64,000 nucleotides of DNA. It comes from a candidate division WOR-3 bacterium. Lineage in GTDB: Bacteria > Hydrothermota > UBA3072. The notes under the pieces are model-generated. The model did no database searches. It was not told the origin of the DNA and worked only from the letters and a program-made list of their open reading frames with translations. Location of the stretch: the NCBI GenBank assembly GCA_016930175.1, contig JAFGHJ010000046.1, positions 1,073-65,072 on the forward strand, in the 5' to 3' direction. Shown one piece after another: positions 1 through 64,000 of this stretch (position 1 is its first letter; the number at the start of each line of letters is the position of its first letter). The position numbers and the translations under genes were made by a program.

Positions 1-151
1 GGGCTACCAAAAATTGGCGAAAATTGAAAAAAACCAACTCTCATGTAAAAATCTCCTCAATAAATATATATTATATAAAAAAGCTGAAAAGTACTTTACG
101 CTAAATGTCAAGAAAAATCCAAATTTAAAGCTAAAAAAAACAAGAAAATAT

Positions 152-415
152 TTACGCTCTGGGATTTTCTTTGACTTTTTCTATCGCCTCCAAAACAATA
201 GAGGTAACTTTTGAACGAAATCCCGAACTATCCATTCTCGTTTTTACCACAGCGTGCCCGACATCACTGGTTGTATAGAAAGGTTCACATTTAGTTAGAG
301 CCAGAGCAATTATTTCTTCTCTATAAGGCTTGCAATTTGCATAATCAGGATAACTTTCAAAGATATCGCTCAAAATCTCCTCAACCATATTTTCCATGTA
401 ATTTCTTCTGTCCAT
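152..415 (-). CDS. ComFB-like small cysteine-containing protein (late competence development protein ComFB family), orphan
   Basis: 87 aa ORF. The motif NCKPYREEIIALALTKCEPFY resembles the ComFB Cys-x-x-Cys...ALN.LPP.Y core. No neighbouring competence genes. Confidence 0.4.
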   Translation of the reverse strand: MDRRNYMENMVEEILSDIFESYPDYANCKPYREEIIALALTKCEPFYTTSDVGHAVVKTRMDSSGFRSKVTSIVLEAIEKVKENPRA

Positions 416-639
416 GCCCCTTATTATAACAAAAAAAATAAAAAATTCAAGTGCCTATTTTTTAGCCACTAAGACACAAAAACAGTCAATAGTCACTGGT
501 CAAAAAAAATAATAAAATTCGTGCTATTTGTGTGATTTGTTGTTTCTTTCTGGTATTTGAGTGGCAACTCAAGACACATGACTTGTGACTCATGACTATT
601 TTAATGCCTTTGTGGCAATTAATTAATTTCAAATCGGTT

Positions 640-667
640 CTTGACAAAACTCCTTTTTCCTATATAT
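640..667 (+). promoter_or_regulatory. Candidate sigma-70-like promoter for the rplM-rpsI operon (TTGACA, 16 nt spacer, TATATT)
   Basis: TTGACA at 640-645 and TATATT at 662-667, about 55 nt upstream of the rplM start. Sequence only. Confidence 0.3.
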
Positions 668-724
668 TTAAGCCAAGAATTTATATTGAATAAGTTAAAA
701 AGTATAAAATTGAAAGGAGAAAAA

Positions 725-1159
725 ATGAAGACTTTTTCATTGAAGGAGAAAAACATCAAACAAGATTGGTGGATTATAGATGCCAAAGATAAAATTTTAG
801 GGAGATTAGCTTCTAAAGCCGCATCTATATTGAGGGGTAAGCATAAACCCGATTTCACACCTCATCTTGACAACGGCGATTTTGTCATCATAATTAATGC
901 TGATAAAGTAAGACTTACCGGTAAAAAAGAAGAGCAAAAATTGTACAGGAAACACAGCGGTTACCTTGGAGGACTAAAAGAAGTCCCTTTCAAAAAGAAA
1001 AAAGAGAAAGATCCCGAAGGAATAGTAATTGACGCGGTTTATGGTATGTTACCTAAGAACAGACTGGGAAGAAAAATGATAAAGAAATTAAAAGTTTATT
1101 GTGATGAGAAACATCCTCATGAAGCTCAAAAACCAAAGAAATTAGAGGTAGGAGTATAA
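725..1159 (+). CDS. rplM: 50S ribosomal protein L13
   Basis: Translation [30 protein letters not shown]... is the canonical L13 N-terminus. The start is moved from the ORF-track 641 to the ATG at 725, which follows the GAAAGGAGAAAAA RBS. Confidence 0.9.
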
Positions 1160-1163
1160 AAAT

Positions 1164-1553
1164 ATGGAAGAAATCACCATTGCAACCGGAAGGAGAAAAA
1201 ACGCAGTAGCAACTTCCCGTTTTTTACCCGGAAGCGGTAAAATTATTGTCAACAAAAAAACGGTAAAAGAATATCTTAAATCAGACCGCCTTGTTTACGA
1301 AGTACGAAAACCGCTTGAAAGAGTCGGTGTCCAAAACGATTTTGATATAAATATCGTAGCAAAAGGCGGAGGCCTTTCAGGACAAGCAGATGCAATAAGG
1401 TACTCAGTCGCTAAGGGCCTTGTTAAAATAAAAGAAGAATACAAAAAGCCATTAAAAGACGCTGGGTTCTTAACAAGAGATGCACGAGTTAAAGAAAGAA
1501 AAAAATATGGACTCCGAAAAGCAAGAAGAGCTTTCCAGCATTCGAAGAGATAG
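1164..1553 (+). CDS. rpsI: 30S ribosomal protein S9
   Basis: 129 aa with a typical S9 body and C-terminal ...AFQHSKR. Immediately follows rplM, the conserved rplM-rpsI pair. Confidence 0.92.
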   Translation: MEEITIATGRRKNAVATSRFLPGSGKIIVNKKTVKEYLKSDRLVYEVRKPLERVGVQNDFDINIVAKGGGLSGQADAIRYSVAKGLVKIKEEYKKPLKDAGFLTRDARVKERKKYGLRKARRAFQHSKR

Positions 1554-1562
1554 GAGGATATA

Positions 1563-2291
1563 GTGGCACTACAATTTAAAGATCTTTTAGACGCAAGAGC
1601 ACATTTCGGACATAAAAGAAGAAACTGGAACCCAAAAATGGAACCTTATATCTACACAGAAAAAGATGGTTTACATATAATCGATCTTCGGAAATCTGTA
1701 GAATTATTAAAAGACGCCTACCGTATTGTATCCAATATTGCAGCAAAAGGAGGAGAATTTCTATTCGTAGGTACAAAAAAGCAGGCGCAGAATATAATAG
1801 AAGAAGCAGCAAAAAGAGTCAACGCCGCTTACGTTAAAGAACGATGGTTGGGTGGAACTCTCACAAACTTTAGCGTAATACGGAATAGTATCAATAAGTA
1901 TAACGAACTTTGCGAGCAGATAGAAAAAGAAGATTTCAAGGAGTTACAGTCAAAAACGCAAAGTCGTCTTCTAAGACAAAGAAACAAGATGAAAAAACAT
2001 TTTGATGGAATCCAGAATATGGAGAAAACACCTGATTTATTGTATGTAATAGACGTAAAACAGGAAGAGATTGCAATAAAAGAAGCTAATCTATTAGAAA
2101 TACCGGTTGTTGCAATAATAGATACTAATTCCGATCCCGAAATGGTAGATTATCCAATACCGGCAAATGACGATGCTATTGAGTCAATAAAACTAATAAC
2201 AAATATAATTGAGACAGCTATCATTGAAGGTAGAAAAAGATTCGACGAAGAACAGCAAATCAAAGAAAAAGAAGAAGTAAAAGAAAAATAA
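1563..2291 (+). CDS. rpsB: 30S ribosomal protein S2 (GTG start)
   Basis: MALQFKDLLDARAHFGHKRRNWNPKM... is the S2 signature. GTG start preceded by GATAGGAGGATA. Confidence 0.95.
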   Translation: MALQFKDLLDARAHFGHKRRNWNPKMEPYIYTEKDGLHIIDLRKSVELLKDAYRIVSNIAAKGGEFLFVGTKKQAQNIIEEAAKRVNAAYVKERWLGGTLTNFSVIRNSINKYNELCEQIEKEDFKELQSKTQSRLLRQRNKMKKHFDGIQNMEKTPDLLYVIDVKQEEIAIKEANLLEIPVVAIIDTNSDPEMVDYPIPANDDAIESIKLITNIIETAIIEGRKRFDEEQQIKEKEEVKEK

Positions 2292-2338
2292 AAATCCCTT
2301 GTCAAAAAATCTATAATAATTATTAAGAGGAGGTTCTT

Positions 2339-2938
2339 GTGGCTTCTGAAGTTGATATTACACTCATCAAGGAATTAAGAGCAAAAACAAACGCAGGTGT
2401 ACTGGATTGCAAAAATGCGTTGGCCGAATCAAAAGGCGATATTAAAGAAGCAATTAAAATCTTAAGAGAAAGAGGAATTGCAGAAGCAGCAAAAAAGATG
2501 GGGAGGTCTGCTAAAGAAGGCGTTATATATGCTTATATTCATCCCGGAGATCAAAAAGCCGGAGTGGTTGAATTAAATTGTGAAACTGATTTTGTTGCCA
2601 GAACCGATGAATTTAAAAATCTTGCGAAGGAAATCGCAATGCAAGTAGTTGCCTTCAATCCTATCTCGGTAGATAGAGAATCAGTGCCTGAAGAAGTACT
2701 AAAAGAAGAAAGAGCCATCTATGAAGAACAAGTAAAAAGAATGAACAAACCCGAAAAAATCCAAGAGAATATTATTGCCAACAAGCTTGAAAAATTTTAT
2801 AGTGAAGTAGTTCTATTGGAACAGAAATACTACAAGGACCCGTCAATGACTATAGGTGACCTGATAAAGGAAAAAATATCCGTTATTGGGGAAAATATAG
2901 TCGTAAAAAGATTCCAAAGGTTCCAGGTTGGAGAGTAA
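2339..2938 (+). CDS. tsf: Translation elongation factor Ts (short form, GTG start)
   Basis: 199 aa with the EF-Ts UBA-like N-terminus (ITLIKELRAKTNAGVLDCKNALAES) and the ETDFVA motif. Strong AAGAGGAGG RBS. Confidence 0.93.
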   Translation: MASEVDITLIKELRAKTNAGVLDCKNALAESKGDIKEAIKILRERGIAEAAKKMGRSAKEGVIYAYIHPGDQKAGVVELNCETDFVARTDEFKNLAKEIAMQVVAFNPISVDRESVPEEVLKEERAIYEEQVKRMNKPEKIQENIIANKLEKFYSEVVLLEQKYYKDPSMTIGDLIKEKISVIGENIVVKRFQRFQVGE

Positions 2939-3662
2939 GCCTAAATACCAAAGGATATTAATAAAATTAAGCGGAGAATTTCTTAAAAGTAAAGAAGAAG
3001 TTATTTCCTTTGAGAAATTGAGCCTCTTCGCTGAGGATATAAAACACCTCCACAAAAAAGGAGTCGAAATAGGGATAGTTGTGGGCGGCGGTAATATCTT
3101 AAGAGGATTAGAAGGTTCAAAAAAGCACCAAATATCATCTGCGGAACTGGACGAATTAGGAATGATAGCAACTATGATAAACGGTGGCGCTCTTTCTTTA
3201 GCCCTCAAAAAAATTAAAATACCTAACTCTATTCTCTCCGCAATACCAATTTCGCCCTCTGTAGGAGATCAATTTAACATACATAAAGCATTAAAATTAC
3301 TTGCGGAACGCAATGTTTTAATTTTTGTCGGAGGAACAAGCAATCCCTTTTTCACAACTGATACAGCTGCTGTTCTCCGTGCTCTACAGATTAAAGCTGA
3401 CGTACTGATTAAATCTACAAATGTGAAAGGAATTTATGATAAGGATCCAAACAAATTTCCTGACGCAAGATTTTACAAAGAGATTACTTACATAAAGGCA
3501 TTAAACCAAGATTTAAAAATAATGGACTTAACCGCATTTTCTCTGGCAATGAATCACAACTTACCTATAATTGTATTCAACGGGGAAGTCAAAAGTAATT
3601 TAAGAAAGGTATTTCTTGGGAAAAACGTTGGAACTATCATTAAAGGAGGAAACAATGGATAA
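2928..3662 (+). CDS. pyrH: UMP kinase (TTG start, overlaps tsf 3' end)
   Basis: ILIKLSGEFL...VVGGGNILRG... are the amino-acid kinase family motifs of PyrH. Confidence 0.92.
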   Translation: MESKPKYQRILIKLSGEFLKSKEEVISFEKLSLFAEDIKHLHKKGVEIGIVVGGGNILRGLEGSKKHQISSAELDELGMIATMINGGALSLALKKIKIPNSILSAIPISPSVGDQFNIHKALKLLAERNVLIFVGGTSNPFFTTDTAAVLRALQIKADVLIKSTNVKGIYDKDPNKFPDARFYKEITYIKALNQDLKIMDLTAFSLAMNHNLPIIVFNGEVKSNLRKVFLGKNVGTIIKGGNNG

Positions 3663-4212
3663 GGTACTCAAGAAACAAATGGTTGAAAAAATGGAAAAAA
3701 CATTCTCAATAGTTTCAGAAGAATTCGCCAACATAAAAACGGGAAGAGCTTCTCCGGCTCTTATAGAAGGCATCAAAGTTGAATATTATGGTACAAAAAC
3801 ACCCTTAAATCAACTTGCTTCGATTACAATTCCAGAAGCACATCTCATCGTAATTCATCCATTTGATGAAAAAGCTATAGAAAATATAGAAAAAGCTATA
3901 ATATCCTCAGATTTAGGAATGAATCCTTCCAATGACGGGTCGGTGCTCCGTATTCCCATCCCCCCGCTTACAGACGAGAGAAGAGAGGAATTAAAAAAGC
4001 TGGTCAACCGCCTCGCAGAAGAAGGAAAAGTGTCTCTCCGGAACATAAGAAGAGATGCAATAAAAGATATTCAGGATATAGCAAAAGAAGGTAAAATATC
4101 AAAAGACGACGAATTAAGATTCAAGGACGAAGTTCAAAAAATCACTGATCACTTTACCGACAAAATTAAAGATATTCTTATAAAGAAAGAAAAAGAAATT
4201 CTTAATGGCTAA
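3655..4212 (+). CDS. frr: Ribosome recycling factor
   Basis: MDKVLKKQMVEKMEKTF...IKTGRASPALIEGIKVEYYG is the RRF signature. Start moved to the ATG at 3655 behind an AGGAGG RBS; the ORF-track start at 3616 adds a non-conserved extension. Confidence 0.9.
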   Translation: MDKVLKKQMVEKMEKTFSIVSEEFANIKTGRASPALIEGIKVEYYGTKTPLNQLASITIPEAHLIVIHPFDEKAIENIEKAIISSDLGMNPSNDGSVLRIPIPPLTDERREELKKLVNRLAEEGKVSLRNIRRDAIKDIQDIAKEGKISKDDELRFKDEVQKITDHFTDKIKDILIKKEKEILNG

Positions 4213-4894
4213 AGAAAATATCCCTACCCATATTGCAATAATAATGGATGGGAACGGCAGATGGGCACAAGAAAAAAATCTGCCACGATTACAGGGCCAT
4301 CTAGCCGGAGTCAACGCCGTAAGAAGAGTGACTGAATATTGTCAGGAATTTAAAATTAAGTATCTGACTCTGTACGCTTTCTCTCGTGAGAACTGGGACA
4401 GACCAAAAGAAGAAGTAGAAGGATTAATGTCCCTTTTTTCCAAAGTAATAAGAGAAGAAATAAACGAATTAAAGAAAAATAGAATTAGAGTAAGATTTTT
4501 GGGGAAAATCAACGAGTTGCCTCCTGATGTTAAAAAATCAGCATTATGGATTCAGGAACAGACTAAAAACTTAGAGAAATTGAACCTCATACTGGCCTTT
4601 AACTACAGCGGAAGGTCGGAAATAATAGAAGCAGCAAATAAAGCTATCGAAATGGGTAAAAAGATAACGGAAGAAACTTTTAGGAATTTTTTATTTTTAC
4701 CTGATGTTCCCGACCCAGACCTGTTCATAAGAACCAGCGGAGAGCTGCGTATCTCGAACTTTCTACTTTACCAAATTGCTTATACAGAGTTATTTTTTAC
4801 CGAAGAACTCTGGCCGGATTTTAACAAAGATCAATTTATGAAAGCTATAAGATCTTATCAAAAGAGGGAAAGAAGATTCGGGACCATTCAATAG
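4205..4894 (+). CDS. uppS: Undecaprenyl-diphosphate synthase (cis-prenyltransferase)
   Basis: HIAIIMDGNGRWA... and the FSRENWDRP motif are UPP synthase hallmarks. Confidence 0.92.
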   Translation: MAKENIPTHIAIIMDGNGRWAQEKNLPRLQGHLAGVNAVRRVTEYCQEFKIKYLTLYAFSRENWDRPKEEVEGLMSLFSKVIREEINELKKNRIRVRFLGKINELPPDVKKSALWIQEQTKNLEKLNLILAFNYSGRSEIIEAANKAIEMGKKITEETFRNFLFLPDVPDPDLFIRTSGELRISNFLLYQIAYTELFFTEELWPDFNKDQFMKAIRSYQKRERRFGTIQ

Positions 4895-5742
4895 ATTTAA
4901 TACGTCGCTGGATAACGGCAATACTTTTTATACCTGCACTTGTCATTATTGCAAGGTCCGGTGGATTATATTTTTTAATTCTTGTAGAATTAGGTATTTT
5001 TCTCGGTGTATATGAATTCTGCGACATACTCAGAGAAAGAGGTTTAACACCTTATAAATCACTTGCTATAGTTTCCTCAATGATATTAGGTCTGAATGCT
5101 TACTTCCAAAGCCACCTCTTTACCGTTATTACAATTACAGCACTGGTTATTGTTGTGGCTTTCGCAGAACTTTTCAGACGAAAAAAAGAAGAAGCGATAT
5201 TTCATTTGTCCGGTACAGTATTTGGAGTAATTTATGTTGGCTGGTTATTCAGCCACCTCATACTTTTAAGTCAAATGCCTGAAGTCCTGGAGCCTTTCAC
5301 TTATAAAAATATTTTTGGTATACCGATACGTTTGGGTACGAGCCTTGCGTTGTTGCCATTTGTTCTCACCTGGTCTAACGATTCGGCGGCTTTTTTCGTT
5401 GGAAGAAAATTTGGTAAGACAAAATTCTTCCCGGTAATCTCACCTAAAAAAACCTGGGAAGGTGTAATGGGAGGAGCATTCGCCGCAATTCTCTCAGCTT
5501 TCATTTACCACTACTTATACGCATCCTATCTATCATGGTTCGACTGCGTAACTCTTGGTATCACGGTAGGAATTGTTGCTCCTATAGGCGATTTAGTAGA
5601 GTCAATGATAAAAAGAGACGTCAAAATAAAGGACGCTTCCGCTATAATTCCCGGACATGGAGGATTTCTTGATAGATTCGACTCATTACTTTTTACTGCT
5701 CCTCTTATATACTACTATATTAGATTTTTCGCGGTAAAATGA
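4876..5742 (+). CDS. cdsA: Phosphatidate cytidylyltransferase (CDP-diglyceride synthase); start codon uncertain, probably non-AUG (ATT at 4876 or ATA at 4900)
   Basis: The conserved CdsA N-terminal transmembrane region (..IRRWITAILFIPALVIIARSGG..) is encoded in frame from about 4894, upstream of the first ATG at 5080. There is no ATG, GTG or TTG between the in-frame stop at 4822 and 5080. ATT at 4876 lies 7 nt after an AGAGGG Shine-Dalgarno. C-terminal CTP_transf_1 motifs are present (WSNDSAAFFVGRKFGKTK, KTWEG). Confidence 0.8.
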   Translation: MRDHSIDLIRRWITAILFIPALVIIARSGGLYFLILVELGIFLGVYEFCDILRERGLTPYKSLAIVSSMILGLNAYFQSHLFTVITITALVIVVAFAELFRRKKEEAIFHLSGTVFGVIYVGWLFSHLILLSQMPEVLEPFTYKNIFGIPIRLGTSLALLPFVLTWSNDSAAFFVGRKFGKTKFFPVISPKKTWEGVMGGAFAAILSAFIYHYLYASYLSWFDCVTLGITVGIVAPIGDLVESMIKRDVKIKDASAIIPGHGGFLDRFDSLLFTAPLIYYYIRFFAVK

Positions 5743-6872
5743 AGAACGTTGCTATACTGGGGTCAACAGGTTCTATAGGCAGGAATACTCTAAAGGTAAT
5801 AAAAAACCTTAAAGATTTTAACGTATCTGCTCTATTCGGAGGAAATAATATCTCCCTCCTTACCGAGCAGGCTGAAGAATTCAAAGTTGAATACGTCGGC
5901 AGTTTTTTCGAAAAAAATAAAGAAGAACTGAAAAAAAAGTTAAAAAATAATTTTAAGATATTAATAGGTCATGAAGAAGCAGATTTTATATATGAAAATT
6001 CGGAAATAGACGTAATAGTGATAGCAACAGCCGGAATATCCTCTTACAAAGCTTTAATCAAAGGTCTGGAAAACGGAAAAAGAATATGTACAGCAAATAA
6101 AGAAACTCTTGTCGCATTTTCTCCTATTCTTAAAAAAAAGTTAAAAAGTCTTCCGGGAGAATTGGTTCCTATTGACAGCGAACATTCAGCAATATACCAG
6201 ATTCTATCTAAAGCAAAAAGAAACAACATAGAAAAGATAATAATAACGGCTTCAGGAGGACCATTTTATAACAGAAATGATTTAAGTAGTATAACTCCGA
6301 AAGAGGCCCTAAATCATCCTACATGGGAAATGGGAAAAAAGGTAACCATCGATTCCGCAACCTTAATGAATAAAGGACTTGAAATCATCGAAGCTTCCGT
6401 CTTCTTCGACCTTGGGTGCGAAGATATTGAAGTTATAATACATCCGGAATCTATAATCCACGGAATGGTAGAATTCAAGGACGGCTCAATTATTTCACAA
6501 ATGTCCATCCCCGACATGAAAATACCAATTCAATTCGCTCTTACTAATCCTGATAGAGAAAATTTCCCGGCAAAAAGATTAAATCTAAAAGACATAAGTT
6601 CCCTAAATTTCAAAGAAATAGACCAGAAGAGATTTCCACTTATACCTCTTTGCTACAAAGCTTTACGCGAAGGGGGAACTCTTCCCGCTGTTTTAGTAGG
6701 TGCGGATGAAGTCGCTGTCGATAGATTTCTAAAAGGAGAAATATCTTTTAAAAATATTACAGATACAATTGTCAAAGTAACAAAATCGCATAAAATAAAT
6801 AAAAATCCAGGAGAAAAAGAAATTATGGAAGCAATTAATTGGGCAAGAGAAGAAGCCCGGAGGTTAATGTAA
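5739..6872 (+). CDS. dxr: 1-deoxy-D-xylulose 5-phosphate reductoisomerase
   Basis: 377 aa, MKNVAILGSTGSIGRNTLKVI... NADPH-binding N-terminus. Conserved position after cdsA. Confidence 0.93.
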   Translation: MKNVAILGSTGSIGRNTLKVIKNLKDFNVSALFGGNNISLLTEQAEEFKVEYVGSFFEKNKEELKKKLKNNFKILIGHEEADFIYENSEIDVIVIATAGISSYKALIKGLENGKRICTANKETLVAFSPILKKKLKSLPGELVPIDSEHSAIYQILSKAKRNNIEKIIITASGGPFYNRNDLSSITPKEALNHPTWEMGKKVTIDSATLMNKGLEIIEASVFFDLGCEDIEVIIHPESIIHGMVEFKDGSIISQMSIPDMKIPIQFALTNPDRENFPAKRLNLKDISSLNFKEIDQKRFPLIPLCYKALREGGTLPAVLVGADEVAVDRFLKGEISFKNITDTIVKVTKSHKINKNPGEKEIMEAINWAREEARRLM

Positions 6873-8138
6873 ATGTTTTTAGGTATAATCGCGGCACTTA
6901 TAGCTTTAAGCGTTATGGTTTTTGTTCATGAATTTTTCCATTTAATTGTAGCCAAATTGTCAAAAATGGGCGCCCCTATCTTCTCCATAGGTCTTGGTCC
7001 AAAATTATTTTCTTTTTATAAATGGGGTGAAACCGAATTCAGGGTTTCTGCAATACCTTTTGGTGGCTATGTAGAAATAAAAGGAATGGATCCGGAACAA
7101 ATTAAAGGTGAAGAGGACGAATTTTATTCAAGGAACGTCTTACAAAAAACGGGAGTCGTTTTTGCGGGACCTTTTTCAAATTTTGCGCTAGGATTTCTAA
7201 TATTTCTGTTTATTTTATTATTTAACGGTTTTGAAGTGCCGTCAACTACAACAATAAGTGATGCAAATAAAGCCAGCAATCTTTTGCCGAACGATGAAAT
7301 TTTTGAAATTGACGGGAAGGAAGTTACCAACTGGTTCGAAATAACATCAAGAATACAACAGGATTCCAAGATCCTGGTAAACCGGGATGGAAAAGAAACA
7401 GAAATAGTAGTTGACACTCTAATTACAGATTCGTTAATTCCTTTCATATCACCGGTAGTGGGCAACGTAATTAAAGGTTTACCCGCCGACAAAGCGAGTA
7501 TAAAAAAGGGCGACCGGATAACCAAAATTCAAGATAAATCTATAAACAGCTGGGAAGACATAACTAATCTAATCCATCCTGCGGCAGAGGAAACACTGAA
7601 CGTCGTTTACCTATCTGGTACAGATACAATAAAAACAAAAATAGTGCCTGAAAAACAAAAAACCATAGAAGGCGATTCAATAACGTATATAGGGCTTATT
7701 GGAATAGAAGCGCCCACAAAAAAAATGAGAATTAGTACATTAGAGGCATTTCCATTAGCATGGCAACAAAGTTATAGAACTGCTTCATTAATTTTCAACT
7801 CATTTACATGGTTATTTCAGAGAAAAGTTTCACCGAAAGAACTAGCAGGACCTGTTGGTATTATAATGATTACGAAAAAATCAATGGATCGTGGATTTAT
7901 TGCACTTTTAATGTTTGTCGGACTTATAACAATCAATCTTGCTATAGTCAATCTAATTCCGATACCACCTTTGGACGGATTTCATATTATAATGTCCCTG
8001 GCTACTTTCAACTCTAGAAAACCTCCCTCCAAAACACTGCTTAAAATAGTTCAAACGGTCGGTACCATTGTACTTTTTTCTCTTATGGCTTTGCTAATAT
8101 TTAACGATGTAATAAAAGGAATCCAGGGAAAATTCTAA
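6873..8138 (+). CDS. rseP: RIP zinc metalloprotease RseP (site-2 protease, PDZ-containing)
   Basis: 421 aa, HEFFH zinc motif in TM1, a central PDZ-like region and a C-terminal LDGF motif. Conserved position after dxr. Confidence 0.9.
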   Translation: MFLGIIAALIALSVMVFVHEFFHLIVAKLSKMGAPIFSIGLGPKLFSFYKWGETEFRVSAIPFGGYVEIKGMDPEQIKGEEDEFYSRNVLQKTGVVFAGPFSNFALGFLIFLFILLFNGFEVPSTTTISDANKASNLLPNDEIFEIDGKEVTNWFEITSRIQQDSKILVNRDGKETEIVVDTLITDSLIPFISPVVGNVIKGLPADKASIKKGDRITKIQDKSINSWEDITNLIHPAAEETLNVVYLSGTDTIKTKIVPEKQKTIEGDSITYIGLIGIEAPTKKMRISTLEAFPLAWQQSYRTASLIFNSFTWLFQRKVSPKELAGPVGIIMITKKSMDRGFIALLMFVGLITINLAIVNLIPIPPLDGFHIIMSLATFNSRKPPSKTLLKIVQTVGTIVLFSLMALLIFNDVIKGIQGKF

Positions 8139-8142
8139 TAAT

Positions 8143-8215
8143 ATGGCTGTTAGCTATTGGCTTTTCGCCTTTAGCTTCAATATAATTTTATAAAAGGCTA
8201 ATAGCCAACATTCAA
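8143..8215 (+). repeat. Intergenic repeat/hairpin element downstream of rseP; related copies lie at 40722-40755 and, inverted, at 40826-40836
   Basis: GCTATTGGCTTTTCGCCTTTAGCTT here versus GCTATTGGCTTTTTGACGTTTGCCTTTAGCTT at 40722. GCTGTTAGCTA recurs inverted at 40826. Segments 8149-8161 and 8199-8212 can pair in 12 of 13 positions. Confidence 0.4.
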
Positions 8216-8279
8216 AAGCGAAGAGTTAAGTTCTTGATATTTTAATTTCACATTTTTGCGGCTTTGCCGAAATATGATC

Positions 8280-8307
8280 TTGACTTTTACTATTAAAAAA
8301 CTATTAT
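8280..8307 (+). promoter_or_regulatory. Candidate promoter (TTGACT, 16 nt spacer, TATTAT) driving the cobalamin riboswitch
   Basis: Near-consensus -35/-10 hexamers at 8280-8285 and 8302-8307, immediately upstream of the riboswitch. Confidence 0.45.
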
Positions 8308-8314
8308 AATAATG

Positions 8315-8470
8315 AATAGCTAAGGGAAAGCGGTTAGAATCCGCTACAGCCCCGCTACTGTATTTGGCAACGAAAACTGCCAAGTTACCACTGGATTTAT
8401 TCCGGGAAGGTGCAGTGAGTAGGCCGGCCATAAGTCAGGAGACCTTCTATTTACAAGTACTCCGAGGGGA
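8315..8470 (+). promoter_or_regulatory. Cobalamin (adenosylcobalamin/B12) riboswitch
   Basis: Conserved AGGGAAAGCGGUUAGAAUCC...CAGCCCCGCUACUGU, then GCCACUGG...CGGGAAGG, then the B12 box AAGUCAGGAGACC. These are recalled hallmarks of the cobalamin riboswitch family (Rfam RF00174). A GAGGGGAG Shine-Dalgarno lies directly downstream. Confidence 0.8.
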
Positions 8471-8477
8471 GAAAACA

Positions 8478-8996
8478 ATAGATAAACTAAAAGAAATATC
8501 GTATGTAACAATATTTACAGCATTGGCTTTAGGCTTAGGGTACGCATTTGCACTTATCCCTAATTTTGAGCTTGTTTCTCCTACTGTTTTCCTATCAGGA
8601 GCACTATTTGGTATACGAACAGGTACAATGGTGGGAATTCTCACATATTTTATTTTCGGTTTACTAAATCCTTTTGGTATGTCTCCACTACCTCTGCTCT
8701 TGACACAGGTAATTGTGGGCGCCCTGTTGGGATTATCCGGAGGATTTTGCTATAAAAAAAGATGGAATAAAGCACACGTCATTCTACCTCTAGGCATCTT
8801 AATCACGCTTTTTTCTGATATACTAACTACATCGGCAGGGTTCATTTTATTCCCGACCAAAAAGAGCTTTCTGGCTTACTTTATTCTGGGACTGCCTTTT
8901 GTTATATGGCACGTCTTCACTCAGGGGATAATTTACGGTTTTGTTTTACCCCCAACAATTCAAAAAATCCAAAAAAGAAAAATAAACCACGGATGA
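8478..8996 (+). CDS. B12-riboswitch-controlled small polytopic membrane protein (about 6 TM; possible vitamin-uptake S-component/BtuM-like); start uncertain (ATA 8478 or TTG 8523)
   Basis: The ORF-track ATG at 8364 lies inside the riboswitch aptamer and cannot be the real start. After the aptamer there is no in-frame ATG before TM1. ATA at 8478 lies 6 nt after the GAGGGGAG SD and TTG is at 8523. The product is hydrophobic with glycine-rich TM helices. Confidence 0.55.
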   Translation: MDKLKEISYVTIFTALALGLGYAFALIPNFELVSPTVFLSGALFGIRTGTMVGILTYFIFGLLNPFGMSPLPLLLTQVIVGALLGLSGGFCYKKRWNKAHVILPLGILITLFSDILTTSAGFILFPTKKSFLAYFILGLPFVIWHVFTQGIIYGFVLPPTIQKIQKRKINHG

Positions 8997-9007
8997 ACAC
9001 GGATAAA

Positions 9008-9060
9008 CCCCACCCAACACACAGGAATAGGACGCAGATGAACGCAGATAAGCAGGATTT
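9008..9060 (+). repeat. Repeat copy 1: C-rich tract then GGACGCAGATGAACGCAGAT-AAGCAGGATTT
   Basis: Near-identical to 11301-11360, with one mismatch in the 20-mer core. An additional inverted 8-mer ATCTGCGT sits at 9144-9151. Confidence 0.5.
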
Positions 9061-9180
9061 AATTTTAAGTTGCTTTAATAAAATAAAAGAAACAGTGGAT
9101 CTGGGTGTTAATCTTAATATATCTGAGACAATCTGCGTGCTAATAAAATTTAATCAATGGCTAATTAAAAAGGAGGTTTT

Positions 9181-10920
9181 ATGCTATTAATTATACTAAG
9201 CGTAATGTATTTTGAATCAAAAGGAATAACCGTAACAGCAGACAGATTTGAACATCTCCCCTATCAAGTTGAAGTAATTGAAATTGAAGACATGCTTACA
9301 ATAGATGAATTAGGCGAAATACTGGAAAAAGAAGCAGGAGTTAAAATATACGGAAATGGCGATCCGAGTTCACTAACACAGGCAGCAGTGCACGGATATA
9401 CCGCCAAACATACACTTGTAATGTTAAACGGACATAGAATAAGTGACCCAAAAACAGGCGGATTAGACCTTTCTACATTCCCTTTAAGCGCAGTAAAGAA
9501 AATTGAAATAGTCAAAGGTTCATCTTCGGTATTTCAGGGTTCTAATGCAATTGGTGGGATTATAAACCTTGTTACCGGAAAAGAGACTAATGACATTAAA
9601 TTTCAGGGAAATACGAATTCCGCTTTAGGAGCAAATCTTCAGCTATACAAATTCGGCGTAAACGGAAATTTAAACCTTAAAAAAGGCGAAGGACAGAGGA
9701 GCAATACTGATTTTAAACATTATTCACTAGCTTTTAATTGGAATGATTTAAATTTTACCGGCAGTTATAAAGATCTCGGCGTACCCGGTGCTCTACCAGA
9801 CAGCGGTTTAATTCCAATATTTGGAGATTCAAGCGCAACCTCTCTTTTCGATAACCAGCAAACGCAATTTGCAGACCTCTCGTACAGCAAAATCTTTACG
9901 AACGGGGATATCGGTATACTAATAGAACCCGCAATAACCGGAGAATTGATTAAATATAACTATAAATACTCAGATTTTTTGACGGGAGACGAAATTACGC
10001 AAAACGACGAGTATAAATCCGCTGCAGGTCAATTCAATACAAAATTGTTATACAAAATGTTTACTATATCCATGAATCTTGAGAAAGATAAAGTATGGAT
10101 AGAACAATATAACCCTGGCTACAACAATTCTTTTTCATTTGAAGAGGAAAAAGCAGGAATAGTACTTTCGCTTTTCCATAAAAAGGAAAAGATAAATGTA
10201 TTTGCTTCAGCAAGAGAAGACTGGTACGGAAGCTTTGGATTACATCCATCCTTCACAATAGGAAGCAGAATCACCAGTCCTATCGAGATTTTCGCATCGG
10301 TAGGCTCCGGATTTCAGGCTCCAACACTCTACGATCTTTATTATCCAGACTTTTCTAACGCAGAACTTAAACCCGAACACTCTATCTCGTTAAACGGCGG
10401 ATTTAAAATAAAATACATTACAATCTCCGGATATATAGAGGAAATACATGACAGAATAGCGCTCGACGAAAACTGGCTACCGCAAAATATAGCCAAAAGC
10501 AGAATATTCGGAATCGACATAGAAGCCGACGGAGAATATAAAGACTTATCATATTCATTAATATATTCTTACCTCGACGGATATGACGAAGAAAACCGAA
10601 CAAAAAGAGAACTTCAGCATCAACCAAAACACTCTATCGCGGGTATTCTTTCTTACGAAGGTCCGATATCCGTCGAAGTATCGGGAAAGTGGACAGGAGA
10701 GAGAAAAAGATGGTTCTCGTTCGGAGGATGGAAAATAGAGAACCCTGCTTTCATCATCGATTTAGGAATAAGTAAAACTTTTAATGATTTTTCTGTGGGT
10801 TTTACAGTCGAAAATCTATTAAACACCGAATACATCGCGAGTTTCGGAAGCTCATACACAGACAGGGATTATCCTGGAATGGGAAGATACATAAGTTTTT
10901 GGGGCAAATACTCTTTATAA
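9181..10920 (+). CDS. btuB: TonB-dependent outer-membrane vitamin B12 receptor (BtuB-like)
   Basis: ITVTADRFEH (compare E. coli BtuB TonB box/plug VTANRFEQ), plug motifs LVMLNGHRI and NAIGGIINLVT, a beta-barrel body and a C-terminal aromatic residue. Sits downstream of the B12 riboswitch. AAAGGAGG RBS. Only 15 aa precede the TonB box. Confidence 0.85.
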   Translation: MLLIILSVMYFESKGITVTADRFEHLPYQVEVIEIEDMLTIDELGEILEKEAGVKIYGNGDPSSLTQAAVHGYTAKHTLVMLNGHRISDPKTGGLDLSTFPLSAVKKIEIVKGSSSVFQGSNAIGGIINLVTGKETNDIKFQGNTNSALGANLQLYKFGVNGNLNLKKGEGQRSNTDFKHYSLAFNWNDLNFTGSYKDLGVPGALPDSGLIPIFGDSSATSLFDNQQTQFADLSYSKIFTNGDIGILIEPAITGELIKYNYKYSDFLTGDEITQNDEYKSAAGQFNTKLLYKMFTISMNLEKDKVWIEQYNPGYNNSFSFEEEKAGIVLSLFHKKEKINVFASAREDWYGSFGLHPSFTIGSRITSPIEIFASVGSGFQAPTLYDLYYPDFSNAELKPEHSISLNGGFKIKYITISGYIEEIHDRIALDENWLPQNIAKSRIFGIDIEADGEYKDLSYSLIYSYLDGYDEENRTKRELQHQPKHSIAGILSYEGPISVEVSGKWTGERKRWFSFGGWKIENPAFIIDLGISKTFNDFSVGFTVENLLNTEYIASFGSSYTDRDYPGMGRYISFWGKYSL

Positions 10921-11137
10921 ATCCACATCGCGATTTTAAACGACAAACAACAATGAGTAAATCCGATGAAATGCAAAAATTAAATATTAAAATGTAAAAT
11001 TACAAATTAAAGTTTAAAAATTAAAAAAAAGAGGAAAACTTTGTCGGAGTACTCAACTATAGTTTTCTCTTCTTATCTTTGCATTTTCAAATGTCATTTT
11101 GCTTTTTGATTTTTGATATTTAATTTAATAATGGGGG

Positions 11138-11165
11138 TTGACAAATAATAAAAACCGATTATTAT
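11138..11165 (+). promoter_or_regulatory. Dedicated promoter for the 5S rRNA gene (TTGACA, 16 nt spacer, TATTAT)
   Basis: Consensus hexamers ending about 6 nt before the 5S 5' end. Confidence 0.45.
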
Positions 11166-11170
11166 CTCAT

Positions 11171-11288
11171 TGCTCGGTGGCCATAACGGAGAGGACATAC
11201 CCGTTCCCATTCCGAACACGGAAGTCAAGCTCTCCTGTGCTTATGGTATTGCCCTTTCGGGGGTGAGAGAGTAGGTCGCTGCCGGGCT
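11171..11288 (+). rRNA. rrf: 5S ribosomal RNA (stand-alone; no 16S or 23S in this window)
   Basis: UGCUCGGUGGCCAUAACGGAGAGG...CCGAACACGGAAGUCAAGC...GAGAGUAGGUCGCUGCCGGGCU matches universal 5S motifs. Followed by a T-run (11289-11300). Confidence 0.9.
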
Positions 11289-11300
11289 TTTTTATTTTTA

Positions 11301-11360
11301 CCCCCACCCCACCCCAGTAACTGGACGCAGATTAACGCAGATCAGAAAGGATTTTTATTC
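11301..11360 (+). repeat. Repeat copy 2: CCCCCACCCCACCCC tract then GGACGCAGATTAACGCAGAT-CAGAAAGGATTTTT
   Basis: Direct repeat of 9008-9060. Forms a perfect 20 bp inverted repeat with 11836-11855. Confidence 0.5.
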
Positions 11361-11487
11361 TATATTTTTAAGAACTTTCACTAAATGAAATTCTCGACAA
11401 TAAATATAAATTACTTAAACTTAACAAAAAAAATAACATAATTATTTTACGGATATTCAAGAAGCCATTCAAAAAGCCGAAAAATTA

Positions 11488-11826
11488 ATGCCGGGTATTA
11501 CTGCAATAAAAGGAGATATTGATCCCCGATGGCAAGCTATTATCGATATCAGTGTATATATAGAATCAAATCCAAAAGAAATATGGGATTTTGTTGTTCG
11601 TTGGGGCCAACATGAAGACGAAAATATACGTAATGCTATTTCAACTTGCCTTTTAGAACACCTTCTTGAATATCATTTCAAACAAATTTTTCCGAAAGTT
11701 GAGGAATTAGTCCGTAAAAGTAGACTGTTTGCTAATACATTCTGTAAATGTTGGAAATTCGGACAATCCGAGGAACCGGAAAACTCAATTAAAATTGATC
11801 AACTTAAAAAAGAATTTTGTTCTTAA
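11488..11826 (+). CDS. Hypothetical small protein (112 aa) enclosed by 20 bp perfect inverted repeats
   Basis: ORF MPGITAIKGDIDPRWQAI...CLLEHLLEYHF... with no recognisable family. Flanked by GGACGCAGATTAACGCAGAT at 11323-11342 and its reverse complement at 11836-11855. Confidence 0.45.
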   Translation: MPGITAIKGDIDPRWQAIIDISVYIESNPKEIWDFVVRWGQHEDENIRNAISTCLLEHLLEYHFKQIFPKVEELVRKSRLFANTFCKCWKFGQSEEPENSIKIDQLKKEFCS

Positions 11827-11831
11827 ATTCT

Positions 11832-11858
11832 GAAAATCTGCGTTAATCTGCGTCCCAA
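11832..11858 (-). repeat. Repeat copy 3 (inverted): reverse complement of GGACGCAGATTAACGCAGAT
   Basis: ATCTGCGTTAATCTGCGTCC at 11836-11855 is the reverse complement of 11323-11342. Lies between the small ORF and the asnA 3' end. Confidence 0.5.
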
Positions 11859-12908
11859 TTAAAGCAAAAAGATATTATTTTTCTCGCAGGCCCGGACCAT
11901 CTCATCCGGCCACACACCGCATTGAACTTCCCCGATATGCGCTTTCTGAAGAAACAGCATACAAAGACGGGATTGCCCAATCCCGCCACCTATTGAAAGA
12001 GGTAATCTACCTTCTAAAAGCATTTTATGCCACATCAATTCTTTCCTATCAAGAGTATCTGTAATTTCAAGCTGTCTAAGCAAAGATTCTTTATCGACTC
12101 TTATACCCATAGAAGAGATTTCAAAACCTATCTCCAAAACAGGATTCCAAACAAAAATATCACCATTTAACCCTTTGGTATTTTCACCTGTAGGCGTGGT
12201 CCAATCATCATAATCCGGAGCTCTTCCATCGTGCGGTTTGCCATCTGCCAATTCACCACCTATACCAATGACAAAAACAGCTCCTTTCTCTTTTGTTATA
12301 GCATCTTCCCTATCTCTCGGGTTAAGTTCAGGATACCTTTCCTGTAATTCTTCGCTGTGTATAAAAGATATTTCATCACGGAGGAATGGCTGTAACTGGG
12401 GAAATTTTTTATAAACAACCAGTTCCGTTTCTTTCAAAACTTCATATATTTTTCTTACTATATTTTTTAGAAAATCTAAATTTCTTTCTTCTTTAGATAT
12501 TACCCTCTCCCAATCCCATTGATCTACATAAACAGAGTGCAAATTATCTAAAACCTCGTCTCTTCTAATGGCGTTCATATCAGTATATAAACCACTGCCT
12601 TCCGTAAAGCCATATCTGGCTAAAGCTAATCTCTTCCATTTCGCAAGAGATTGAACAATCTCGGCTTCCACATTGGATATATTTTTCAAATCAAAAGAAA
12701 CCGGTCTCTCGATTCCGTTAAGATCATCGTTAATTCCGGTACCGGCAGCTACAAATAAAGGAGCGCTGACTCTTTGCAAATTCAATTGATTCGCAAGCTC
12801 TACTTCGAAGCAGTCTTTAACTAATTTAATTGCTTCTTCAGTCTCTTTCAAATCTAAATGATTAACATAGTTCTTCGGAATTTTCAAATCCATTCCATCC
12901 TCCTCCAC
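11859..12908 (-). CDS. asnA: Aspartate--ammonia ligase (asparagine synthetase A)
   Basis: Strong matches to recalled AsnA sequence: SLAKWKRLALARYGF, LHSVYVDQWDWERVI, SSMGIRVD, GGGIGQSRLCMLFLQ. The start may instead be the internal Met 5 codons downstream. Confidence 0.9.
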   Translation of the reverse strand: MEEDGMDLKIPKNYVNHLDLKETEEAIKLVKDCFEVELANQLNLQRVSAPLFVAAGTGINDDLNGIERPVSFDLKNISNVEAEIVQSLAKWKRLALARYGFTEGSGLYTDMNAIRRDEVLDNLHSVYVDQWDWERVISKEERNLDFLKNIVRKIYEVLKETELVVYKKFPQLQPFLRDEISFIHSEELQERYPELNPRDREDAITKEKGAVFVIGIGGELADGKPHDGRAPDYDDWTTPTGENTKGLNGDIFVWNPVLEIGFEISSMGIRVDKESLLRQLEITDTLDRKELMWHKMLLEGRLPLSIGGGIGQSRLCMLFLQKAHIGEVQCGVWPDEMVRACEKNNIFLL

Positions 12909-13006
12909 TTATGATCAAATTACTTTAATTCGTTTTTTTACTAAAACAAAATTGGGTGTGGTCGGGTAATCTGGTGTCAATCTGTGTAATCTCGTGGTAA
13001 AATAGT

Positions 13007-16000
13007 CTATTCATACTCATCCCAGCTCTTGATCTTCAAATCCCTCAATGAAGTTTTTTGCATCGCTTCTACCAATCTTTTTGCCACTTGTAAATCCGTA
13101 ATAAGAGGAACGTTAAAATCTATAGCCTGACGTCTTATAAGATAGTCGTTATCAAGCTCTTCTTTCTCTATATTTTTTGGTATGTTTATAACCATATCGA
13201 TTTTTCCGTCAGAAATGTAACTTAGAATATTCGGCTCTTTACTTTCGGACGGCCAATGAAGAACTTTTGAATCGATTCCATTATCTTTCATAAATTCTGC
13301 AGTCCCTTTAGTTGCATAAAGCTTGAATCCCATATTCTTTAGAATCTTTGTACTTTCCAATAATTCAGCTTTACTGTCGATTGGTCCCGTAGAGAGCAAT
13401 ATTGTCTTTTTCGGTCTCCTAAAGCCAACAGAAATAAAACTCTTCAAGAACGCTTCGTTAAAATCATCACCCAGACATCCCACTTCACCGGTAGAAGCCA
13501 TTTCTACGCCAAGAATAGGATCCGATCCTTTAAGACGTGAAAATGAAAACTGAGGAGCTTTAACACCTACATAATCAAGGTCAAAAGCTGAATTCGTGAG
13601 AGCAGGTACATCCTTTCCCATAATTATACGTGTTGCCGCGTCGATAAAGTTTATCTTAAGGAACTTGGAAACAAAGGGAAAACTTCTCGATACTCTCAAA
13701 TTACACTCTATAACTCTTACCTCATTATCTTTAGCTATAAATTGGATATTGAAAGGACCCGTTATTTTTAGAGCCTTCGCTATCTTCCTGGCAATCACCT
13801 TGATTCTTCTCATTGTCTCGAGGTAAGTCCTCTGAGGGGGAAGAACCATTGTCGCATCACCCGAATGAACACCTGCGTTTTCAACATGTTCAGATATCGC
13901 ATAACAATAAAGTTCTCCTTTATTGGCAACAGCGTCTATTTCGATTTCTTTAGCACCGGTAATAAATTTACTAATTACCACAGGGTGTTCTTTATTTACT
14001 TCTGAAGCTCTTTTTAGATATCCACCTAATTCATCCTCGCTTAAAACTATACTCATAGCTGCACCGCTTAAGACATAACTCGGTCGAACCAGAACCGGGT
14101 ATCCGACTTTCTTTGCGAATTTTTCCGCTTCTTTAATTGTTGTAACTTCCTTCCATTCCGGCTGGTCAATACCAAGCTTATCCAGTAACTTCGAAAACTT
14201 GTGCCTGTCTTCAGCATTATCAATAGAAATCGGTGATGTTCCAAGTACTTTTACGCCATTCTTATGTAAAGGCAGAGCAAGGTTATTCGCAATCTGTCCG
14301 CCTACCGAAACTATAACTCCAAGAGGACTTTCTTTATCATATATATCCATAACTCTTTCAAATGTTATTTCATCGAAATAAAGTTTATCGCAAATATCAT
14401 AATCCGTACTTACCGTCTCCGGATTATAATTTATCATTATAGCTTTATACCCCAACTCTCTAAGCGTCGTAACAGAATTAACACAACACCAATCAAATTC
14501 TACAGAAGAACCGATCCGGTAAGCTCCACCCCCCAAAACAACAACCTGATTTTTCTCCTTAAACTCAAGATCATCTTCAGAAGCATTATAAGTCAAATAC
14601 AAATAATTGGTTTTAGCAGGATATTCCGCAGCCAGAGTATCTATCTGATTAACATAAGGGATAATTTTTTTCTTCTTTCTAATTTCTCTTACTTTAAGTT
14701 CATTAGAATTAGTCAAGATAGCAATCTGTTTATCTGAAAAACCTTTCTGCTTGGCTTCTCTAAACAACTCTTTTGAAATCTTATCTATTTTTTTGCCTTT
14801 CAACTGCTTCTCTATATCGATTATATTTTTTATCTTATAGAGGAACCACGGATCAACACAAGAAATCTTGTATATCTTATCGATAGAATATCCTTTCTTT
14901 ATCGCTTCGGCAATAGCAAAAATTCTCTTGTCGGTAGGCTTCGCGAGCTCAGTATCCAAGTCATCGAATCCTATATCGTTACAAACAACCCCGTTCATAC
15001 CAACTTCCAACATCCGAATTGCCTTCTGTAAAACTTCTTCAAAACTCCTGGCAATAGCCATGACCTCGCCCACGGACTTCATTTCCGAACCGATATTGAG
15101 ACTTACTTTTCTAAACTTTTGGAGATCCCATCTGGGGTATTTTAGTACCACATAATCTATAGCAGGCTCGAAGCACGCGGAAGTCTCCTTTGTTATGGTA
15201 TTCTTCAACTCGGTTAAACCATATCCTAAAGCAAGTTTCGCCGCCACAAATGCAAGAGGATAACCTGTAGCTTTAGAAGCAAGAGCCGAACTTCTACTCA
15301 ATCTTGCATTAACTTCGATTATTCTGTAATCTCCGGACTGCGGGTCAAGAGCGTACTGGATATTACATTCTCCGACAATACCAAGATGCCTTATGACTTT
15401 AATAGTGAAAGCTCTCAATCTAAAATTTTCGGAGGCTGTAAGAGTCTGCACAGGAGCAGCTACAATACTTTCACCTGTATGAATCCCCATCGGGTCGACA
15501 TTTTCCATGGAACACACAACGATACAGTTATTGTAACAATCTCTAACTACCTCATATTCTATTTCTTTCCACCCGCCAAGATATTCTTCGACCAATATTT
15601 GTTTCGTAAAGGAAAAAGCTTTTTTCGCAATATCCCTTAAATCTTTTTCATTATAAGCAACACCGGAACCTAACCCTCCTAAAGCGTATGCTATTCTCAC
15701 TATAACCGGATATCCTATTTTATTTCCAACTTTAACAGCTTCCTCAACCGTATTAACAGCCTTACTTTTAGGAACTTTAAGATTTATCTCCGAAATCTTT
15801 TTTATAAATCGGGCCCTATCCTCGGTATCTAAAATAACTTCAACGGGTGTTCCAAGTACCTGGACGCCGTGTTTATCAAGTATTCCTTTCTCAGCTAATT
15901 CTGCTCCGACATTCAAGCCGGTCTGTCCGCCAAAGGCAAGTAATATTCCGTCCGGCTTTTCCTTTTCGATTACCTGCTCAACAAAATAAACATCCAACGG

Positions 16001-16198
16001 CAAAAAGTAAATTTTATCGGTAAGATAGGAAGAAGTCTGAATCGTTGCTATATTTGGGTTAATCAGAACGGTTCTTATTCCTTCTTCTTTTAAAGCTTTA
16101 ATTGCCTGACTTCCGGAATAATCAAACTCACCAGCCTGACCTATTCTTATGGCACCGGACCCTAAAATTAGTGCTTTTTTTATCTTCTTTTTCAACAT
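13007..16198 (-). CDS. carB: Carbamoyl-phosphate synthase large subunit
   Basis: 1063 aa with duplicated ATP-grasp halves, an oligomerisation domain and a C-terminal MGS-like domain. Characteristic motifs throughout. Confidence 0.95.
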   Translation of the reverse strand: MLKKKIKKALILGSGAIRIGQAGEFDYSGSQAIKALKEEGIRTVLINPNIATIQTSSYLTDKIYFLPLDVYFVEQVIEKEKPDGILLAFGGQTGLNVGAELAEKGILDKHGVQVLGTPVEVILDTEDRARFIKKISEINLKVPKSKAVNTVEEAVKVGNKIGYPVIVRIAYALGGLGSGVAYNEKDLRDIAKKAFSFTKQILVEEYLGGWKEIEYEVVRDCYNNCIVVCSMENVDPMGIHTGESIVAAPVQTLTASENFRLRAFTIKVIRHLGIVGECNIQYALDPQSGDYRIIEVNARLSRSSALASKATGYPLAFVAAKLALGYGLTELKNTITKETSACFEPAIDYVVLKYPRWDLQKFRKVSLNIGSEMKSVGEVMAIARSFEEVLQKAIRMLEVGMNGVVCNDIGFDDLDTELAKPTDKRIFAIAEAIKKGYSIDKIYKISCVDPWFLYKIKNIIDIEKQLKGKKIDKISKELFREAKQKGFSDKQIAILTNSNELKVREIRKKKKIIPYVNQIDTLAAEYPAKTNYLYLTYNASEDDLEFKEKNQVVVLGGGAYRIGSSVEFDWCCVNSVTTLRELGYKAIMINYNPETVSTDYDICDKLYFDEITFERVMDIYDKESPLGVIVSVGGQIANNLALPLHKNGVKVLGTSPISIDNAEDRHKFSKLLDKLGIDQPEWKEVTTIKEAEKFAKKVGYPVLVRPSYVLSGAAMSIVLSEDELGGYLKRASEVNKEHPVVISKFITGAKEIEIDAVANKGELYCYAISEHVENAGVHSGDATMVLPPQRTYLETMRRIKVIARKIAKALKITGPFNIQFIAKDNEVRVIECNLRVSRSFPFVSKFLKINFIDAATRIIMGKDVPALTNSAFDLDYVGVKAPQFSFSRLKGSDPILGVEMASTGEVGCLGDDFNEAFLKSFISVGFRRPKKTILLSTGPIDSKAELLESTKILKNMGFKLYATKGTAEFMKDNGIDSKVLHWPSESKEPNILSYISDGKIDMVINIPKNIEKEELDNDYLIRRQAIDFNVPLITDLQVAKRLVEAMQKTSLRDLKIKSWDEYE

Positions 16199-17265
16199 AT
16201 TGACCTCACAAACATATCAAAAATAAATTCGGTATCGTCGGGACCGGGCGAAGCTTCCGGATGAAATTGAGAGCCAAAAAATGGTTTAGAAATATGAACT
16301 ATTCCCTCATTTGTTTCATCGTTGTTATTAAAGAACCACTCCCTCCAGTCCTCCTTTAAAGTTGCAGAATCAACTACATATCCATGATTCTGAGATGTAA
16401 TATAACACCTTTTAGTACCGACTTCCACACATGGTTGGTTTTGACCTCTATGTCCGTATTTCAACTTATAAGTATCCGCTCCTGCAGCAAGACCAAGAAT
16501 CTGAGACCCCAAACATATACCCAGGATAGGGATATTCATCGAAATAGCTTTCTTTACGTTTCCTATCGTAGCTTCGCATTTCTTAGGATCACCCGGTCCA
16601 TTCGAAATTAGCACACCATTAATTTTATCCTTGGTAAAGTCATAATTCCAGGGAAACCTTATTACAGTTATATCTCTGTTCAAAAAAGCTCTTATCACGT
16701 TATTCTTGACACCGCAATCTACCACAGCTACTTTTTTCTTACCTTTTTTATACTCCACAACCTCATTTATACTAACTTCAGCAACTAAGTTTCTTTCGTT
16801 TGGGTCCTCGAATTTGATCTTTTCATTACTAAAAATTATTTTTCCAAGCTGAGTTCCCTTTTCTCTCAGTTTCTTAGTCAACATTCTAGTATCTATATCA
16901 TATAAAGCGGGAATCTTATTTCCAACCAACCAATTTGCAAGAGATTTTTCGGCACTCCAGTGAGAATAATCCTTCGAAAGATCGGATATAATTAAACCTT
17001 GAATTTGAATCTTTTCAGACTCAAAGTTCTTTAATAATCCATCCTCTCTTTTATCTCCGGGAACACCATAATTACCTATTAAAGGATAAGTTAAAACAAG
17101 TATCTGTCCCTTATAAGAAGGGTCAGTCAAAGTCTCAGGATAACCCACCATACCTGTATTAAAAACGACCTCTCCGCTAACATCTTTCTCCCAACCGAAA
17201 GAAAAACCTTCGAAAACAGAACCGTCTTCCAAGACAAGTTTTGCTAATTTTCTTTTATTTGACAT
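16192..17265 (-). CDS. carA: Carbamoyl-phosphate synthase small (glutamine amidotransferase) subunit
   Basis: 357 aa with an N-terminal CPSase small-chain domain and a class I GATase catalytic Cys (ILGICLGSQ). Overlaps the carB start. Confidence 0.93.
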   Translation of the reverse strand: MSNKRKLAKLVLEDGSVFEGFSFGWEKDVSGEVVFNTGMVGYPETLTDPSYKGQILVLTYPLIGNYGVPGDKREDGLLKNFESEKIQIQGLIISDLSKDYSHWSAEKSLANWLVGNKIPALYDIDTRMLTKKLREKGTQLGKIIFSNEKIKFEDPNERNLVAEVSINEVVEYKKGKKKVAVVDCGVKNNVIRAFLNRDITVIRFPWNYDFTKDKINGVLISNGPGDPKKCEATIGNVKKAISMNIPILGICLGSQILGLAAGADTYKLKYGHRGQNQPCVEVGTKRCYITSQNHGYVVDSATLKEDWREWFFNNNDETNEGIVHISKPFFGSQFHPEASPGPDDTEFIFDMFVRSIC

Positions 17266-17319
17266 ATATTAACCTCTCCAGTAGATTGGTTTCTTTAAGA
17301 AAAAAAACTCCGGTAGAAT

Positions 17320-17347
17320 TCCAAAAAATATGCCTGGAACCAGGCAT
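17320..17347 (-). terminator. Hairpin plus U-tract on the minus strand, about 65 nt upstream of carA: intrinsic terminator of the upstream gene or attenuator of carAB
   Basis: Perfect palindrome ATGCCTGG-AA-CCAGGCAT (17330-17347). On the minus strand it is followed by AUUUUUUGG (17320-17329). Confidence 0.4.
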
Positions 17348-17518
17348 CGCATAATTTCTTTTACTTATTTTTAATATTTTCTTTTTGAACACTAATTAAC
17401 CCGTCTCGAATATATAAAATTTCCCCCCGATGTCAAGGGGTAAACTTTTAAAAAAAGTGAATAAATATTCATCAACAAGATTCTCCAAATATAGATGAGT
17501 GTACGCGATATTCTTTAA

Positions 17519-18046
17519 TTACTTTTGACCAATGGAATATTCGCTGCCAAATTGTTCATTAGCAAAATTAGATTTTTGCATTTTATTTACTTTAAAAGAA
17601 GTTGATACTAACATCGCTCCAAAGACTATAAGAAAGGTACCAATAACCAGGCGTACAATATGCAAATTCTTCCATTCCGAAAATACAATAAGGGCAAGCA
17701 GAACCGTAACAAAACATGCAGTACAATTCAAAGGAGAAATTATTGAAATCGGAGTATTATATTTAGTTAACGCCATTGCAACTAAAAGAACTCCGCACAC
17801 CCATGTTGCTCCAACAAGAAACGCATATATACCAGATTTAACGTTTATCGATTTATCTTCAAATAACACAAACGCTAAAATACTTACAATCAATGCGCCT
17901 ATCCCGGAAAAAAGTATAAGATAATTAAGACTTATTCCCTCTTGATTACTTGCTTTGACAAAAATCCCTCCTAGGCCAAATATAATAGCAGGCACTATAC
18001 CACCCACAATCATTCCTGTATAATTCGAATTCATCCTTTCCTCCAT
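17519..18046 (-). CDS. Small polytopic membrane protein (5 TM; EamA/DMT-like half-transporter fold suspected)
   Basis: 175 aa, highly hydrophobic with regularly spaced TM helices. No further family signal. Confidence 0.5.
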   Translation of the reverse strand: MEERMNSNYTGMIVGGIVPAIIFGLGGIFVKASNQEGISLNYLILFSGIGALIVSILAFVLFEDKSINVKSGIYAFLVGATWVCGVLLVAMALTKYNTPISIISPLNCTACFVTVLLALIVFSEWKNLHIVRLVIGTFLIVFGAMLVSTSFKVNKMQKSNFANEQFGSEYSIGQK

Positions 18047-18105
18047 TGTATGTTATTTTAATAAGAAAGCAAGCTTTTCAGCTTTCCGAAGAATATCAGA
18101 TTCTG

Positions 18106-18633
18106 TCATTCATAGTGATCATTAAACTTTATAGATTTGTATATATTACTCGATGCTTTACCCGCAGGACAGGTATCTCTAATAGCACAAACGGGACATA
18201 TTAATACTAAAAATAATACACTATAAGCTATGACAATAATCGAATAAAATATCAAAAGGTTTACACCAAGCTTATAAATAAAATATATTGGCAATATAAT
18301 AATTCCCAATAAACAGAGAAAACCAAGCGATGCAAACAAATCAAACAGACTCTTCACTTTTTTAACTTTCTTTAATAATAATGCAACAATACTTGCGGGT
18401 ATTATAAAACCACCTAAGCCCGGACAGAACTTACCGATATAAGGACATCTCTGATATGCACAGCAGTAACTTTGAAATAGTATCCCTAAAACGAAAAGAG
18501 AACAATAGATAGTAAAAATAAGTTTATTAAGCTCCCATAAATGTACTATAACAAAAAGGTATAGAATAATAATTGGGATTGTTAATAACAAATACACTCC
18601 TTTTCTTTTATAGGGAATACAGCCTTTATACAT
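18106..18633 (-). CDS. Cysteine-rich 4-TM membrane protein of unknown function
   Basis: 175 aa with two clustered Cys motifs, CCAYQRCPYIGKFCPG and CPVCAIRDTCPAG, set between hydrophobic helices. Confidence 0.5.
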   Translation of the reverse strand: MYKGCIPYKRKGVYLLLTIPIIILYLFVIVHLWELNKLIFTIYCSLFVLGILFQSYCCAYQRCPYIGKFCPGLGGFIIPASIVALLLKKVKKVKSLFDLFASLGFLCLLGIIILPIYFIYKLGVNLLIFYSIIVIAYSVLFLVLICPVCAIRDTCPAGKASSNIYKSIKFNDHYE

Positions 18634-18704
18634 TTAATACTCTTTTATAATAAATTTACTCTCTTTATGTTTCAATTTCCATGATTTTCTAACCATCGAA
18701 TTAT

Positions 18705-20132
18705 CTATCTTAACAACGTCATTTTTCTCGTATAACGTAACCGTGAACTCTCAATACAATAAAAGTAAATACCTGAAGGAGCTTCATTTCCTTTTTCATC
18801 CTTCCCATTCCACTTAACCGAATAAGAACCTGCACATTGCTGCTCTGAAACTAAAGTTCGTATTTTCTGACCCGCCAAATTAAATACCGATAAATCGACA
18901 TAACGCAGTCCTGGTAATTCATAAGCAATCATTGTCACCGAAGTAAAAGGATTCGGCGAATTTTGCATAAGTTCAAAAGAAAAATCGACTGGATTTTTTA
19001 CATGCTCGATAAACGACGAAGATAACGGAGCTTTTGCGCAACCGATAAAAGGCTCAAAAATCGCATCAATAGGTTTGTATACTAAAGAGCTAAAATACAA
19101 ATACAATGAATCATTTTTAACAAGAGGAGAAGGAGCAAATAACCCTGATTCGTAATAGCTCCCGGAAGGGCCGTGAGTTAAAATTGGATTCGAGGAAACT
19201 CGTGTAAAATCAAACCCGTCCAATGATTTAGCCAGTCCAATAGTGCCTCTTTCTACGTTCGCAAATGAATCATACGGCAATTCAACCATACTGTAAAATA
19301 ATAAATATTCATTATTTTGTTTAATTACAGCCGGGCACGCAATTCCGGTCGCTTCTTTACCTTTAAAGTTAGGCGAAAAGACAATAGAATCTCTTTGCCA
19401 CTGGTACCCATTCGTAGACGTTGCAAGTGCAACCCAATGAGCAAAAACATCATCAACCAAACCTAAACCTAGATAATAAAGTTTAAAGACCCCATCTTCG
19501 AAAACGACCGATGGCTCTGCTGTTGACCACGAGTCATAACTTATCGTTTCCGGAATTGTATCTTCCCCTGCTGCTATAAATTCGGGAATCGGTAATACGG
19601 GATCACTTTCGGCAAAACGTGGATCACTATTATTTGCAGGGTTATCATATTTTATCCAGTTGATACCGTCAGAAGAATACGCATATCCTATTTGATAAGC
19701 GAAATCAGGTCTATTGTTTCCCGCGTTTCCTTTTCCCGCATACCACATTTTGTATCGCTGGGAAGCCGGTGCAGACTCATCAATCAAGACAAAAGGAGTT
19801 TCGACTTCTGCATCATCCCACGCACCGGCAGGTCCGAGTGACACCATTATTTGCATTGTGTCCGGAATCCAATTCTTACCATCGGAAGATACCGCCCTTC
19901 CTATTTGAGTACTAACACCGCTATCATTGGCGCCAAAAAACATAAACCACTCACTTTCATCAATTACAACGCACGGGTCTGTTTTCCATCTTATCCACGG
20001 AGATGAATCTTGAGGAGTTATAACGGGTATCGAATTAATTGTCCAATCAGTCAGCGAATCAATTCTCTGAGCGAAGACATGTACATAACAAATAATTTGG
20101 AAACAGATTATAATTCTATTAAATTGAGTCAT
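18705..20132 (-). CDS. Secreted beta-propeller glycoside-hydrolase-like protein (GH43/GH32/GH130 fold) with a type IX secretion C-terminal sorting domain
   Basis: Signal peptide. Repeated W..DP..V....W.M.Y and SSDG.NW blade motifs. The C-terminus NSPNPFTSVT...SGIYFYCIESS...RKMTLLR matches the Por_Secre_tail (T9SS CTD) pattern. Confidence 0.75.
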   Translation of the reverse strand: MTQFNRIIICFQIICYVHVFAQRIDSLTDWTINSIPVITPQDSSPWIRWKTDPCVVIDESEWFMFFGANDSGVSTQIGRAVSSDGKNWIPDTMQIMVSLGPAGAWDDAEVETPFVLIDESAPASQRYKMWYAGKGNAGNNRPDFAYQIGYAYSSDGINWIKYDNPANNSDPRFAESDPVLPIPEFIAAGEDTIPETISYDSWSTAEPSVVFEDGVFKLYYLGLGLVDDVFAHWVALATSTNGYQWQRDSIVFSPNFKGKEATGIACPAVIKQNNEYLLFYSMVELPYDSFANVERGTIGLAKSLDGFDFTRVSSNPILTHGPSGSYYESGLFAPSPLVKNDSLYLYFSSLVYKPIDAIFEPFIGCAKAPLSSSFIEHVKNPVDFSFELMQNSPNPFTSVTMIAYELPGLRYVDLSVFNLAGQKIRTLVSEQQCAGSYSVKWNGKDEKGNEAPSGIYFYCIESSRLRYTRKMTLLR

Positions 20133-20255
20133 TTAATTTTATCTTAATATCTTTTATTCCTATATTTCCACACAATTGCCATATCTTTATTATATTTAGT
20201 ATTTCCATAATAGTCAAGTATTTCTTCAAAAGTTAAGTGTTATTTTATGTGGTTC

Positions 20256-21314
20256 CTAATAACTGCAACTAAGTTTATCTATTATCAGATATAAAGACTG
20301 AGCTGCTATCTGATTGGCATCTTCATTCCAATGACTATCATTTCTTATGAAAAAACTTTTGCCCATAGCAATCTCTTTTTCCATTTGTGGTAATATATCT
20401 GCAAAATAAATTTTATTCTCGTTGCAAAGATGTTTAAGTTCTTTGTATAGAATTAAATCGTTATCGCGAAATTTTCTATTTTCATCATGCTGCAGTATCG
20501 GTAAAATAATAAGTTTTATATTCTTTCGATCATAGTTTGATTTCAACTCAGGAAGTATCTCATCAACTCCGTAAAAAGCAATATTATATTCCGGACCAAA
20601 ATTTGCATTAAAAAAACATTTTAATTTTTGCATTTTATTAATAATAAAATTATAAAAAACAGAATGCACAATGGCAAAAGACTCTATATTTTTCATAAGT
20701 TCACTTTCAAAATGCGTAAACATTAATCTATTATTCTTTATCTTCGCGTATTTAACATGCGAACTCCGAATAGCAAATCCATTATAAAAAACATAAGGAT
20801 CATGCAACCGGCTCAATCCGTCTAAATATAATCCCATAATTATAATCTGCGGTTTAACAAAAGAAGACAAGTAACTACCCGCTTCAATCATCTGTTTCAT
20901 ATTATAAGCGGAAACAGAAATATTATATATTGAATATTTTTCGGTCTCAATATTTAATAGATAATTGAGCCTGTTTGACCATCTTTCGGCAACAGGCAAT
21001 CCGTACCCTGCAGAAAACGAATTGCCAAGAACGAAGATACTCTTATATTTTCCATCAAAATTCCACTCATCGTCTCTGAAGCCGAAAGAATTAGTCTTTA
21101 CTTGAACACAATAATTTTCATTTTTTATCTCTATATCAAGATTTGGTAAATATCTATATCCTAAAGTATCGTCATACTGAATATAGTCACTGTCATCTTT
21201 TTTTAAAAGCAACACTTTAGGATAATTTATAAGACGCAAAATCAAATCTGCAATCAAAAAACAGAATAAAAACGAAAAAAAAATAAGCAAAATACTAAAT
21301 ACTATTTTTTTCAT
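20256..21314 (-). CDS. Membrane-anchored SGNH/GDSL-family hydrolase (AlgX/AlgJ-like esterase/acyltransferase candidate)
   Basis: N-terminal TM helix and the FVLGNSFSAGYG block (GDS(L)-like Ser motif). Confidence 0.55.
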   Translation of the reverse strand: MKKIVFSILLIFFSFLFCFLIADLILRLINYPKVLLLKKDDSDYIQYDDTLGYRYLPNLDIEIKNENYCVQVKTNSFGFRDDEWNFDGKYKSIFVLGNSFSAGYGLPVAERWSNRLNYLLNIETEKYSIYNISVSAYNMKQMIEAGSYLSSFVKPQIIIMGLYLDGLSRLHDPYVFYNGFAIRSSHVKYAKIKNNRLMFTHFESELMKNIESFAIVHSVFYNFIINKMQKLKCFFNANFGPEYNIAFYGVDEILPELKSNYDRKNIKLIILPILQHDENRKFRDNDLILYKELKHLCNENKIYFADILPQMEKEIAMGKSFFIRNDSHWNEDANQIAAQSLYLIIDKLSCSY

Positions 21315-21468
21315 AGTTTTTCCCTCTCCTGTCCAGGTTTCTCTGCGATAGATATTTTTAATTAATTCGCGTTATTTGTTGTTTCTCTTTTTTGCAAGCA
21401 GGATTTCTAAATAAAAAAACAAATGGCATGATGGGACTTTGTCTTCTTTACGGCTCAATTTTCTGTTT

Positions 21469-23124
21469 TTAATTAGCTCCACTCAAAAGCTCAGCAGCAT
21501 GCTTTCTTGCAGTTTCGATAGAAGTCTCCCCTGAAATCATCCGGGCTATTTCCTCTACCCTATCTTTCCCGGTAACTTCTTTAACCGACGTAATGGTACG
21601 GCCTTCTTTTTCCTTTTTCTCGACCGTCAAGTGAAAATCCGCTTCTGCTGCAATAGAAGGAAGATGCGTAACACATAAGACCTGTCTTCTTTTACCTATT
21701 TCTTTCATCTTCTCTCCGACCTTTTTTGCAAGGCTACCGCCTATACCTACATCGATTTCATCAAAAACAAGCCCTTCGACTCTGTCTACTTCCGAAAGAA
21801 TAGACTTTAAACCAAGCATTACCCTCGATAACTCTCCTCCGGAAGCAATACTGGAAAGTTGATTCCAACCTTCTCCTACATTCGGCTCAAACAAAAATCT
21901 TACCTCATCTTTACCCAACCCATCGATTTCTTTCTTATCTTTTATCTCTACTTTAAAATGCGCCTTCTCAAAACCTAAATCTTTTATCTCTTCTTCTACT
22001 TTTTTTTCAAAGTCTTTAGAAATATTTTTTCTCTTATCAGAAATCTCTTGAGCCTTTTTTTCAAATTCACTTTCAACTTCAGCTATTTTATCTTTTAACT
22101 CTTTTTCTTTTTCTTTTAAAGACTCCATATCAAAAATCTTAGTGGATAAATCTTCCTTCATATTCAAAAGTTCTTCATAATTCTTATTGTACTTCCGCTT
22201 AAGAGTTTCAACTTTATCTACTATACTTTCAAGCTCGGATAGTCGCATCCGATCATAATTAAGACTATCTTTGTATCTATCCAACTCTAATGATGCGTCC
22301 TGAAGAATCAAATCGGATTCTCCTAGTCTTTCTCCAATTTTTTCTAAAGCTTTATCGAATTTGCCTGCTTTTTTAATATTTGAAGTAATCTCAGAAAGCT
22401 TACGCTGTATTGATTCCTCGCTATCACTTATAAATGAAGTAGCATATTCAACTAATTCATTAATCTCTTCAAAATTATCGAGTTTTTTCTTTTCTTCTTT
22501 CAATTCCTGATACTCTGCCGCACTAAATTTTACACATTCAAGTTCCTTTCTCTGAAATTCATATAAATCTCTGCGATTAGCTAATTCATTTTCCTGTAAT
22601 TCAATCTTTGAAAGGTCATCCTTTAAATTTCCCAACAACTTAAATTTTTCTTCCATTGCTTTTCTTTCTTTCATTAGCTTGCCATAATAGTCCAGAAAAT
22701 CTATATGAGTTTCTTCGTTGATAAGCAACTGGTGTTCGTGCTGCCCGTGTATATCAAAAAGAATATTTCCAAGACTTTTCAGAATATCAATATTTGCAAT
22801 TGAACCGTTAATGTAAACCCTACCTCCGCCTTTCCTGTTAATTATTCTCCTTATAATTAGTTCATTTTCCTCGGGAATCTCGTAATTATTCAGAATTTGA
22901 TTGATTGCCGCCGAATTAGAAAACACCCCTTCAACAATTGCCTTATCTGCTTCTTTCCTTATCGAAGCTATATCTCCTTTATCTCCAAGAAGAAGAGAAA
23001 GGGCGTTTATTATTATGGATTTACCCGTACCGGTCGAACCTGTAAGAACATTGAATCCTGGACTTAAAGTGACCTCTATTCGCTCAAGAAGAGCATAATT
23101 ACTGACTCTTATCTCTTTTATCAT
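21469..23124 (-). CDS. recN: DNA repair protein RecN
   Basis: MIKEIRVSNYALLERIEV...LTGSTGTGKSII Walker A, a long coiled-coil and a C-terminal LSGGE signature. Start taken at the second Met, which matches the RecN N-terminus and gives a 2-4 nt overlap with the nadK stop. Confidence 0.9.
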   Translation of the reverse strand: MIKEIRVSNYALLERIEVTLSPGFNVLTGSTGTGKSIIINALSLLLGDKGDIASIRKEADKAIVEGVFSNSAAINQILNNYEIPEENELIIRRIINRKGGGRVYINGSIANIDILKSLGNILFDIHGQHEHQLLINEETHIDFLDYYGKLMKERKAMEEKFKLLGNLKDDLSKIELQENELANRRDLYEFQRKELECVKFSAAEYQELKEEKKKLDNFEEINELVEYATSFISDSEESIQRKLSEITSNIKKAGKFDKALEKIGERLGESDLILQDASLELDRYKDSLNYDRMRLSELESIVDKVETLKRKYNKNYEELLNMKEDLSTKIFDMESLKEKEKELKDKIAEVESEFEKKAQEISDKRKNISKDFEKKVEEEIKDLGFEKAHFKVEIKDKKEIDGLGKDEVRFLFEPNVGEGWNQLSSIASGGELSRVMLGLKSILSEVDRVEGLVFDEIDVGIGGSLAKKVGEKMKEIGKRRQVLCVTHLPSIAAEADFHLTVEKKEKEGRTITSVKEVTGKDRVEEIARMISGETSIETARKHAAELLSGAN

Positions 23125-23909
23125 CCATTGCCCCAATTTAACTTTTTCCTAAGAATATCAAAGTAATTCCAATCATCAAATTTCACCACTTTTAGCGAGC
23201 TTACATTTTTTTCAACAGTGACTTCTTCACCTGAATTAAGAGTAACTAATTTCTGTCCATCAAAGATAAGACGACATTTTTCTTTGTTTCTTATAAGTAT
23301 TCGCGAATTGAAACTAACGACTAATGGTCTAAAATTCAACGTATGCGGAGATATAGGAGTTATAACAAAAGCTTCAGTATCTGGCTTCAAAATTGGTCCC
23401 CCTGAAGATAGTGAATATGCAGTTGAACCGGTAGGAGTAGCAATGATTAAACCGTCTCCGGAAAGCTGCGTTACAAAACTATCATTTATATATATTTCCA
23501 AATCAATGACTCGTATGTCAGTTGAGGAGAAAACGACATCATTCAAAGCTATATTTCCCTCACCTTTACAATTAGCTTTCAGAAAAAATCTCTCTTTAAG
23601 ATTATAATTCTCACTTTTGAGATCAGCAAAGATTTTGTTGATTTCCTCTTTCCTGATATCAGTTAGAAAACCAAGTCCTCCGAGATTTATACCCAAAATC
23701 GGTATATCAAAATTGTATATAATTGAACTCACCCATAGAAAAGTCCCATCCCCTCCCGCAGCAATCGCAAAATCACATTCTTTTATCTTCTCCTTTTCGC
23801 CATTGTAGAAGACAAGTGATATATCGTTATCAGCTGCAGCTTTTTCCAGATCTTTTAAAACAACCTCTATATTTTTTTTGCCACGTGTGTAAAAGACACC
23901 TACTCTCAT
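23121..23909 (-). CDS. nadK: NAD(+) kinase
   Basis: The GGDGT motif (IAAGGDGTFL) and an NAD kinase C-terminal domain. Conserved nadK-recN adjacency. Confidence 0.9.
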   Translation of the reverse strand: MRVGVFYTRGKKNIEVVLKDLEKAAADNDISLVFYNGEKEKIKECDFAIAAGGDGTFLWVSSIIYNFDIPILGINLGGLGFLTDIRKEEINKIFADLKSENYNLKERFFLKANCKGEGNIALNDVVFSSTDIRVIDLEIYINDSFVTQLSGDGLIIATPTGSTAYSLSSGGPILKPDTEAFVITPISPHTLNFRPLVVSFNSRILIRNKEKCRLIFDGQKLVTLNSGEEVTVEKNVSSLKVVKFDDWNYFDILRKKLNWGNG

Positions 23910-24736
23910 AATTTAACACCATATAATATTCTATTCCTTCCAAACTGGTCATTATATACCGAGTAACTGACTGATTCCGGAACTTCCAGATAAGGCATAT
24001 TAGAACTATCCAGTTCAATAAATATACAACCACCTTTCTTTATTTTATGTGAGGAAGAGTCCAAAATCTTATTTATAATAGAAACCCCTCGATATCCTCC
24101 ATTAAGAGCCGAAATTGGCTCCCGCTTTACAACAATATCAAGCTTTTTTAAATCCCTTTCTGATATATAAGGTGGATTAGAAATAATCATATCAAAAGTT
24201 CCCGAATCATTAAAACAATTTAACAAATCGGCACATATTATATCAATTCGTTTGCCCAGATTATGATATTTTACATTTTTTCTACATATGGAAACTGCCT
24301 CCTTTGAAACATCCGTCGCAACTATTTTTGCTGTCTTAATATTAGAAGCAATTGCAATCGAAATTGCACCTGTACCGCAACCTATCTCGAGAACACGGGG
24401 ATTATTAAATCCCTTTAATCTTTCAATAGCAGAAACAGTCATAAATTCGGTCTCAACCCTGGGAATAAATATTCCTTTATCAATAAAAATATCAAGGCCG
24501 AGAAAATTTATTCTACCGATTATGTACTGCCAGGGCTCTCCCTTTATTCTACGGGCCAAATAACTCTTAAAGATGAGAAAATCTTCCTTTTTAATATCTT
24601 CCTCATCAATAAGTATTTCACCCTTACTTTTACCCGTTGCCTCCTCTAACAAAATAAAACTCTCAAACTCAGGAAAGGAGCTATGTTCGGTTAACTCTCT
24701 ACTTCCAAGATCAAGAACTTCAAGCAATTTCATCAT
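23906..24736 (-). CDS. prmC: Release factor glutamine N5-methyltransferase (PrmC/HemK)
   Basis: The NPPY motif (IISNPPYIS) and the SAM-binding block [13 protein letters not shown]. Lies directly downstream of prfA. Confidence 0.88.
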
Positions 24737-25808
24737 GAGATTCTTCTTTTTGACTTGCCCTAAGATTCTCTACTAAATCACCAATTTTACCGTCCAGAAA
24801 TGAATCCAGGTTATATTTTGTATAATTTATTCTATGATCCGTAATCCTATTCTGCGGAAAATTATAAGTCCTTATCTTCTCACTTCTGTCTCCGGATCCT
24901 ACCATTTTTTTTCTCTTAGATCTTATTTCTCTATCCGCTTTTTCCTGTTCATACTCAAAAAGTTTTGCCCTAAGAAGTCTCATCGCCTTTTCCCTATTCT
25001 GATGTTGAGATCTTTCATCCTGACATGCAACTATAATTCCGGAAGGTTTATGCTCAATTCTGACCGCTGTACTGGCTTTATTAACATGTTGACCTCCGGG
25101 CCCTGAGGCCGAATAAAAATCAATATCTAAATCCTCAGGATTTATATTAATTTCCACTTCCTCTCTTTCAGGAAGAACCGCAACAGAAACAGCCGAAGTA
25201 TGTATCCTACCACCCGATTCGGTAACAGGTATTCTCTGGACTCTATGAACGCCACTTTCAAACTTTAAATTTCCATAAACCTTACCACCTGAAATTAAGA
25301 CTATAATTTCCTTATAACCGTTCATACCCGACTTGCTGAAATCTACCACTTCGAATTTCCATCCCTGACTTTCCGAATATCTTGTGTACATACGCAAAAG
25401 ATCAACCGCAAATAAAGCAGCTTCTTCCCCGCCAGTTCCGGCGCGTATCTCAAGTACCGCGTTTTTCTTATCTTCTGAATCTTCCGGCAACAAAGCATCT
25501 TTTATTTTGTTTACAAGTTCTTGCTTCCGATTTTTTAAATCACGAAGTTCTTCCTCTGCAAGGATAATCATTTCTTCATCCTCTGTTTCCGATAAAATTT
25601 TCTCGTCTTCCTTTATCTTAGCCGTAACATTAGCATATTCATTAAAAGGCAATATTACATTCTCCAAAGATTTCTTTTCTTGAGAAAGCTCTATTATTCT
25701 TTTTCTATCTTTAATAATCTCAGTATCTTGTAGTGATTTAATAACTTTTTCGTATTTAGCTCTACACTCTTCAGCTTTTTGAAGAAATAAAGAAAGATTT
25801 TCGGTCAT
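24720..25808 (-). CDS. prfA: Peptide chain release factor 1
   Basis: The GGQ motif ([10 protein letters not shown]) and the RF1-type domain arrangement. Confidence 0.93.
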
Positions 25809-26522
25809 TTACAACAGCCTCTCGTAGAGCTCCGGTAAGATAACTGCCGCATCACCAAAAATAGAATAATCGACGTACTCACTGAGAACAGTTTTTTCCC
25901 TGTTTATCTCTATTACAAACGCTCCTTTTTCTTTAGAAATTAATGGTATTGAGGCAGCAGGCTGAACCACTCCGGAAGTGCCAACAACAAAGCATAATTC
26001 GCTACTCTCCGCATACGCTCTTGCTTTAATAAGAGCATCATATGGAAGAGGTTCTCCAAACCACACAACATCGGGTCGAATAAGTCCACCACATTTATCA
26101 CATTCAGGTATTTTTTTCGAATTAATTTCACCGAAAATTTTTCCACAATCATTACATTTGTTCCTGTAAATATTACCATGAAGCTCTATAACCCTATTTG
26201 AACCTGCCTTTTGATGTAAATTATCTATATTCTGCGTCACAACTACAAAATTTCTAAAAACAGTTTGCATATTAGCCAAAGCAAAATGGGAAGGATTAGG
26301 TGCTTTCTTTTTTATCATCTCTCTAATTTCACAATGCCATTCCCAGACTTTCTGAGGATTTTTATTAAATTCTTCGACATCAAAAGGGGTTTTATCCGTC
26401 CAGAAACCATTACTCCCTCTAAAAGTGGGTATTCCCGAAGGCGCTGAGCTACCGGCACCAGTTAATGCAAAAGCGGTTTTTGCACTTTTTATCTTCTTTA
26501 AAACTTCATCATCTATTTTCAT
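25809..26522 (-). CDS. cobB: NAD-dependent protein deacylase (Sir2/CobB sirtuin)
   Basis: GAGSSAPSGIPTFRG, a zinc ribbon (CNDCGK...CDKCGG) and VVWFGE are sirtuin catalytic-core motifs. Confidence 0.88.
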   Translation of the reverse strand: MKIDDEVLKKIKSAKTAFALTGAGSSAPSGIPTFRGSNGFWTDKTPFDVEEFNKNPQKVWEWHCEIREMIKKKAPNPSHFALANMQTVFRNFVVVTQNIDNLHQKAGSNRVIELHGNIYRNKCNDCGKIFGEINSKKIPECDKCGGLIRPDVVWFGEPLPYDALIKARAYAESSELCFVVGTSGVVQPAASIPLISKEKGAFVIEINREKTVLSEYVDYSIFGDAAVILPELYERLL

Positions 26523-26873
26523 AACCGTAAAGTAATTACTATCTTCTCTTTGTCAATATTTCTCTTTTAATTGGAATCCAGCATAATAGAATCGTTAGAG
26601 TGTAGAAATTAATAAGCAACACTGAAACCGGAACTCAACGAAAATGTAAAAATCATATATCAAAATGGAAAATTACAAGTAAAAAATCGTTGGTGTGTTA
26701 GTGCGTGGGTGTGTTAGTGTGTTTTTTACGGACTAACGGACTAACCGACCCACAGACCAACTATTTTCCTAATTTTGATTTTTAATTATTAATATTTGAT
26801 TTCTAATGGAAGCGAAAATCAAATCGAGATATTTTTTCCGGAAGAATAAGAAAGAAACTGTAAATACTACGAA

Positions 26874-28007
26874 CTACCATACCTCAGGAGGGGGATTTTG
26901 CAATTCATAATCCCCGGTCATATATCGCTGAACGAAAATTAAATCGTAACCCTTATCATAGTAATACCATATCTGATAAGCAGCTCCACTAGGATTAAAA
27001 GGTTCATCCACGACATAATCAGGAGGTCCTAAAATAATATAAACCTTTCCTCTATCTGTTCTCCATCCTTCAAAAAGAGAACCCCGTGCAAAATTCTTAT
27101 TAGCATAATCTACTCTCTGAAAATACTCGATTAAGAATTCATTTACTCCATCTTCAGGCGTGGGATCTTTACTTTCCCAGAATTCATTCCAGACTTTTTC
27201 TCGTTCTTCAACTTTAGCATTAAGCAATTTCTTCTCCTCCTCCATAGATGAAATATAAGCAACTTGCTTAACTCTCTCGAAATATCTTTTTGACTTAAAG
27301 AACGGTCTCCACACCGTAAAAGAAATAGATTTTCTAACAACTTCCTCTTTATTAACGTTCTTCACTTCCGCTATAAAATTGTACAAACCTTCCTCAAATC
27401 TATCTGCAGGAATAGTAACTTCAACATTTTGATTCTTCTTATCGGGAAGGACAGTATCTCTTTTGAAAAAAGTTTCTTTATCCTCGTCAGTAAAATAAAA
27501 ATTAAGATGGGTTTTTCCCTTTTCAAAACTAAAAATATTCAGCCCAATCCTGACTGTATCTTTATCGGTAATAACCTCTCTTGAAGGATTTGAAAACCAT
27601 CTAATTGATCCTATATCTGTTGATTTTAATCTGGATACCTCTAATTTTGCGGATCTACTCCATACTCTATTTGAATTACGATCCGATACTCTTAGAATAA
27701 CCTCAATTTTCCCTTCAGGTACTTTCACTTTCATAATACCTCTAAAATAAATATCATCGGATGTCGTCTCTTTATACTTATAAACTGAGAATTTATTTCT
27801 TTTACTTTCTCCTCCCAATTGATAGTTATCTTTTTTTACAACCAAAGAGGCTAAAAACTCTCCTGTATAAACAGAGTCTTTTTTCTGGAAGATTAAATCA
27901 GAATAAGATAATCCATAGTTTACGATAACATAGGGAATAGAGCTTGTATCTCTATCAATCTGAAAATCTACGTTAATACCTACAAATAACAAATAAAAAA
28001 AGATCAT
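26874..28007 (-). CDS. GWxTD domain-containing protein (secreted; conserved hypothetical)
   Basis: Signal-like N-terminus and a C-terminal GWRTDRGKVYIILGPPDYV block matching the GWxTD signature. Sits immediately downstream of the sigma-54 regulator on the same strand. Confidence 0.7.
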   Translation of the reverse strand: MIFFYLLFVGINVDFQIDRDTSSIPYVIVNYGLSYSDLIFQKKDSVYTGEFLASLVVKKDNYQLGGESKRNKFSVYKYKETTSDDIYFRGIMKVKVPEGKIEVILRVSDRNSNRVWSRSAKLEVSRLKSTDIGSIRWFSNPSREVITDKDTVRIGLNIFSFEKGKTHLNFYFTDEDKETFFKRDTVLPDKKNQNVEVTIPADRFEEGLYNFIAEVKNVNKEEVVRKSISFTVWRPFFKSKRYFERVKQVAYISSMEEEKKLLNAKVEEREKVWNEFWESKDPTPEDGVNEFLIEYFQRVDYANKNFARGSLFEGWRTDRGKVYIILGPPDYVVDEPFNPSGAAYQIWYYYDKGYDLIFVQRYMTGDYELQNPPPEVW

Positions 28008-28026
28008 TTTAAACTACCCTCATGCA

Positions 28027-29352
28027 TTACGAAGAAAACCGTATATTCAATTTTTTTATTTTCCTATAAAGAGTAGAAGGATGAATGCCCAAAATATCTG
28101 CAGCTCTACTCTTATCATTTTTTGATATTTCCAAAGCTTTTTTTATCGTTTTCCTCTCTATTTCTTCTAAATTCAACCTATCAACCTTACTCTTACTAGT
28201 AAACTCTTCAGGAATCGCCGAGGCACCAATGACATCTGAATCTTCTAATACTATTAACCGTTCAAGGAGATTTTCCAACTCTCTAACATTACCAGTCCAC
28301 TTATAATTCATAAGCTTCTCGTAAGCTTCATCAGTAAACGTTTTCTCTTTTACATTTAATCTTTCTGAAATTTTCTTATTAAAATGCTTAATTAAAGGAA
28401 GTATATCTTCTTTTCTTTCCCTAAGCGGAGGAATTTCTACAGGAATAACATTTAAACGATAGTATAAATCTTCCCTGAATTTACCTTCAGCAACTAAATT
28501 TTCAATATTCTCATTTGTAGCGCTTATTATTCTAACATCGACCTCAACTTCTTTTGTACTTCCAAGAGGTGTAAAACTCATCTCCTGAATAGCTCTGAGT
28601 AACTTCGGTTGTAATTCCATCGGCAACGTACTTATTTCATCAAGAAATAAAGTACCTTTATCTGCAGCAACAAACAATCCCTTCTTGTCTCTATCTGCAC
28701 CGGTAAAGGCGCCTTTCATATATCCAAAAAGCTCCGATTCCAATAATTCGGAAGGAAAAGCGGAACAATTAATCGGGACAAATTTCCCGGGTCTGTCCGA
28801 ATTATAATGAATCAAATTTGCTACCAATTCTTTGCCTGTGCCACTTTCGCCAAAGATGAGAATCGGAGAAGTCGTCGCGGCAACTTTCTTTATTTTTTCC
28901 CTCATTTGATTCATCTTCTCATTAATCCCAATAATTCGGAACTCTTCCAGTTTTTGCTCGCGAAGATTCTTCAGGCTCTTTTTAATCTTTATTTTATCCA
29001 AAGCCTCATTTAACCTCAAAATCAATTCTTCCATCCTGAAAGGCTTTCTTATATAATCTGAAGCTCCGCCCCTTATCGCTTCTATTGCCGAGTCAATTGA
29101 AGAATACGCTGTTATTAATATAATTACTGCCTCGGAATTTATTTTTTTGCAGCGACGAAGGACTTCCAGACCCGACATTTCCGGCATATTTATATCACTC
29201 AAAACAGCATCGTAATTACTTTCGGAAAATCTATTCAAAGCTTCTATCGGATCAGAAAAAACATCTACCTTAAATCCGTATTCTTCTAAGCCAAGTTTAA
29301 CCACTTCCAGAATACTGACCTCATCGTCAATAACCAAAATTTTTCCGTTCAT
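28027..29352 (-). CDS. Sigma-54-dependent response regulator (NtrC/PilR family)
   Basis: REC domain (ILVIDDE...D54), AAA+ sigma-54 activator domain (GESGTGKELVA, the GAFTGA loop seen as KGAFTGA) and a C-terminal Fis-type HTH. Start overlaps the kinase gene by 4 nt. Confidence 0.88.
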   Translation of the reverse strand: MNGKILVIDDEVSILEVVKLGLEEYGFKVDVFSDPIEALNRFSESNYDAVLSDINMPEMSGLEVLRRCKKINSEAVIILITAYSSIDSAIEAIRGGASDYIRKPFRMEELILRLNEALDKIKIKKSLKNLREQKLEEFRIIGINEKMNQMREKIKKVAATTSPILIFGESGTGKELVANLIHYNSDRPGKFVPINCSAFPSELLESELFGYMKGAFTGADRDKKGLFVAADKGTLFLDEISTLPMELQPKLLRAIQEMSFTPLGSTKEVEVDVRIISATNENIENLVAEGKFREDLYYRLNVIPVEIPPLRERKEDILPLIKHFNKKISERLNVKEKTFTDEAYEKLMNYKWTGNVRELENLLERLIVLEDSDVIGASAIPEEFTSKSKVDRLNLEEIERKTIKKALEISKNDKSRAADILGIHPSTLYRKIKKLNIRFSS

Positions 29353-30854
29353 AAAATAATACGCACCTCCGTACCTTCACCTAAAGCACTTTCAACGTCT
29401 ATGTCCCAGTTATGCAGTTCTATTATTTTCTTCACTATAGGAAGCCCAAAACCAAAACCTTCCTTAAAATGTGTATAAAAAGGAGAGAATATTTTATTTA
29501 AATCCCGCTTCTGTATACCGCATCCATCATCCTTAATAAAGAGTATTGTTGACCCCTTATCTTTTTTCGCTCCAAAAGCAAGATTTCCTCCATTCGACAT
29601 TGCTTTTAAAGAATTTGAACCAAGATTTAAAAAAACACTTTTGAGAAGATTATAATCCCCTTTTATCGAAATATCACCGGACACCTCGTTACTTAACTTA
29701 ATATTTTTATTAAAAAACTTACTTTGTTTTAACTCGACTATAACATCTTCAATAAGTTTACTAACACCAATCTCTTTATTCTTTAAATCAAAACTCTTAG
29801 TAAAATCCAAAAAGCTTTCAACTAAATAATCCAGTCTGTCAGATTCCTTTATTATAACTTCTTTAAGCTTTTCATTTTTATCCTTCTTGCCCTCGGGACA
29901 AGGCCCTATCAATTCGGCCGATGCCCTAATAGAAGAAACAGGATTCCTTACCTCGTGTGCAAGATTAGCCGCAAAATTACCAAGAGTCACAAGCTTATCT
30001 CTCATTTGCATTTTTCTTTCTATCTCTTTTTCCTCAGTTTTATCGTTAATCATTAAAATGGTTCCTTTACCATCTAATAAGCTACTACTTCTTCTTACCA
30101 TAAATACTTTATCTCCACTCTCAAGTTCCAGTTGTTTTTCTTCTCCCATTAAAATCCTTTCAATAGGCTCTTTAAAAGGGACCCTTGTAACATCCAAAAG
30201 GACATTTCCCGGAAAAAGTGGCACTCCAAGAAAGTTTGAAGACTTAGAGTTACTCCAGACTATACGACCACCTTCGTCTACTGTAACGATACCGTAATCA
30301 ATTGCTTCTACAATATCAGAGATATCAACTTTGACTCTGGTAAGTTGTTCCCTTAAAACTTGAACAATCAGGGACGAAACCGCAGCGGTAAAAATAAAAA
30401 CGAAAGAATATACAACAAATTCAATCAAAACGATATCAAGAGGTGGAAATTCTGGCAGACTTATAAGAATCAAACCTGTAGGAATTTTCTCTGTAAAAAA
30501 GAGTGACACCAGCCCAAAAGATAATATAGAATAACCACTCACAATAAAAGAATCCACAGGAAACAACAGATAAGCGCTCAAGACAATCAACGGAAGATAA
30601 AAAGAAACAAATGGACTTAAAGCAGATCCCGTAAAAACAATAAGAAAAGAAATATAAGTTATATCTAATAAAAGATTATACAACTTCACTTTTCGTTGAA
30701 TAAACAAAACAAATACTTCATCTATTATAAAAACAAAGAATAGAACAAGCAAAGGTAAAACGCTTTTACCTCTTTCTCTGAATACGCAAATCAGAGAAAA
30801 TAAAAGGATAAATAGAATAGCTCTATATAGGCAATATCTCTTAGTTTGACTCAC
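29349..30854 (-). CDS. Sensor histidine kinase (PilS-like; multi-TM N-terminus, PAS, HisKA, HATPase)
   Basis: Six-plus TM helices, then a PAS-like region, an H-box LAHEVRNPVSSI and G1/G2 ATPase motifs. Operonic with the sigma-54 regulator. Confidence 0.85.
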   Translation of the reverse strand: MSQTKRYCLYRAILFILLFSLICVFRERGKSVLPLLVLFFVFIIDEVFVLFIQRKVKLYNLLLDITYISFLIVFTGSALSPFVSFYLPLIVLSAYLLFPVDSFIVSGYSILSFGLVSLFFTEKIPTGLILISLPEFPPLDIVLIEFVVYSFVFIFTAAVSSLIVQVLREQLTRVKVDISDIVEAIDYGIVTVDEGGRIVWSNSKSSNFLGVPLFPGNVLLDVTRVPFKEPIERILMGEEKQLELESGDKVFMVRRSSSLLDGKGTILMINDKTEEKEIERKMQMRDKLVTLGNFAANLAHEVRNPVSSIRASAELIGPCPEGKKDKNEKLKEVIIKESDRLDYLVESFLDFTKSFDLKNKEIGVSKLIEDVIVELKQSKFFNKNIKLSNEVSGDISIKGDYNLLKSVFLNLGSNSLKAMSNGGNLAFGAKKDKGSTILFIKDDGCGIQKRDLNKIFSPFYTHFKEGFGFGLPIVKKIIELHNWDIDVESALGEGTEVRIIL

Positions 30855-30867
30855 GAAATCCTTTCTA

Positions 30868-32073
30868 TTACATAAACTGCTGAGCCATTTTGAAAATCGG
30901 AAGATACATTGCCATAACCATACCGCCTATAACACCTCCAAGAAGAAGTATCACAAGAGGCTCAAGAGCATTCATAAGGTTCGCTACAGCCTGATCAACC
31001 TCATCGTCATAAAAATCTGCCACTTTTGAAAGCATCTCATCCAATCCTCCTGTTTGTTCTCCTATCGTAATCATTTGAACAACCATTGGAGGGAACAGGG
31101 CTTTTTCTTTACTTAAGGGATCAGCAATAGATTCTCCCTGCGCTATTGAAGTTCGAGACCTTAGAACAGCATTCTCGACCAATTTATTACCAGTGGTTCC
31201 TGCTGTGATTTCAAGAGCATCAAGTATATTAACACCCGACGAAAGGAGTGTAGAAAGAGTTCTCGAAAATCTGGCAATTGCTTGTTTCTTTATCAAAGTA
31301 CCAAAAATCGGCAGCTTTATTAAAAAAGAATCGATCTGAAGATGTCCGACTTCAGTCTTGTAATAATATCTAATAAAAATAATTAAACCTACTGCCGCAG
31401 CCGCGATAATAAAGAAATACTTCCTTAAAAAATCACTTAAAGCGATAACCACCCTTGTGGGTAGCGGCAATTGACCACCGAGATCTTTGAACAACTGTGC
31501 AAATACCGGAATTACAAAAGTCAGCAAAACAGCAACAGCCATAACAGCAACTATAACAATAGCTGCCGGATAAACCATAGCTCCTTTCACTTTTCTCTTT
31601 ATGGAATCTGCTTTTTCGAGATAATCGGCAAGCCTGGCAAGAATAGTCGCAAGGGAACCTCCTTTCTCTCCGGCCTCCACCATATTAACATACAAATCTC
31701 CAAAAATTTCCTTATGTTCCCTCAAGGCATCGGCTAAAGTAGAACCTCCTTCTACTGCCGAGATTAAATCTTTCAATATGTCTTTAAACCTTTCCGATTC
31801 GACCTGAGCCACCTGAATATCAAGACATTTTATTAAAGGTAAACCCGCATTAATCATAACCGAAAATTGCCTTGTAAAAACAGAAATAGCTCTGCTGGAA
31901 ATCCTCCCTTTTAAGAAGGGAATAGTTATTTCCTTCGGTTTAGAGCGTATCGAGGTCGGAACAATTTTTCTCTCTCTCAATATTCTCTGGACTTCAGCAG
32001 GGTTCGCCGCAGTAATTTCTCCATTTTCTATTGTGCCACTTGGAGTTCTACCTTTCCACAGATAATCAGGCAT
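30868..32073 (-). CDS. pilC: Type IV pilus inner-membrane platform protein PilC (GspF family)
   Basis: 401 aa with two T2SSF repeats (the ...QFSVMINAGLPLIKCL... and ...LLSSGVNILDAL... blocks) and three TM segments. Confidence 0.9.
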   Translation of the reverse strand: MPDYLWKGRTPSGTIENGEITAANPAEVQRILRERKIVPTSIRSKPKEITIPFLKGRISSRAISVFTRQFSVMINAGLPLIKCLDIQVAQVESERFKDILKDLISAVEGGSTLADALREHKEIFGDLYVNMVEAGEKGGSLATILARLADYLEKADSIKRKVKGAMVYPAAIVIVAVMAVAVLLTFVIPVFAQLFKDLGGQLPLPTRVVIALSDFLRKYFFIIAAAAVGLIIFIRYYYKTEVGHLQIDSFLIKLPIFGTLIKKQAIARFSRTLSTLLSSGVNILDALEITAGTTGNKLVENAVLRSRTSIAQGESIADPLSKEKALFPPMVVQMITIGEQTGGLDEMLSKVADFYDDEVDQAVANLMNALEPLVILLLGGVIGGMVMAMYLPIFKMAQQFM

Positions 32074-32084
32074 CTTTTACCCCC

Positions 32085-33161
32085 TTAATGTAGAATTGTT
32101 TGTTTTTTAGCAATCATTTCCTCTAGTTCACCCGGTTCCCTGGAATAAGATATCGCATCCTCTATACTTATTTCTCGATCCATATACAATTTATAAAGTG
32201 ATTGATTCATTGTAATCATACCGAATTTTTGCCCGGCTTGCATGTTGGAGTACAACTGATGTGTTTTGTTATCTCTTATCAATGCTTTTACAGCCGGAGT
32301 ACCATAAAGAACCTCAACCGCAAGAGCTCTTCCGCCGGTTCTTTTCGGTATCAAACTCTGAGTAACAATACCTATAATAACAAAAGCTATTTGAGCTCTA
32401 ACCTGGTTATGCCTTTCAGGAGGGAAAGTATCAACTATTCTCGAAATAGATTCAACCGCTGAATTTGTATGCAAAGTGGCAATTGTAAGGTGACCGGTTT
32501 CCGCAACATTTAAAGCGGCTTCCATAGTCTCTCTATCCCTCATTTCGCCTATCATAACCACATCAGGATCCTGTCTGAGAATGTACTTTAACGCAATTGC
32601 GAATCCATCCGTATCCGAACCAACTTGTCTCTGGTTTACAATAGCTCTCTGATGTCTAAATAGATATTCTATTGGGTCTTCGATGGTAACAATATGAACT
32701 TTCCTCTCTCTATCTATCTTATCAACAACAGCCGCTAGAGTTGTAGATTTACCGCAACCTGTTGGTCCTGTTACAAGAATAAGACCCTTTTGCTTGTTCG
32801 CCATAGCAGCTATCACATCAGGCAAACCTAGCTGTTTAAAAGTCCTTATCTTAAAAGGAATAGTTCTTACCGCACAGGCCACCTGACCTCTCTGATAAAA
32901 AACATTAGCTCTAAATCGAGAAAGACCAGGTACCCCAAAGCTCAAATCGAGCTCTTTTTTCATTTCAAATTTCTTCTTTTGTTCGTCATTCAATATTGAA
33001 TAAACCAATTTCTCCAAATCATTCGGAGAAAGTGGGGCATAATTTGACTTTTCCAGTTGTCCGTCTTTTCGGTACATAGGTGGTGCAGCGGTAGTAAGAT
33101 GAAGGTCGGTTGCGCCTCGGCTTACCATTTCTTCCAGTAATGCTTTCATATCATAATCCAT
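32085..33161 (-). CDS. pilT: Twitching-motility retraction ATPase PilT
   Basis: 358 aa, Walker A LVTGPTGCGKSTT, Asp box and His box (GHLTIATLHTN) of the PilT/PilU family. No N-terminal GSPII_E_N domain. Confidence 0.9.
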   Translation of the reverse strand: MDYDMKALLEEMVSRGATDLHLTTAAPPMYRKDGQLEKSNYAPLSPNDLEKLVYSILNDEQKKKFEMKKELDLSFGVPGLSRFRANVFYQRGQVACAVRTIPFKIRTFKQLGLPDVIAAMANKQKGLILVTGPTGCGKSTTLAAVVDKIDRERKVHIVTIEDPIEYLFRHQRAIVNQRQVGSDTDGFAIALKYILRQDPDVVMIGEMRDRETMEAALNVAETGHLTIATLHTNSAVESISRIVDTFPPERHNQVRAQIAFVIIGIVTQSLIPKRTGGRALAVEVLYGTPAVKALIRDNKTHQLYSNMQAGQKFGMITMNQSLYKLYMDREISIEDAISYSREPGELEEMIAKKQTILH

Positions 33162-33183
33162 ATAATAACTCCTCTATAAAAAT

Positions 33184-34926
33184 TTAAGATTCAACGGTAA
33201 CTCTTAGAATCTCATCCGTAGTGGTAAGACCCCTTTTTAGCTTAATAATACCATCATCTCTAAGAGTTCGCATTCCTTCCTTTTGAGCGGCTTTTTGTAA
33301 ATCATCGGTTGAAGCTCCCTTTAGAATCATTTGTCTTATATTCATAGAGATAGGCATAACCTCCGTTACCGCGATTCTACCCCTGTAACCGCTGGAATTA
33401 CACTCGGGACATCCTGCTCCAGTTTCATAAATTTCACTATTCCTTATATCTTCTTCTGATATACCCATTGTTTTCAACAACTCAACTTTATCGCTCTGAG
33501 TAATATCTATTTTTTTTCTACAATTCTTACATACTTTCCTTAAGAGACGCTGTGCCTGTATTAAATTTAAAGAACTCGCTATCAAAAAAGGTTCTATACC
33601 AATATCCACCAAACGGTTCACCGCGCTGGGAGCATCATTGGTATGAAGAGTCGATAAAACGAGGTGACCAGTAAGAGCTGCTCTAATGGCAATCGATGCC
33701 GTATCTATTTCTCGAATCTCTCCAATAAGTATTATATTAGGGGATTGCCTTAAGAAAGCGCGTAGAGCATCAGGAAAATCAAATCCTATATCTTGATTTA
33801 CCTGAACCTGGTTTATTCCCTTAAGATTATATTCAACTGGATTTTCAACGGTCATAATATTTACTTCCGGTTTATTCAATGCAGAAAGAGCAGAATATAG
33901 AGATGTTGATTTTCCACTTCCTGTAGGGCCGGTAACAAGAATTAAACCATAAGGTCTAGCAATAGCTTTCTGAAACTCCCTGAGCGCATCCGGTTCGAAA
34001 CCAAGATCTTCCATATTTAACATAAGAGAAGATGGATCTAATATTCTCATCACAACTTTTTCGCCAAATACTGTAGGAATCACACTAACACGAAGGTCGA
34101 TAGCCTTCCCTTCAACTCTTATTTTTATTCTTCCGTCCTGATTAAGCCTTCTTTCCGAAGCATCCATAGTACCAGTCATTATTTTTATCCTCGTAGAAAT
34201 AGCATTTCTTAATCTATACGGCGGTTCCGCCACCTGCTGCAAAACACCATCGATTCTAAATCTTACACGAAGAGTCTTCTCATAAGGCTCAATATGGATA
34301 TCGGATGCTCCCTTCTTTACAGCAGAAGTAATCAAATAATTGACAAGTTTAATTACGGGTTTCTCCTGAGCCTCTGCCCTCCAATCCTCCTCTTCCTCCT
34401 CAAGATCAGACTTTCTGATAAAGATATTCTCGTCGCTTTCCTTAGCAAATATAAATTCTTCCTCTACCTCTTCTTCTTTCTTTCTTATTCTGTCTACTTG
34501 TTTAGTTACCGGATAAAATTGATCAAGAAGTTTCTTCATTTTCCAGAAAGTTACAACCACTGTCTCAACCTTCAAACCGGTCTTAAACTCAACCGCATCA
34601 ATTGCTTCTAAATCGCCGGGATTAACCACTCCCAAAATTAATTTTTTCCCTTTCCTTCTTATTGGAAAAACCTGGTACCGTTGTGCCATATCGGGCGGAA
34701 TCAGGGAAATCAGACTTTTATCTACGTCTTCAGGCTTGATATCAATAGAAGAAACCCGAAACTGCAAAGAAAGCGTTTTTGCCAGTTCGCTATCCGTAAT
34801 AAATCCTTCCTCAATAAGCACTGCTCCAAGCCTTTTTGCTACTTGTTTTTGCTTTCGCAGCGCCACGTTTAACTGCTCGGGTGTTATTTTCCCGGCTTGA
34901 ACCAGAATTTCACCAAGTCTCTCCAT
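33184..34926 (-). CDS. Type IV pilus/T2SS assembly ATPase, PilB/MshE-like, with an MshEN-type c-di-GMP-binding N-domain motif
   Basis: N-terminal RLGAVLIEEGFITDSELAKTLSLQ fits the MshEN motif RLGxxL(V/I)xxG(I/F)(L/V)xxxxLxxxLxxQ. Walker A LVTGPTGSGKSTS, a tetracysteine CxxC...CxxC, and a GspE C-terminus. Confidence 0.88.
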   Translation of the reverse strand: MERLGEILVQAGKITPEQLNVALRKQKQVAKRLGAVLIEEGFITDSELAKTLSLQFRVSSIDIKPEDVDKSLISLIPPDMAQRYQVFPIRRKGKKLILGVVNPGDLEAIDAVEFKTGLKVETVVVTFWKMKKLLDQFYPVTKQVDRIRKKEEEVEEEFIFAKESDENIFIRKSDLEEEEEDWRAEAQEKPVIKLVNYLITSAVKKGASDIHIEPYEKTLRVRFRIDGVLQQVAEPPYRLRNAISTRIKIMTGTMDASERRLNQDGRIKIRVEGKAIDLRVSVIPTVFGEKVVMRILDPSSLMLNMEDLGFEPDALREFQKAIARPYGLILVTGPTGSGKSTSLYSALSALNKPEVNIMTVENPVEYNLKGINQVQVNQDIGFDFPDALRAFLRQSPNIILIGEIREIDTASIAIRAALTGHLVLSTLHTNDAPSAVNRLVDIGIEPFLIASSLNLIQAQRLLRKVCKNCRKKIDITQSDKVELLKTMGISEEDIRNSEIYETGAGCPECNSSGYRGRIAVTEVMPISMNIRQMILKGASTDDLQKAAQKEGMRTLRDDGIIKLKRGLTTTDEILRVTVES

Positions 34927-34929
34927 ATC

Positions 34930-36630
34930 TTACCTAACCTGTGTCTCGCGAGCTACTTCCTCAAGAGTTGTAAGTCCATCTATTATCTTCTTAATTCCTT
35001 CATCACGCAAAGAACTCATTCCTTCTTTTCTGGCTTGCTCTTCCACCTCATCGGACGTTCTTCCATCAATAATCATTTTCCTGATATTTGAACTCATTGG
35101 CAAAACCTCGAATAATCCTAACCTTCCTTTATACCCTGTTTTCCTACAACTCTCACAACCTCTTCCATGAAAAATTTTCCGTCCGTTCAGCCTTGCCGGA
35201 TCAAAACCCAGTTTTAATATTTCTTCATTTGAAATCTCTAGAGGAGCTTTACATTTCGTACAAATTGTTTTTATTAGTCGTTGTGAAATAATAAGTTCAA
35301 GTGTTGAAGCCAAGAGAAACGGAGCAACGCCCATGTTAATAAGACGGGTAACTGTTGCTGCCGCAGAATTCGTATGCACTGTAGAAAGAACAAGGTGTCC
35401 TGTAAGCGAAGAACGTATGGCGATATCCGTTGTAGGCTTGTCTCTTATTTCTCCAACCATGATAACATCAGGATCCTGGCGCAAAAAAGACTTCAAGGCT
35501 TCCACAAAAGTAAGACCAATTTCCTCTCTTACCTGCAATTGATTAACCCCAAAAAGAGTATACTCCACAGGGTCCTCAGCTGTAGAAACATTTATATCTA
35601 TATTATTGATTTCCTTTAAAATCGAATATAACGTAGTAGTTTTTCCTGATCCTGTTGGTCCGGTAAGCAAAATAATCCCGTGTGGCTTTTTTATAGCTTT
35701 AAGTGTATCATCCAGAGCCTTTTGCTCAAAGCCCAATTTGGTTAGATCAAATTCCATACTCTCTTTATCAAGAACTCTTATACCTACTTTCTCGCCAAAA
35801 ACCGTAGGCACAGTTGCAATTCTAAAATCTATTTTTCTCCCCATAAGCTCCGCCTGAAATCTACCATCCTGGGGCCTTCTTTTTTCCTGTATCTTAAGAT
35901 TAGACATGACTTTAAGTCTTGATACAACAGCCTTATGGAGACGCCACGGAGGAGGTTGAAAATTGTGAAGAACTCCGTCGACTCTCATTCTAACTCGAAT
36001 ATCTTTTTCAAAAGGCTCAATATGAAGATCGCTCGCTCTTTCAATTACAACTTTCTTTAAAAGAAAATTAACATATTGAACAACCGGACCAGAATCTATT
36101 TGCGCAGCAAGAGCAGAGACTCCCTCCCCTTCCTCCTCCTCATCCTTCGCCAATAATTCAACCGAATCCTCTGCAAGACCCATTTCTTCCGCTACTTCGT
36201 CTTCTATAGCTTTAGTCTCGTAATGTTCTTTTAAAATTTTTCTAATAGATTTTTCAGAAGCTACTAATGGCTTAATTTCATAACCTGTTCTGAAGCGAAT
36301 ATCTTCTTGAGCCTGTAAATCATTTGGATTTATCATAGCTAAATATAAGGTTTTCCCCTTCTTTTCTACCGGCACACACTCATAAGCTCCTGCAATATCC
36401 GGAGAAATTAAATTTAAAACTTCATCATCTAAGGGATAATCGGAAAGTACTACGCCTTTTACATTTAAATTCTTTTCGAGAGCCTTAATCAACTGTTCTT
36501 CAGTGACATAACCTAATTCTATAAGGTTTGCGCCTAAACGTCCTCCTTCTTCTCTCTGCCTTTTAAGCGCTTCTTTCAACTGATCTTCTGTTATGGCACC
36601 ATCTAATAATAGAATCCTTCCTACTCTCAC
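34930..36630 (-). CDS. pilB: Type IV pilus assembly ATPase PilB (GspE family), paralog 1
   Basis: GSPII_E_N domain, Walker A LLTGPTGSGKTTT, tetracysteine motif CTKCK...CESCRKTGYKGR. Its N-motif RLGANLIELGYVTEEQL only partly matches the MshEN consensus. Confidence 0.88.
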   Translation of the reverse strand: MRVGRILLLDGAITEDQLKEALKRQREEGGRLGANLIELGYVTEEQLIKALEKNLNVKGVVLSDYPLDDEVLNLISPDIAGAYECVPVEKKGKTLYLAMINPNDLQAQEDIRFRTGYEIKPLVASEKSIRKILKEHYETKAIEDEVAEEMGLAEDSVELLAKDEEEEGEGVSALAAQIDSGPVVQYVNFLLKKVVIERASDLHIEPFEKDIRVRMRVDGVLHNFQPPPWRLHKAVVSRLKVMSNLKIQEKRRPQDGRFQAELMGRKIDFRIATVPTVFGEKVGIRVLDKESMEFDLTKLGFEQKALDDTLKAIKKPHGIILLTGPTGSGKTTTLYSILKEINNIDINVSTAEDPVEYTLFGVNQLQVREEIGLTFVEALKSFLRQDPDVIMVGEIRDKPTTDIAIRSSLTGHLVLSTVHTNSAAATVTRLINMGVAPFLLASTLELIISQRLIKTICTKCKAPLEISNEEILKLGFDPARLNGRKIFHGRGCESCRKTGYKGRLGLFEVLPMSSNIRKMIIDGRTSDEVEEQARKEGMSSLRDEGIKKIIDGLTTLEEVARETQVR

Positions 36631-36770
36631 ACTAATAATATAAATACTTTCAGCTTAAAAGTCAAGGTTATAAATAATTAGTGAAAACCTATTAAAGTAA
36701 TACTTTTTATTTATTTTTCTGCTAAAAGATACATAAATAAGAAATTATATAAGTATTTTGCTATAGGGGC

Positions 36771-36798
36771 TTGACTTATCTATTTAGAAAGTTAAAAT
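36771..36798 (+). promoter_or_regulatory. Promoter for ssrA (TTGACT, 16 nt spacer, TAAAAT)
   Basis: Hexamers at 36771-36776 and 36793-36798, about 10 nt before the tmRNA 5' GGGGG. Confidence 0.45.
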
Positions 36799-36808
36799 AG
36801 ATATATAC

Positions 36809-37156
36809 GGGGGCGAATTGGCTCTCGACGGGATACAACTGGATTGTAAGCTGCATGCCGAGCTGCCATAGCTCGAAAAACTATGGTATTTGTAATAAAT
36901 GGCAACTATAATTATGCCATGGCAGCTTAATTAAGCTGCTCGTCCTTTCCGGACGTTTTCTTCTTACTCCGGATGTGGGCGTCATAGAAAGAAGATAGGT
37001 TGCAATTTTGCCAGGGTTTTGCAGCCGAATAAAGACTGGCTTGGTTATTCTGATTCCTGTGATTGGGTAAAGAATAGCGACACTTAAACAATCACTAAGC
37101 ATGTAGAAGTTTTCAAACAGGTATTTCGGACGCGGGTTCGATTCCCGCCGCCTCCA
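36809..37156 (+). ncRNA. ssrA: tmRNA (SsrA); tag reading frame 36901-36930 encodes (A)GNYNYAMAA then stop
   Basis: 5' GGGGGCGAAUUGGCUCUCGACGGG and 3' GGACGCGGGUUCGAUUCCCGCCGCCUCCA form a 7 bp acceptor stem plus T-arm, with CCA not encoded. The internal ORF GGC AAC TAT AAT TAT GCC ATG GCA GCT TAA is followed by UUAAGCUGC, paralleling E. coli GCAGCUUAAUAACCUGC. Confidence 0.9.
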
Positions 37157-37180
37157 GTAAAACAAAACAGAGGAGGAATT

Positions 37181-37729
37181 ATGAAAATAACTCCTTTAGA
37201 TATTAGAAAACAGGAATTTAGAAAATCATTTAAAGGATATGATAAAAATGAGGTAGATATATTCCTGGAAATGTTAGCTAAAGAAATAGAAAATATTGTA
37301 CGAGATAATAAAAGGATGACCGATCAATTAAAGGAACTGGATTCCAAAATTGAAGATTATAAGAGAATGGAACAAACCCTTCAGGATACCCTTACCTCTA
37401 CCCAAAAAACCACAGACGAAATAAGAAGAAATGCCAGAAAAGAAGCCGAAATGATACTACAAAAAGCAAAATTGCAAGCCAGCGAAATAATAGAAAATGC
37501 TGCAGCTAAAGTTAAAGATCTACAAAGTCAAATAAGTGCTTTAAGAAATCAAAAAGACGGATTTGTTATACAATTACGCAGTTTTCTCTCATCTCAATTA
37601 AAAATGCTCGAAGAGGTCGAAATTATAAGTGTAAAAGAAAGAAATAAAAAATACTCTTCCGCGGAAAATGAAAAATCGGAAGAATTAGAGAAAACAAAAA
37701 AGAAAGTTCAGGAATTGTTCCAGGAGTAA
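37181..37729 (+). CDS. DivIVA-domain cell-division/polarity protein
   Basis: N-terminus ITPLDIRKQEFRKSFKGYDKNEVDIFLE is the DivIVA/GpsB lipid-binding domain, followed by coiled coils. GAGGAGG RBS. Confidence 0.85.
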   Translation: MKITPLDIRKQEFRKSFKGYDKNEVDIFLEMLAKEIENIVRDNKRMTDQLKELDSKIEDYKRMEQTLQDTLTSTQKTTDEIRRNARKEAEMILQKAKLQASEIIENAAAKVKDLQSQISALRNQKDGFVIQLRSFLSSQLKMLEEVEIISVKERNKKYSSAENEKSEELEKTKKKVQELFQE

Positions 37730-37763
37730 ATTCTAAATTAGGAAATCCTAACAAAAAATAGAC

Positions 37764-38591
37764 ATGAAGGAAGAAGTGTTCAGTATTTTATCGGAAAGCA
37801 AAAAATATATTTTAGATAAGGTTGATTTCGACAGTTTCGATTTTGGGATTATACTGGGATCCGGTCTCGGTGATGTCTCCGGAGAAATCAAAAATGCTGT
37901 AAAAATATCATATAAAGATATTCCAAATTTTCCGGTCTCTACAGTAAAAGGACATTCCGGAAACTTAATTTGCGGAAAAATTGAAAAGAAAAAAGTTTGT
38001 GTAATGAATGGTAGATTCCATTACTATGAAGGGTACGGAATGGATAAAGTAACCTATGGAGTAAAATTACTTTGTTCTTTAGGAATAAAAACTCTTATAG
38101 TATCTAATGCGGCTGGCGGCGTAAACCCCTTGTTTTCCAGAGGGGATATAATGATAATAACCGATCATATAAATTTATTTCCGGAACATCCTTTAAGGGG
38201 TCCAAACGACGAACGACTGGGGCCCAGGTTCGTAGACATGTACAATACTTACGATAAAGATTTAATAGATAAAACCGAAGATATCGCACTTAAAACAGGA
38301 ATAAAGGTCAGAAAAGGCATTTACCTCGGACTTCAGGGACCCACTTTTGAAACCGGAGCCGAATACAGGATGATTAAAATATTAGGTGCGGATGCGGTTG
38401 GCATGTCAACAGTACCTGAGGTTATAGTAGCAAAGTGGATGAAAACAAAAGTTCTCGGACTTTCAATAATCACTGATACCTGTTTACCTGATGCAATGGA
38501 ACCTGTCAGCCATGAAATTGTATTAAACGCGGCGAATAAAGCCGCCCCAAAACTTTCTAAGTTGATTGTTGAAGTTGTTAAAAAAATATAG
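37764..38591 (+). CDS. Purine nucleoside phosphorylase (PNP/MTAP family I)
   Basis: 275 aa with the motifs GIILGSGLG, GHSGNL, ITDHINL and GMSTVPEV typical of trimeric PNP/MTA phosphorylases. Confidence 0.88.
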   Translation: MKEEVFSILSESKKYILDKVDFDSFDFGIILGSGLGDVSGEIKNAVKISYKDIPNFPVSTVKGHSGNLICGKIEKKKVCVMNGRFHYYEGYGMDKVTYGVKLLCSLGIKTLIVSNAAGGVNPLFSRGDIMIITDHINLFPEHPLRGPNDERLGPRFVDMYNTYDKDLIDKTEDIALKTGIKVRKGIYLGLQGPTFETGAEYRMIKILGADAVGMSTVPEVIVAKWMKTKVLGLSIITDTCLPDAMEPVSHEIVLNAANKAAPKLSKLIVEVVKKI

Positions 38592-39450
38592 ACTTCATTT
38601 ATTCTTCGTATTATTCGCACTTATTGCAAGTTGCGAACGGCAAAGCAATTATAATAAGGCTTTCGAGTATTATCATTCGTTAAGACCAACGCGGGCATTG
38701 ATTCTACTGGAAAATTCGACTATTCCTAAAGAAATATACCTTCAAGGTGAAATTTATCTCAATTTGAACGATCCCAGAAGAGCATTAAAATCTTTTGAAA
38801 GACTAATTGATACAGATCCCAGGTGGAAAACGAAAGTACTAAAAAAATTATTACAAGCCGGAAATGAGTCATCGAAAAAAGGTAAAGATTTCATGGCTGT
38901 AATGATTTACTCAAAGATATTGGAATTTGAAGGGGAATTCGATTTACAAGAAAAAAACATATTAATGGGAAACTGGTTTTTCGATTCAGGAGATTATGAG
39001 CAAAGCATTGATTATTATATAAAAGGAATAAATTACGAACCCAGGAATGAAGATTTACGATTAAAATTAGCACGATGTTACATAAATACAAACGATTTGG
39101 TTTCTGCTTATGACGTTCTAAAAGAAGCAATTAAAGACCTCCCAGGCTGGCGATTAAGATATTGGTTAGGAAAAACAGCTTTTGATTTAGCAGAGAAAAG
39201 AATAAAAGAAGGAAACTACGATTCAGCTGAATTATACCTTAAAGAGTTGATCTCCCTTGGTATGCCCAAAGTATTGATTGATGACGCATACTTTTTAATG
39301 GGTGATATTAAACTAAGTCGAGAAGAATACACCGACGCAGCGAATTATTATAACAAAGTGTTAGATTTGAATAAATTTGCGAAACCAAAAATCAGAAGAG
39401 AAGCGGAAGAAGCTCTCGAAATTATTAAAAATATGGAGGATAACCCTTAA
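38566..39450 (+). CDS. TPR-repeat lipoprotein
   Basis: Lipoprotein signal (LFALIASC) and several TPR-like repeats. Confidence 0.65.
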   Translation: MLKLLKKYRLHLFFVLFALIASCERQSNYNKAFEYYHSLRPTRALILLENSTIPKEIYLQGEIYLNLNDPRRALKSFERLIDTDPRWKTKVLKKLLQAGNESSKKGKDFMAVMIYSKILEFEGEFDLQEKNILMGNWFFDSGDYEQSIDYYIKGINYEPRNEDLRLKLARCYINTNDLVSAYDVLKEAIKDLPGWRLRYWLGKTAFDLAEKRIKEGNYDSAELYLKELISLGMPKVLIDDAYFLMGDIKLSREEYTDAANYYNKVLDLNKFAKPKIRREAEEALEIIKNMEDNP

Positions 39451-40163
39451 TGAAAAAAATATATTTTATGATGATTTTCCTATTATTCTATTCCTGTTCA
39501 AAGAATAATAAACCCGAGATAACATCACCTGATGAAGAATACCAACAAATTGTTAAACTCTTTGAAGGAGGAAATTACGAAAAAACCATTAACTATCTTA
39601 CATATTTTTTTAATAGATATCCCGGAAGTCATTGGATCGATGACGCTCAGTTTTACTATGCTGAATCATATTACCAATTACAGAATTATATGGAAGCCAT
39701 TAACGAATTTCAATTTCTTCTCAATAATTTCCCCAATTCAACCTGGAGCGAACTCGGTCTCCTAAGGAAAGCTCAATGTTTGGAAGAAATGTCTCCATTA
39801 CCTCAAAGAGATCAAACTCTCACAAAAGAAGCTTTAGAAACTTACGAGGAATTTATCAGAAAATACCCATATTCAAAACACTTAGATGAAGCTAAAGAAA
39901 GTAAAAAAAGTGCGGAAGAAAAAATCAATCAAAAGCTAATTGAAATCGGAGAAACTTACATAAGAATGGGTATCGATAAGGCCGCAATCGTATACCTAAC
40001 AAAAGTCGCAGCGCAGAGTGAGAAATGGAAAGATAAGGCAAATTTATTACTCGGTGATATAGCATTTTCAAATGACAATGACTCCCTTGCAACTTTCTAT
40101 TATTTAAATGTAGAAGGTGATTTAAAAGAAAAAGCACAGGAAAAGTTAAAGAAAATAAATTGA
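39450..40163 (+). CDS. bamD: Outer-membrane protein assembly factor BamD-like TPR lipoprotein
   Basis: Lipobox LFYSC. A 237 aa TPR protein with FFNRYPGSHWIDDAQFYYAESYYQ and FIRKYPYSKHLDEA blocks typical of BamD/YfiO. Confidence 0.75.
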   Translation: MKKIYFMMIFLLFYSCSKNNKPEITSPDEEYQQIVKLFEGGNYEKTINYLTYFFNRYPGSHWIDDAQFYYAESYYQLQNYMEAINEFQFLLNNFPNSTWSELGLLRKAQCLEEMSPLPQRDQTLTKEALETYEEFIRKYPYSKHLDEAKESKKSAEEKINQKLIEIGETYIRMGIDKAAIVYLTKVAAQSEKWKDKANLLLGDIAFSNDNDSLATFYYLNVEGDLKEKAQEKLKKIN

Positions 40164-40717
40164 AAGGGATTTTTGGAGGAAATTTTAATCCTGTTCATAC
40201 AGGGCACTTAATACTAGCAGACGATGCCCTGAATTTATTGGCTCTCGATAAAATATTATTCGTTCCGGCATGGAAATCCCCATTTAAGAATGACATTGTT
40301 TCCATCCCATTTAAAGATAGATATAATATGTTGAGAGCAGCCACATCTAATAAAAACCGTTTCGAAGTACTGGATATAGAAGCAAAAAGAAAAGGGATCT
40401 CATACACTTATCATACTCTAAAAGAACTCTTAAGAAAAGAAAAAAAACTTTGCCTCCTTATAGGCGAAGACCAGGCAACAGATTTTAGAGAATGGTACAG
40501 ATGGAAAGAGATTCTAAAAATGGTGGATGTTTTTGTTTTCAAAAGAAGCAAAAAGAAACAGAAATACCCAAAGGAGTTGAAGGTCCTTAATTCAAGAATA
40601 ATAGAGATTTCCTCAACTGAAATACGGAATAAAATAACAAAAGGAGAACCTGTAGATTTTCTCGTAACTGAAGAAGTACTGAATTACATCAAGGAGCACA
40701 ACCTGTATATAAACTAA
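40160..40717 (+). CDS. nadD: Nicotinate-nucleotide adenylyltransferase (TTG start)
   Basis: GIFGGNFNPVHTGHL is the (H/T)xGH nucleotidyltransferase motif. 185 aa. Confidence 0.9.
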   Translation: MKGIFGGNFNPVHTGHLILADDALNLLALDKILFVPAWKSPFKNDIVSIPFKDRYNMLRAATSNKNRFEVLDIEAKRKGISYTYHTLKELLRKEKKLCLLIGEDQATDFREWYRWKEILKMVDVFVFKRSKKKQKYPKELKVLNSRIIEISSTEIRNKITKGEPVDFLVTEEVLNYIKEHNLYIN

Positions 40718-40721
40718 CGCT

Positions 40722-40836
40722 ATTGGCTTTTTGACGTTTGCCTTTAGCTTACGCTCCCCACCACCTAAATATTTTAGAATTCAGAACTAAATATACTAAG
40801 TATTCGAATTTTTTTTATGTTTCTAGCTAACAGCTA
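40722..40836 (+). repeat. Intergenic repeat related to the 8143-8215 element
   Basis: Contains GCTATTGGCTTTTTGACGTTTGCCTTTAGCTT and, at 40826-40836, the inverted GCTGTTAGCTA motif. Confidence 0.4.
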
Positions 40837-40850
40837 AAAGCTATTTTAAT

Positions 40851-42854
40851 TTATTTTCTTTTCTCTATCTTACCCGCGTATTCGAGTATAAGTTCTCCGG
40901 TGCCCGGTGAAACGGTATAAATATTACAGATAAGAAGATCACCTATGAAAAATTTATTGTACCTTCCTGAGAGAGAACGGTCTCTTATTTTATAATCGTC
41001 ATTAGGCAGAATTCTTATTGGAACAAACCCTGTTACCAGAAAATCATCAAGCTCCACCCAGATTCCATCAGTACCAATATTTGTTACCATTCCCCTGAAT
41101 TCCTTGTTCGTATTTTCTTCCAGATAACGCATTATAAAAAACTTTGTTATTTCTTTCTCAGCTGAGTCAGATTTCCATTCCTGTTCAGTTGAATGATCGG
41201 CAATCGATTTCAATTCTTCCCGTGCATAGTTTTCACCGAAGAGTAACCTATGAACGATGATATCGGGGTACCTTCTTATCGGAGATGTAAAATGCGTATA
41301 TATTTTCGAACCCAAACCATAATGCGGTTCAGGTTTAGCTATATATCTAGCTTTTTTCATACATCTTAATAATTCATAGTTGAGAATCCTTCTGTAAGTG
41401 GAATTTTTGACTTCATCGAGAAAAAAAGATAAATCCTTTCTCTTAATTGAAGGCAATTTGAACCCAAGGCCTTCTACGAGTATTTTAAACTGTTCTAACT
41501 CATTTCTCTCCGGTTCTTCATGAATTCTATAAATTCCAGGAATTTTTTTGCTTTCTAATTCCCTGGCCACCGATTCATTTGCAGCTAACATGAATTGTTC
41601 TATAATTCTGTGCGCCCAGAGTTCTCTAACAGGATAAATTGCCGTTGGCCGAAAATCCTTAATTTCGACTTTGACCTCTTCTCTAAAAAAATCAAGATAA
41701 CCTTCATTTCTTCTTTTCTCAGAAAGAATTTTTGCTAGTTCGGAAGCGACTAAAAGTTGGGATTTAAAGGGCGAACTAACTTTACCGTCAAGAATCTCCT
41801 GAACCTCGGTATAAGAAAATTTTTTGTCTGACTTGATTTTTGACTTACAAAACTCCTTTCCAAGTATATTGCCCCTTCTATCAAATTTAATATAAACAGT
41901 AACTGCCGGCGACTCTTTTTTTTCTTCAAGGCTTAATGACTTGGTAATTTCCTTAGGCAACATGAAGTAAGTTTCATTAGGGAGGTAGGTTGTACAGCCA
42001 CGTCTTTTCGCTTCTTCATCAATTGCCGAATTCCGCCCGACCGCCCCGGAAACATCTGCAATATGAACCCACAGATGAAAAAATTTTACATCTTTCCCCA
42101 CCGAAATTGCATCATCAATATCCTTCGCATCAGAAGGATCTATAGTAAAAGTCATTAAGGAGGTAAGATTCTTTCTTCCTTTAAGCGAAGGTGGAGAAAA
42201 GTTTTTAACCTCAGCTAATGCTTTATTTGAAAATCTATGTTTCAAATTATACTCCTGCTTTACAAGAATATTATATAAATTATCCTCACTAATCTTTTTG
42301 GAAAATTTTGCAAGAGGAGGAAGAACAGGTGTAGACCATTTGACAAATTCTGCAAGTATAAAATCTCCTTCTTTTACTTTATGAGAATCTTCAAGTTCAA
42401 AGTAATGAGGAATATTCTTATCTTGAGGTTGAAACATTAGTCTGCCTTCGAAGAGAATAACCTTTCCAACGAAGTATTCTCGTGAACGTTCGATTACCTC
42501 TTCAATCCTCGCCTTTAATCTACCTTTCGATCTTCTTGTTATTTTCGCTAATACCAGATCTCCGTTTAAAGCCGTAAAAGTGTCATTAGGAGGAATAAAA
42601 AGATCTTTCATGCCTGAAGACGGCATTAAAAAACCATACCCCTCCCTCTTTCCGTCAAAGATTCCTCTTATGTATCCTACATTAGCCGGGAGAGCAAATT
42701 TTTTACCTTTTGAAATTATTTTTCCTTCTTTTTCAAGTTTTTTTAATAAAGGCTTAATATGCTTACCGCATTTTTTTTTGAGAATTTTTATGTTCAAATA
42801 AGCAGTGGGACTGTTTTTTAGTGCATCAAAAATGCATTGAATTTCTTTATTCAT
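40851..42854 (-). CDS. rnr: Ribonuclease R (RNB family 3'-5' exoribonuclease with C-terminal S1 domain)
   Basis: 667 aa with cold-shock-like N-domains, an RNB catalytic core (FTSPIRRYPDIIVHRLL) and a C-terminal S1 domain. Confidence 0.9.
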   Translation of the reverse strand: MNKEIQCIFDALKNSPTAYLNIKILKKKCGKHIKPLLKKLEKEGKIISKGKKFALPANVGYIRGIFDGKREGYGFLMPSSGMKDLFIPPNDTFTALNGDLVLAKITRRSKGRLKARIEEVIERSREYFVGKVILFEGRLMFQPQDKNIPHYFELEDSHKVKEGDFILAEFVKWSTPVLPPLAKFSKKISEDNLYNILVKQEYNLKHRFSNKALAEVKNFSPPSLKGRKNLTSLMTFTIDPSDAKDIDDAISVGKDVKFFHLWVHIADVSGAVGRNSAIDEEAKRRGCTTYLPNETYFMLPKEITKSLSLEEKKESPAVTVYIKFDRRGNILGKEFCKSKIKSDKKFSYTEVQEILDGKVSSPFKSQLLVASELAKILSEKRRNEGYLDFFREEVKVEIKDFRPTAIYPVRELWAHRIIEQFMLAANESVARELESKKIPGIYRIHEEPERNELEQFKILVEGLGFKLPSIKRKDLSFFLDEVKNSTYRRILNYELLRCMKKARYIAKPEPHYGLGSKIYTHFTSPIRRYPDIIVHRLLFGENYAREELKSIADHSTEQEWKSDSAEKEITKFFIMRYLEENTNKEFRGMVTNIGTDGIWVELDDFLVTGFVPIRILPNDDYKIRDRSLSGRYNKFFIGDLLICNIYTVSPGTGELILEYAGKIEKRK

Positions 42855-42869
42855 ATAAATTTTCAGAAT

Positions 42870-44291
42870 TCAAAAAAATTTTTCTTTTTTTCTTTTTGCC
42901 TTGGGCAGAATTCCCATCTGATTTCTATATTTGGCAACAGTGCGTCTAGTAATATTAATACCTTCCTTCTCCAATTCTTTTTTTATCTCTATATCCGACA
43001 ATTTTTCACTCCCCTCTGCTTCTATCATCCTCCTGATCTTCTCCCTAATAGTATTTGTAGAAATATTTTGTTCCCTTCCTTTAACTCCTCCGCTCAAGAG
43101 ATGTTTTATATGAAAAACCCCTTTTGGACTTTGAACATATGTGTCTTTTATGTATCTGGAAATCGTTGATTCTGATAAATTAGTCGTTCTAGCAATTTTT
43201 TTAAGTGTAAGTGGGTTCATGTGCATTACACCTTTATTGAAAAAATCTTTCTGGAAATTTATTATATACTCCATTACTTTTCTAAAGTTCTTTCTTCGCA
43301 TTTCCAATGATTGGAGAATAAATTTTGCTCTTTCCATCCATTTTTCAACAAATTTAACTGTCTTTTTGTCATAATTTTTTGGAGCCTGTAAAACTCTTAG
43401 ATAATTTGTGTTTATACGAAAGAAAGGGAGTTCCGGCTCATTTATAGAAATTTTAAGCTCTTCTCCGTTCTTCTCAACTATAACGGAAGGGGTAATATAT
43501 TCAACTTTTCCAAAGTCTTTTCCCGTAGGACGCGGATTGATTTTTTGAATATTTTCTATTGCTTTATTAATCTTCTCCGGATCCATATTCAACTCATAAG
43601 AAATCTTCCCTATTTCTCTTCTCTTGTATTCTTCCCAAAAATCATTAACAATTTTGAGTTCCAACTCCGACTTTTCAGGCGATCTTTCCAGATGTATTTT
43701 TATTGATTCTCGGACATTTCTAGCAGCAATTCCGGGCGGAGCACATTCTTGAATAATTTTAAGTGTTGCTTCTATTTTATCTACCGGAATACCGAAAAAC
43801 TCAGCAATTGTAGGTAAGGGTGTATCCAAGAATCCTTCATCGGTAAGTGAATCTATCATGTACTCTCCAACTTCAATCAATTTCTCATCGGATAATTCCA
43901 TCCTTAGTTCTGTCTTCAGTTGCTCGGGAAGAGTCAAAGTATAAGGTATTTGCTTTCTTTCAACTTCGTCTAAATCTGAAGGGACAAAGTAGGTCGGGAA
44001 ATCCTCTGTAAAAAAATCCTTGAGTTCTTTATTTAAAAGATCTTCTTCTTTTTCTTTTTCCTCTTCTTCAAAAGAAGCAGATTCCGGCGATTCAGAAGGC
44101 TCGGACGATTCATCATCTTCAGCTAAACTTAACATAGGATTGGCTTCGATCTCCTGATAAATTATGTTCTTTAGCTCAAGACGCGGACATTGAGTAACTC
44201 TTATCATGAGAACCTGAAGGGGACTCATCTTTTGTTCGAGCTTGAGACTTTGCTGTAGTTTTTGTATTGATGAAATTCTTCTGCTCTCCAT
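42870..44291 (-). CDS. rpoN: RNA polymerase sigma-54 factor
   Basis: Region I (LQQSLKLEQKMSPLQ), core-binding region, the HTH (ARTTNLSESTISRYIKD) and the RpoN box ARRTVAKYR. Confidence 0.92.
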   Translation of the reverse strand: MESRRISSIQKLQQSLKLEQKMSPLQVLMIRVTQCPRLELKNIIYQEIEANPMLSLAEDDESSEPSESPESASFEEEEKEKEEDLLNKELKDFFTEDFPTYFVPSDLDEVERKQIPYTLTLPEQLKTELRMELSDEKLIEVGEYMIDSLTDEGFLDTPLPTIAEFFGIPVDKIEATLKIIQECAPPGIAARNVRESIKIHLERSPEKSELELKIVNDFWEEYKRREIGKISYELNMDPEKINKAIENIQKINPRPTGKDFGKVEYITPSVIVEKNGEELKISINEPELPFFRINTNYLRVLQAPKNYDKKTVKFVEKWMERAKFILQSLEMRRKNFRKVMEYIINFQKDFFNKGVMHMNPLTLKKIARTTNLSESTISRYIKDTYVQSPKGVFHIKHLLSGGVKGREQNISTNTIREKIRRMIEAEGSEKLSDIEIKKELEKEGINITRRTVAKYRNQMGILPKAKRKKEKFF

Positions 44292-44295
44292 AATT

Positions 44296-45015
44296 TTAGA
44301 GTTTAAATTTCTGTCCCAGATACAGTTTTTTTGCTGTTTTGTTAGAAATCAAATCGCCTGCTTTACCTTTTAATATTATTCTACCATCAAACATCAAGTA
44401 TGCTCTATCGGTAATTTGCAATGTTTCTCGTACATTGTGGTCAGTTATCAATATTCCTATATTCTTCTTCTTAAGAACCAAAACCATCTCCTGGAGTTCT
44501 TCTCTGGTTATTGGATCAATGCCCGTAAAAGGTTCATCTAATAATAAAAATTTAGGATTCGATGTGAGGGCTCTGGCTATCTCAACCCTTCTTCTCTCTC
44601 CTCCGGAGAGTTTATTTGCATTCCTCTGAAGTAAAGAAGACAGCTTAAATTCCTTCACCAACTCTTTAAATCTTTTTTCTCTTTCTTTGGTATCCGTGAT
44701 TAATATTTCAAGCATAGCCATGAGATTATTTTCCACTGAAAGCCCTCTAAAAATAGAAGCCTCTTGTGGTAAATAGCCTATTCCCAATTTAGCTCTTTTA
44801 TGCATTGGTTTCTTAGTAATCTCTTCGCTATCCAAATAAATATCACCCGATTCAGGTTTAATAAATCCGGTTATCATATAGAAAGTAGTCGTTTTCCCCG
44901 CTCCGTTCGGACCTAACAACCCAACAATTTCGCCCTCTTCTATTTCTATTTTAACCTGATCGACTACTGTTTTTCTATTGTATTTTTTAATTAGATTTTC
45001 CGCCCTGAGTTTCAT
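44296..45015 (-). CDS. lptB: LPS export ABC transporter ATP-binding protein LptB
   Basis: Walker A GPNGAGKTT, ABC signature LSGGERRRV and Walker B LLLDEP. Conserved position next to rpoN. Start taken at MKLRAENLIKKY, which matches the LptB N-terminus. Confidence 0.9.
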   Translation of the reverse strand: MKLRAENLIKKYNRKTVVDQVKIEIEEGEIVGLLGPNGAGKTTTFYMITGFIKPESGDIYLDSEEITKKPMHKRAKLGIGYLPQEASIFRGLSVENNLMAMLEILITDTKEREKRFKELVKEFKLSSLLQRNANKLSGGERRRVEIARALTSNPKFLLLDEPFTGIDPITREELQEMVLVLKKKNIGILITDHNVRETLQITDRAYLMFDGRIILKGKAGDLISNKTAKKLYLGQKFKL

Positions 45016-45826
45016 TTTTTGCAAAGCTACCTCTCGATTTACCTTTAACTAAAACACTATCTATGGTATCTTCATCATAGTAAATATTAATGGTATCTCC
45101 CCAGACTATATTTCTCCCATCTTCAGTGTATGTTATAACTCTTCCGTTTAAAGACTTCATAATATTCGCTTTATGGTCTACAAAAATCATATCACCAGTT
45201 ATAGAGTCCCGTTCTTCTAATATGAACGGTTCATCAAGTAGAGTAGAAATTTCATTTTTACAATTGTGGATTAACCGCCCTGAATTCCCTAATATATTTG
45301 AAGTTTCGAATTTCACGTCTGATAAAAATTTATAGATAGAATCCCTTACTATATATACAGTATAATCTGATTTGACTCTGATTTCAGGAGATTTGAATTC
45401 CGGAGAACCTCTTATTACAACGGAATCCTCAAAAAAATCTGCCGATTCCCCTTTTATCAAAACAGAATCGGAAATAAATATCAAATTTCCAATTAATTTC
45501 CCTTCCTCTTTTTCTCTGAAAAAAATCAGAGAATCGCCTATCAAAGTATCTTCTTTCCATATTTTCACATTTCCACTTCCAAAGACAATTTTATATGGCA
45601 CCTTATAATTCAAATAATCCGCGCTTAAGGAAAATTTTTTACCCTTAAGGAAGACACTGTCTTTTAACATTATGGAAGCATCTGTTTGAACTGCTTGCTT
45701 TGCAGTTATATAAAGGTTTTCAGAATAAATCTCTATTCCGTTTTTAAAAATATTTTTATTTCTATCAACAATCTCCATCGATCCCGAGCGGATTTCATAA
45801 GGCACCATTAACAATAAAAGAATCAT
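44987..45826 (-). CDS. lptA: OstA/LptA-like periplasmic LPS-transport protein
   Basis: Repeated beta-jellyroll OstA-N-type segments. Lies between the lptC-like gene and lptB. Confidence 0.65.
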   Translation of the reverse strand: MILLLLMVPYEIRSGSMEIVDRNKNIFKNGIEIYSENLYITAKQAVQTDASIMLKDSVFLKGKKFSLSADYLNYKVPYKIVFGSGNVKIWKEDTLIGDSLIFFREKEEGKLIGNLIFISDSVLIKGESADFFEDSVVIRGSPEFKSPEIRVKSDYTVYIVRDSIYKFLSDVKFETSNILGNSGRLIHNCKNEISTLLDEPFILEERDSITGDMIFVDHKANIMKSLNGRVITYTEDGRNIVWGDTINIYYDEDTIDSVLVKGKSRGSFAKNETQGGKSN

Positions 45827-46320
45827 TCAAATTCACCTTTCCCTGAAAACTTTTCTTTTATAACTATATGCTTTAAACTCGGATCGGATTCAAGTCCTTT
45901 ACCGCGATATACCTGTTTATCTTTAGAATATTTTACTTCGCCATCCGTAAATATCTTTTGCTTTTCTTCAGACCAGTTCAACTCATCCGTCCATAAAGTC
46001 ACTGAATCGCTTGACTTAATTACGATGTTGCCAACTGCCTTTAAATCATTAGTTTTGCGAATAACATATCCGCTGTCGGCTTTTAATTTAGAAGAATGCT
46101 CTGAATTTTCGTCAAAAAAATCCAACTCCAACTGATGTATAACAGTTGTATCAGATATTTTTGCATCCTTGGCAGTCAATTTCCACATAAGCCGGCTTCC
46201 CTTATAATTTTTGAGAATAAAAGAAGTAAGACTTTCCTCCTTTATCTCAAACTCTGCTGCACTCTGCTTTTCACAGGATACAAAAACAATTGCTAACATT
46301 AATATCAACATCTTTATCAT
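45823..46320 (-). CDS. lptC: LptC-like membrane-anchored protein
   Basis: N-terminal anchor (MLAIVFVSC), size 165 aa and position upstream of lptA-lptB. Confidence 0.55.
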   Translation of the reverse strand: MIKMLILMLAIVFVSCEKQSAAEFEIKEESLTSFILKNYKGSRLMWKLTAKDAKISDTTVIHQLELDFFDENSEHSSKLKADSGYVIRKTNDLKAVGNIVIKSSDSVTLWTDELNWSEEKQKIFTDGEVKYSKDKQVYRGKGLESDPSLKHIVIKEKFSGKGEFE

Positions 46321-46458
46321 AATATAATTATAAGATTCTTAAGATAAAAGTCAACATAAGTTGTTGCAATAATTCAATTTTTCGAGGAGAATAAAACAGA
46401 TAGAACCCAGCGAAAAATCAAAGAGAAAAAATTTTAAACTTTAGACAAATAAATTAAC

Positions 46459-47580
46459 TTGACATTTAACACATATCCACATATAATCATTTTATATATG
46501 GAGGTTTATGTGAGATCATTAAAATTATATATTATTATTTCACTTTTTGTTATTTTCTTTAATCTATCAGCTCAAATCGTAATCGAATCGGATGAGATAC
46601 CGCATGAGGTCGGTATTCATTGGATAAAAAACAGTTCAATAGAAGTTAACGTTAATCTCGGAACAACAGGTGGACCTCAAACCTGGGATTTTACATCTCA
46701 ACCTATGGGCGCTGAAAACAGTTATCTCACAATTGTTGATCCTGCTTCCAGTCCTTATATAGACTCACTTCCAAGCGCAAATCTTGTTTACCGGTCACCT
46801 TCAGATTCTGATACTGTTTACCAGTATTATAATCGCAATTCTGATTTTTTAATAATGTTGGGTATGGGAGGAATATCCACCACTACACCTTTCTTCTGGA
46901 GATACGAACCAACAGATTCAATCCCATCCCCTCAAAGCTATGGAAATTCACATAGATTCAGATATGGATTTACTGAAACGATAAGTCCAGGCAATTATAT
47001 GGAATATTTCCATTATGGTATTCAGAAATATGATGCCTTCGGAACCGTTAATATACCTTATGGCATTTATGAATGCCTGCGTATTCGCACTTACGATACC
47101 TGTGCTATGATAATGTATTTTAGCGATATTCCAATTCTTTACGATACGACAACTTATATAAATTACCAATTCGTGGCAGAAAATTATGCAGCCGTAGTCT
47201 GTGTTAAGAGTCATCCAGACGAAATAGACACAAATTATTCTGAAGCCTATATACTTGAGAGACTAACATCATTTACGAGTGGCATTAAAGAACACGGCAA
47301 ACCAACAGATATAGAATGCACGCACTATCCACAGATATTTTCAGACTATACTACAATACAATATTCTTTACCGGAAACGTATAATATAGAGTTAACAGTA
47401 CATGACCTAACAGGAAGAACTGTAAGAAAACTGGTTAAAAATACCCAAGAGAAAGGGAATTATTTATGTAAATGGTACGGAAATAATGACGCCGGCAAAA
47501 AACTCTCCAGTGGAATATATTTTTACCGATTAAAAGTTGGAAACAATAAATTTACTAATAAGGTCTTATTAATACGGTAA
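46459..47580 (+). CDS. Secreted protein of unknown function with a type IX secretion C-terminal sorting domain
   Basis: Signal peptide and C-terminal YSLPETYNIELTVHDLTGRTVRKLV...SGIYFYRLKVGNNKFTNKVLLIR (Por_Secre_tail pattern). Confidence 0.7.
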   Translation: MTFNTYPHIIILYMEVYVRSLKLYIIISLFVIFFNLSAQIVIESDEIPHEVGIHWIKNSSIEVNVNLGTTGGPQTWDFTSQPMGAENSYLTIVDPASSPYIDSLPSANLVYRSPSDSDTVYQYYNRNSDFLIMLGMGGISTTTPFFWRYEPTDSIPSPQSYGNSHRFRYGFTETISPGNYMEYFHYGIQKYDAFGTVNIPYGIYECLRIRTYDTCAMIMYFSDIPILYDTTTYINYQFVAENYAAVVCVKSHPDEIDTNYSEAYILERLTSFTSGIKEHGKPTDIECTHYPQIFSDYTTIQYSLPETYNIELTVHDLTGRTVRKLVKNTQEKGNYLCKWYGNNDAGKKLSSGIYFYRLKVGNNKFTNKVLLIR

Positions 47581-47712
47581 TTTGTAAATACACTGAGATT
47601 TTTTATTGTTTGAAATCAAACTCGCAACACACAATAGATCTCACAAAAAGAGTACAACGTTTTCTTTAGTACAGCCTCAAGACTAGTAACTTGTAGCTTT
47701 TAATGCTAACTT

Positions 47713-48387
47713 TTAAAATAACGTGATATCTAAAGAGTAAACGGAATCCAAATTTAAAGTTCTTTTATTAATTATTATCTTTTTGACATTTAATTTCTTA
47801 AGAGAGTTATACATTACATTCTTATTAAAAAATATTGAATAAAGATAACCCTGATAATTTTGCTGTAATGCCATCTCATGCGCCCAATATAATTCTGATT
47901 GTTGCAGGAACCACGTAACCTCCTTTTGATATTCAGAATCAGGTTCAATATATGAAATAGGTATGAAAGCAATATACAGTTCACATTCATCTATATCTCT
48001 CTTTTTTAATTTCAATTTTTCCCGTATCAGATTTTCAAAATTCACGTAGAAACTATCATCTAATGGTATCTCCGCTTCAGCAAATAAATCCCATTCATCA
48101 TTTTTTTCTCTACTAAAAGTCATTATAACATTATTTGCGTTTTCATCTAAAAAGTAATCTATCCATATAAGATCATTTCTCTTAGATAGGATTTCATAAT
48201 TACATCTGATCAATAATACTATATCAACGCCTTCAGCACCATACAATGAAGGTATTTTATCCTGCCATGTCCAGTTCATTTGAAGCTTAAAATTATTAAT
48301 AAGGAAAGTCATCCCATCGCCCGAACTGCCGAGAACCGGAAGAACATAAATAACAATCGTTATTAAAATTACAATTATTTTTTTCAT
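47713..48387 (-). CDS. Hypothetical secreted protein
   Basis: 224 aa ORF with an N-terminal signal peptide. No family recognised. Confidence 0.45.
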   Translation of the reverse strand: MKKIIVILITIVIYVLPVLGSSGDGMTFLINNFKLQMNWTWQDKIPSLYGAEGVDIVLLIRCNYEILSKRNDLIWIDYFLDENANNVIMTFSREKNDEWDLFAEAEIPLDDSFYVNFENLIREKLKLKKRDIDECELYIAFIPISYIEPDSEYQKEVTWFLQQSELYWAHEMALQQNYQGYLYSIFFNKNVMYNSLKKLNVKKIIINKRTLNLDSVYSLDITLF

Positions 48388-48528
48388 ATTTTATTCACAC
48401 TGAATTGTAAATTTTCCCGTGAATTTGTCAAGAATATATCCATAGGAGGTTAGCACATAGAAAAAACAATAATTCCCGTGTTCTCTGTGTATTTTACATA
48501 TCTCTGTGTCATCTGTGGTATTTTTTGA

Positions 48529-49974
48529 CTAACACGTAGGGTCAACATACACAACCTTTTCCCTTTCCATGATTACAGTACCTTTTGCGATACCTTTCGC
48601 GCCCCGCACGTATCTTTTCTGAGCGTAGGAAACGGGAACAGAAGTTGAGTGTTTTAATTTACTGAATTTCGCAGCGTAATACGCTGCCTGGTGAATATCT
48701 TCAATGGGCGGAAATTTATTTTTATCTTTTACTCTAAGGACTGTGTGTGAACCGGGAGCATTTTTTACGTGAAGGAAAATATCATAAGGACGCGCAAAAG
48801 AGAAGGTAAGCTCGTGGTTTGCTTCTGCGCTTTTACCGACCAAAACTTTCGAGCCGTTTGAGGTGGTAAATACGCGAAATTTCGAGGGAAAAGTTTCTTC
48901 TTCTTTTTCTTCTTTTTTCCCTTTATAAAACTCCTTAAATTCGCTTAAATCTTCCGCCATGTTCAGTTTCCCTCTTTTTTTCTTTAGAACTTTCAACTCT
49001 TTTAATATCCTGTTCCTTCTTAACTCATCGCTTTCGGCTTTTTTCTTTTCTTTTTTAAAAAGTCCGAAATAGCTCTGAGCGTTTTCCATCACGGTTAGAG
49101 AAGGATTCAGTCTTATTTCCAGTTTATTACCCATATAGTCAAGAACTACTCTATCTTTGGAGAAATCGATAACACCTCTATAAGTTAGTATGGCATCGCC
49201 CATTTGTTTATATATAGAAATATCTTTCGGTTCACTTAAACGTCTCAAAATCTCTTCGTTTTTAAGTATCTTCTTCTCTAACTGCGTTTCAATTATTTCA
49301 AGCAATCTTTTGCGCTCTTCTTCCTTATTTTTTTCCTCAAAATAATATACCACAGCTTCGTTCATACTCGGGAATTTCTTACCTTCGGGTAAAAGATACG
49401 GAGAAAGGATATCTTCAAAAACGGTTGGGCCGAATTTCCGCATCGAAAAAGAATTTACAAATTTAACACCTTTTAATTTTAAACTCTTTATAAATCCAAC
49501 AGTTAAACCGCCTATTTTTTCTCCAGCTATTATTGCATCGAAAAGCTCGCCACGAGGGGCGCTTAAAATATCCAATACTTTAGGAGTTGAAGGAAGTTTA
49601 TACTTATCTTTCTTAACACCTTTGAATGAATTCATTATTTTATCACCCCGGAGAAACAGACAATCGCTTCTTCTTCCGAAAATCTCAAATACAATTTTCA
49701 AATCTTCTTCAATTGTTATTATCAAGATTCTATCAAAACCAAGCTGTTCAACTTTCAACACTTTTTTCCCTTTAAATAAGGATGAATAATACCCCTGCCC
49801 TTTTATTTTTTTTAGAGAAACATAGGGAGACTGACGACTCAGATTAGCGGTTAAAAAATCTTTCCCTAATACAACCGATACCAGATTGTCCTTACGAACA
49901 ACATCATTTATCTTAATTTGGCCCTTAAAATTAAATTCTTTTAATAAATAATGTAGTACTATTCCCGTAAACAT
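48529..49974 (-). CDS. rqcH: NFACT-family ribosome-quality-control protein (RqcH/FbpA-like)
   Basis: NFACT-N features (LGFDRILIITIEE...), a central coiled-coil and a C-terminal NFACT-R/DUF814 block DIFLHVKNAPGSHTVLR. Confidence 0.75.
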   Translation of the reverse strand: MFTGIVLHYLLKEFNFKGQIKINDVVRKDNLVSVVLGKDFLTANLSRQSPYVSLKKIKGQGYYSSLFKGKKVLKVEQLGFDRILIITIEEDLKIVFEIFGRRSDCLFLRGDKIMNSFKGVKKDKYKLPSTPKVLDILSAPRGELFDAIIAGEKIGGLTVGFIKSLKLKGVKFVNSFSMRKFGPTVFEDILSPYLLPEGKKFPSMNEAVVYYFEEKNKEEERKRLLEIIETQLEKKILKNEEILRRLSEPKDISIYKQMGDAILTYRGVIDFSKDRVVLDYMGNKLEIRLNPSLTVMENAQSYFGLFKKEKKKAESDELRRNRILKELKVLKKKRGKLNMAEDLSEFKEFYKGKKEEKEEETFPSKFRVFTTSNGSKVLVGKSAEANHELTFSFARPYDIFLHVKNAPGSHTVLRVKDKNKFPPIEDIHQAAYYAAKFSKLKHSTSVPVSYAQKRYVRGAKGIAKGTVIMEREKVVYVDPTC

Positions 49975-50191
49975 CTTTTAATTCGTGTCATTTTGCAAGA
50001 TTTTAGGTCTTGGGGTATTAGGTTTTAGTAAAAAATCAAAAAAATATTGTTTTTTCACTGCGTCTTTGTGCCTTTGTGTGGGAATATTTTTGGTCGGGGG
50101 TAGGGTTTTAAACAAACGAAATAAATGGGTAGCGTGGTGTGGCTCTGTGCTCTCTGTGAGTTCTTTTTTTCTCTGTGTTCTCTGTGGTTAA

Positions 50192-50890
50192 TCAGTTTCT
50201 CTTCCCCCTAACAGCGAAAAAACAAACTCCTATCGAAATAAAGTAAAGAAAAAATAAAGGAACAGTTGTTACAAACATCGTAACAATATCGATGGTAGGA
50301 GTAATTACAGCCGCAAAAATCAATATGAAAATTATTGCGAATTTCCAGTTTCTGGCGAGTAAACCAGGTGAAATCAGGCCTATCTTACTTAGAAGAAAGA
50401 AAACCACCGGCATTTCAAAAGATAAACCAAAACCTGCTAAAATCCAGATAATGAAGCTAAAATATCTTGAAGTTGAAAGAAGCGGCAACATAAAATCGGT
50501 TTGAAAAGATAAAAGCATTTTAAGAATATATGGTAAGAATATATAATAACCTAATAATACACCCCCATAGAAAAAAACAACAAGAGAGACAAGAAGAGGA
50601 GTAGTAAACTTTTTCTCTTCATTTGTTAAAGCAGGTGCTACGAAAAGATATAACTGATGAAGCAGAAGTGGTAAAGAGACAACCAAACCGGCCATAAAAC
50701 TAATCTTGATTCTTATAAATAAAGCTTCTTGGGGCGCAAAAAAATAAGTTTTACCTACAAAATCGGTAAATAGCTTTATTATTTGTCCGGAAAACGGATA
50801 AACAATGCCGGTAAATATTACGAAAAAAAACAAAGAAATAAGAACTCTTTTTCTTAAATCCTCGAGATGACCCCAGAAATCCTCTTCCAT
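50192..50890 (-). CDS. tatC: Twin-arginine translocase subunit TatC
   Basis: N-terminus HLEDLRKRVLISL and six TM helices typical of TatC. Confidence 0.88.
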   Translation of the reverse strand: MEEDFWGHLEDLRKRVLISLFFFVIFTGIVYPFSGQIIKLFTDFVGKTYFFAPQEALFIRIKISFMAGLVVSLPLLLHQLYLFVAPALTNEEKKFTTPLLVSLVVFFYGGVLLGYYIFLPYILKMLLSFQTDFMLPLLSTSRYFSFIIWILAGFGLSFEMPVVFFLLSKIGLISPGLLARNWKFAIIFILIFAAVITPTIDIVTMFVTTVPLFFLYFISIGVCFFAVRGKRN

Positions 50891-51778
50891 TTATTGCCGA
50901 TGTTTTACATTCGCCCAGTGGGCTGCACCGATAGCTCCTCCCTTATCCGGCAATTCACCAATAGCTATCTTAACATCCTCAAAAGGGCGTGAAGAAGAAA
51001 ATGAGTGGTTTGATTCAATCAATTTTATTATTATATCTCCGGCTTTTGTTATACCACCTCCCAAAATCACAATATCGGGATCGAGAGCTTCAACTATATT
51101 TTTAATACCTATGCTGAGATAAAAACCAAATTCATTCACCACTTTTAAAGCATTTTCCTCTCCCTGTTTAGCTTTATCGAAAATTTCTTTAACTGTTAAA
51201 TTTTCACGTGAGAGAACTTCGTAACGTTCTGTTATACCATAGCTACCTACAAATGCCTCAAGACATCCTTTCTTTCCGCAATGGCATAAAGGGCCATCAG
51301 GGTCTATTGTCATATGCCCATACTCTGAAGCAAAACCACGACTACCGGTATAGACTTTTCCGTCTACAATAAATCCGCCACCAATTCCCGTACCAAGAGT
51401 AAAACCTACCACAATTCTATTCCCTTTACCGGCACCATATAAAGCTTCTCCAAGTATATAAGCATCAGCGTCATTAAATAGATATACGGGATGATGCGTT
51501 TTCTCACGCAATTCTTCCTGAAGATCTAACTCACGAATCGAAGGAAGATTTGGGGGGCTATGCACTTTTCCATCATTAATAAAACCAGGGAAACCCACAC
51601 CAATAATAGAATCGGTCTCCATTTCATAGGTTCTAATAACATCTACCAGCTCAGAAACAACCCCCTCAGGGTTAATAGGAACGTTTTTAAACTCGGTTAT
51701 TTCACCTTCTGCAACCCATCCTGATTTTATATTTGTAGAACCAACATCTATTCCCAAAACCCTTTTTTCGGATTTCAT
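50891..51778 (-). CDS. ROK-family glucokinase
   Basis: N-terminal LGIDVGSTNIK, the ROK signature and a Zn-binding CHCGKKGCLE motif. Confidence 0.85.
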   Translation of the reverse strand: MKSEKRVLGIDVGSTNIKSGWVAEGEITEFKNVPINPEGVVSELVDVIRTYEMETDSIIGVGFPGFINDGKVHSPPNLPSIRELDLQEELREKTHHPVYLFNDADAYILGEALYGAGKGNRIVVGFTLGTGIGGGFIVDGKVYTGSRGFASEYGHMTIDPDGPLCHCGKKGCLEAFVGSYGITERYEVLSRENLTVKEIFDKAKQGEENALKVVNEFGFYLSIGIKNIVEALDPDIVILGGGITKAGDIIIKLIESNHSFSSSRPFEDVKIAIGELPDKGGAIGAAHWANVKHRQ

Positions 51779-51817
51779 AAATCATACTCTCCTTATCTTT
51801 ACTTACCTACTCAAAAA

Positions 51818-53932
51818 CTATACTTGCTTATCGTCGTTATTTTCTTTTGAATTATTCTGATTCTTTGATATAAGTGCTTTTCTGGAAAGATCTATCTTAC
51901 CATCATCTCCGATTCTTTTTACTTTAACTCTAAGCTTATCTCCAACCGAAAGAACATCTTCGACTTTATTAACATGGTAGTGCGCTATTTCACTTATATG
52001 GACCAATCCGTCTTTCCCTCCTCCAATAGATACTATAGCGCCAAAAGGAAGAAGTTTTTTTACTTCCCCTTCATAAACCTCACCTACTTCAACATCCTTA
52101 ACCGCTCCTCGAACCATCGCTTCGGCTTGTCCGACCGCTAATTTGTTATCTCCGAATATAGTAACCACTCCGGTCTCATCATCAATTTCTACTTCAGCGC
52201 CGCTGTCACGCACTATCTTCTTAATAGTTTTACCTGAAGGGCCTATAATTCGACCTATCTTTTCAATAGGAACTTCCAAAGTTAAAACTCTCGGCGCAAA
52301 CTCGGAGAGAGAATCCCGTGGTGCAGGTATAGTCTTTTCCATGATATCAAGGATTTTTAACCTGCCTTCCTTTGCCCTATCCAAACCTTCTTTTACAATA
52401 TCCAGAGTTAAATCCTGAATTTTTGTATCGAGTTGGATGCCCGTTATTCCTTCGCGAGTTCCGGCAACTTTAAAATCCATATCTCCCATATGGTCTTCAT
52501 CACCTAAAATGTCCGTCAAAAGTCGATATTCCGAACCTTCTTTGACAAGACCAATCGAAAGACCAGCCACATGTTTTTTTACTGGAATACCCGCATCCAT
52601 TAAAGCAAGCGAAGAAGCACAAACGGTTGCCATCGAAGAGGAACCATTAGATTCAAGAATATCCGAAACTAGCCTTATGGTATATGGAAATTCCTCTTCC
52701 CCTGGAATAACAGGCAATAAAGAATTCTCCGCAAGAATCCCATGTCCGATTTCTCTCCTTCCGGGACCTCTCATAAACCGAACTTCTCCGACAGAAAACG
52801 GAGGAAAATTATAATGGAGCATAAACCTCTTGAAATCTTCGCCAATCAAATGATCTATCTTTTGCTCATCTCTTTTTGAACCGAGAGTAACAGCTGATAG
52901 ACTGACCGTCTCTCCTCTTCTGAAAATAGCAGAGCCATGAGGACAGGGGAGTGTTTTAACTTTACACTCAATAGCCCTGATTTCATCAAGCCTCCTCCCG
53001 TCAATCCTTTTTTCCTGATCTAAAATCATTTTCCGCATAAGTTCTTTCTGTTTATCTTCAATAACTTTCTCGACCTGCCACCACTGATCTTCCTCATATT
53101 TATCTTTAAGGTTATCAAGAATTTCCTTCTTCAAGTTTTTCCTTTCTTCCTTAGAGGGTGTGGTGTTCAAATTGCCGATAAAGCTTCCAAACCTTGAACT
53201 AACCTCATCAATTAATTCTTTAGGAATAACGGACAATTCAAAGAATCTCTTCTGCTTACCAACTTTCTCCGCAAATTTTTTCTGAAATTGAACTATCTTC
53301 TGTATCTCTCTATGAGCTACTTCTATAGCCGAATAAACAGTACTTTCTTCTACATCATCCAATCTACCCTCAATCATAGTAACAGCAGAAGAAGTCCCAG
53401 CAACTACCACATCCATCTTGCTGCCTGCAAGTTGTGTCACTGAAGGATTTATTATAAACTGTCCATCTACCAATCCTACTTTGACGGCACCAACCGGTCC
53501 ATTGAAAGGAATATCGGATATTGCCAGAGCAGCAGAAGCTCCAGTTACAGCTAAAGTATGGGTGTCATTTTCCTGATCATGCGAAAGAACCATAACAACA
53601 ATCTGAGTTTCGTTAGCATAACCCTCAGGTATCAGTGGGCGAATCGGTCTATCCACCAATCTTGAAATCAAAATTTCTTTTTCTGAAGGTTTTCCTTCCC
53701 TTTTAAAAAATCCTCCGGGAATTTTACCCGCCGAATATGTTCGTTCCAGATAATCCACCACAAGCGGAACAAAAGAAAGCCCTTCTTCGGCTTCATCGTT
53801 TGAACAGACCGTAGCAAGCACCACAGTACCACCAAGAGAAACCATCACTGAACCCGCAGCTTGCTTGGCTATTGTCCCCGTCTGAAAACGAATTTCATTA
53901 TCTCCAACAATTAAAGAATCAACAATGCTCAT
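51818..53932 (-). CDS. pnp: Polynucleotide phosphorylase
   Basis: 704 aa with two RNase PH domains, a KH domain and a C-terminal S1 domain. Conserved rpsO-pnp order. Confidence 0.95.
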   Translation of the reverse strand: MSIVDSLIVGDNEIRFQTGTIAKQAAGSVMVSLGGTVVLATVCSNDEAEEGLSFVPLVVDYLERTYSAGKIPGGFFKREGKPSEKEILISRLVDRPIRPLIPEGYANETQIVVMVLSHDQENDTHTLAVTGASAALAISDIPFNGPVGAVKVGLVDGQFIINPSVTQLAGSKMDVVVAGTSSAVTMIEGRLDDVEESTVYSAIEVAHREIQKIVQFQKKFAEKVGKQKRFFELSVIPKELIDEVSSRFGSFIGNLNTTPSKEERKNLKKEILDNLKDKYEEDQWWQVEKVIEDKQKELMRKMILDQEKRIDGRRLDEIRAIECKVKTLPCPHGSAIFRRGETVSLSAVTLGSKRDEQKIDHLIGEDFKRFMLHYNFPPFSVGEVRFMRGPGRREIGHGILAENSLLPVIPGEEEFPYTIRLVSDILESNGSSSMATVCASSLALMDAGIPVKKHVAGLSIGLVKEGSEYRLLTDILGDEDHMGDMDFKVAGTREGITGIQLDTKIQDLTLDIVKEGLDRAKEGRLKILDIMEKTIPAPRDSLSEFAPRVLTLEVPIEKIGRIIGPSGKTIKKIVRDSGAEVEIDDETGVVTIFGDNKLAVGQAEAMVRGAVKDVEVGEVYEGEVKKLLPFGAIVSIGGGKDGLVHISEIAHYHVNKVEDVLSVGDKLRVKVKRIGDDGKIDLSRKALISKNQNNSKENNDDKQV

Positions 53933-53949
53933 GATATAATTTTATCCTC

Positions 53950-54219
53950 CTATACTCTAATATCCAAATCTTTTACAACTTTAACAAATCTATCATAATC
54001 CTTTCTTCTGAGATAATTAAGCAATCTTTTTCTCTTAGAAGCCAGATTTAACAGACCTCTTTGAGAATGAAAATCCTTCCTATGTTCTTTCAGATGCTCG
54101 GTAAGTTCTTTGATCTTCTCCGAAATTAAAGCTATCTGTACTTCAGGAGAACCTGTATCTTTTTCGTGCCGTCCAAACTTTTTAATTAATTGCTTCTTTT
54201 CTTTAGTGTTTATTTCCAT
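53950..54219 (-). CDS. rpsO: 30S ribosomal protein S15
   Basis: 89 aa: GSPEVQIALISEKIKELTEHLKEHRKDFHSQRGLL. Confidence 0.93.
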   Translation of the reverse strand: MEINTKEKKQLIKKFGRHEKDTGSPEVQIALISEKIKELTEHLKEHRKDFHSQRGLLNLASKRKRLLNYLRRKDYDRFVKVVKDLDIRV

Positions 54220-55163
54220 TTAGAAACCTCCTTAAGACTCCTTAATGTTTCTTCTTCACTCTTTTTTATATCTTCTCTTAGAGATTGTTTTGATGAAAAA
54301 AACTTTTTCTTTCTTATCAAAGAGTAAACAAAACATTTTATTTTTTCACCATATATATCCTCTGAGAATCCCATGATGTGAATTTCTATTTTAACATAAT
54401 CTATTCCTAACGTAGGAGATGAACCTATATAAAGCATCGCCGGAAATTCTTCACCTTTAATCTCAACAATTGAAGAATATAATCCCTCGCATGGCAACAA
54501 TTTATAATTTGAATCCAATTGAATATTCGCGGTAGGATATCCCAGCGACCCCCCAACACCATCCCCTTTAACTACTTTACCTTCAATTAAATAAGGATGT
54601 CTAAGCAATTTATAAACTCCATCCATATCTCCTATCTTCAACAATTTCCTCACTGTAGAACTTTTAACCGGTTCATTATCTATTTTCACTTCCGGAAAGA
54701 TGGTAACTTCGAAGCCCAATTTTTCTCCCATACTCTTCAAGAAATCCGAATTTCCCTCTCTATCTTTTCCGAAACGATGGTCGAATCCAATTATTACTCT
54801 ACTGGGATTCATTTTTTTCTTTATAATTATATCTACAAAATTCTCTGCGGACATTTGAGCGACCGCTGAATCGAAATTAAGAAAAACTATTTTTTTGACT
54901 GAATATCTCTCTAAGAGAAAAATTTTCTCGCTAATAGTAGTCAACAAAAATGGCTCACTTATTTTATCAAGAGAAATCAAGGGATGGGGTTCGTAGGTTA
55001 ACACAGAAACATCTCCTTTATTATTTCCTTCCTCGATTAACAGCTGGTGACCAAGATGAACACCATCGAAATTTCCCATGGCAAGGAAACCTGAAACGGA
55101 AGGGAGTTCATTCAAATTATGAATCAGAGAAAACTTTGATTGGTTGGACTGCATAAGTTTCAC
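54210..55163 (-). CDS. ribF: Bifunctional riboflavin kinase/FMN adenylyltransferase
   Basis: GNFDGVHLGHQ nucleotidyltransferase motif and a C-terminal riboflavin kinase domain. Confidence 0.9.
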   Translation of the reverse strand: MKLMQSNQSKFSLIHNLNELPSVSGFLAMGNFDGVHLGHQLLIEEGNNKGDVSVLTYEPHPLISLDKISEPFLLTTISEKIFLLERYSVKKIVFLNFDSAVAQMSAENFVDIIIKKKMNPSRVIIGFDHRFGKDREGNSDFLKSMGEKLGFEVTIFPEVKIDNEPVKSSTVRKLLKIGDMDGVYKLLRHPYLIEGKVVKGDGVGGSLGYPTANIQLDSNYKLLPCEGLYSSIVEIKGEEFPAMLYIGSSPTLGIDYVKIEIHIMGFSEDIYGEKIKCFVYSLIRKKKFFSSKQSLREDIKKSEEETLRSLKEVSKWK

Positions 55164-56016
55164 CTTTAGCTATTCCCAAAAGATTTCCGCGGTTATCCTT
55201 AACCTGATATAAACCTCTGGGATAGAATCCTCTTACCTTACCTCCATGAACAAAATCCCATACTGCATCTTCTCTAAGAGTTATTGTCTTTAAATGAGGT
55301 AGGGCTTCCCTAAACTCTATTATTTCAAAATTTCCTTTCTCAATATCAGAAAGTTTCCAGGAATCATCAATTTCATAAGGACCAACTCTAATTCTAATAA
55401 GTTTACTCAAATGCGCTCCGCAACCAAGAGCTTCCCCTACATCTCTTGCTAAGGAACGCATATAAGTACCCCTATGTGCTAAACACCTGAATTCCAAAAA
55501 AGGCGGAGAAAAATCCACTAAATCGAATTCCTTTACCAACACTTCTCTATAAGGTAAACTCTTAATCTTTTCTCCCTTTCTGGCCTTATTATATAACCTC
55601 TCGCCATTCTTTTTTACCGCACTGTATAATGGAACCACCTGATTGAAAGAACCCTTAAAGCGCGAAAAAACTTTTTCAACTTCCTTTTTAGTTAAACTCG
55701 GAACCTCGCCTTCACGTATAATCTTTCCATCAGGGTCATCAGTATCAGTAACCTCACCTAATTTTATAGTACCGAGATACTCTTTTTCATCACCTATATA
55801 ATCCATTAATTTCGTTGCCTTACCATAAAGAATTAATATTAATCCCTCGGCGAATGGATCTAGCGTACCACCGTGACCAGCTCTTTTAAGATATAACAAA
55901 CTTTTAACTTTATTTAAAAGTTCCGTCGTTCTCATACCCGGAGGTTTGTTGACTAAGATTAGCCCATCAGAAGGAAAGTTGAGCTGAGATTCTGTAGTTT
56001 GCCGTTTCAAAGTCAT
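55117..56016 (-). CDS. truB: tRNA pseudouridine(55) synthase
   Basis: LVNKPPGMRTTELLNKVK...GHGGTLDPFAEG, the catalytic Asp motif of TruB. The start may be downstream of the listed Met. Confidence 0.9.
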   Translation of the reverse strand: MTLKRQTTESQLNFPSDGLILVNKPPGMRTTELLNKVKSLLYLKRAGHGGTLDPFAEGLILILYGKATKLMDYIGDEKEYLGTIKLGEVTDTDDPDGKIIREGEVPSLTKKEVEKVFSRFKGSFNQVVPLYSAVKKNGERLYNKARKGEKIKSLPYREVLVKEFDLVDFSPPFLEFRCLAHRGTYMRSLARDVGEALGCGAHLSKLIRIRVGPYEIDDSWKLSDIEKGNFEIIEFREALPHLKTITLREDAVWDFVHGGKVRGFYPRGLYQVKDNRGNLLGIAKGETYAVQPIKVFSDS

Positions 56017-57010
56017 AGATTTCTTGATCTACGGAAAGATCAAAGTGAAATTTCTGGTATTGAAAACCTGCTCCGAAAGTAGGTCCTTCTCTCTGACCAA
56101 CTCTATCAAGAAAATAACCAAGTCTTAATGAAAAAAGATTATTAAGAGTATACTCAATACCCATAGCTTTCCATGAATCCCTCCATATCTCTTGAAAGTC
56201 AGTATATTCAACACCTATAAGGATTTTTATTAAATCCATGTTTAAATTTAACTTATGTGTTTCTTCTTCCAGAAGCCCGAACGAAAGTCCTAATCTTAAA
56301 GTTCGAGGGAGTGGATCGGATTCTCCATTTTCAACATAGCTGATATCCGGACCGAAATTCTGCAAGGAAGCCCCTATCCTAACAGTCTTGAGCCACTCCA
56401 TACCAAACAATTTAGCATTAATAAAATCATTCCATATATACAACAAAGAAACATCTAAAGCCCATGCCTGACCGGTTCCACCAGCGCCTGAAAGCCCAAG
56501 ATAATCTCTAAGCACAATTTCAGGTGCCAGGAACGAACGAATATATTTCATTCCGATACCGACACCCAGATTTTCCGATAATTTCAAACAACCACCAGCC
56601 TTAAAAGCTATATCGTATGTAACCCACTCCTCATAAAAATCCCTAAGGCTATCGGAAACTTCAGTCTCACCAGTAGTAAGATAGGTCACAGCAAAATCTA
56701 AATTTAAGCCCTCACCTAAGGGAATTAAAAAAGTCAGATACTCATAATACATACCCGGATATAAACCCGGCAACCAATTTGCGTGTTGCCATCCTATTTG
56801 TTTATTTTCTACAAAAGCTAAGGTAGCATCATTATAATAAGTAGAAAAGATATCTCCATCCGAGGCAGTAAATGCCCCTCCCATCGAAGTCGCTCGAGAG
56901 CCCGGAAAAATCATCATAAAAATTGCTCCGGCTTCAAGGGAACTAGCAAAAACACTTAAAGGTAAAATTATTAATAAAATCATGAACGAAAAAACCGTTC
57001 TTCTAAACAT
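55967..57010 (-). CDS. Outer-membrane beta-barrel protein (C-terminal Phe; PorV/PorP-like T9SS-associated barrel is a possibility)
   Basis: Signal peptide, alternating amphipathic beta-strands and the terminal ...RISAQLSF aromatic signature of OMP barrels. No specific family can be confirmed. Confidence 0.5.
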   Translation of the reverse strand: MFRRTVFSFMILLIILPLSVFASSLEAGAIFMMIFPGSRATSMGGAFTASDGDIFSTYYNDATLAFVENKQIGWQHANWLPGLYPGMYYEYLTFLIPLGEGLNLDFAVTYLTTGETEVSDSLRDFYEEWVTYDIAFKAGGCLKLSENLGVGIGMKYIRSFLAPEIVLRDYLGLSGAGGTGQAWALDVSLLYIWNDFINAKLFGMEWLKTVRIGASLQNFGPDISYVENGESDPLPRTLRLGLSFGLLEEETHKLNLNMDLIKILIGVEYTDFQEIWRDSWKAMGIEYTLNNLFSLRLGYFLDRVGQREGPTFGAGFQYQKFHFDLSVDQEIYDFETANYRISAQLSF

Positions 57011-57198
57011 TAATCCTCCTTTAAAATTTAACTCGCCCTAACTTTGTTCATTTTCAAAATAACAAAAAAACCTCATATGTCAACCCCACGCTGATATATC
57101 ACTATACCTTATACTCATCTCTTACTTACTACTTACTCCTCCCCATTCTCCAACTACCACAAGTAAAGACATAAAAAAGCGTATTTAAGTTCCATTAT

Positions 57199-59256
57199 TT
57201 ATGCAATATCCAGAAACTGCGATTTTCCCCTTATTCTTTCTATTTCTTCTAAAAATTTATCCTCTGAATTTTTCTTAATTACGTTCTTTACGGCGTTTCG
57301 AACAACCCCAATCATGTTTCGCATCGCAAACGGGTCAAAAAACTTAAAATCCGGAAAACCGTGCTGTTTTGTCCCGAAAAATTCCCCGGGACCCCGCAAG
57401 ACCAAATCAACTTCGGATAACTTAAAACCAGATGAAATGTTTTCGAGAGTATCAAGCCTTAATGTAGCCCTATCTGTAATACTATCCTTATCAGCAATCA
57501 TAATAAAATATGATTTTTTATTCGACGACCTGCCGATTCTACCTCTAAGTTGATGTAGCTGTGCCAGTCCAAACCTATCCGCATCCTCTACCACCATAAT
57601 GTTAGCCTGCGGAACATCTATACCAACCTCAATAACGGTAGTCGATATGAGGACATCTACTTCATCTCCTTTAAAGGCTTTCATTATTTTATCTTTCTCT
57701 CTACTTTTCATTCTACCATGTAAAATGGCAACTTTTGAATCCGAAAAAAAAGTTTTTTTGATGTACTCGGCCTCTTCCTCTATCGAACGCAAATCTAAAC
57801 TCTCCGATTCTTCAATAAGAGGGAACACTATATAAGCCTTACAATTTTCTTTACTTATTTTTTCTTTAATCCAATTATACACACGAGCTCGATTTTGGGG
57901 ATTTCTGACCCACTTTGTTTTAGAAAAAATTCTCCCCGGAGGCATTTCATCAATTGTTGAAACATCCAATTCTCCATAAACCGAAAGAGCTAAAGTCCTG
58001 GGGATAGGAGTAGCAGACATAACAAGGATATCAGGATGACCCTCACCTCTTACCTTTGCCCTCTGATTAACTCCGAAACGATGCTGTTCATCGATTACCA
58101 CCAAACCCAAAACCGGAATTTTAACATCTTCTTCAAGCAGCGCATGGGTACCCAAAATAATACCCCTTTTTTTATTTATTTCTTTTAAGATTTTTTCTCT
58201 CTCAGATTGATTCATATTACCTACCAAAAGCCATAGCGGAACCGATAAAAAGGATAAAAACTTTTTCATCAAGTAATAATGCTGATAAGCAAGAACTTCC
58301 GTAGGTACCATAAAAGCAACATTAAATTTGTTGCTTACCGAGATAAGCATCGCAGCTATGGCAACCACTGTTTTACCCGACCCAACATCACCCTGAAGGA
58401 GTCTGTTCATTGGATAAGATTCGCTCATATCTTGCTCAATTTCAGAAAGCACTTTTTTCTGTGATGGAGTCAAGTTAAAAGGTAAAGCCGATAGAAATTT
58501 TTTTTCTAAATTAGATTTAATCTCAAATGAAATTCCTTTCCTTTCTCTTGCTTTTTGCCTATTAAGAGTAAGAAATAATTGAAGATAAAAAAGTTCGTCG
58601 AAAGCGAGTCTTTCCCTTGCTTTTGATAAAAGACTTTTATTTTCCGGAAAATGCAGATTATACAACGCTTTATCCAGTGAAATTAAATCATATTTTTTTA
58701 ACATATCGGAAGGCATCGGTTCTTCTATTTTCTCCAAGAAATCTTGAAGGACATAATTTACGGTTCTTCTCATAAATCTCTGCCCAAGATCCTTAGTGAG
58801 AGGATAAACAGGAATAATTCTTCCCGTATGAATTAACTCCGTCTCTTCTTCGGTTAAAAATTCATAATCGGGATTTAAAATATACAAGCCTCTATAAAAC
58901 TCAACCTTACCACTAAAAAAGAGACGGTCTCCAGTATTGAATCTATCCTTAACCCAGGATTGATTAAACCACCTTCCAACAATAATTCCACTCCCGTCGT
59001 AAACCGAAACATCACAAAGCAGTTTTCCCTTTCGACTTCTCCTGGAATTAACAGAGACAACCTTACCTTCAACGGTTACTTCATCATTAACTCTAATATC
59101 TTTTATTAACTTTATCTCACTTCTATCTAAATATTTTCTGGGAGGAAGATAAAGGATGTCTCGAATCGTAGAAACATTCAAAACTGAAAGCAGCTCTGCT
59201 TTTTTTGGGCCAACTCCTTTTATCCACTGGATGGAATCAGAAAGTTCTAAAGACAA
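57199..59256 (-). CDS. recG: ATP-dependent DNA helicase RecG
   Basis: Wedge domain plus superfamily-2 helicase motifs (GDVGSGKT, DEQHRFG, TATPIPRTL). Confidence 0.92.
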   Translation of the reverse strand: MSLELSDSIQWIKGVGPKKAELLSVLNVSTIRDILYLPPRKYLDRSEIKLIKDIRVNDEVTVEGKVVSVNSRRSRKGKLLCDVSVYDGSGIIVGRWFNQSWVKDRFNTGDRLFFSGKVEFYRGLYILNPDYEFLTEEETELIHTGRIIPVYPLTKDLGQRFMRRTVNYVLQDFLEKIEEPMPSDMLKKYDLISLDKALYNLHFPENKSLLSKARERLAFDELFYLQLFLTLNRQKARERKGISFEIKSNLEKKFLSALPFNLTPSQKKVLSEIEQDMSESYPMNRLLQGDVGSGKTVVAIAAMLISVSNKFNVAFMVPTEVLAYQHYYLMKKFLSFLSVPLWLLVGNMNQSEREKILKEINKKRGIILGTHALLEEDVKIPVLGLVVIDEQHRFGVNQRAKVRGEGHPDILVMSATPIPRTLALSVYGELDVSTIDEMPPGRIFSKTKWVRNPQNRARVYNWIKEKISKENCKAYIVFPLIEESESLDLRSIEEEAEYIKKTFFSDSKVAILHGRMKSREKDKIMKAFKGDEVDVLISTTVIEVGIDVPQANIMVVEDADRFGLAQLHQLRGRIGRSSNKKSYFIMIADKDSITDRATLRLDTLENISSGFKLSEVDLVLRGPGEFFGTKQHGFPDFKFFDPFAMRNMIGVVRNAVKNVIKKNSEDKFLEEIERIRGKSQFLDIA

Positions 59257-59257
59257 T

Positions 59258-59294
59258 ATTAAAAACTCAAAGGGGCTCTAAGCAGAGCCCCTTT
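59258..59294 (-). terminator. Rho-independent terminator downstream of tonB (minus strand)
   Basis: Perfect 11 bp stem AAAGGGGCTCT / AGAGCCCCTTT with loop AAGC (59269-59294). On the minus strand it is followed by UUGAGUUUUU. Confidence 0.6.
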
Positions 59295-59309
59295 ATAAAG
59301 ATTTTTCCT

Positions 59310-59936
59310 TTAATTTTCCAATTTAAAAATGACCGGATAGGCGAGACGAACTGCCACAGGCTTATCGTTTTGCATAGCAGGGCTAAATTTTAACTGATAA
59401 GCTCTCTCCTTTGCGATTTTATCAATAGCGGGATATAAAGGCTTTGTAATAATAACATTTCTAACTGTACCCTTAGTGTCTATCCACAATTCAAGATAAA
59501 GTTTGCCTTCTATTCCTAACCTTCTGGCCACTTCCGGATAAGTGCCTTGTCGCATAATGCCTTCATTCAGAGGTTTTGGAGCAACTTCATAAGCGACAAA
59601 CCTGGGCGGCGCAAAGTCCACATCTGCTTCTTTCTTTTCCAGTCCACTAAAATCAGTCTTCTCTATGGTCTCCGCTTCCACATCTTCGTCACTCTTGGCA
59701 GCCACAGGCATTTTAGGCTTAGGTGGAGGTGGAGGCTTAACAATATTCTGAAGCTGCGGCGGTAGCTTATCAACCTGTATGGGCTTTGAAAATTTAGGTA
59801 GGTAGGGCTGCCTTTTTGTTTCAGGAATAAACTTAAAGCCCAGAATTAATAATACGAGAGTAATCAAAAAACCAATCCTTATATTTAGGGGATACTGCTT
59901 CTTCAAGTCGACAATCTTCTCTTTCATATTGTTCAA
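59310..59936 (-). CDS. tonB: Energy transducer TonB (Pro-rich linker plus TonB C-terminal domain)
   Basis: N-terminal TM anchor, a PPPPPKPK linker and the C-terminal TonB fold (YPEVARRLGIEGKLYLELWIDTKGTV). Confidence 0.85.
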   Translation of the reverse strand: MNNMKEKIVDLKKQYPLNIRIGFLITLVLLILGFKFIPETKRQPYLPKFSKPIQVDKLPPQLQNIVKPPPPPKPKMPVAAKSDEDVEAETIEKTDFSGLEKKEADVDFAPPRFVAYEVAPKPLNEGIMRQGTYPEVARRLGIEGKLYLELWIDTKGTVRNVIITKPLYPAIDKIAKERAYQLKFSPAMQNDKPVAVRLAYPVIFKLEN

Positions 59937-60337
59937 CCCCTTTTCTTTCTTGCAGCAAGATGAATCCTTAAGACTGAAGCATCGACGAATTCGTTCAGCA
60001 CATCCTCTACAAGCTTGTAGCCAGTAGCTTTGTCACATTTAACCGAAACAATTATATCCGGATTTATTTGTCTTTTTCTTGCCATTATATCAGATATTCG
60101 TTCTGTAGAAACAAGCGCATCATCAATCGAAACAAGTCCGTTCTTAGATATCCAAATATGAGTCAAATTCCTGGCTGGCATTTTTTCTGCTGCTTCCACC
60201 TGCGGTATAATTACCTGAAGACCAGTCTCGGCTCTGAAAGTAGTAGTAACCATAAAAAATATCAAAAGCAGAAAAGCAATATCCGCCATTGAAGCTGTTG
60301 GTATTGTAGCCTGCACTTTTTCTCTAGTCAGTTTCAT
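59933..60337 (-). CDS. exbD: Biopolymer transport protein ExbD/TolR (copy 2)
   Basis: 134 aa; ASMADIAFLLLIFFMVTT is the ExbD TM signature. Confidence 0.88.
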   Translation of the reverse strand: MKLTREKVQATIPTASMADIAFLLLIFFMVTTTFRAETGLQVIIPQVEAAEKMPARNLTHIWISKNGLVSIDDALVSTERISDIMARKRQINPDIIVSVKCDKATGYKLVEDVLNEFVDASVLRIHLAARKKRG

Positions 60338-60345
60338 AAACTACC

Positions 60346-60750
60346 TCATTCCTCGGATGAAGGCGCCAAAGAGTATCTTTCAGCATTCGCCAGTCTTAAT
60401 TTGTCTAAGGCATTGATCATGTATTCATACTGTGCTCTCGGATGAGTTTTTATAGAAAAAATCGCATCTTTATTCTCAGCAAGAATTTTCTTTACCTCAT
60501 CTACCAACTGATCTTGACTAACAGGTTCACCGTTAAGTCTGAGTTCACCCTTCTCTTCCACATATATTCTCTGAATATTTTCGGACTTAACCTTGACTTC
60601 CTCTCCTTTTTCCGGAAGCATAATTTGAAGTCCCACTTCATTGGCAAACACAGTGGTAACCATAAAGAAAATTAAAAGCAGAAAAGCTATATCCGCCATT
60701 GAAGCTGTAGGTATTTCCGCACTTTTTATCTTTTTTTCGTGTAGTTTCAA
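60346..60750 (-). CDS. exbD: Biopolymer transport protein ExbD/TolR (copy 1)
   Basis: 134 aa paralog with the same TM signature. Confidence 0.88.
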   Translation of the reverse strand: MKLHEKKIKSAEIPTASMADIAFLLLIFFMVTTVFANEVGLQIMLPEKGEEVKVKSENIQRIYVEEKGELRLNGEPVSQDQLVDEVKKILAENKDAIFSIKTHPRAQYEYMINALDKLRLANAERYSLAPSSEE

Positions 60751-61380
60751 CTATGCCTCCAATAAGGCATCCATCAAAGCAGCAGCCGCTTCCTCCATCG
60801 ATCTAGTATAACCATTTACTTTTTGAGAGAAAAACGCATGAGCTCCTGAAATTGGAATTGCCAAACACAAACCTGTAGCAGTCGTAATAAGAGCTTCTGA
60901 AATACCGGCCGCAACAAGAGTAGCTTCAACCGTACCTGCGAGAGCTATGGCATCGAAAGCATTTATCATTCCGGATACCGTTCCAAGGAACCCAAGCATG
61001 GGAGCAATATTAGCCAACGAAGCCAGAATTAACATTCCTCTATCAAGGAAAGCCAATTCTCTTGTAGCGTATCTTGTCATAACTTCCTCAAAAACTTGTT
61101 TATCTTTAGTTCTTTTATCCTGTTCTTTATATTTTTCTATTGCCGGTCCAAAAACACGTGCGGCAGGAGACGGAAATTGTCGGCAGTACTCAAGAGCAGT
61201 AGAAGCTCCGTCTTTCTTAAATATTTCTATAAGTTCTTCGGCAAAGTCTTCAGGATCTAATCTCAAACGAGAAAATGTTATCAACCTTTCAATTATGTAA
61301 GCAAAACCAATAATCGCACAAAAAAGCAGTGGCCACATTGCCCATTTACCTCTTAAAAAGAACTCAATAGCAGCTTGCAT
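60751..61380 (-). CDS. exbB: MotA/TolQ/ExbB proton-channel protein
   Basis: 209 aa with three TM helices and the conserved LGFLGTVSGMINAF block. Confidence 0.9.
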   Translation of the reverse strand: MQAAIEFFLRGKWAMWPLLFCAIIGFAYIIERLITFSRLRLDPEDFAEELIEIFKKDGASTALEYCRQFPSPAARVFGPAIEKYKEQDKRTKDKQVFEEVMTRYATRELAFLDRGMLILASLANIAPMLGFLGTVSGMINAFDAIALAGTVEATLVAAGISEALITTATGLCLAIPISGAHAFFSQKVNGYTRSMEEAAAALMDALLEA

Positions 61381-61452
61381 ATAACCTCCTTTTCTTCATT
61401 TGTAGACAATATTTAACTTTTACATAATACATAACTATACTCCTATTCAGAT

Positions 61453-61803
61453 CTACCTCGAAATCCAACGATAATATATTGTAATTCCTATGAGTGTCAA
61501 GAGGGCTGCTCCAAGAATAGAAATTGCTTCTAATGAGTTAGCGCTTAACATCCCTTTAATCAATGGAAAAAGATCTGCCGGATCTGCAATAGAAAGATTT
61601 CTGCCGAAATATAAAACGCGATAAAAATGGATGATTGCTGATAAAACTAAAAAAATAGAACCAACAACTGGTAAAATCCATATCCCCTTTCTCTCAATAA
61701 GAGGAAGAAGTCTTTTTATAATTAAACCATAAATATAAAGCGATAACGTAAAAATAAGTATACCAATAGCAAAAAGAATCTCAAAAGGGATATCAACTCT
61801 CAT
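61453..61803 (-). CDS. Small membrane protein (3 TM), unknown function
   Basis: 116 aa hydrophobic ORF between the Roadblock genes and exbB on the same strand. Overlaps the next ORF by 4 nt. Confidence 0.45.
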   Translation of the reverse strand: MRVDIPFEILFAIGILIFTLSLYIYGLIIKRLLPLIERKGIWILPVVGSIFLVLSAIIHFYRVLYFGRNLSIADPADLFPLIKGMLSANSLEAISILGAALLTLIGITIYYRWISR

Positions 61804-62171
61804 CTGGAACCTCCTCTCCTAGGGCTTACAACTCTTCTAAAACGCAACGCACCAAGTAAAGATAAAATTCCCGAAAGAAAGAATAGTGAATATGCAATTC
61901 TTCCGGTATTAACCGGCATTTTTAGATTACCCTGAAATACTGAAAGCAATTGTAAAATAGCATAAACAAGAACCCCGGACGGCGCAATAATAATAAATTG
62001 CCATTCTGTTTTCTTTCTCAAAACCATTTCATATCTTCTAGCAATTATTCCGAAACGAACAAAAGTAATCCATAAAAAAACTGCTGCGGTAATCATTATC
62101 CAACTATTCAAAGATCCCATTCTGGTAATCTCTTCTGGCAGAGAAACCAGAAAAAATGAAAATAAATTCAT
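61800..62171 (-). CDS. Small membrane protein (3-4 TM), unknown function
   Basis: 123 aa hydrophobic ORF overlapping the neighbouring genes on both sides by 4 nt. Confidence 0.45.
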   Translation of the reverse strand: MNLFSFFLVSLPEEITRMGSLNSWIMITAAVFLWITFVRFGIIARRYEMVLRKKTEWQFIIIAPSGVLVYAILQLLSVFQGNLKMPVNTGRIAYSLFFLSGILSLLGALRFRRVVSPRRGGSR

Positions 62172-62932
62172 CTTTCCTCCTCTATCTTCTTCATTATTTC
62201 TTCTTTTAATTTTTTAGCTTTTGAAGGTCCAACTATTAGAGCGGCAGCATCTTTAAGTGATTGAGCAACTTCTAAAACCTGGTCTTTTGTTGGCTTTTCT
62301 CTATTTACCCCGCTATCCTCAATCACATTAGATACTATATCCAAAGAAAAATCACCAAGATAATTACCTGCTATTTCTTCAATATCATCTATAACTCTCG
62401 CATCTAAAATAACCTTAGGTACACTTACTTCTTTTATTTCTTCAACTTCTTCTTTCTTTTCCGCTTTTAAAGCCCTGGTTTCTGCTTCCTTCGCTTTTAT
62501 TTCTTCTTTCTCCGCCTCTTTTTCTTCAGCGAATATTTCTTCTTTTTTAACTTTTTCCGCTTCTATCTTTTCTTTTTTCTCAACTACAACTCTTTCCGGT
62601 TTTTTCTCCTTTACTCTCGCCTTTGCTCTTACTGCACTTTCTTTTTCATAAATATATTTCAAAATGCTCTCAACATTCTCATCCTTATTTGCAACCACAC
62701 CGACAAAATTGTTTCTATAATAAAATATAATTACTTTTTTATCACCACCCTTAACAACCAACTGCCGGAAAGGAAGGGAACCGATAGCATCAAAAGTCTG
62801 GGTTAGAACAAGGTCTATTCTATCTAAAACCTCCATTCCGCTATCAAGTTTACCCACGTACTCTTTTGGTGGACCTAAATTAAAAACGGCCTCTAAATTA
62901 AAATTATCTTTTAAATCCTGTAAATCTATCAT
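62168..62932 (-). CDS. Roadblock/LC7 (MglB-like) domain protein with a Lys/Glu-rich linker and an uncharacterised C-terminal domain
   Basis: The N-terminal 110 aa fit the Roadblock/LC7 fold (LVLTQTFDAIGSLPFRQLVVKGGDKKVIIFYY.NNFVGVVANKDE). The central region is a KE-rich low-complexity stretch. Confidence 0.6.
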   Translation of the reverse strand: MIDLQDLKDNFNLEAVFNLGPPKEYVGKLDSGMEVLDRIDLVLTQTFDAIGSLPFRQLVVKGGDKKVIIFYYRNNFVGVVANKDENVESILKYIYEKESAVRAKARVKEKKPERVVVEKKEKIEAEKVKKEEIFAEEKEAEKEEIKAKEAETRALKAEKKEEVEEIKEVSVPKVILDARVIDDIEEIAGNYLGDFSLDIVSNVIEDSGVNREKPTKDQVLEVAQSLKDAAALIVGPSKAKKLKEEIMKKIEEER

Positions 62933-63600
62933 TATTTATTCTTTTCGCTGATTTCTCTAATTACTTTTTGAACAATTATTTTCGTTTGCTGTTTACCAAA
63001 CTCACTCAAAGCCTTTTTAACAATAAAGTCGAGCAATAATTTCATAAATTTATTTATTTCATCCCTATTTAATCCTTCCGAATTTCCAACCTTCAATTCC
63101 ATACCCTCTAACTTGATTAAACCTTTAACCTTATCATCTTTAGAAAGAGCCGAAAGACCACTAGCTATATAACCTCTCCACATCTCAGAATCAGAATCAC
63201 TCACGAATTCTCTGATCAACATATTCAATTGCTCCGACCTATCCCTTAAGAGGTTTCCTATCTCCGAAGAAACGTCCTTCTTCAATCCTTCAAGGCTCTC
63301 TTTCACCTTTTCTTCAATATCTTCAATATTTTGTTCTAATACAAGACCGAGATAATTTCCGTCGAAAGGTACAATAACAATAGTATCTCTACCAATTCCT
63401 TTTATCGAACTTATCCCACCAATCTTACATGAATCTGCTATAATCTCAGCAGCGGAACCCGTAAAAGCAACCAGGTCGTCGATATTACCCGGAGTTATTC
63501 CTCCACTATTTAAAATCGACCCATCTTCAGAAGATACAAGAGCAAATCCCTTAATATCTTTAACTTTCATTAATCCATCTAACGGTATATCAGAACTCAT
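62932..63600 (-). CDS. Roadblock/LC7 (MglB-like) domain protein with a C-terminal extension
   Basis: The N-terminal about 110 aa are Roadblock-like (GFALVSSEDGSILNSGGITPGN...DTIVIVPFDGNYLGLVLE). Confidence 0.6.
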   Translation of the reverse strand: MSSDIPLDGLMKVKDIKGFALVSSEDGSILNSGGITPGNIDDLVAFTGSAAEIIADSCKIGGISSIKGIGRDTIVIVPFDGNYLGLVLEQNIEDIEEKVKESLEGLKKDVSSEIGNLLRDRSEQLNMLIREFVSDSDSEMWRGYIASGLSALSKDDKVKGLIKLEGMELKVGNSEGLNRDEINKFMKLLLDFIVKKALSEFGKQQTKIIVQKVIREISEKNK

Positions 63601-64000
63601 TCTTTATTTCCTTCAGTTTTTTCTTTACCAATAGCTTCCCGAGAACTTCCGTAGCTTTTCCCTGCAGACAATTAAGTACTTCAGAAAAAAATTCTTTGGT
63701 TCTTTCAAGATCTAAAGAAAATTTTTCGGTATTGATATTCAAACTCTTCCCATTAAAAGAAACAGCTTTCTTCACCTCATACTTATCAATAAGCTCATTA
63801 AGACCTTCAAGCCATGGACCATCACCAAAAGCTTTTAAAAAAACATTGGTGTCTTTAAGTCCTTTTTCAATAATTCTCTTTCTTTCTTCCGGATCATAAA
63901 GCAAAGACTCTTTAAATAACCAGGATAATGCTTTCAAAGTATCCAGTTCCGGAAGAGGACTCAAACTAATGATTTCGGATAATTTTTTCTTTCCGTCAGC
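63590..64000 (-). CDS. Hypothetical protein, 5'-truncated by the window edge
   Basis: The reading frame stays open to the end of the window and the listed TTG start is arbitrary. No motif is recognised in the visible C-terminal 136 aa. Confidence 0.4.
   Translation of the reverse strand, partial: ADGKKKLSEIISLSPLPELDTLKALSWLFKESLLYDPEERKRIIEKGLKDTNVFLKAFGDGPWLEGLNELIDKYEVKKAVSFNGKSLNINTEKFSLDLERTKEFFSEVLNCLQGKATEVLGKLLVKKKLKEIKNEF

Follow-up and report, generated by a model that had tools for sequence, protein, structure and literature searches.

Probable AUU and AUA start codons of cdsA and a cobalamin riboswitch gene in a candidate division WOR-3 bacterium

Stop and start codons that overlap as ATGA are common in bacteria, and in Escherichia coli the translationally acting cobalamin riboswitch of btuB controls a gene for B12 uptake. 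Bacterial initiation at AUU or AUA has been documented, though very rarely, the confirmed cases in E. coli being infC and pcnB only. The AUU starts of these two genes are established, and in reporter constructs AUA, AUC, AUU and CUG initiate at approximately 1-2% of the level of AUG (Hecht et al., bioRxiv 10.1101/063800). Conserved non-AUG starts have also been discussed more generally (PMC5499595).

We report the analysis of a window of 64,000 nucleotides of a candidate division WOR-3 bacterium, in which two genes, cdsA and a gene that follows a cobalamin riboswitch, are probably translated from near-cognate codons read by the initiator tRNA; these would be AUU 4876 (less likely AUA 4891) in cdsA and AUA 8478 in the riboswitch gene (Table 1). 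Like the starts of infC and pcnB, that of cdsA is a phylogenetically conserved near-cognate AUU preceded by a Shine-Dalgarno (SD) sequence, for a product that would be wanted at a controlled or low level. Unlike them, it is a start proposed from sequence. The AUU of infC is a sensor in the autoregulation of IF3, whereas that of cdsA is instead locked by its overlap with the Phe codon of an RRFG motif in the upstream uppS gene, and a lock of this kind is not described for infC or pcnB.

Table 1. Positions in the window of the features at the two loci.
Feature	Position	Strand	Remarks
uppS (undecaprenyl-diphosphate synthase)	4205..4894	+	Pfam Prenyltransf, E = 8e-85; ATG start kept in relatives
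TAA opening the cdsA reading frame	4822..4824	+	in-frame stop; frame open from 4825
SD-like AGAGGG within the uppS coding sequence	4863..4868	+	7 nt before ATT 4876
ATT, proposed cdsA start codon	4876..4878	+	present in 30/31 distinct orthologous junctions
cdsA (phosphatidate cytidylyltransferase), as proposed	4876..5742	+	288 codons + stop
ATA, alternative cdsA start	4891..4893	+	overlaps uppS stop (ATAG); not conserved as start
ATG, first canonical in-frame start of the cdsA frame	5080..5082	+	inside TM3; not conserved
Cobalamin riboswitch aptamer	8281..8465	+	RF00174, 90.3 bits vs gathering score 31.5, full model 1-189
SD GAGGGGAG at the aptamer 3' edge	8464..8471	+	can pair with CUCC 8460-8463
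ATA, proposed start of the riboswitch gene	8478..8480	+	6 nt after GAGGGGAG; in frame with the ORF ending 8996
ECF S-component-like membrane protein, presumed corrinoid transporter component	8478..8996	+	172 aa
TTG downstream of the proposed ATA start	8523..8525	+	matches the start expected of NCBI protein P0121
TonB-dependent receptor downstream of the riboswitch gene	9181..10920	+	Pfam Plug + TonB_dep_Rec_b-barrel

The cdsA reading frame and its orthologues

The initial annotation had noted that the cdsA frame holds no canonical start between its upstream stop and ATG 5080, and a re-reading of the sequence confirmed these positions together with the AGAGGG that precedes the ATT. No in-frame ATG, GTG or TTG comes before ATG 5080, which is codon 85 of the open frame, and cdsA is thereby an outlier, the other 61 open reading frames of the window having at most 32 codons before their first canonical start. 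Begun at the ATT, CdsA matches the Pfam family CTP_transf_1 (PF01148) over its full length, residues 10-285 aligning with profile positions 2-264 of 264 (score 214 bits, cut-off 24, E = 4.6e-63), and its closest solved relative is TmCdsA (PDB 4q2e/4q2g; E = 9e-25 for 4q2g). Since a start at 5080 corresponds to residue 69 and the match begins at residue 10, a protein begun there would lose about 60 profile positions, comprising TM1, TM2 and part of TM3, which bears out the earlier statement that the first two transmembrane helices would be deleted.

The alignment of orthologues that the initial annotation had proposed was made with 31 distinct uppS-cdsA junctions from related metagenome-assembled genomes (MAGs) and metagenome contigs, the lineage of the window being WOR-3 / 'Ca. 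Stahliibacteriota', and it supports a non-AUG start. A canonical start before TM1 is absent from 26 of these junctions and the ATT at offset 0 is found in 30, the single exception (L095) having GTT at this position and a canonical TTG at +15. The position of the upstream in-frame stop ranges from -51 to -3 nt relative to the ATT, and in three relatives (L009, L091 and L092) it falls one codon before it, leaving the ATT as the only near-cognate codon ahead of TM1. The relatives also keep the RRFG motif of uppS and its stop, 16 nt downstream of the ATT. Over the 180 nt from the uppS stop to ATG 5080 (window 4900-5079; +24..+204) the changes fall mostly at third codon positions and dN/dS is 0.05-0.12, as it is downstream of 5080 too; this segment is therefore translated. 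At the 5080 column itself only the window has ATG and the relatives have Leu codons (TTG, TTA or CTN), and CdsA of the relatives does not begin at the position of Met 5080.

More distant proteins agree with a start close to TM1. Those of sister clades (52-58% identity) have an ATG just ahead of the same helix and start 2-4 codons downstream of the ATT column (MRINLIRRL, MKKDDLTRRL), and the starts of Krumholzibacteria CdsA lie 11-29 codons upstream of where the alignment begins at TM1.

It is nevertheless the practice of gene callers to pick canonical starts, and the relatives' CdsA proteins are called with lengths of 216-283 aa. If such starts were real, CdsA would be truncated from ATG 5080, the transporter-like protein of the riboswitch gene would begin at TTG 8523, and the frames upstream of both would be untranslated. 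We consider this very unlikely, because the upstream segments of both genes are under purifying selection as protein, neither codon is conserved (both columns hold Leu codons in relatives) and neither has an SD sequence, and because the truncation would remove the CdsA helices named above and half of helix 1 of the S component. Furthermore, the first canonical codons of the relatives' cdsA frames are scattered from +15 to +216, and called CdsA lengths in public annotations of the lineage range from 216 to 316 aa; called starts scattered in this way have the look of mis-calling.

The uppS-cdsA junction

The C-terminal end of UppS (KRERRFGTIQ, stop TAG 4892-4894) overlaps the start of cdsA, and the ATT straddles two uppS codons, taking its A from the third position of an Arg codon and its TT from the start of the following Phe codon (AG[A TT]C). 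The cdsA frame is thus -1 relative to uppS, with an overlap of at least 19 nt in all relatives, an arrangement that would also suit a UppS-CdsA fusion, made by ribosomes that undergo a programmed -1 frameshift as they approach the uppS stop, for which cdsA would need no start codon. However, the three relatives with a stop just before the ATT confine any shift to about 19 nt (AAG ATT CGG GAC CAT TCA GTA A), a stretch that holds no slippery heptamer of the form X XXY YYZ, and the sister phyla carry separate cdsA genes started with ATG. On these grounds we reject a frameshift, the probability of which we regard as slight in the extreme.

Two near-cognate codons, ATT 4876 and ATA 4891, then compete in the window, and of these the ATT is favoured. 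It has an SD sequence at functional spacing (GAGGG, 7 nt upstream), and with a generic anti-SD sequence, which may not be that of the host, the duplex energies are -6.3 kcal/mol for ATT 4876, -4.0 for ATA 4891 and +1.0 for ATG 5080. The AGAGGG is purine-rich partly because it encodes K-R-E, and the SD comes largely free from the K-R-E-R-R codons. Similarly, the uppS Phe codon dictates the TT of the ATT. As for the A, it is found in 30 of the 31 junctions, as against 12-27 of 31 for third-position A at other conserved uppS Arg/Lys codons (overall A fraction 0.70); when the relatedness of the sequences is allowed for, this is no significant sign of selection, and it lends weak support only. With the TT forced and the A near background, conservation of the ATT counts for little on its own, and the case for cdsA rests mainly on exclusion.

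An unlikely alternative is that cdsA here starts at AUA 4891, by re-initiation after termination of uppS at the overlapping ATAG. Four relatives (L008, L107, L095 and L012) have in the same column a canonical start codon, TTG, overlapping the uppS stop as TTGA, and this TTG may be their real cdsA start; the annotated Met of a relative known from its protein only (P0004, MNLSRRW) aligns with the column as well, and the sister-clade starts would give an N-terminal tail of similar length. Against this, the column, which holds ATA, GTA, TTA, CTA or ACG in the other relatives, is GTA, TTA, CTA or ACG, each differing from AUG at two positions, in 19 of the 31 junctions, and every one of these 19 lacks a canonical start ahead of TM1 and has the ATT at offset 0. 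ATA is not conserved even in the clade closest to the window (GTA in L083, L084 and L004), and its SD pairing is the weaker of the two. With AUU 4876 as the preferred start, the junction is like the ATGA or TTGA coupling junctions in that cdsA begins inside the gene before it or where that gene ends, TTGA being present at +15 in 4 of 31, and unlike them in that the overlapping codon has mostly decayed to GTA, TTA or ATA, leaving the ATT 16 nt before the stop as the only start-like codon.

The gene behind the cobalamin riboswitch

The second gene resembles btuB-type systems in that an RF00174 aptamer leads directly into the SD of a gene linked to transport, here adjoined by a TonB-dependent receptor that has a conserved ATG after AAGGAGG. 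It differs from them in its AUA start, found in 9 of 13 orthologues, and in that the first gene encodes a solitary ECF S-component-like protein. The position of ATA 8478, 6 nt after GAGGGGAG, was upheld on re-reading the sequence. The initial annotation had also placed the only in-frame ATG of this gene inside the aptamer, which is incorrect: ATG 8312 is out of frame, the frame of the gene having a stop at this point (TGA 8313-8315). Within the aptamer this frame has TTG 8364 and GTG 8415 as its canonical codons, and downstream of the ATA it has TTG 8523 and then its first ATGs, 8628 and 8679. At GAGGGGAG the MFE and centroid folds both include a small CUCC/GGAG hairpin.

Among the 13 distinct orthologues compared, the 8478 column is ATA in nine, ATG in three and TTG in one. 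The column is thus fixed and interchanges with start codons only, and a non-AUG start finds support in the orthologues of this gene as well. In every case the conserved GAGGGGAG precedes the column, and 12 orthologues share an identical CTCCGAGGGGAG. With a spacer of 4 to 7 nt the reading frame is broken ahead of the start column, and in-frame stops lie between the aptamer and the column in relatives. Downstream, the first 20 codons have 7, 2 and 12 variable sites at the three codon positions, and the relatives that bear ATG begin M(E/K)K(L/I)KEISY. In five relatives no canonical start occurs within 40 codons. A start at TTG 8523 fits the length and sequence of the NCBI protein P0121 (candidate division WOR-3 bacterium, 157 aa, 99% identical), which is a point in favour of the canonical starts. 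The column is TTA in relatives, however, and the duplex energy is +0.9 kcal/mol, as against -8.3 at GAGGGGAG (generic anti-SD, possibly not that of the host). Public calls for the transporter-like protein in the lineage range from 107 to 202 aa.

As the window is MAG-type sequence with no canonical start at either gene, the initial annotation had allowed that sequence errors might be responsible, substitutions or indels in sequencing or assembly having destroyed the true starts. The same codons recur, however, in 30 of 31 (ATT) and 9 of 13 (ATA) distinct orthologous sequences; the MAGs and metagenome contigs that supplied them are independent, their protein identities are 60-96% and their frames are undisrupted. 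This recurrence rules out error as the cause, and we give it a negligible probability.

The 172-aa protein is placed by a sub-threshold Pfam match and a fold search, and with moderate confidence we assign it a six-helix S-component fold. Pfam ECF_trnsprt (PF12822) scores 27.0 bits, below its cut-off of 30.7, with residues 10-152 on profile positions 6-164 of 169, and precomputed Pfam matches are listed for many relatives. NCBIfam gave only matches far below its cut-offs, none of them significant. The AF2 model, of moderate confidence (pLDDT 72, pTM 0.66), has six helices, the first from residue 2. In a PDB fold search it matched the S components PanT, ThiT, RibU and FolT (TM 0.42-0.63, probability near 1.0 for the best), and the best 17 matches were all S components bar two glycine-receptor chains (probability <=0.2). 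We take BtuM/CbrT-type ECF S-component-like B12 transporters to be its likeness: it shares with them a small, predicted six-helix S-component fold under B12-riboswitch control, and differs from them in that a PDB sequence search gave no significant match, that to the solved B12-specific S component 6fnp_A having E = 3.3.

Proposed initiation at the two genes and its meaning for the lineage

In the mechanism we propose, initiator fMet-tRNA would read AUU or AUA in both genes. For cdsA, initiation would take place in the last codons of uppS, from a purine-rich SD likewise inside uppS, and because the uppS stop is only 16 nt downstream of the AUU, ribosomes are probably handed from uppS to cdsA by translational coupling. 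A change of this AUU to AUG is barred, since its two U's also supply the first two bases of the Phe codon in the conserved RRFG motif of UppS, and the overlap therefore freezes a weak cdsA start codon in place, the likely result being a low, fixed CdsA:UppS ratio. For the riboswitch gene, the SD abuts the 3' end of the aptamer, so that binding of B12 probably occludes it, and the weak AUA would hold the level of the transporter-like protein low even when de-repressed. The AUG or UUG at the same column in sister genomes points to gene-specific tuning of expression and not to a different decoding system.

That two such cases might reflect a habit of AUU/AUA starts in the lineage, as first proposed, is not shown by our data, as no other gene of the window fits. 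A search of all 62 open reading frames of the window for further near-cognate starts with an SD gave no convincing candidate, and ten with a weak SD or late ATG all had plausible canonical starts when inspected by eye. The start columns of 12 neighbouring genes are ATG, GTG or TTG and are conserved in relatives, with the exception of uppS in a single contig (L099), where TTT stands in place of the ATG and is followed by ATT, a possible third case. It is doubtful, though conceivable, that start-codon discrimination is relaxed in WOR-3 / Stahliibacteriota, as might follow from changes in IF3 or in the anticodon stem of the initiator tRNA. The support is slender: one window of 62 open reading frames yields two conserved cases, although this is a far higher proportion than the two known in about 4,300 genes of E. 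coli; if discrimination were relaxed, many genes would start at AUU or AUA and gene calls in the phylum would be systematically wrong at their 5' ends. No IF3-like open reading frame was found in the window by motif search, and both infC and a gene for initiator tRNA are absent from the window and from the relatives' loci. The window has no tRNA gene (a tmRNA gene only), and 37 loci contain one tRNA-Leu. Our literature search found nothing on start-codon use in WOR-3 or Stahlbacteria, nor on a non-AUG start of cdsA.

The window adds two probable near-cognate starts, conserved across species, from an uncultured phylum. The weak start of cdsA, locked by its overlap with the essential RRFG motif of UppS, illustrates clearly how overlapping genes can restrict the evolution of a start codon, and in the riboswitch gene AUA, AUG and UUG swap at one column behind an invariant SD. 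Public calls for both families are inconsistent, being cut into membrane helices or extended into the riboswitch, and mis-called starts of this kind corrupt protein families, topology predictions and structure models. Both loci are thus test cases for start-site predictors and for the tolerance of near-cognate starts in candidate phyla.

The cdsA reading frame and its start

The open frame that follows the TAA upstream of cdsA (see table) contains the complete coding sequence of CdsA, the phosphatidate cytidylyltransferase, and its sole ATG, GTG or TTG ahead of the CdsA body is ATG 5080, which lies 85 codons in; in the other ORFs of the window (62 stop-to-stop ORFs of at least 90 codons) the first canonical start always falls within the first 32 codons. 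Read from ATT 4876, CdsA aligns through residues 10–285 with positions 2–264 of the 264 in Pfam CTP_transf_1 and, because this match begins at residue 10, a start at 5080 would cost transmembrane helices TM1 and TM2 and part of TM3. The initial annotation had described this arrangement of stop, Shine-Dalgarno (SD) and missing canonical start correctly, and the Pfam alignment agrees with its claim that the first two helices would be deleted.

Features of the cdsA and riboswitch-gene starts, with RNA genes of the window
Feature	Position	Strand	Remarks
uppS (undecaprenyl-diphosphate synthase)	4205-4894	+	C-terminal end ...KRERRFGTIQ, then stop TAG
TAA	4822-4824	+	stop in cdsA frame (-1 relative to uppS); frame then open to 5742
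AGAGGG	4863-4868	+	7 nt upstream of ATT 4876
Cobalamin riboswitch	8281-8465	+	RF00174, 90.3 bits, full-length
GAGGGGAG	8464-8471	+	SD before ATA 8478
ATA	8478	+	in frame with ORF ending 8996
In-frame canonical codons	TTG 8364, GTG 8415; TTG 8523; ATG 8628, 8679		within aptamer; downstream; deep in protein
5S rRNA gene	11173-11287	+	RF00001, 90.7 bits
tmRNA gene	36809-37159	+	174.5 bits; tag peptide GNYNYAMAA

A search of genomes and metagenomes with the CdsA protein recovered relatives at 60–96% identity, whose records carry the names candidate division WOR-3, TA06 or 'Ca. Stahlbacteria' (current NCBI name Stahliibacteriota). With duplicates removed, they provide 31 distinct junctions between uppS and cdsA and, for the riboswitch gene, 13 distinct orthologues. 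The orthologue alignment proposed by the initial annotation, run on these 31 junctions, shows that CdsA of the relatives does not begin at the position of Met 5080; that ATG is found in the window alone, and the relatives have Leu there. Counting in nucleotides from the ATT column, the segment from +24 to +204, between the uppS stop and ATG 5080, is by the pattern of substitution clearly translated: its pairwise dN/dS against the window is 0.05–0.12, equal to that of the downstream part of cdsA, and the differences lie mostly at third codon positions. The first CdsA helix (for example KRIVASVIFIPCLIVIARRGGYY) is also encoded, after an ordinary ATG, in Krumholzibacteria, UBP1 and other neighbouring lineages, and CdsA proteins at 52–58% identity have N-termini (MRINLIRRL or MKKDDLTRRL) 2–4 codons past the ATT column.

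No canonical start occurs from the upstream in-frame stop to TM1 in 26 of the 31 junctions, and the canonical codons chosen by gene callers across the clade are spread over +15 to +216, without conservation. ATT occupies the 4876 column in all junctions except that of L095, which has GTT and a canonical TTG at +15. Three junctions (L009, L091 and L092) carry an in-frame stop one codon before ATT, which is there the only near-cognate (AUU/AUA-type) codon before TM1. Two relatives' CdsA calls, P0001 and P0027 (310 and 316 aa), start at ATGs of the cdsA frame that precede the ATT column by 22–28 codons, and overlap uppS by 65–85 nt; both calls are probably chance products of a long ORF, but the ATGs could be genuine alternative starts in those two genomes.

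Constraint from the uppS overlap

ATT 4876 lies within uppS as AG[A TT]C, where both T's belong to the codon for Phe in the conserved RRFG motif, so that it cannot become ATG, since the change would replace this Phe of UppS. Its A is the wobble base of a uppS Arg or Lys codon (AGA, CGA or AAA) and is present in 30/31 junctions, against 12–27 of 31 for third-position A in other conserved basic uppS codons. The conservation of ATT by itself therefore says little, and the case for this codon is made mainly by exclusion.

At +15 the column shares bases with the uppS stop: the window has ATAG there, four relatives have TTGA, and the remaining junctions have GTAA, TTAA or, with a uppS stop sited further downstream, CTA/ACG; the annotated Met of one relative's protein, P0004, aligns to this column. 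Because it resembles a classic start/stop overlap that has decayed, we retain ATA 4891 as a secondary, rather improbable, candidate for the cdsA start in this genome. The -1 relation of the two frames would also admit a UppS-CdsA fusion made by frameshifting, which is unlikely as the allowed stretch is only ~19 nt and lacks a slippery heptamer. For initiation at ATT, the distance to the uppS stop is 16 nt in most junctions and 13 or 22 nt in the others, a spacing compatible with termination-coupled initiation, in which ribosomes ending uppS would go on to start cdsA.

The gene behind the cobalamin riboswitch

The start-codon evidence is cleaner for the riboswitch gene than for cdsA. Over the 13 orthologues the start column reads ATA in nine, ATG in three and TTG in one, and is always preceded by an identical CTCCGAGGGGAG. 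The A-rich spacer between the two is 4, 5, 6 or 7 nt long, so the reading frame is not kept upstream of the start column; beyond it the orthologues align free of indels, and in the 20 codons that follow the variable sites number 7, 2 and 12 at first, second and third positions. In-frame stops between aptamer and ATA in relatives exclude the TTG and GTG inside the aptamer, and five relatives have no canonical start in the first 40 codons. The initial annotation's statement that the only in-frame ATG lies inside the aptamer does not hold: ATG 8312 is out of frame. Where relatives carry ATG, their database proteins have the N-terminus M(E/K)K(L/I)KEISY; where the codon is ATA, gene calls either run into the riboswitch (VSRTAISQETCY...) or are truncated (LALGLG..., VYIPNF..., MVGIL...). 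An NCBI protein of 157 aa, P0121 ('hypothetical protein JW879_09665 [candidate division WOR-3 bacterium]'), is exactly what the window gene would give from TTG 8523; we reject this codon, which lacks an SD and is replaced by TTA in relatives.

The product scores 27.0 bits against Pfam ECF_trnsprt, just under the threshold of 30.7 (residues 10–152 on profile positions 6–164). Its AlphaFold model (8-sequence alignment, pLDDT 72) shows six helices, of which the first begins at residue 2, and its best PDB matches are the ECF S components PanT, ThiT, RibU and FolT (TM 0.42–0.63). Since the gene lies between the riboswitch and a gene for a TonB-dependent receptor, the product is most simply a putative S-component-like protein for corrinoid uptake. 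As the 3' limit of the aptamer model, 8465, falls within the SD, which MFE and centroid folds alike place in a small CUCC/GGAG hairpin, translational control through SD occlusion is plausible. The receptor gene has a strong SD of its own, AAGGAGG; in the ~185-nt spacer before it (8996–9180) a mechanical ORF, 8906–9190, overlaps both genes.

Start codons in the lineage and their meaning

Twelve neighbouring genes (rplM, rpsI, rpsB, tsf, pyrH, frr, uppS, dxr, rseP, the TonB-dependent receptor and two others) have canonical starts conserved across relatives, with the single exception of uppS on contig L099, where TTT stands in place of ATG and the next codon is ATT. At this frr-uppS junction (~2600–2632 of a single 4.1-kb contig) L099 reads TTT (tcaTTTATTAAg) where its sister L103 has the uppS ATG (aATGATTAAg), and the ATT overlaps the frr stop; this may be a third case of near-cognate initiation in the lineage, or else translation may begin at the Met inside IIMDGNGRW. 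Several housekeeping genes (window 1554–3662 and others) have conserved GTG or TTG starts: GTG in rpsB and tsf, TTG in pyrH and the nadD-like and recG-like genes. For a genome rich in AT, canonical starts other than ATG are fairly frequent here.

Scanning the whole window for near-cognate codons behind a good SD, and inspecting ten window ORFs with weak SD or late ATG, produced no further candidate, and no initiator tRNA gene or infC was found in the window or the relatives' loci examined. The solitary 5S rRNA gene seems unlinked from an rRNA operon, as 23S and 16S have no match across the 64-kb window; an open frame at 37088–37729 overlaps the tmRNA 3' end, its likely ATG (codon 31, strong SD) lying downstream of the tmRNA.

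Non-AUG initiation of both genes, as the initial annotation read them, is thus supported; of the two causes it offered, sequence error is ruled out. A habit of the lineage is not demonstrated, as the 12 neighbours, apart from uppS of L099, have canonical starts. A general relaxation of start-codon choice in the lineage is likewise not established. Two of 62 window ORFs is far above E. coli, where infC and pcnB are the only confirmed AUU-type cases, and where AUU, AUA, AUC and CUG, accepted minor bacterial starts, give ~1–2% of AUG in reporters (Hecht et al., bioRxiv 10.1101/063800). Both starts fit the known kind of conserved non-AUG starts, which are thought to set or regulate expression (PMC5499595). 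A 2006 survey lists Borrelia burgdorferi cdsA (117772–116825) among genes missed by annotation (PMC1386717, Table). What is new is the genes and lineage with near-cognate starts and the structural cause of the cdsA AUU, its overlap with the UppS RRFG codons; a literature search found no work on either. For both gene families the consequence for annotation is concrete.

Follow-up and report, generated by a model that had tools for sequence, protein, structure and literature searches.

The locus lies in a 64-kb window, i.e. the whole stretch of DNA that was analysed, and comprises a riboswitch–ECF-S–btuB unit, an orphan 5S rRNA gene, a small ORF with similarity to the DUF6869 family (ORF112), and the genes asnA and carB. 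Repeats of the word ACGCAGAT are interspersed between these genes and belong to two elements, E1 upstream of btuB and E2 (arms E2L and E2R) around ORF112 (Table 1).

Table 1. Coordinates of the repeat-derived features and associated genes within the window.
Feature	Position	Strand	Description
Inserted block	8972-9172	+	Located past the stop of the ECF-S-like gene and ahead of the btuB ribosome-binding site; 195-nt block (8978-9172) with a possible target duplication of 6 nt
Module M1	8985-9005	+	Dimer with 10-nt period, CCACGGATGAACACGGATAAA, seen also as CACGGATGAACACGGAT (8988-9004)
E1	9006-9152	+	Imperfect hairpin of ~147 nt: C-rich head, left arm, AT-rich loop, right arm
E1 left arm	9030-9058	+	GGACGCAGAT GAACGCAGAT AAGCAGGAT
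ACGCAGAT dimer	9030-9049	+	
E1 right arm	9111-9140	+	Three degenerate units, ATCTTAATAT ATCTGAGACA ATCTGCGTGC
5S rRNA gene	11173-11287	+	Rfam RF00001, 90.7 bits; outside the element, precedes arm E2L
E2L	11301-11355	+	C-rich head ACCCCCACCCCACCCC, arm GGACGCAGATTAACGCAGAT (11323-11342), degenerate third unit CAGAAAGGATT
ACGCAGAT dimer	11323-11342	+	
DUF6869-like ORF	11437-11826	+	Annotated ATG at 11488, 112 aa (ORF112)
ACGCAGAT dimer	11836-11855	-	
E2R	11836-11863	-	Arm GGACGCAGATTAACGCAGAT; begins 3 nt past the asnA stop codon, sense-oriented for asnA
CA-rich word string	12954-12997	-	10-nt period, after the carB stop codon: CCACGAGATTA CACAGATTGA CACCAGATTA CCCGACCACACCC

Repeat census

Seven copies of ACGCAGAT or its complement were counted in the window, all of them at 9032-11853, compared to a chance expectation of 0.85, and none of 100 shuffled sequences gave seven copies. 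These numbers agree with an earlier sequence-only reading of the same DNA, as do the C-rich tracts (9008-9015 and 11301-11316) and the perfect inverted pair of the second and third dimer, which are complementary in 20/20 positions and 493 nt apart. Of the three larger copies described there, each indeed contains a dimer; however, a fourth, degenerate inverted dimer exists as well, namely ATCTGAGACAATCTGCGT (9121-9138). Its outer unit is the inverted ATCTGCGT which had been taken for a lone copy at 9144-9151, but is located at 9131-9138, 13 nt away. As the ATCTGAGACAATCTGCGT dimer pairs with the dimer at 9030 over a 69-nt gap, the anatomy is that of two inverted pairs rather than of two direct copies and one inverted copy. 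The apparent bracketing of btuB and the 5S gene by direct copies is a coincidence of two independent elements. CA-rich word strings related to the repeats, overlooked in the earlier reading, are present on the minus strand at 12954-12997, 48475-48518 and 50055-50191.

A cluster of this kind might in principle reflect chance or misassembly: the source is a MAG, and a pattern of 16 specified bases is estimated to occur about 280 times in 596 Gb at uniform base composition. Besides the outcome of the shuffles, it speaks against this explanation that the flanks are highly structured, that a pattern of 24 specified bases recurs at more than 120 metagenome loci and that E2L is also found in relatives. 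Since the ORF and its two arms recur in an independent Logan assembly (L121), an assembly artefact is unlikely, and overall we assign a practically negligible probability to either origin.

A hairpin inserted upstream of btuB

The insertion site is empty in four close relatives (L302, L304, L306 and L308), which read ...CAAAAAATACAAAAAAGGAGGTTTTATG without a spacer and in which the ECF-S ORF overlaps the start of btuB. In the window, this overlap is broken and the ECF-S-like ORF has acquired a new stop codon, the TGA at 8994-8996 within M1, a module that had escaped the earlier reading. The block is flanked by AAAAAG on both sides (8972-8977 and 9167-9172), which is ambiguous as a target-site duplication because the site is A-rich. 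In a more distant relative (L310), this site is occupied by a different word block that opens with the same head (CCACAGATGAACACGGATAAACCC), and the initial ~45 nt are shared with the inserted block; for this common portion, recombinational module shuffling fits at least as well as transposition.

E1 has a counterpart in L016 (1901-2046) with 77% identity over 149 nt and flanks without synteny, and more copies were detected in L127, L210 and L226, after carB and elsewhere. Folding of the plus-strand RNA gave -29.5 kcal/mol (z = -2.3), and the consensus fold of the copies comprises three helices, all of which are invariant, so that no covariation indicative of selection for RNA pairing was observed in these stems. 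E1 holds no ORF of its own. Its left arm can be read as relic codons (ATG AAC GCA GAT AAG CAG GAT, i.e. MNADKQD). Both E1 as a whole and the arms of E2 are probably near-neutral passengers with limited structural effects. A possible function of the ACGCAGAT repeats as switches for the vitamin B12 receptor gene btuB was considered and rejected, as they are absent from orthologous btuB leaders.

Separate arms around ORF112

The 5S gene is preceded by a promoter-like site (11138-11165, 11/12 match) and followed by the sense-oriented E2L, in which the ATG is removed by a T linker. All relatives retrieved, including those lacking E1, have the 5S gene behind btuB, with 94-97% identity. This conserved order led to the conclusion that the repeats, previously suggested as recombination sites that had brought the 5S gene to this position, did not move it.

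For the DUF6869-like ORF, in-frame homology to the N-terminus of the family (TDIQEAIQKAEKL) reaches up to 11437 without a start codon, and the match of ORF112 to the Pfam DUF6869 model (E = 1.8e-5) remains under the family cut-off; 48 homologues of 107-165 aa and one 70-aa fragment were found. One could regard the two perfect 20-bp arms as the ends of a single cassette which was inserted whole beside the 5S gene with ORF112 as its cargo. The arms are identical in all 20 positions and face inward with the chirality expected of such ends, ORF112 runs in the direction of the left arm with its stop codon 9 nt from the right arm, and the architecture resembles that of the GxxExxY cassettes described below. 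However, L302/L303 retain E2L in its place behind the 5S gene (92.8% over 69 nt), with a different sequence, lacking ORF112, on its far side, and arms homologous to E2R are located behind an asnA 3' fragment in L308 and behind the carB stop codon in L304, in both cases without ORF112 (further arms behind the carB stop codon: L127, L210 and L134). Furthermore, the loci of the relatives gave no DUF6869 homologue, the homologues in L242-L245 are not flanked by arms, and ORF112 lacks its start codon. Because homologues elsewhere are armless and each arm is kept in ORF-less relatives, ORF112 is not the cargo of the element, and insertion as one cassette appears improbable. We favor the interpretation that the 20-bp pair represents two separate relic arms, one per transcription unit (5S on the plus and asnA on the minus strand), which probably bound a hypervariable spacer, here with a decaying DUF6869 gene.

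Presence and absence of copies differ between relatives, and the earlier proposal of a MITE-like cassette or its scar holds in substance, considering the filled and empty sites, the non-syntenic copy, the multi-copy sub-families and the internal-deletion derivatives of a gene-bearing form, except that the 112-aa ORF is not the cargo.

Distribution of the motif family

Each of two collections yielded more than 120 loci with the 18-30-nt motif, distributed over numerous phyla of bacteria as well as archaeal MAGs and viral contigs, usually in the form 5'-(NNACGCAGAT)n ... (ATCTGCGTNN)n-3'. Among the 142 genome-collection matches, 66 contain a third unit with at most one mismatch, and an inverted dimer within 600 nt is located downstream in 62 versus upstream in 6, with spacers of 7-398 nt. 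A 125-nt sub-family occurs on 17 contigs with unrelated flanks. Covarying flanking direct repeats are seen in sub-family 1 (L201 and L168). The core 8-mers are much better conserved than the linkers, and since mismatches concentrate in the purine-rich linkers, the duplex is interrupted every 8 bp, which makes it no ideal RNase III substrate. Comparison with Rfam yielded no match at the arms, neither at the gathering threshold nor at E values up to 10, and for 20 related loci only an unrelated cobalamin riboswitch; the repeat sequences were not found in the text-searchable literature.

This distribution bears on the idea that the tandem ACGCAGAT units, spaced 10 bp apart on one helix face, serve as operator sites for a tandem-dimer regulator of btuB and the small ORF. 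Both the direct-repeat spacing, which is similar to that in sites of winged-helix response regulators, and the far stronger conservation of the core 8-mers than of the linkers would be in line with such a role. On the other hand, hundreds of mutually unrelated loci in bacteria, archaea and viral contigs carry the motif, and in the WOR-3 clade it always comes after the end of a gene, in sense orientation, and not at promoters. Within the locus, the only strong promoter-like sites (8280 and 11138) are distant from the arms, the riboswitch–ECF-S–btuB unit is kept without the motif in the four close relatives, and the motif is missing in orthologous btuB leaders. We therefore consider a regulatory function of this type highly improbable.

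An alternative that deserves more weight, yet which we still judge unlikely, is that the repeats are host-serving RNA elements of 3' UTRs and inter-cistronic spacers (terminators, REP/BIME-like stabilising hairpins or Rho-loading CA-rich tracts) which are kept for gene expression and spread by recombination. The CA-word strings of the WOR-3 clade are consistent with this explanation: all 18 (13/13 in tandem spacers) lie on the sense strand of the gene ending 5' of them and begin a few nt past its stop codon, they hold stop codons in several frames, and the string at 50055-50191, rich in C and poor in G, is unstructured (-8.1 kcal/mol); in addition, hairpins are found between tRNA genes as well (L147 and L222). 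However, no arm combines a terminator-like stem with a T-run, and an intrinsic terminator scan of 8200-13100 returned no site on the ACGCAGAT arms and, within the inserted block, just a 5-bp minus-strand stem in M1 (8987-9002). At the position of E1, within an operon and ahead of btuB, termination would do harm, and four relatives live without this element. A broad, crudely annotated sample of elements showed no enrichment at convergent or tandem over divergent spacers. It also showed no context bias over background, which likewise counts against the cassette model discussed below. Finally, exact 20-mers common across phyla suit horizontal spread better than local selection, and the arm is also the coding sequence of a mobile gene.

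The GxxExxY cargo

This gene belongs to the GxxExxY family (TIGR04256, E = 9e-41; PD-(D/E)XK fold), which to our knowledge has no assigned function and represents the only recurrent ORF family beside the arms. No transposase family recurs there, and the gene-bearing form encodes GxxExxY only. Its start codon and first codons (MNADxQDFK) coincide with the left arm, the ATG being inside the arm in L225, L238 and L182, and nearly all of the best 120 homologues begin with MNADxQDFK or TQMNAD, even though the query omitted that part. The GxxExxY residues and the D, E and K of the PD-(D/E)XK motif are invariant, and fused N- and C-terminal remnants were identified between arms in L124, L216, L230 and L050. 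The family search returned at least 7,999 clusters at E ≤ 1e-10. Eight plasmid or chromid genes of the family were found independently, four of which lie between 16-30-nt inverted arms of other tandem words, while two more have a word hairpin adjacent. In the six records with annotated neighbours, these are all co-oriented with the gene (e.g. fabD-GxxExxY-fabG). Neither the window nor the loci of the relatives contain a GxxExxY gene, so that a nuclease supplied in trans by this genome stays hypothetical.

Discussion

Taken together, we conclude with a probability of roughly 0.6 that the ACGCAGAT repeats derive, as local copies or remnants, from a hairpin-forming selfish DNA element that is very widespread, and which we regard as a family of cassettes with hairpin arms that spreads horizontally. 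A complete cassette would consist of a left arm of two to four tandem 10-nt units (NNACGCAGAT), a small, promoterless GxxExxY gene (PD-(D/E)XK nuclease fold) starting inside this arm, and a right arm that is its inverted complement; internal deletion would yield short MITE-like hairpins or single arms, and E1 would represent an insertion of one of these hairpins between the ECF-S-like gene and btuB. For the cassette, we infer a mechanism involving RNase III cleavage, nuclease activity and transposition. Insertion would take place in sense orientation into 3' UTRs or inter-cistronic spacers, where read-through from the host gene would transcribe the cassette. In the RNA, the arms may pair with each other, and the resulting long stem would seal off the insert and sequester the cargo start codon. 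RNase III would then probably cut this stem, by analogy to the 23S rRNA intervening sequence of Coxiella, whose inverted-repeat stem is cut by this enzyme (PMC4990558). As for mobility at the level of DNA, the candidate is the GxxExxY nuclease, which might, for instance, cleave empty sites or the arms in hairpin or cruciform form.

The closest known relatives of the cassette family are 23S rRNA intervening sequences and MITEs. Intervening sequences of the Leptospira, Coxiella and Xanthomonas type share with the cassette the terminal inverted repeats and a long stem around a small ORF. In Coxiella, three tandem GACAGAT heptamers, variable in number, are part of the 5' side of the stem, right before the start codon of the ORF, and among intervening sequences the ORF decays in some lineages, with a sporadic distribution attributed to horizontal transfer (PMC4990558). 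Stem-forming terminal inverted repeats are found in E1 and E2, and the tandem repeats at the ORF start correspond to the 10-nt units of the left arm with the ATG inside. The differences concern the repeat period (10 nt versus 7 in Coxiella), the location, which is helix 25 or 45 for the intervening sequences as opposed to intergenic spacers in the window with an orphan 5S as the sole rRNA, and the cargo, which is GxxExxY in cassettes instead of the four-helix-bundle S23p; E1 is ORF-less and E2 surrounds a DUF6869-like ORF.

Like MITEs, E1 is short, non-coding, multi-copy and intergenic with terminal inverted repeats, and the cassette family varies in presence and absence and is apparently derived from a gene-bearing form by internal deletion. 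In contrast to MITEs, the parent encodes a nuclease-fold protein of ~125 aa without a recognised transposase, there is no unambiguous target-site duplication, and the arms are composed of tandem 10-nt units overlapping the coding start of the cargo; the same arm sequence across phyla and archaeal MAGs would also be unusual for a MITE family. REP/BIME elements resemble those of the window in that they are imperfect palindromes, abundant between genes and frequent in 3' UTRs, which are transcribed and can affect mRNA fate. REPs are single palindromes of 20-40 nt with a conserved GTAG head, are species- or genus-specific and are linked to HUH Y1 transposases (RAYT); neither such a transposase gene nor a REP-type GTAG motif was seen here. 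Integron cassettes, which fill variable regions with toxin-antitoxin and immunity-type genes, are comparable to GxxExxY cassettes in that small ORFs without promoters, running in the direction of the surrounding transcription, are associated with imperfect hairpin-forming repeats. Their attC sites are single sites 3' of each ORF with R''/L''/L'/R' cores (RYYYAAC / GTTRRRY) recognised by IntI, whereas two arms enclose the ORF here, and reading by eye revealed no GTTRRRY core in the arm 20-mer. Finally, cyanobacterial STRR and the TAACTGA heptamers of Beggiatoaceae, Cyanobacteria and Bacteroidetes are suspected of horizontal spread for which "no mechanism is evident" (PMC4679880). They likewise consist of one short word in tandem in intergenic DNA of distant phyla, but with a 7-nt period, mostly in direct arrays just upstream of start codons and without inverted partner or known cargo, as compared to the 10-nt period, inverted arms and cargo-gene link seen here.

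With respect to annotation, it is of note that translation of the elements often yields spurious ORFs, such as that at 8906-9190, which reads ...RTQMNADKQD..., and that one element altered the end of a real gene, uncoupling the ECF-S-like gene from btuB. Intergenic DNA of distant phyla is strewn with the same short tandem words (among them ACGCAGAT, CACAGAG and CACGGAT), which the link to the very large GxxExxY family would explain as components or remains of a single cassette type. The family itself would gain a function open to testing, namely that of a nuclease serving a selfish element. As a tentative and distinctly less certain extension, tandem-word hairpin arms (consensus ~CRCRRAK, with ACGCAGAT as one allele) and the ~125-aa GxxExxY protein may constitute an unrecognised class of mobile elements of bacteria, archaea and viruses that is continuous with rRNA intervening sequences, in which the nuclease would drive spread by recognising the arms as hairpins or cruciforms (homing or excision), the hairpin would shield host transcripts, and the numerous orphan hairpins and single arms between genes of many phyla would be MITE-like debris. 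The origin of rRNA intervening sequences has been puzzling, and the link between GxxExxY and the arms suggests that they are the rRNA-resident fraction of a far larger element population.

Repeat anatomy in the window

The window contains seven copies of the word ACGCAGAT or its complement, all situated between 9032 and 11853, against an expectation of 0.85, and not one of 100 shuffles gave as many; this agrees with the sequence-only reading, which had reported seven copies where about one was expected by chance. Sequence reading and a repeat finder yielded four dimers, as compared to the three dimers and a singleton described previously, and the supposedly lone inverted copy at 9144-9151 actually lies at 9131-9138 as part of a degenerate dimer. 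The anatomy is therefore that of two inverted pairs: E1, a hairpin element (9006-9152) between the ECF-S-like gene and btuB with 69 nt between its arms, and E2, an arm pair behind the 5S rRNA gene and behind asnA, the arms of which are complementary at 20/20 positions and lie 493 nt apart, with a 112-aa ORF (ORF112) between them. Another dimer of 10-nt period, CACGGATGAACACGGAT, is located just ahead of E1. The window derives from a candidate division WOR-3 MAG, and in it a cobalamin riboswitch stands before the ECF-S-like gene and the btuB-like receptor gene.

Features of the window discussed in the text
Feature	Position	Strand	Basis or remarks
Cobalamin riboswitch	8281-8465
ECF-S-like ORF	8364-8996		membrane protein
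Dimer GGACGCAGATGAACGCAGAT	9030-9049	+	sequence reading, repeat finder
Degenerate dimer ATCTGAGACAATCTGCGT	9121-9138	-	sequence reading, repeat finder
TonB-dependent receptor (btuB-like)	9181-10920		short, 579 aa
5S rRNA	11173-11287
Dimer	11323-11342	+	sequence reading, repeat finder
DUF6869-like ORF (ORF112)	11488-11826
Dimer	11836-11855	-	sequence reading, repeat finder
asnA	11859-12908	-
carB	13007-16198	-
tmRNA gene	36809-37159		Rfam, 174.5 bits
CA-rich word strings	48475-48518, 50055-50191, 12954-12997	-	words CACAGAT, CACAGAG, CACAAAG, CCCTACCCCC

E1 as an insertion

Orthologous loci of WOR-3 relatives (L302-L310) were retrieved via BtuB (74-86% identity) and maintain the gene order cdsA-dxr-rseP-ECF-S-btuB. 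Four of them (L302, L304, L306 and L308) read ...CAAAAAATACAAAAAAGGAGGTTTTATG, and their ECF-S ORF overlaps the btuB start by approximately 35 nt, which suggests translational coupling. At this junction the window carries 195 additional nt (8978-9172), flanked on either side by AAAAAG, which is ambiguous as a target-site duplication given the A-rich site. The block is absent in the four relatives, its presence differing between related genomes. Its structural side effects in the window are a new stop codon for ECF-S, a TGA within CACGGATGAAC provided by the insert, and the loss of the overlap, with 184 nt now separating the ORF from btuB. The same site in L310 holds a different word block, having only the first ~45 nt in common with that of the window, and modular recombination would fit this arrangement as well as transposition.

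The E1 region (9006-9152) matches positions 1901-2046 of L016, a locus from a 33% G+C MAG, at 77% identity over 149 nt with dissimilar flanks, and more E1 copies were found after carB in L127 and L210 and after another gene in L226. The stems are invariant across five copies and offer no covariation to read.

The E2 arms and the interval behind the 5S gene

The proposal that the repeats had moved the 5S gene is rejected, since 5S follows btuB in every relative fetched (94-97% identity). The orphan gene (11138-11287 with its surroundings) is preceded by a near-consensus promoter of its own (TTGACA-16-TATTAT) and shows a T-run behind helix I, and neither a 16S nor a 23S gene was found anywhere in the 64-kb window. 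In L302 and L303, the left arm and its C-rich head are kept behind 5S (92.8% identity over 69 nt) and lead to further word strings instead of ORF112. In L308 an arm of the right-hand type lies behind a 3' fragment of asnA, and in L304, L127, L210 and L134 such an arm lies behind the carB stop. The interval between 5S and asnA or carB differs in each of the relatives and contains PadR plus HAAS, HicAB, an Rce1-like gene, small ORFs or a 129-aa minus-strand ORF.

The inverted copies do enclose a segment holding an ORF, as the sequence-only reading had stated; they probably do not form one unit with it, since the arms are conserved without ORF112. As cargo of the element, ORF112 was ruled out by homologues without arms at four loci (L242-L245). 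Given the separately conserved arms and the arm-free homologues, the perfect 20-bp pair is best read as two putative relic arms, sense-oriented and situated at the ends of convergent units. ORF112 itself has lost its start codon: the DUF6869 family begins with MTVQEAI..., and the homologous N-terminal segment, TDIQEAIQKAEKL (11437-11487), can be read ahead of the annotated ATG in the same frame and contains no ATG, GTG or TTG.

In L308, the asnA 3' end is present in two copies (7875-8144 and 9622-9731), and a ~1.5-kb segment with an HMGL-like gene and a small ORF separates full asnA from the 90-aa C-terminal fragment that bears the arm. This segment looks like an island integrated into the asnA 3' end that brought its own copy of that end.

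Spread of the motif

An exact scan for ACGCAGATNAACGCAGAT over one genome per species returned at least 120 loci, to be read against the ~280 chance matches that we estimate for 16 specified bases in 596 Gb; despite these expected chance matches, the flanks are far from random. A third unit with at most one mismatch lies 10 nt upstream in 66 of the 142 genome matches listed, and an inverted dimer occurs within 600 nt downstream in 62 and upstream in 6 of them, with spacers of 7-398 nt. The matches listed originate from Cyanobacteria, Planctomycetota, Acidobacteriota, Chloroflexota, Verrucomicrobiota, Pseudomonadota, Nitrospirota, Spirochaetota, WOR-3, Omnitrophota and four archaeal MAGs, at 33-69% G+C. 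A stricter pattern of 24 specified bases was found at no fewer than 120 metagenome loci, and 48 loci with the motif were located on viral contigs. With the motif at so many loci across phyla and the intergenic block absent in four relatives, the suggested operator sites of a dimeric regulator were dismissed.

Two forms are typical, aaCCGCAGAT-nA-ACGCAGAT-nA-ACGCAGAT ... ATCTGCGTTnATCTGCGTTnATCTGCGGtt and the window's own, GGACGCAGAT-nA-ACGCAGAT-n5-GGATT ... ATCTGCGAAAATCTGCGTCC. Mismatches between arms are concentrated in the 3-nt purine-rich linkers, while the 7-8-nt cores of the two arms almost always pair; this clustering is all that can be read from the mismatches, as the asymmetry of G·U versus A·C has no orientation in symmetric hairpins. 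In Rfam the arms matched no family, either with the gathering threshold applied or with E relaxed to 10. The sequence does not fit a DnaA box, Fur box, Chi/KOPS sites, Dnd GAAC sites, Z-DNA or Hfq ARN motifs, and CsrA sites, considered on account of GGA-containing words resembling ACARGGAUG, were dropped because ACGCAGAT lacks GGA.

Several variants were observed among these loci. In a ~125-nt sub-family (L130, L149, L153, L168, L197, L201, L217, L223 and others), a near-palindrome, TAGGAAATCCCA, precedes the hairpin, and flanking direct repeats (TTAACTTGATAGTAT...) covary between left and right, with 17 nt identical in L201, which suggests a long duplication or site-specific insertion. Three Nostocales genomes (L013, L027, L095; Nodularia, Dolichospermum and related) share a conserved hairpin (gaggtacaag...cttgtacctc) whose loop contains three to four ACGCAGAT decamers; the locus appears to be the same in all three, with differing copy number. 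The decamer can also undergo minisatellite-like expansion, L107 (~7227-7300) having at least eight perfect copies of ACGCAGATGA in tandem and L099 (~3100-3200) a higher-order tandem unit of 40 nt. In L147, L222 and L115, hairpin copies lie between or beside tRNA genes within stable-RNA transcription units, a parallel to the left E2 arm of the window, which follows 5S.

The arm as the start of GxxExxY genes

All-against-all clustering of arm-adjacent ORFs revealed a single recurrent family, GxxExxY (TIGR04256, E = 9e-41), with full-length genes at seven loci (L225, L238, L182, L187, L100, L089, L104). Their ATG lies within the left arm, where GCAG ATG AAC GCA GAT nnn CAG GAT TTy encodes MNADxQDF, and their stop codon immediately precedes the right arm. 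Four further loci (L124, L216, L230, L050) retain between their arms just remnants of the N- and/or C-terminus, and short hairpins can thus arise via internal deletion. A protein database query stripped of the arm-encoded residues returned at least 7,999 clusters at E <=1e-10, and nearly all of the best 120 of these begin with MNADxQDFK, MNTDxQDIK or ...TQMNAD; named sources, at 75-96% identity, include Thermodesulfobacteriota, Elusimicrobiota and Edwardsbacteria. The starts of these homologues identify 'GGACGCAGATGAACGCAGAT-N5-GGATT' as the 5' end of a gene that spreads horizontally. E1 in the window retains the reading MNADKQD, and the E2 arms have ATT where ATG stood; no GxxExxY gene was found in the window, at the loci of its relatives or at the viral loci.

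In an independent set of eight GxxExxY genes on plasmids or chromids, the annotated neighbours are all co-oriented with the gene in 6/6 records having them (e.g. fabD-GxxExxY-fabG, radA-GxxExxY). Four of the eight are flanked on either side by inverted arms of 16-30 nt composed of other tandem words (CACAGAGGA..., CACAGAGA..., CGCGAAGG... and ACACGGATTCG), and two more adjoin a word hairpin. Residues D73, E83 and K85 and those of the GxxExxY motif are invariant. No solved structure related by sequence was found, and a Foldseek search of the PDB using a poor AlphaFold2 model (pLDDT 60) gave nothing at E <0.1, the weak matches, including some PD-(D/E)XK nucleases, carrying no weight.

Orientation and transcription context

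In the window and five relatives picked without reference to the motif, all intergenic CA-rich word strings (18/18) are sense-oriented with respect to the gene ending 5' of them, 13 of the strings being in tandem spacers, where the reverse orientation was possible. The minus-strand strings of the window are sense-oriented and begin 0-12 nt past stop codons; the one at 50055-50191 is unstructured, rich in C and poor in G. A 73-nt hairpin at 26689-26761 (-31.6 kcal/mol, z = -3.7), built from GTGTGTTA / ACGGACTA with an 8-nt period, is of opposite chirality to the ACGCAGAT family, its GT-rich arm coming first. Across the broad sample, crude ORF calls placed arms in intergenic positions in 157 versus 6 cases, and by the same calls tandem, convergent or divergent spacers were not preferred over background. 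A consensus scan found no terminator-like site on any ACGCAGAT arm, and together with the context statistics this led us to reject terminators.

Comparison with known elements and implications

One of the closest counterparts is the 23S intervening sequence (IVS) of Coxiella, described as a selfish element with an inverted-repeat stem cut by RNase III, in which the 5' side carries three tandem GACAGAT heptamers of strain-variable number, immediately followed by the beginning of an internal ORF that is decaying (PMC4990558). The architecture is the same here, while period, cargo and location differ. Tandem TAACTGA heptamers have been reported across phyla with no mechanism given (PMC4679880). 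The exact repeat strings retrieved no relevant paper from the searchable full-text literature, and publications on GxxExxY and IVS nowhere describe the arms beyond the Coxiella heptamers. The elements behave like MITEs, but neither a transposase nor a clear target duplication was found. The earlier suggestion of a MITE-like cassette or its scar was right in kind, given dispersed, polymorphic hairpins and deletion derivatives. The family is of a kind related to rRNA intervening sequences and MITEs, and in its wider extent appears undescribed in the searchable literature.

The hairpin-armed family is dispersed and polymorphic, its arm also encodes the beginning of GxxExxY, derivatives shortened by deletion exist, and its orientation in the WOR-3 clade is sense. 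We propose that the cassette would be promoterless and rely on read-through transcription from the host, that the RNA stem may seal off the insert, hide the start codon and undergo RNase III processing, and that the GxxExxY protein, as a putative nuclease, could drive mobility. E1 and the E2 arms in the window are most likely passengers or relics, and the interest of the finding derives mainly from the breadth of the family and its link to GxxExxY.

Follow-up and report, generated by a model that had tools for sequence, protein, structure and literature searches.

The 5S rRNA gene described here, placed directly downstream of a btuB-like gene, is probably a self-contained, minimal transcription unit of ~165 nt, with a near-consensus sigma-70 promoter, a stop formed by helix I of the 5S rRNA and the T-run that follows it, and a fixed, inherited chromosomal site (probability about 0.72 for this reading). 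The gene was analyzed in a 64-kb stretch of DNA (hereafter the window) and in a set of related contigs. The original prediction, that a 5S gene stands alone right after btuB under a promoter of its own, was borne out in the window and is strengthened by the comparative data.

A full-length 5S rRNA gene

A canonical 5S rRNA had been placed at 11171–11288. In an Rfam scan the call was accepted by the 5S covariance model (RF00001) with a score of 90.7 bits, compared with a gathering score of 38 (E 3.4e-18), and the model coordinates (11173–11287, + strand) fell within 2 nt of the predicted ones. The match spans model positions 1–120 and is not truncated, and the mature RNA probably runs from ~11171/11172 to ~11288. 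The related 5S copies scored 79–91 bits in Rfam, with 67.5 bits for one copy that is incomplete at the edge of its contig.

The secondary structure was assessed by counting pairs on a structure taken from Rfam, in which helix IV was redrawn to enclose its UUCG loop. For the 34 pairs of the canonical fold in 14 distinct sequences, 99.2% of cells were paired, compared with 34–51% in a control in which the partners were slid. Compensatory changes occurred at two helix IV pairs around the UUCG loop (UA/CG 12:2; CG/UA/UG 7:6:1), and the 5S of one relative (L146) carried an extra change in helix III, from C-G to U-A. By these pair counts, the three-way-junction structure with helices I–V is maintained across the relatives; helices II and III in their canonical form were not obtained by de novo folding with RNAalifold. 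The near-complete pairing, together with the compensatory changes, indicates that this is a genuine, full-length and functional 5S gene that is not decaying. The same arrangement was recovered from independent NCBI, ENA, JGI and Logan assemblies. Nothing beyond the unusual context speaks for pseudogene decay or an assembly artefact, and both are practically negligible as explanations in view of the full-length match, the intact and compensated pairs and these independent assemblies.

Gene neighborhood in the window

Rfam and other RNA scans detected no 16S, 23S or tRNA gene anywhere in the 64-kb window, in agreement with the earlier observation that 16S and 23S sequences do not occur in it, and a permissive scan found no rRNA remnants at E≤1 between positions 8000 and 13000. 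The only other RNAs of the window were a tmRNA (36809–37159) and a cobalamin riboswitch (8281–8465, + strand; Rfam RF00174, 90.3 bits), the latter heading an orfA-btuB unit. The genes rplM, rpsI, rpsB, tsf, pyrH, frr, uppS, cdsA, dxr and rseP come before the riboswitch in this order, and orfA, btuB, the 5S gene and a DUF6869-like ORF come after it, followed by asnA, carB and carA on the opposite strand.

The first gene of the riboswitch-headed unit, orfA (8514–8996, + strand; start codon uncertain), encodes a conserved membrane protein of ~150 aa that resembles the S component of ECF transporters. Its match to Pfam PF12822 (E 3.1e-5) is below the family cut-off; the protein is 78–92% identical among relatives and is annotated as ECF_trnsprt in L146. 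The gene immediately upstream of the 5S (9181–10920, + strand) encodes a TonB-dependent receptor of 579 aa, as had been recognized earlier under the name btuB; its best models were those of B12 receptors, NCBIfam TIGR01779 (3.4e-42) and PRK10641, both matched below their cut-offs. On the other side of the 5S gene, the small DUF6869-like ORF (11488–11826, + strand; Pfam PF21746, E 1.8e-5, below the cut-off) is located between the 5S and asnA (11859–12908, − strand; TIGR00669, 1.3e-130), which is convergent with the 5S gene and is followed by carB and carA. An AT-rich imperfect palindrome at 10965–11126 was considered as a btuB terminator or structured element and rejected, having a fold z of −1.5 and no conservation.

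Fixed position of the 5S gene among relatives

A total of 30 independent related contigs were reached by three routes – a 5S genome scan, a metagenome scan and a CarB look-up. The genome scan was carried out with a 33-nt 5S core and gave at least seven related contigs; this core is identical in Treponema, and 112 of the 119 loci listed were from outside the lineage. These non-lineage matches, mostly Treponema, served as controls. A lineage-specific 5S pattern used on metagenomes gave 21 contigs, and two further contigs (L143 and L146) were found via the CarB homologues that they encode.

As far as the loci reach, the 30 relatives share a common gene order, as determined by tblastn or from called genes – dxr, rseP, riboswitch, orfA, btuB, 5S, a stretch of variable content, and asnA, carB and carA on the minus strand. 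The riboswitch lies 2.4–2.9 kb upstream of the 5S gene on the same strand in the relatives. The distance from the btuB stop codon to the 5S ranges from 47 to 466 nt, and the space between the 5S and asnA from 24 nt to 7.9 kb. In 29/30 independent loci, btuB was found on the same strand upstream of the 5S, the remaining one (L124) being without upstream sequence, so that there was no sign of a misassembly that had separated the gene from an adjacent 23S, a possibility raised with the original prediction. In the first 28 loci (~264 kb), exactly one 5S per locus and no 16S, 23S or tRNA were detected at the Rfam gathering threshold. In L143 and L146, the ORFs flanking the 5S code for BtuB, AsnA and other proteins and leave no room for a 23S gene. 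The sarcin-ricin motif of 23S rRNA was absent from the 700 nt upstream of the lineage 5S copies (0/26); in the positive control, the motif was present within the same distance in 7/12 non-lineage 5S copies among the matches listed.

The relatives shared 81–96% aa identity with the window in CarB and 70–86% in BtuB. The CarB sequences of the metagenome relatives were 91–96% identical, and the closest named ones were from candidate division WOR-3 metagenome-assembled genomes (MAGs), with 80–84% identity. Low G+C, a TonB receptor and an unlinked 5S would also suit Leptospira, an assignment rejected in view of these CarB neighbors and because exact copies of window proteins occur in one Logan run (SRR13394437) only. 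A WOR-3-labelled NCBI MAG (GCA_034658955.1) has the same locus; in a more distant WOR-3 MAG (CarB 80%) the synteny is absent and no 5S was found near carB. Because the position is fixed while identity falls to ~70% in BtuB and to 81% in CarB, the btuB-5S-asnA-carB arrangement is old and vertically inherited in this clade of uncultured WOR-3-like bacteria. The 5S gene in these MAGs can thus be regarded as a real chromosomal marker and not as contamination.

A conserved promoter with fixed spacing

The dedicated promoter of the original prediction, TTGACA-16-TATTAT, was recovered at 11138–11165 (+ strand) in a consensus scan, with agreement at 11/12 consensus positions, and its spacing is fixed in the relatives. 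It begins with a G-run that leads into the −35 hexamer (11133–11143, with TTGACA at 11138–11143), GGGG preceding the −35 in most haplotypes, and the −10 hexamer TATTAT follows 16 nt further on at 11160–11165. Alignment of the locus across relatives yielded 21 distinct promoter-plus-5S haplotypes. The −35 TTGACA was invariant (21/21), the spacer was 16 nt long in every haplotype (21/21), and exactly 7 nt separated the −10 from the CTCGG at the start of the 5S (21/21). The −10 took the forms TATTAT, TATAAT, TAATAT and TATTAA among the relatives. These 21 haplotypes provide unusually clean comparative evidence for a dedicated promoter, at a position that would make the primary transcript equivalent to the mature RNA.

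Mean pairwise identity was 0.94 in the 5S, 0.88 in the T-run (+1 to +12) and 0.75 in the promoter (−45 to −1), and fell to 0.37 in the upstream flank (−110 to −46) and 0.33 in the downstream flank (+13 to +60). This drop outside the promoter, 5S and T-run indicates that selection acts on a block of ~165 nt bounded by the promoter and the T-run, the flanks being essentially unalignable.

Upstream of the −35, an A+T-rich, phased T-tract (11097–11132, + strand; TTTTGAT x4.3, period 7 in TRF) was considered as a possible UP element. This tract is conserved in part of the clade only, with btuB coding sequence in its place in other clades, and because it is not clade-wide it is not an essential UP element.

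Sigma-70-type promoters seem to be in general use in this organism. Sites agreeing with the sigma-70 consensus at no fewer than 11/12 positions numbered 13 in the window, the one before the 5S included, compared with 3.6 ± 2.1 in shuffles, and the tmRNA gene has a promoter of the form GGGGC-TTGACT-17-TAAAAT that ends ~10 nt before the tmRNA 5′ end. Among the matches listed, none of the non-lineage 5S copies (0/45) had the promoter motif in the 45 nt upstream, and for this reason the promoter is regarded as the lineage-specific part of the 5S unit.

The 3′ end of the gene and the predicted transcript

The T-run that had been noted after the 5S was confirmed as TTTTTTATTTTT at 11288–11299 (+ strand), directly abutting the 5S gene and helix I, and is presumed to be a site of intrinsic termination. 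It is conserved, the 5S ending in GGGC followed by T6–7 A T3–4 in every relative with 3′ sequence. Helix I consists of 10 bp (7 G-C and 3 G-U) with U6AU5 immediately after it, and the helix followed by the U-run was seen in both the predicted MFE and centroid folds. A consensus terminator scan does not call this combination, in which the rest of the 5S (~95 nt) lies between the two strands of the stem; helix I and the T-run thus offer a stem and a U-tract without the 3–8 nt loop of a simple hairpin. Together they probably work like an intrinsic terminator, though not a canonical one.

A T-run abutting the 5S was also found in 103/110 non-lineage, mostly Treponema, 5S copies among the matches listed. 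Because these copies share the layout, the 3′ architecture is ordinary, with no special adaptation, and was presumably inherited from an operon-terminal ancestor. The Treponema-type operon-terminal 5S genes are thus alike in the succession of helix I and T-run and, among the matches listed, have the identical 33-nt core and an overall identity of ~80–83%; they differ in being located after a 23S gene, as seen from the sarcin-ricin counts, and in having no promoter motif, both again among the matches listed.

In the proposed mechanism, the sigma-70 promoter (G-run, TTGACA, 16-nt spacer and TATTAT) would set the transcription start at G11172 (+ strand), which is situated 7 nt after the −10, is the first base of helix I and pairs with C11287. 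At the T-run RNA polymerase would be halted, the 10 bp of helix I that close the 5S serving as the stem of the terminator. Since transcription would start at helix I and stop at the T-run, the primary transcript would be nearly the mature 5S and would require little or no trimming of its ends. Eukaryotic 5S genes transcribed by RNA polymerase III also start at the mature 5′ end and stop at a T-run after the mature 3′ end, from an internal promoter and with a different polymerase. The resemblance is functional and not evolutionary, the bacterial side of it being deduced from sequence.

Transcription from upstream has also to be considered. The 5S could mainly be cut by RNases from the 3′ end of an orfA-btuB transcript that the B12 riboswitch controls, with the promoter-like motif being secondary. 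Consistent with this, the 5S is on the btuB strand in every relative with upstream sequence, many relatives have just 47 nt between the btuB stop and the 5S, with no space for a btuB terminator, and no convincing terminator was found between btuB and the 5S in the window. In the clades with the 47-nt gap, the btuB stop abuts the −35, and because no btuB terminator would fit in between, transcripts under riboswitch control would enter the 5S and presumably end at its T-run. Some 5S could thus come from btuB read-through, but the conserved promoter argues against this being the main route, as both hexamers, the 16-nt spacer between them and the 7 nt before the 5S are maintained amid diverged DNA, which points to selection on a promoter. 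It is also implausible that a housekeeping rRNA would rely on a B12-repressed transcript. Read-through as the principal source of 5S is therefore considered quite unlikely, and may still add to the 5S pool as a supplement to transcription from the dedicated promoter.

Number of 5S genes and comparison with known systems

Unequal numbers of rRNA genes have been reported in 23.6% of bacterial genome entries, mostly due to additional 5S copies (PMC2686494), and the gene described here could likewise be an orphan extra copy, with one or more canonical 16S-23S-5S operons elsewhere in the genome making most of the 5S. That no such operon was present in the contigs retrieved says little against this, since MAGs built from short reads often lack rRNA operons. 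On the other hand, all 28 contigs matching the lineage-specific 5S pattern (21 from metagenomes and at least seven from genomes) had the 5S in the btuB context and none had it beside a 23S, a count that a diverged copy would escape. The 21 metagenome contigs with a 5S are also roughly as many as the single-copy CarB clusters (19, at ≥91% identity), and the combination of strong purifying selection with an invariant promoter is more in keeping with an essential gene than with a spare one. An orphan copy is therefore regarded as doubtful, and the gene at the btuB locus may be the main or only 5S of the genome.

A more comprehensive reading that brings these features together is put forward tentatively, as a possibility that falls short of an even chance. 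The gene would be the only 5S of the genome and would be processing-free, with transcription starting at the mature 5′ end and release at the T-run brought about by the closing helix, much as in the eukaryotic 5S genes transcribed by Pol III, of which it would be the equivalent in bacteria. The 5S and its T-run would double as the terminator of orfA-btuB, and the site downstream, 24 nt to 7.9 kb in size, would be a hotspot for accessory genes bordered by ACGCAGAT repeats.

The original prediction considered an unlinked 5S gene with its own promoter to be uncommon. This is a fair statement, and the kind is already known from other bacteria and from archaea (PMC2686494, PMC2229662, PMC4342427, PMC8339473). 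In Leptospira, the rRNA genes are unlinked (PMC2229662) and each is under its own promoter (rrnDB, PMC2686494). The Leptospira rrf gene resembles the present one as a bacterial 5S alone among protein-coding genes. It belongs to a spirochaete, whereas the locus here is from a WOR-3-like lineage with WOR-3 MAG neighbors in CarB, and its flanking genes are different; the comparison does not imply that the flanks are homologous. Dispersal extends to all three rRNA genes in Leptospira, and in the present lineage it is seen for the 5S.

Mycoplasma hominis has two 16S-23S operons and two unlinked 5S genes (PMC4342427), and shares with the present case a 5S separated from large rRNA genes that may themselves remain together. 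The layout in the present lineage would most likely be of the M. hominis type if its 16S and 23S genes are together. M. hominis is a host-associated mollicute with a reduced genome, in contrast to a sediment or metagenome lineage, and many species-level relatives here show the consensus promoter conserved and the synteny fixed. Stand-alone 5S genes that are transcribed independently are also found in Crenarchaeota/TACK, Thermoplasma and Nanoarchaeum (PMC8339473, PMC2686494); these depend on archaeal promoters and an archaeal polymerase, unlike the bacterial sigma-70-type promoter proposed here.

A literature search found no description of rRNA gene order in WOR-3. The layout is thus new for this lineage while already known elsewhere, and overturns nothing; through it, an uncultured, free-living lineage of a candidate phylum joins the few bacteria known to have their 5S detached. 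How frequent such detachment is among bacteria is poorly charted, because the large survey of unlinked rRNA genes covered 16S-23S linkage only and never mentioned the 5S (preprint 10.1101/705046). In practical terms, completeness checks of MAGs that expect a 5S beside the 23S will misjudge this clade.

Repeats and the variable region downstream of the 5S gene

Repeat elements had been described on both sides of the 5S. Tandem low-complexity tracts and an intergenic repeat are indeed present, the intergenic repeat not being specific to the 5S. The tandem tracts are AAAAATT x7.7 (10975–11027), TTTTGAT x4.3 (11097–11126) and CCCCA x3 (11302–11316). The sole direct repeat that brackets the 5S is a 14-nt T-rich match (11101–11114 and 11286–11299); two such matches were found with 0.38 expected, a number equalled in 4/100 shuffles. 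A window-wide repeat search revealed no longer repeat family at the 5S locus.

The intergenic repeat is a short element, ACGCAGATNAACGCAGAT, found after rseP, orfA, the 5S, asnA and carB in this lineage. It consists of a C-rich tract and, after it, tandem ACGCAGATNA ACGCAGAT, and repeat searches located three copies in the window, at 9008–9060 (+ strand), 11300–11352 (+ strand) and 11856–11836 (− strand). In the copy after the 5S (11300–11352), the C-rich tract is followed by tandem ACGCAGATTA/ACGCAGATCA, and the variable region begins here. In the relatives, the element is present after rseP, the 5S, asnA and carB and is oriented like the preceding gene. It is a general, lineage-wide repeat and not a mark of 5S mobility.

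These data bear on the suggestion that the 5S arrived by recombination, as marked by flanking direct repeats. A recent arrival by recombination or on a mobile element would be in keeping with the 14-nt match around the 5S unit, with the element copies of ~50 nt at 9008–9060 and 11300–11352 that bracket btuB plus the 5S, and with the variable stretch beyond the 5S. This is contradicted by the identical position of the gene in 30 relatives, down to 81% identity in CarB, which argues decisively against a recent arrival. There is no patchy presence among these relatives and no integrase, transposase or other recombinase at the locus, the T-rich match is no more than chance would give in DNA this rich in A+T, and the intergenic element occurs after several other genes as well. 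A recent arrival is accordingly judged highly improbable, and vertical inheritance of the 5S at this site remains the preferred reading.

No integrases or defence genes were found in the variable region after the 5S. Its cargo is unrelated to these and comprises DUFs, PadR, radical SAM/SPASM, a CAAX protease, a giant surface protein and an ion-channel protein with pentapeptide repeats. Similarity between the window and its closest relative (L085) stops at ~11355. No homologue of the DUF6869-like ORF was found at any relative's locus examined; in the window, this ORF is bracketed by a perfect 20-nt inverted repeat (11322–11342 and 11856–11836). The btuB-5S-asnA junction may serve as a stable anchor for the study of this adjoining variable region.

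[quoted passage not shown]

The distance between the 5S rRNA gene and the convergent asnA gene was hypervariable across the relatives, ranging from 24 nt to 7.9 kb (positions 11288-11858 in the window), and the cargo of this space was unrelated from one relative to another. Among the products encoded there were a repeat-rich surface protein of 2328 aa whose C-terminus carries a likely T9SS signal, together with PadR, a radical SAM/SPASM enzyme, DUF1353, a CAAX protease and an ion-channel protein with pentapeptide repeats. No integrase turned up in the 5S-asnA space of either the window or the related loci. The window resembles its closest relative, L085, up to about position 11355, where the similarity stops. 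A small DUF6869-like ORF (11488-11826) is flanked in the window by a perfect 20-nt inverted repeat, GGACGCAGATTAACGCAGAT, with arms at 11322-11342 (+) and 11856-11836 (-). Since a counterpart of this ORF was not found in any related locus, the ORF and its bracketing repeat may constitute a small inserted cassette.

Intergenic repeat element and the orfA-btuB spacer

A short intergenic element, in which two tandem 10-mers, ACGCAGATNA ACGCAGAT, come after a C-rich tract, was observed at 9008-9060 (+), 11300-11352 (+) and 11856-11836 (-), all three window copies lying less than 3 kb from the 5S gene. The same element was also present in related loci (L132, L125, L122, L113, L127, L138, L140, L142 and others), where it was located directly 3' of the rseP, 5S, asnA and carB ends and shared the orientation of the gene upstream of it. 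Other clades carried different CAGAT-type repeats of 10-nt period at the equivalent site. The element may be of the REP-like type, or it may serve as a binding site for a protein.

The conserved protein of about 150 aa termed orfA (8514-8996), which showed weak likeness to the S component of ECF transporters (PF12822, below cut-off), was always encoded between the cobalamin riboswitch and btuB. This weakly matched S component and a TonB-dependent receptor under a single B12 riboswitch form an unusual pairing. In the window, orfA and btuB are separated by a 185-nt spacer (8997-9180) that holds the repeat element along with a partial inverted copy at 9129-9138, giving rise to a spurious ORF (8906-9190). 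Because the two genes abut or overlap in most relatives, an inserted copy of the element appears to account for the spacer.

Termination and promoters of stable RNA genes

Among the matches listed from Treponema and related MAGs (L002-L120), a T-run directly followed the 5S gene in 103 of 110 copies, a pattern suggesting that the stem which terminates the entire rRNA operon in these organisms is commonly 5S helix I. Many of these copies were at contig ends, where collapsed rRNA operons are expected to fall.

The window tmRNA gene (36809-37159; tag peptide GNYNYAMAA) is preceded by GGGGC-TTGACT-17-TAAAAT (36767-36809), which ends about 10 nt before the mature 5' end. This G-run-plus-promoter layout, common to the tmRNA and 5S genes, suggests a shared design of stable-RNA promoters in this organism. 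Near-consensus sigma-70 promoters were strongly enriched across the whole window (13 sites matching at least 11/12, against 3.6 expected), including a perfect TTGACA-17-TATAAT at 46459-46487; the 13 also comprise sites at 641, 17436, 20217 and 61500 that adjoin gene starts.
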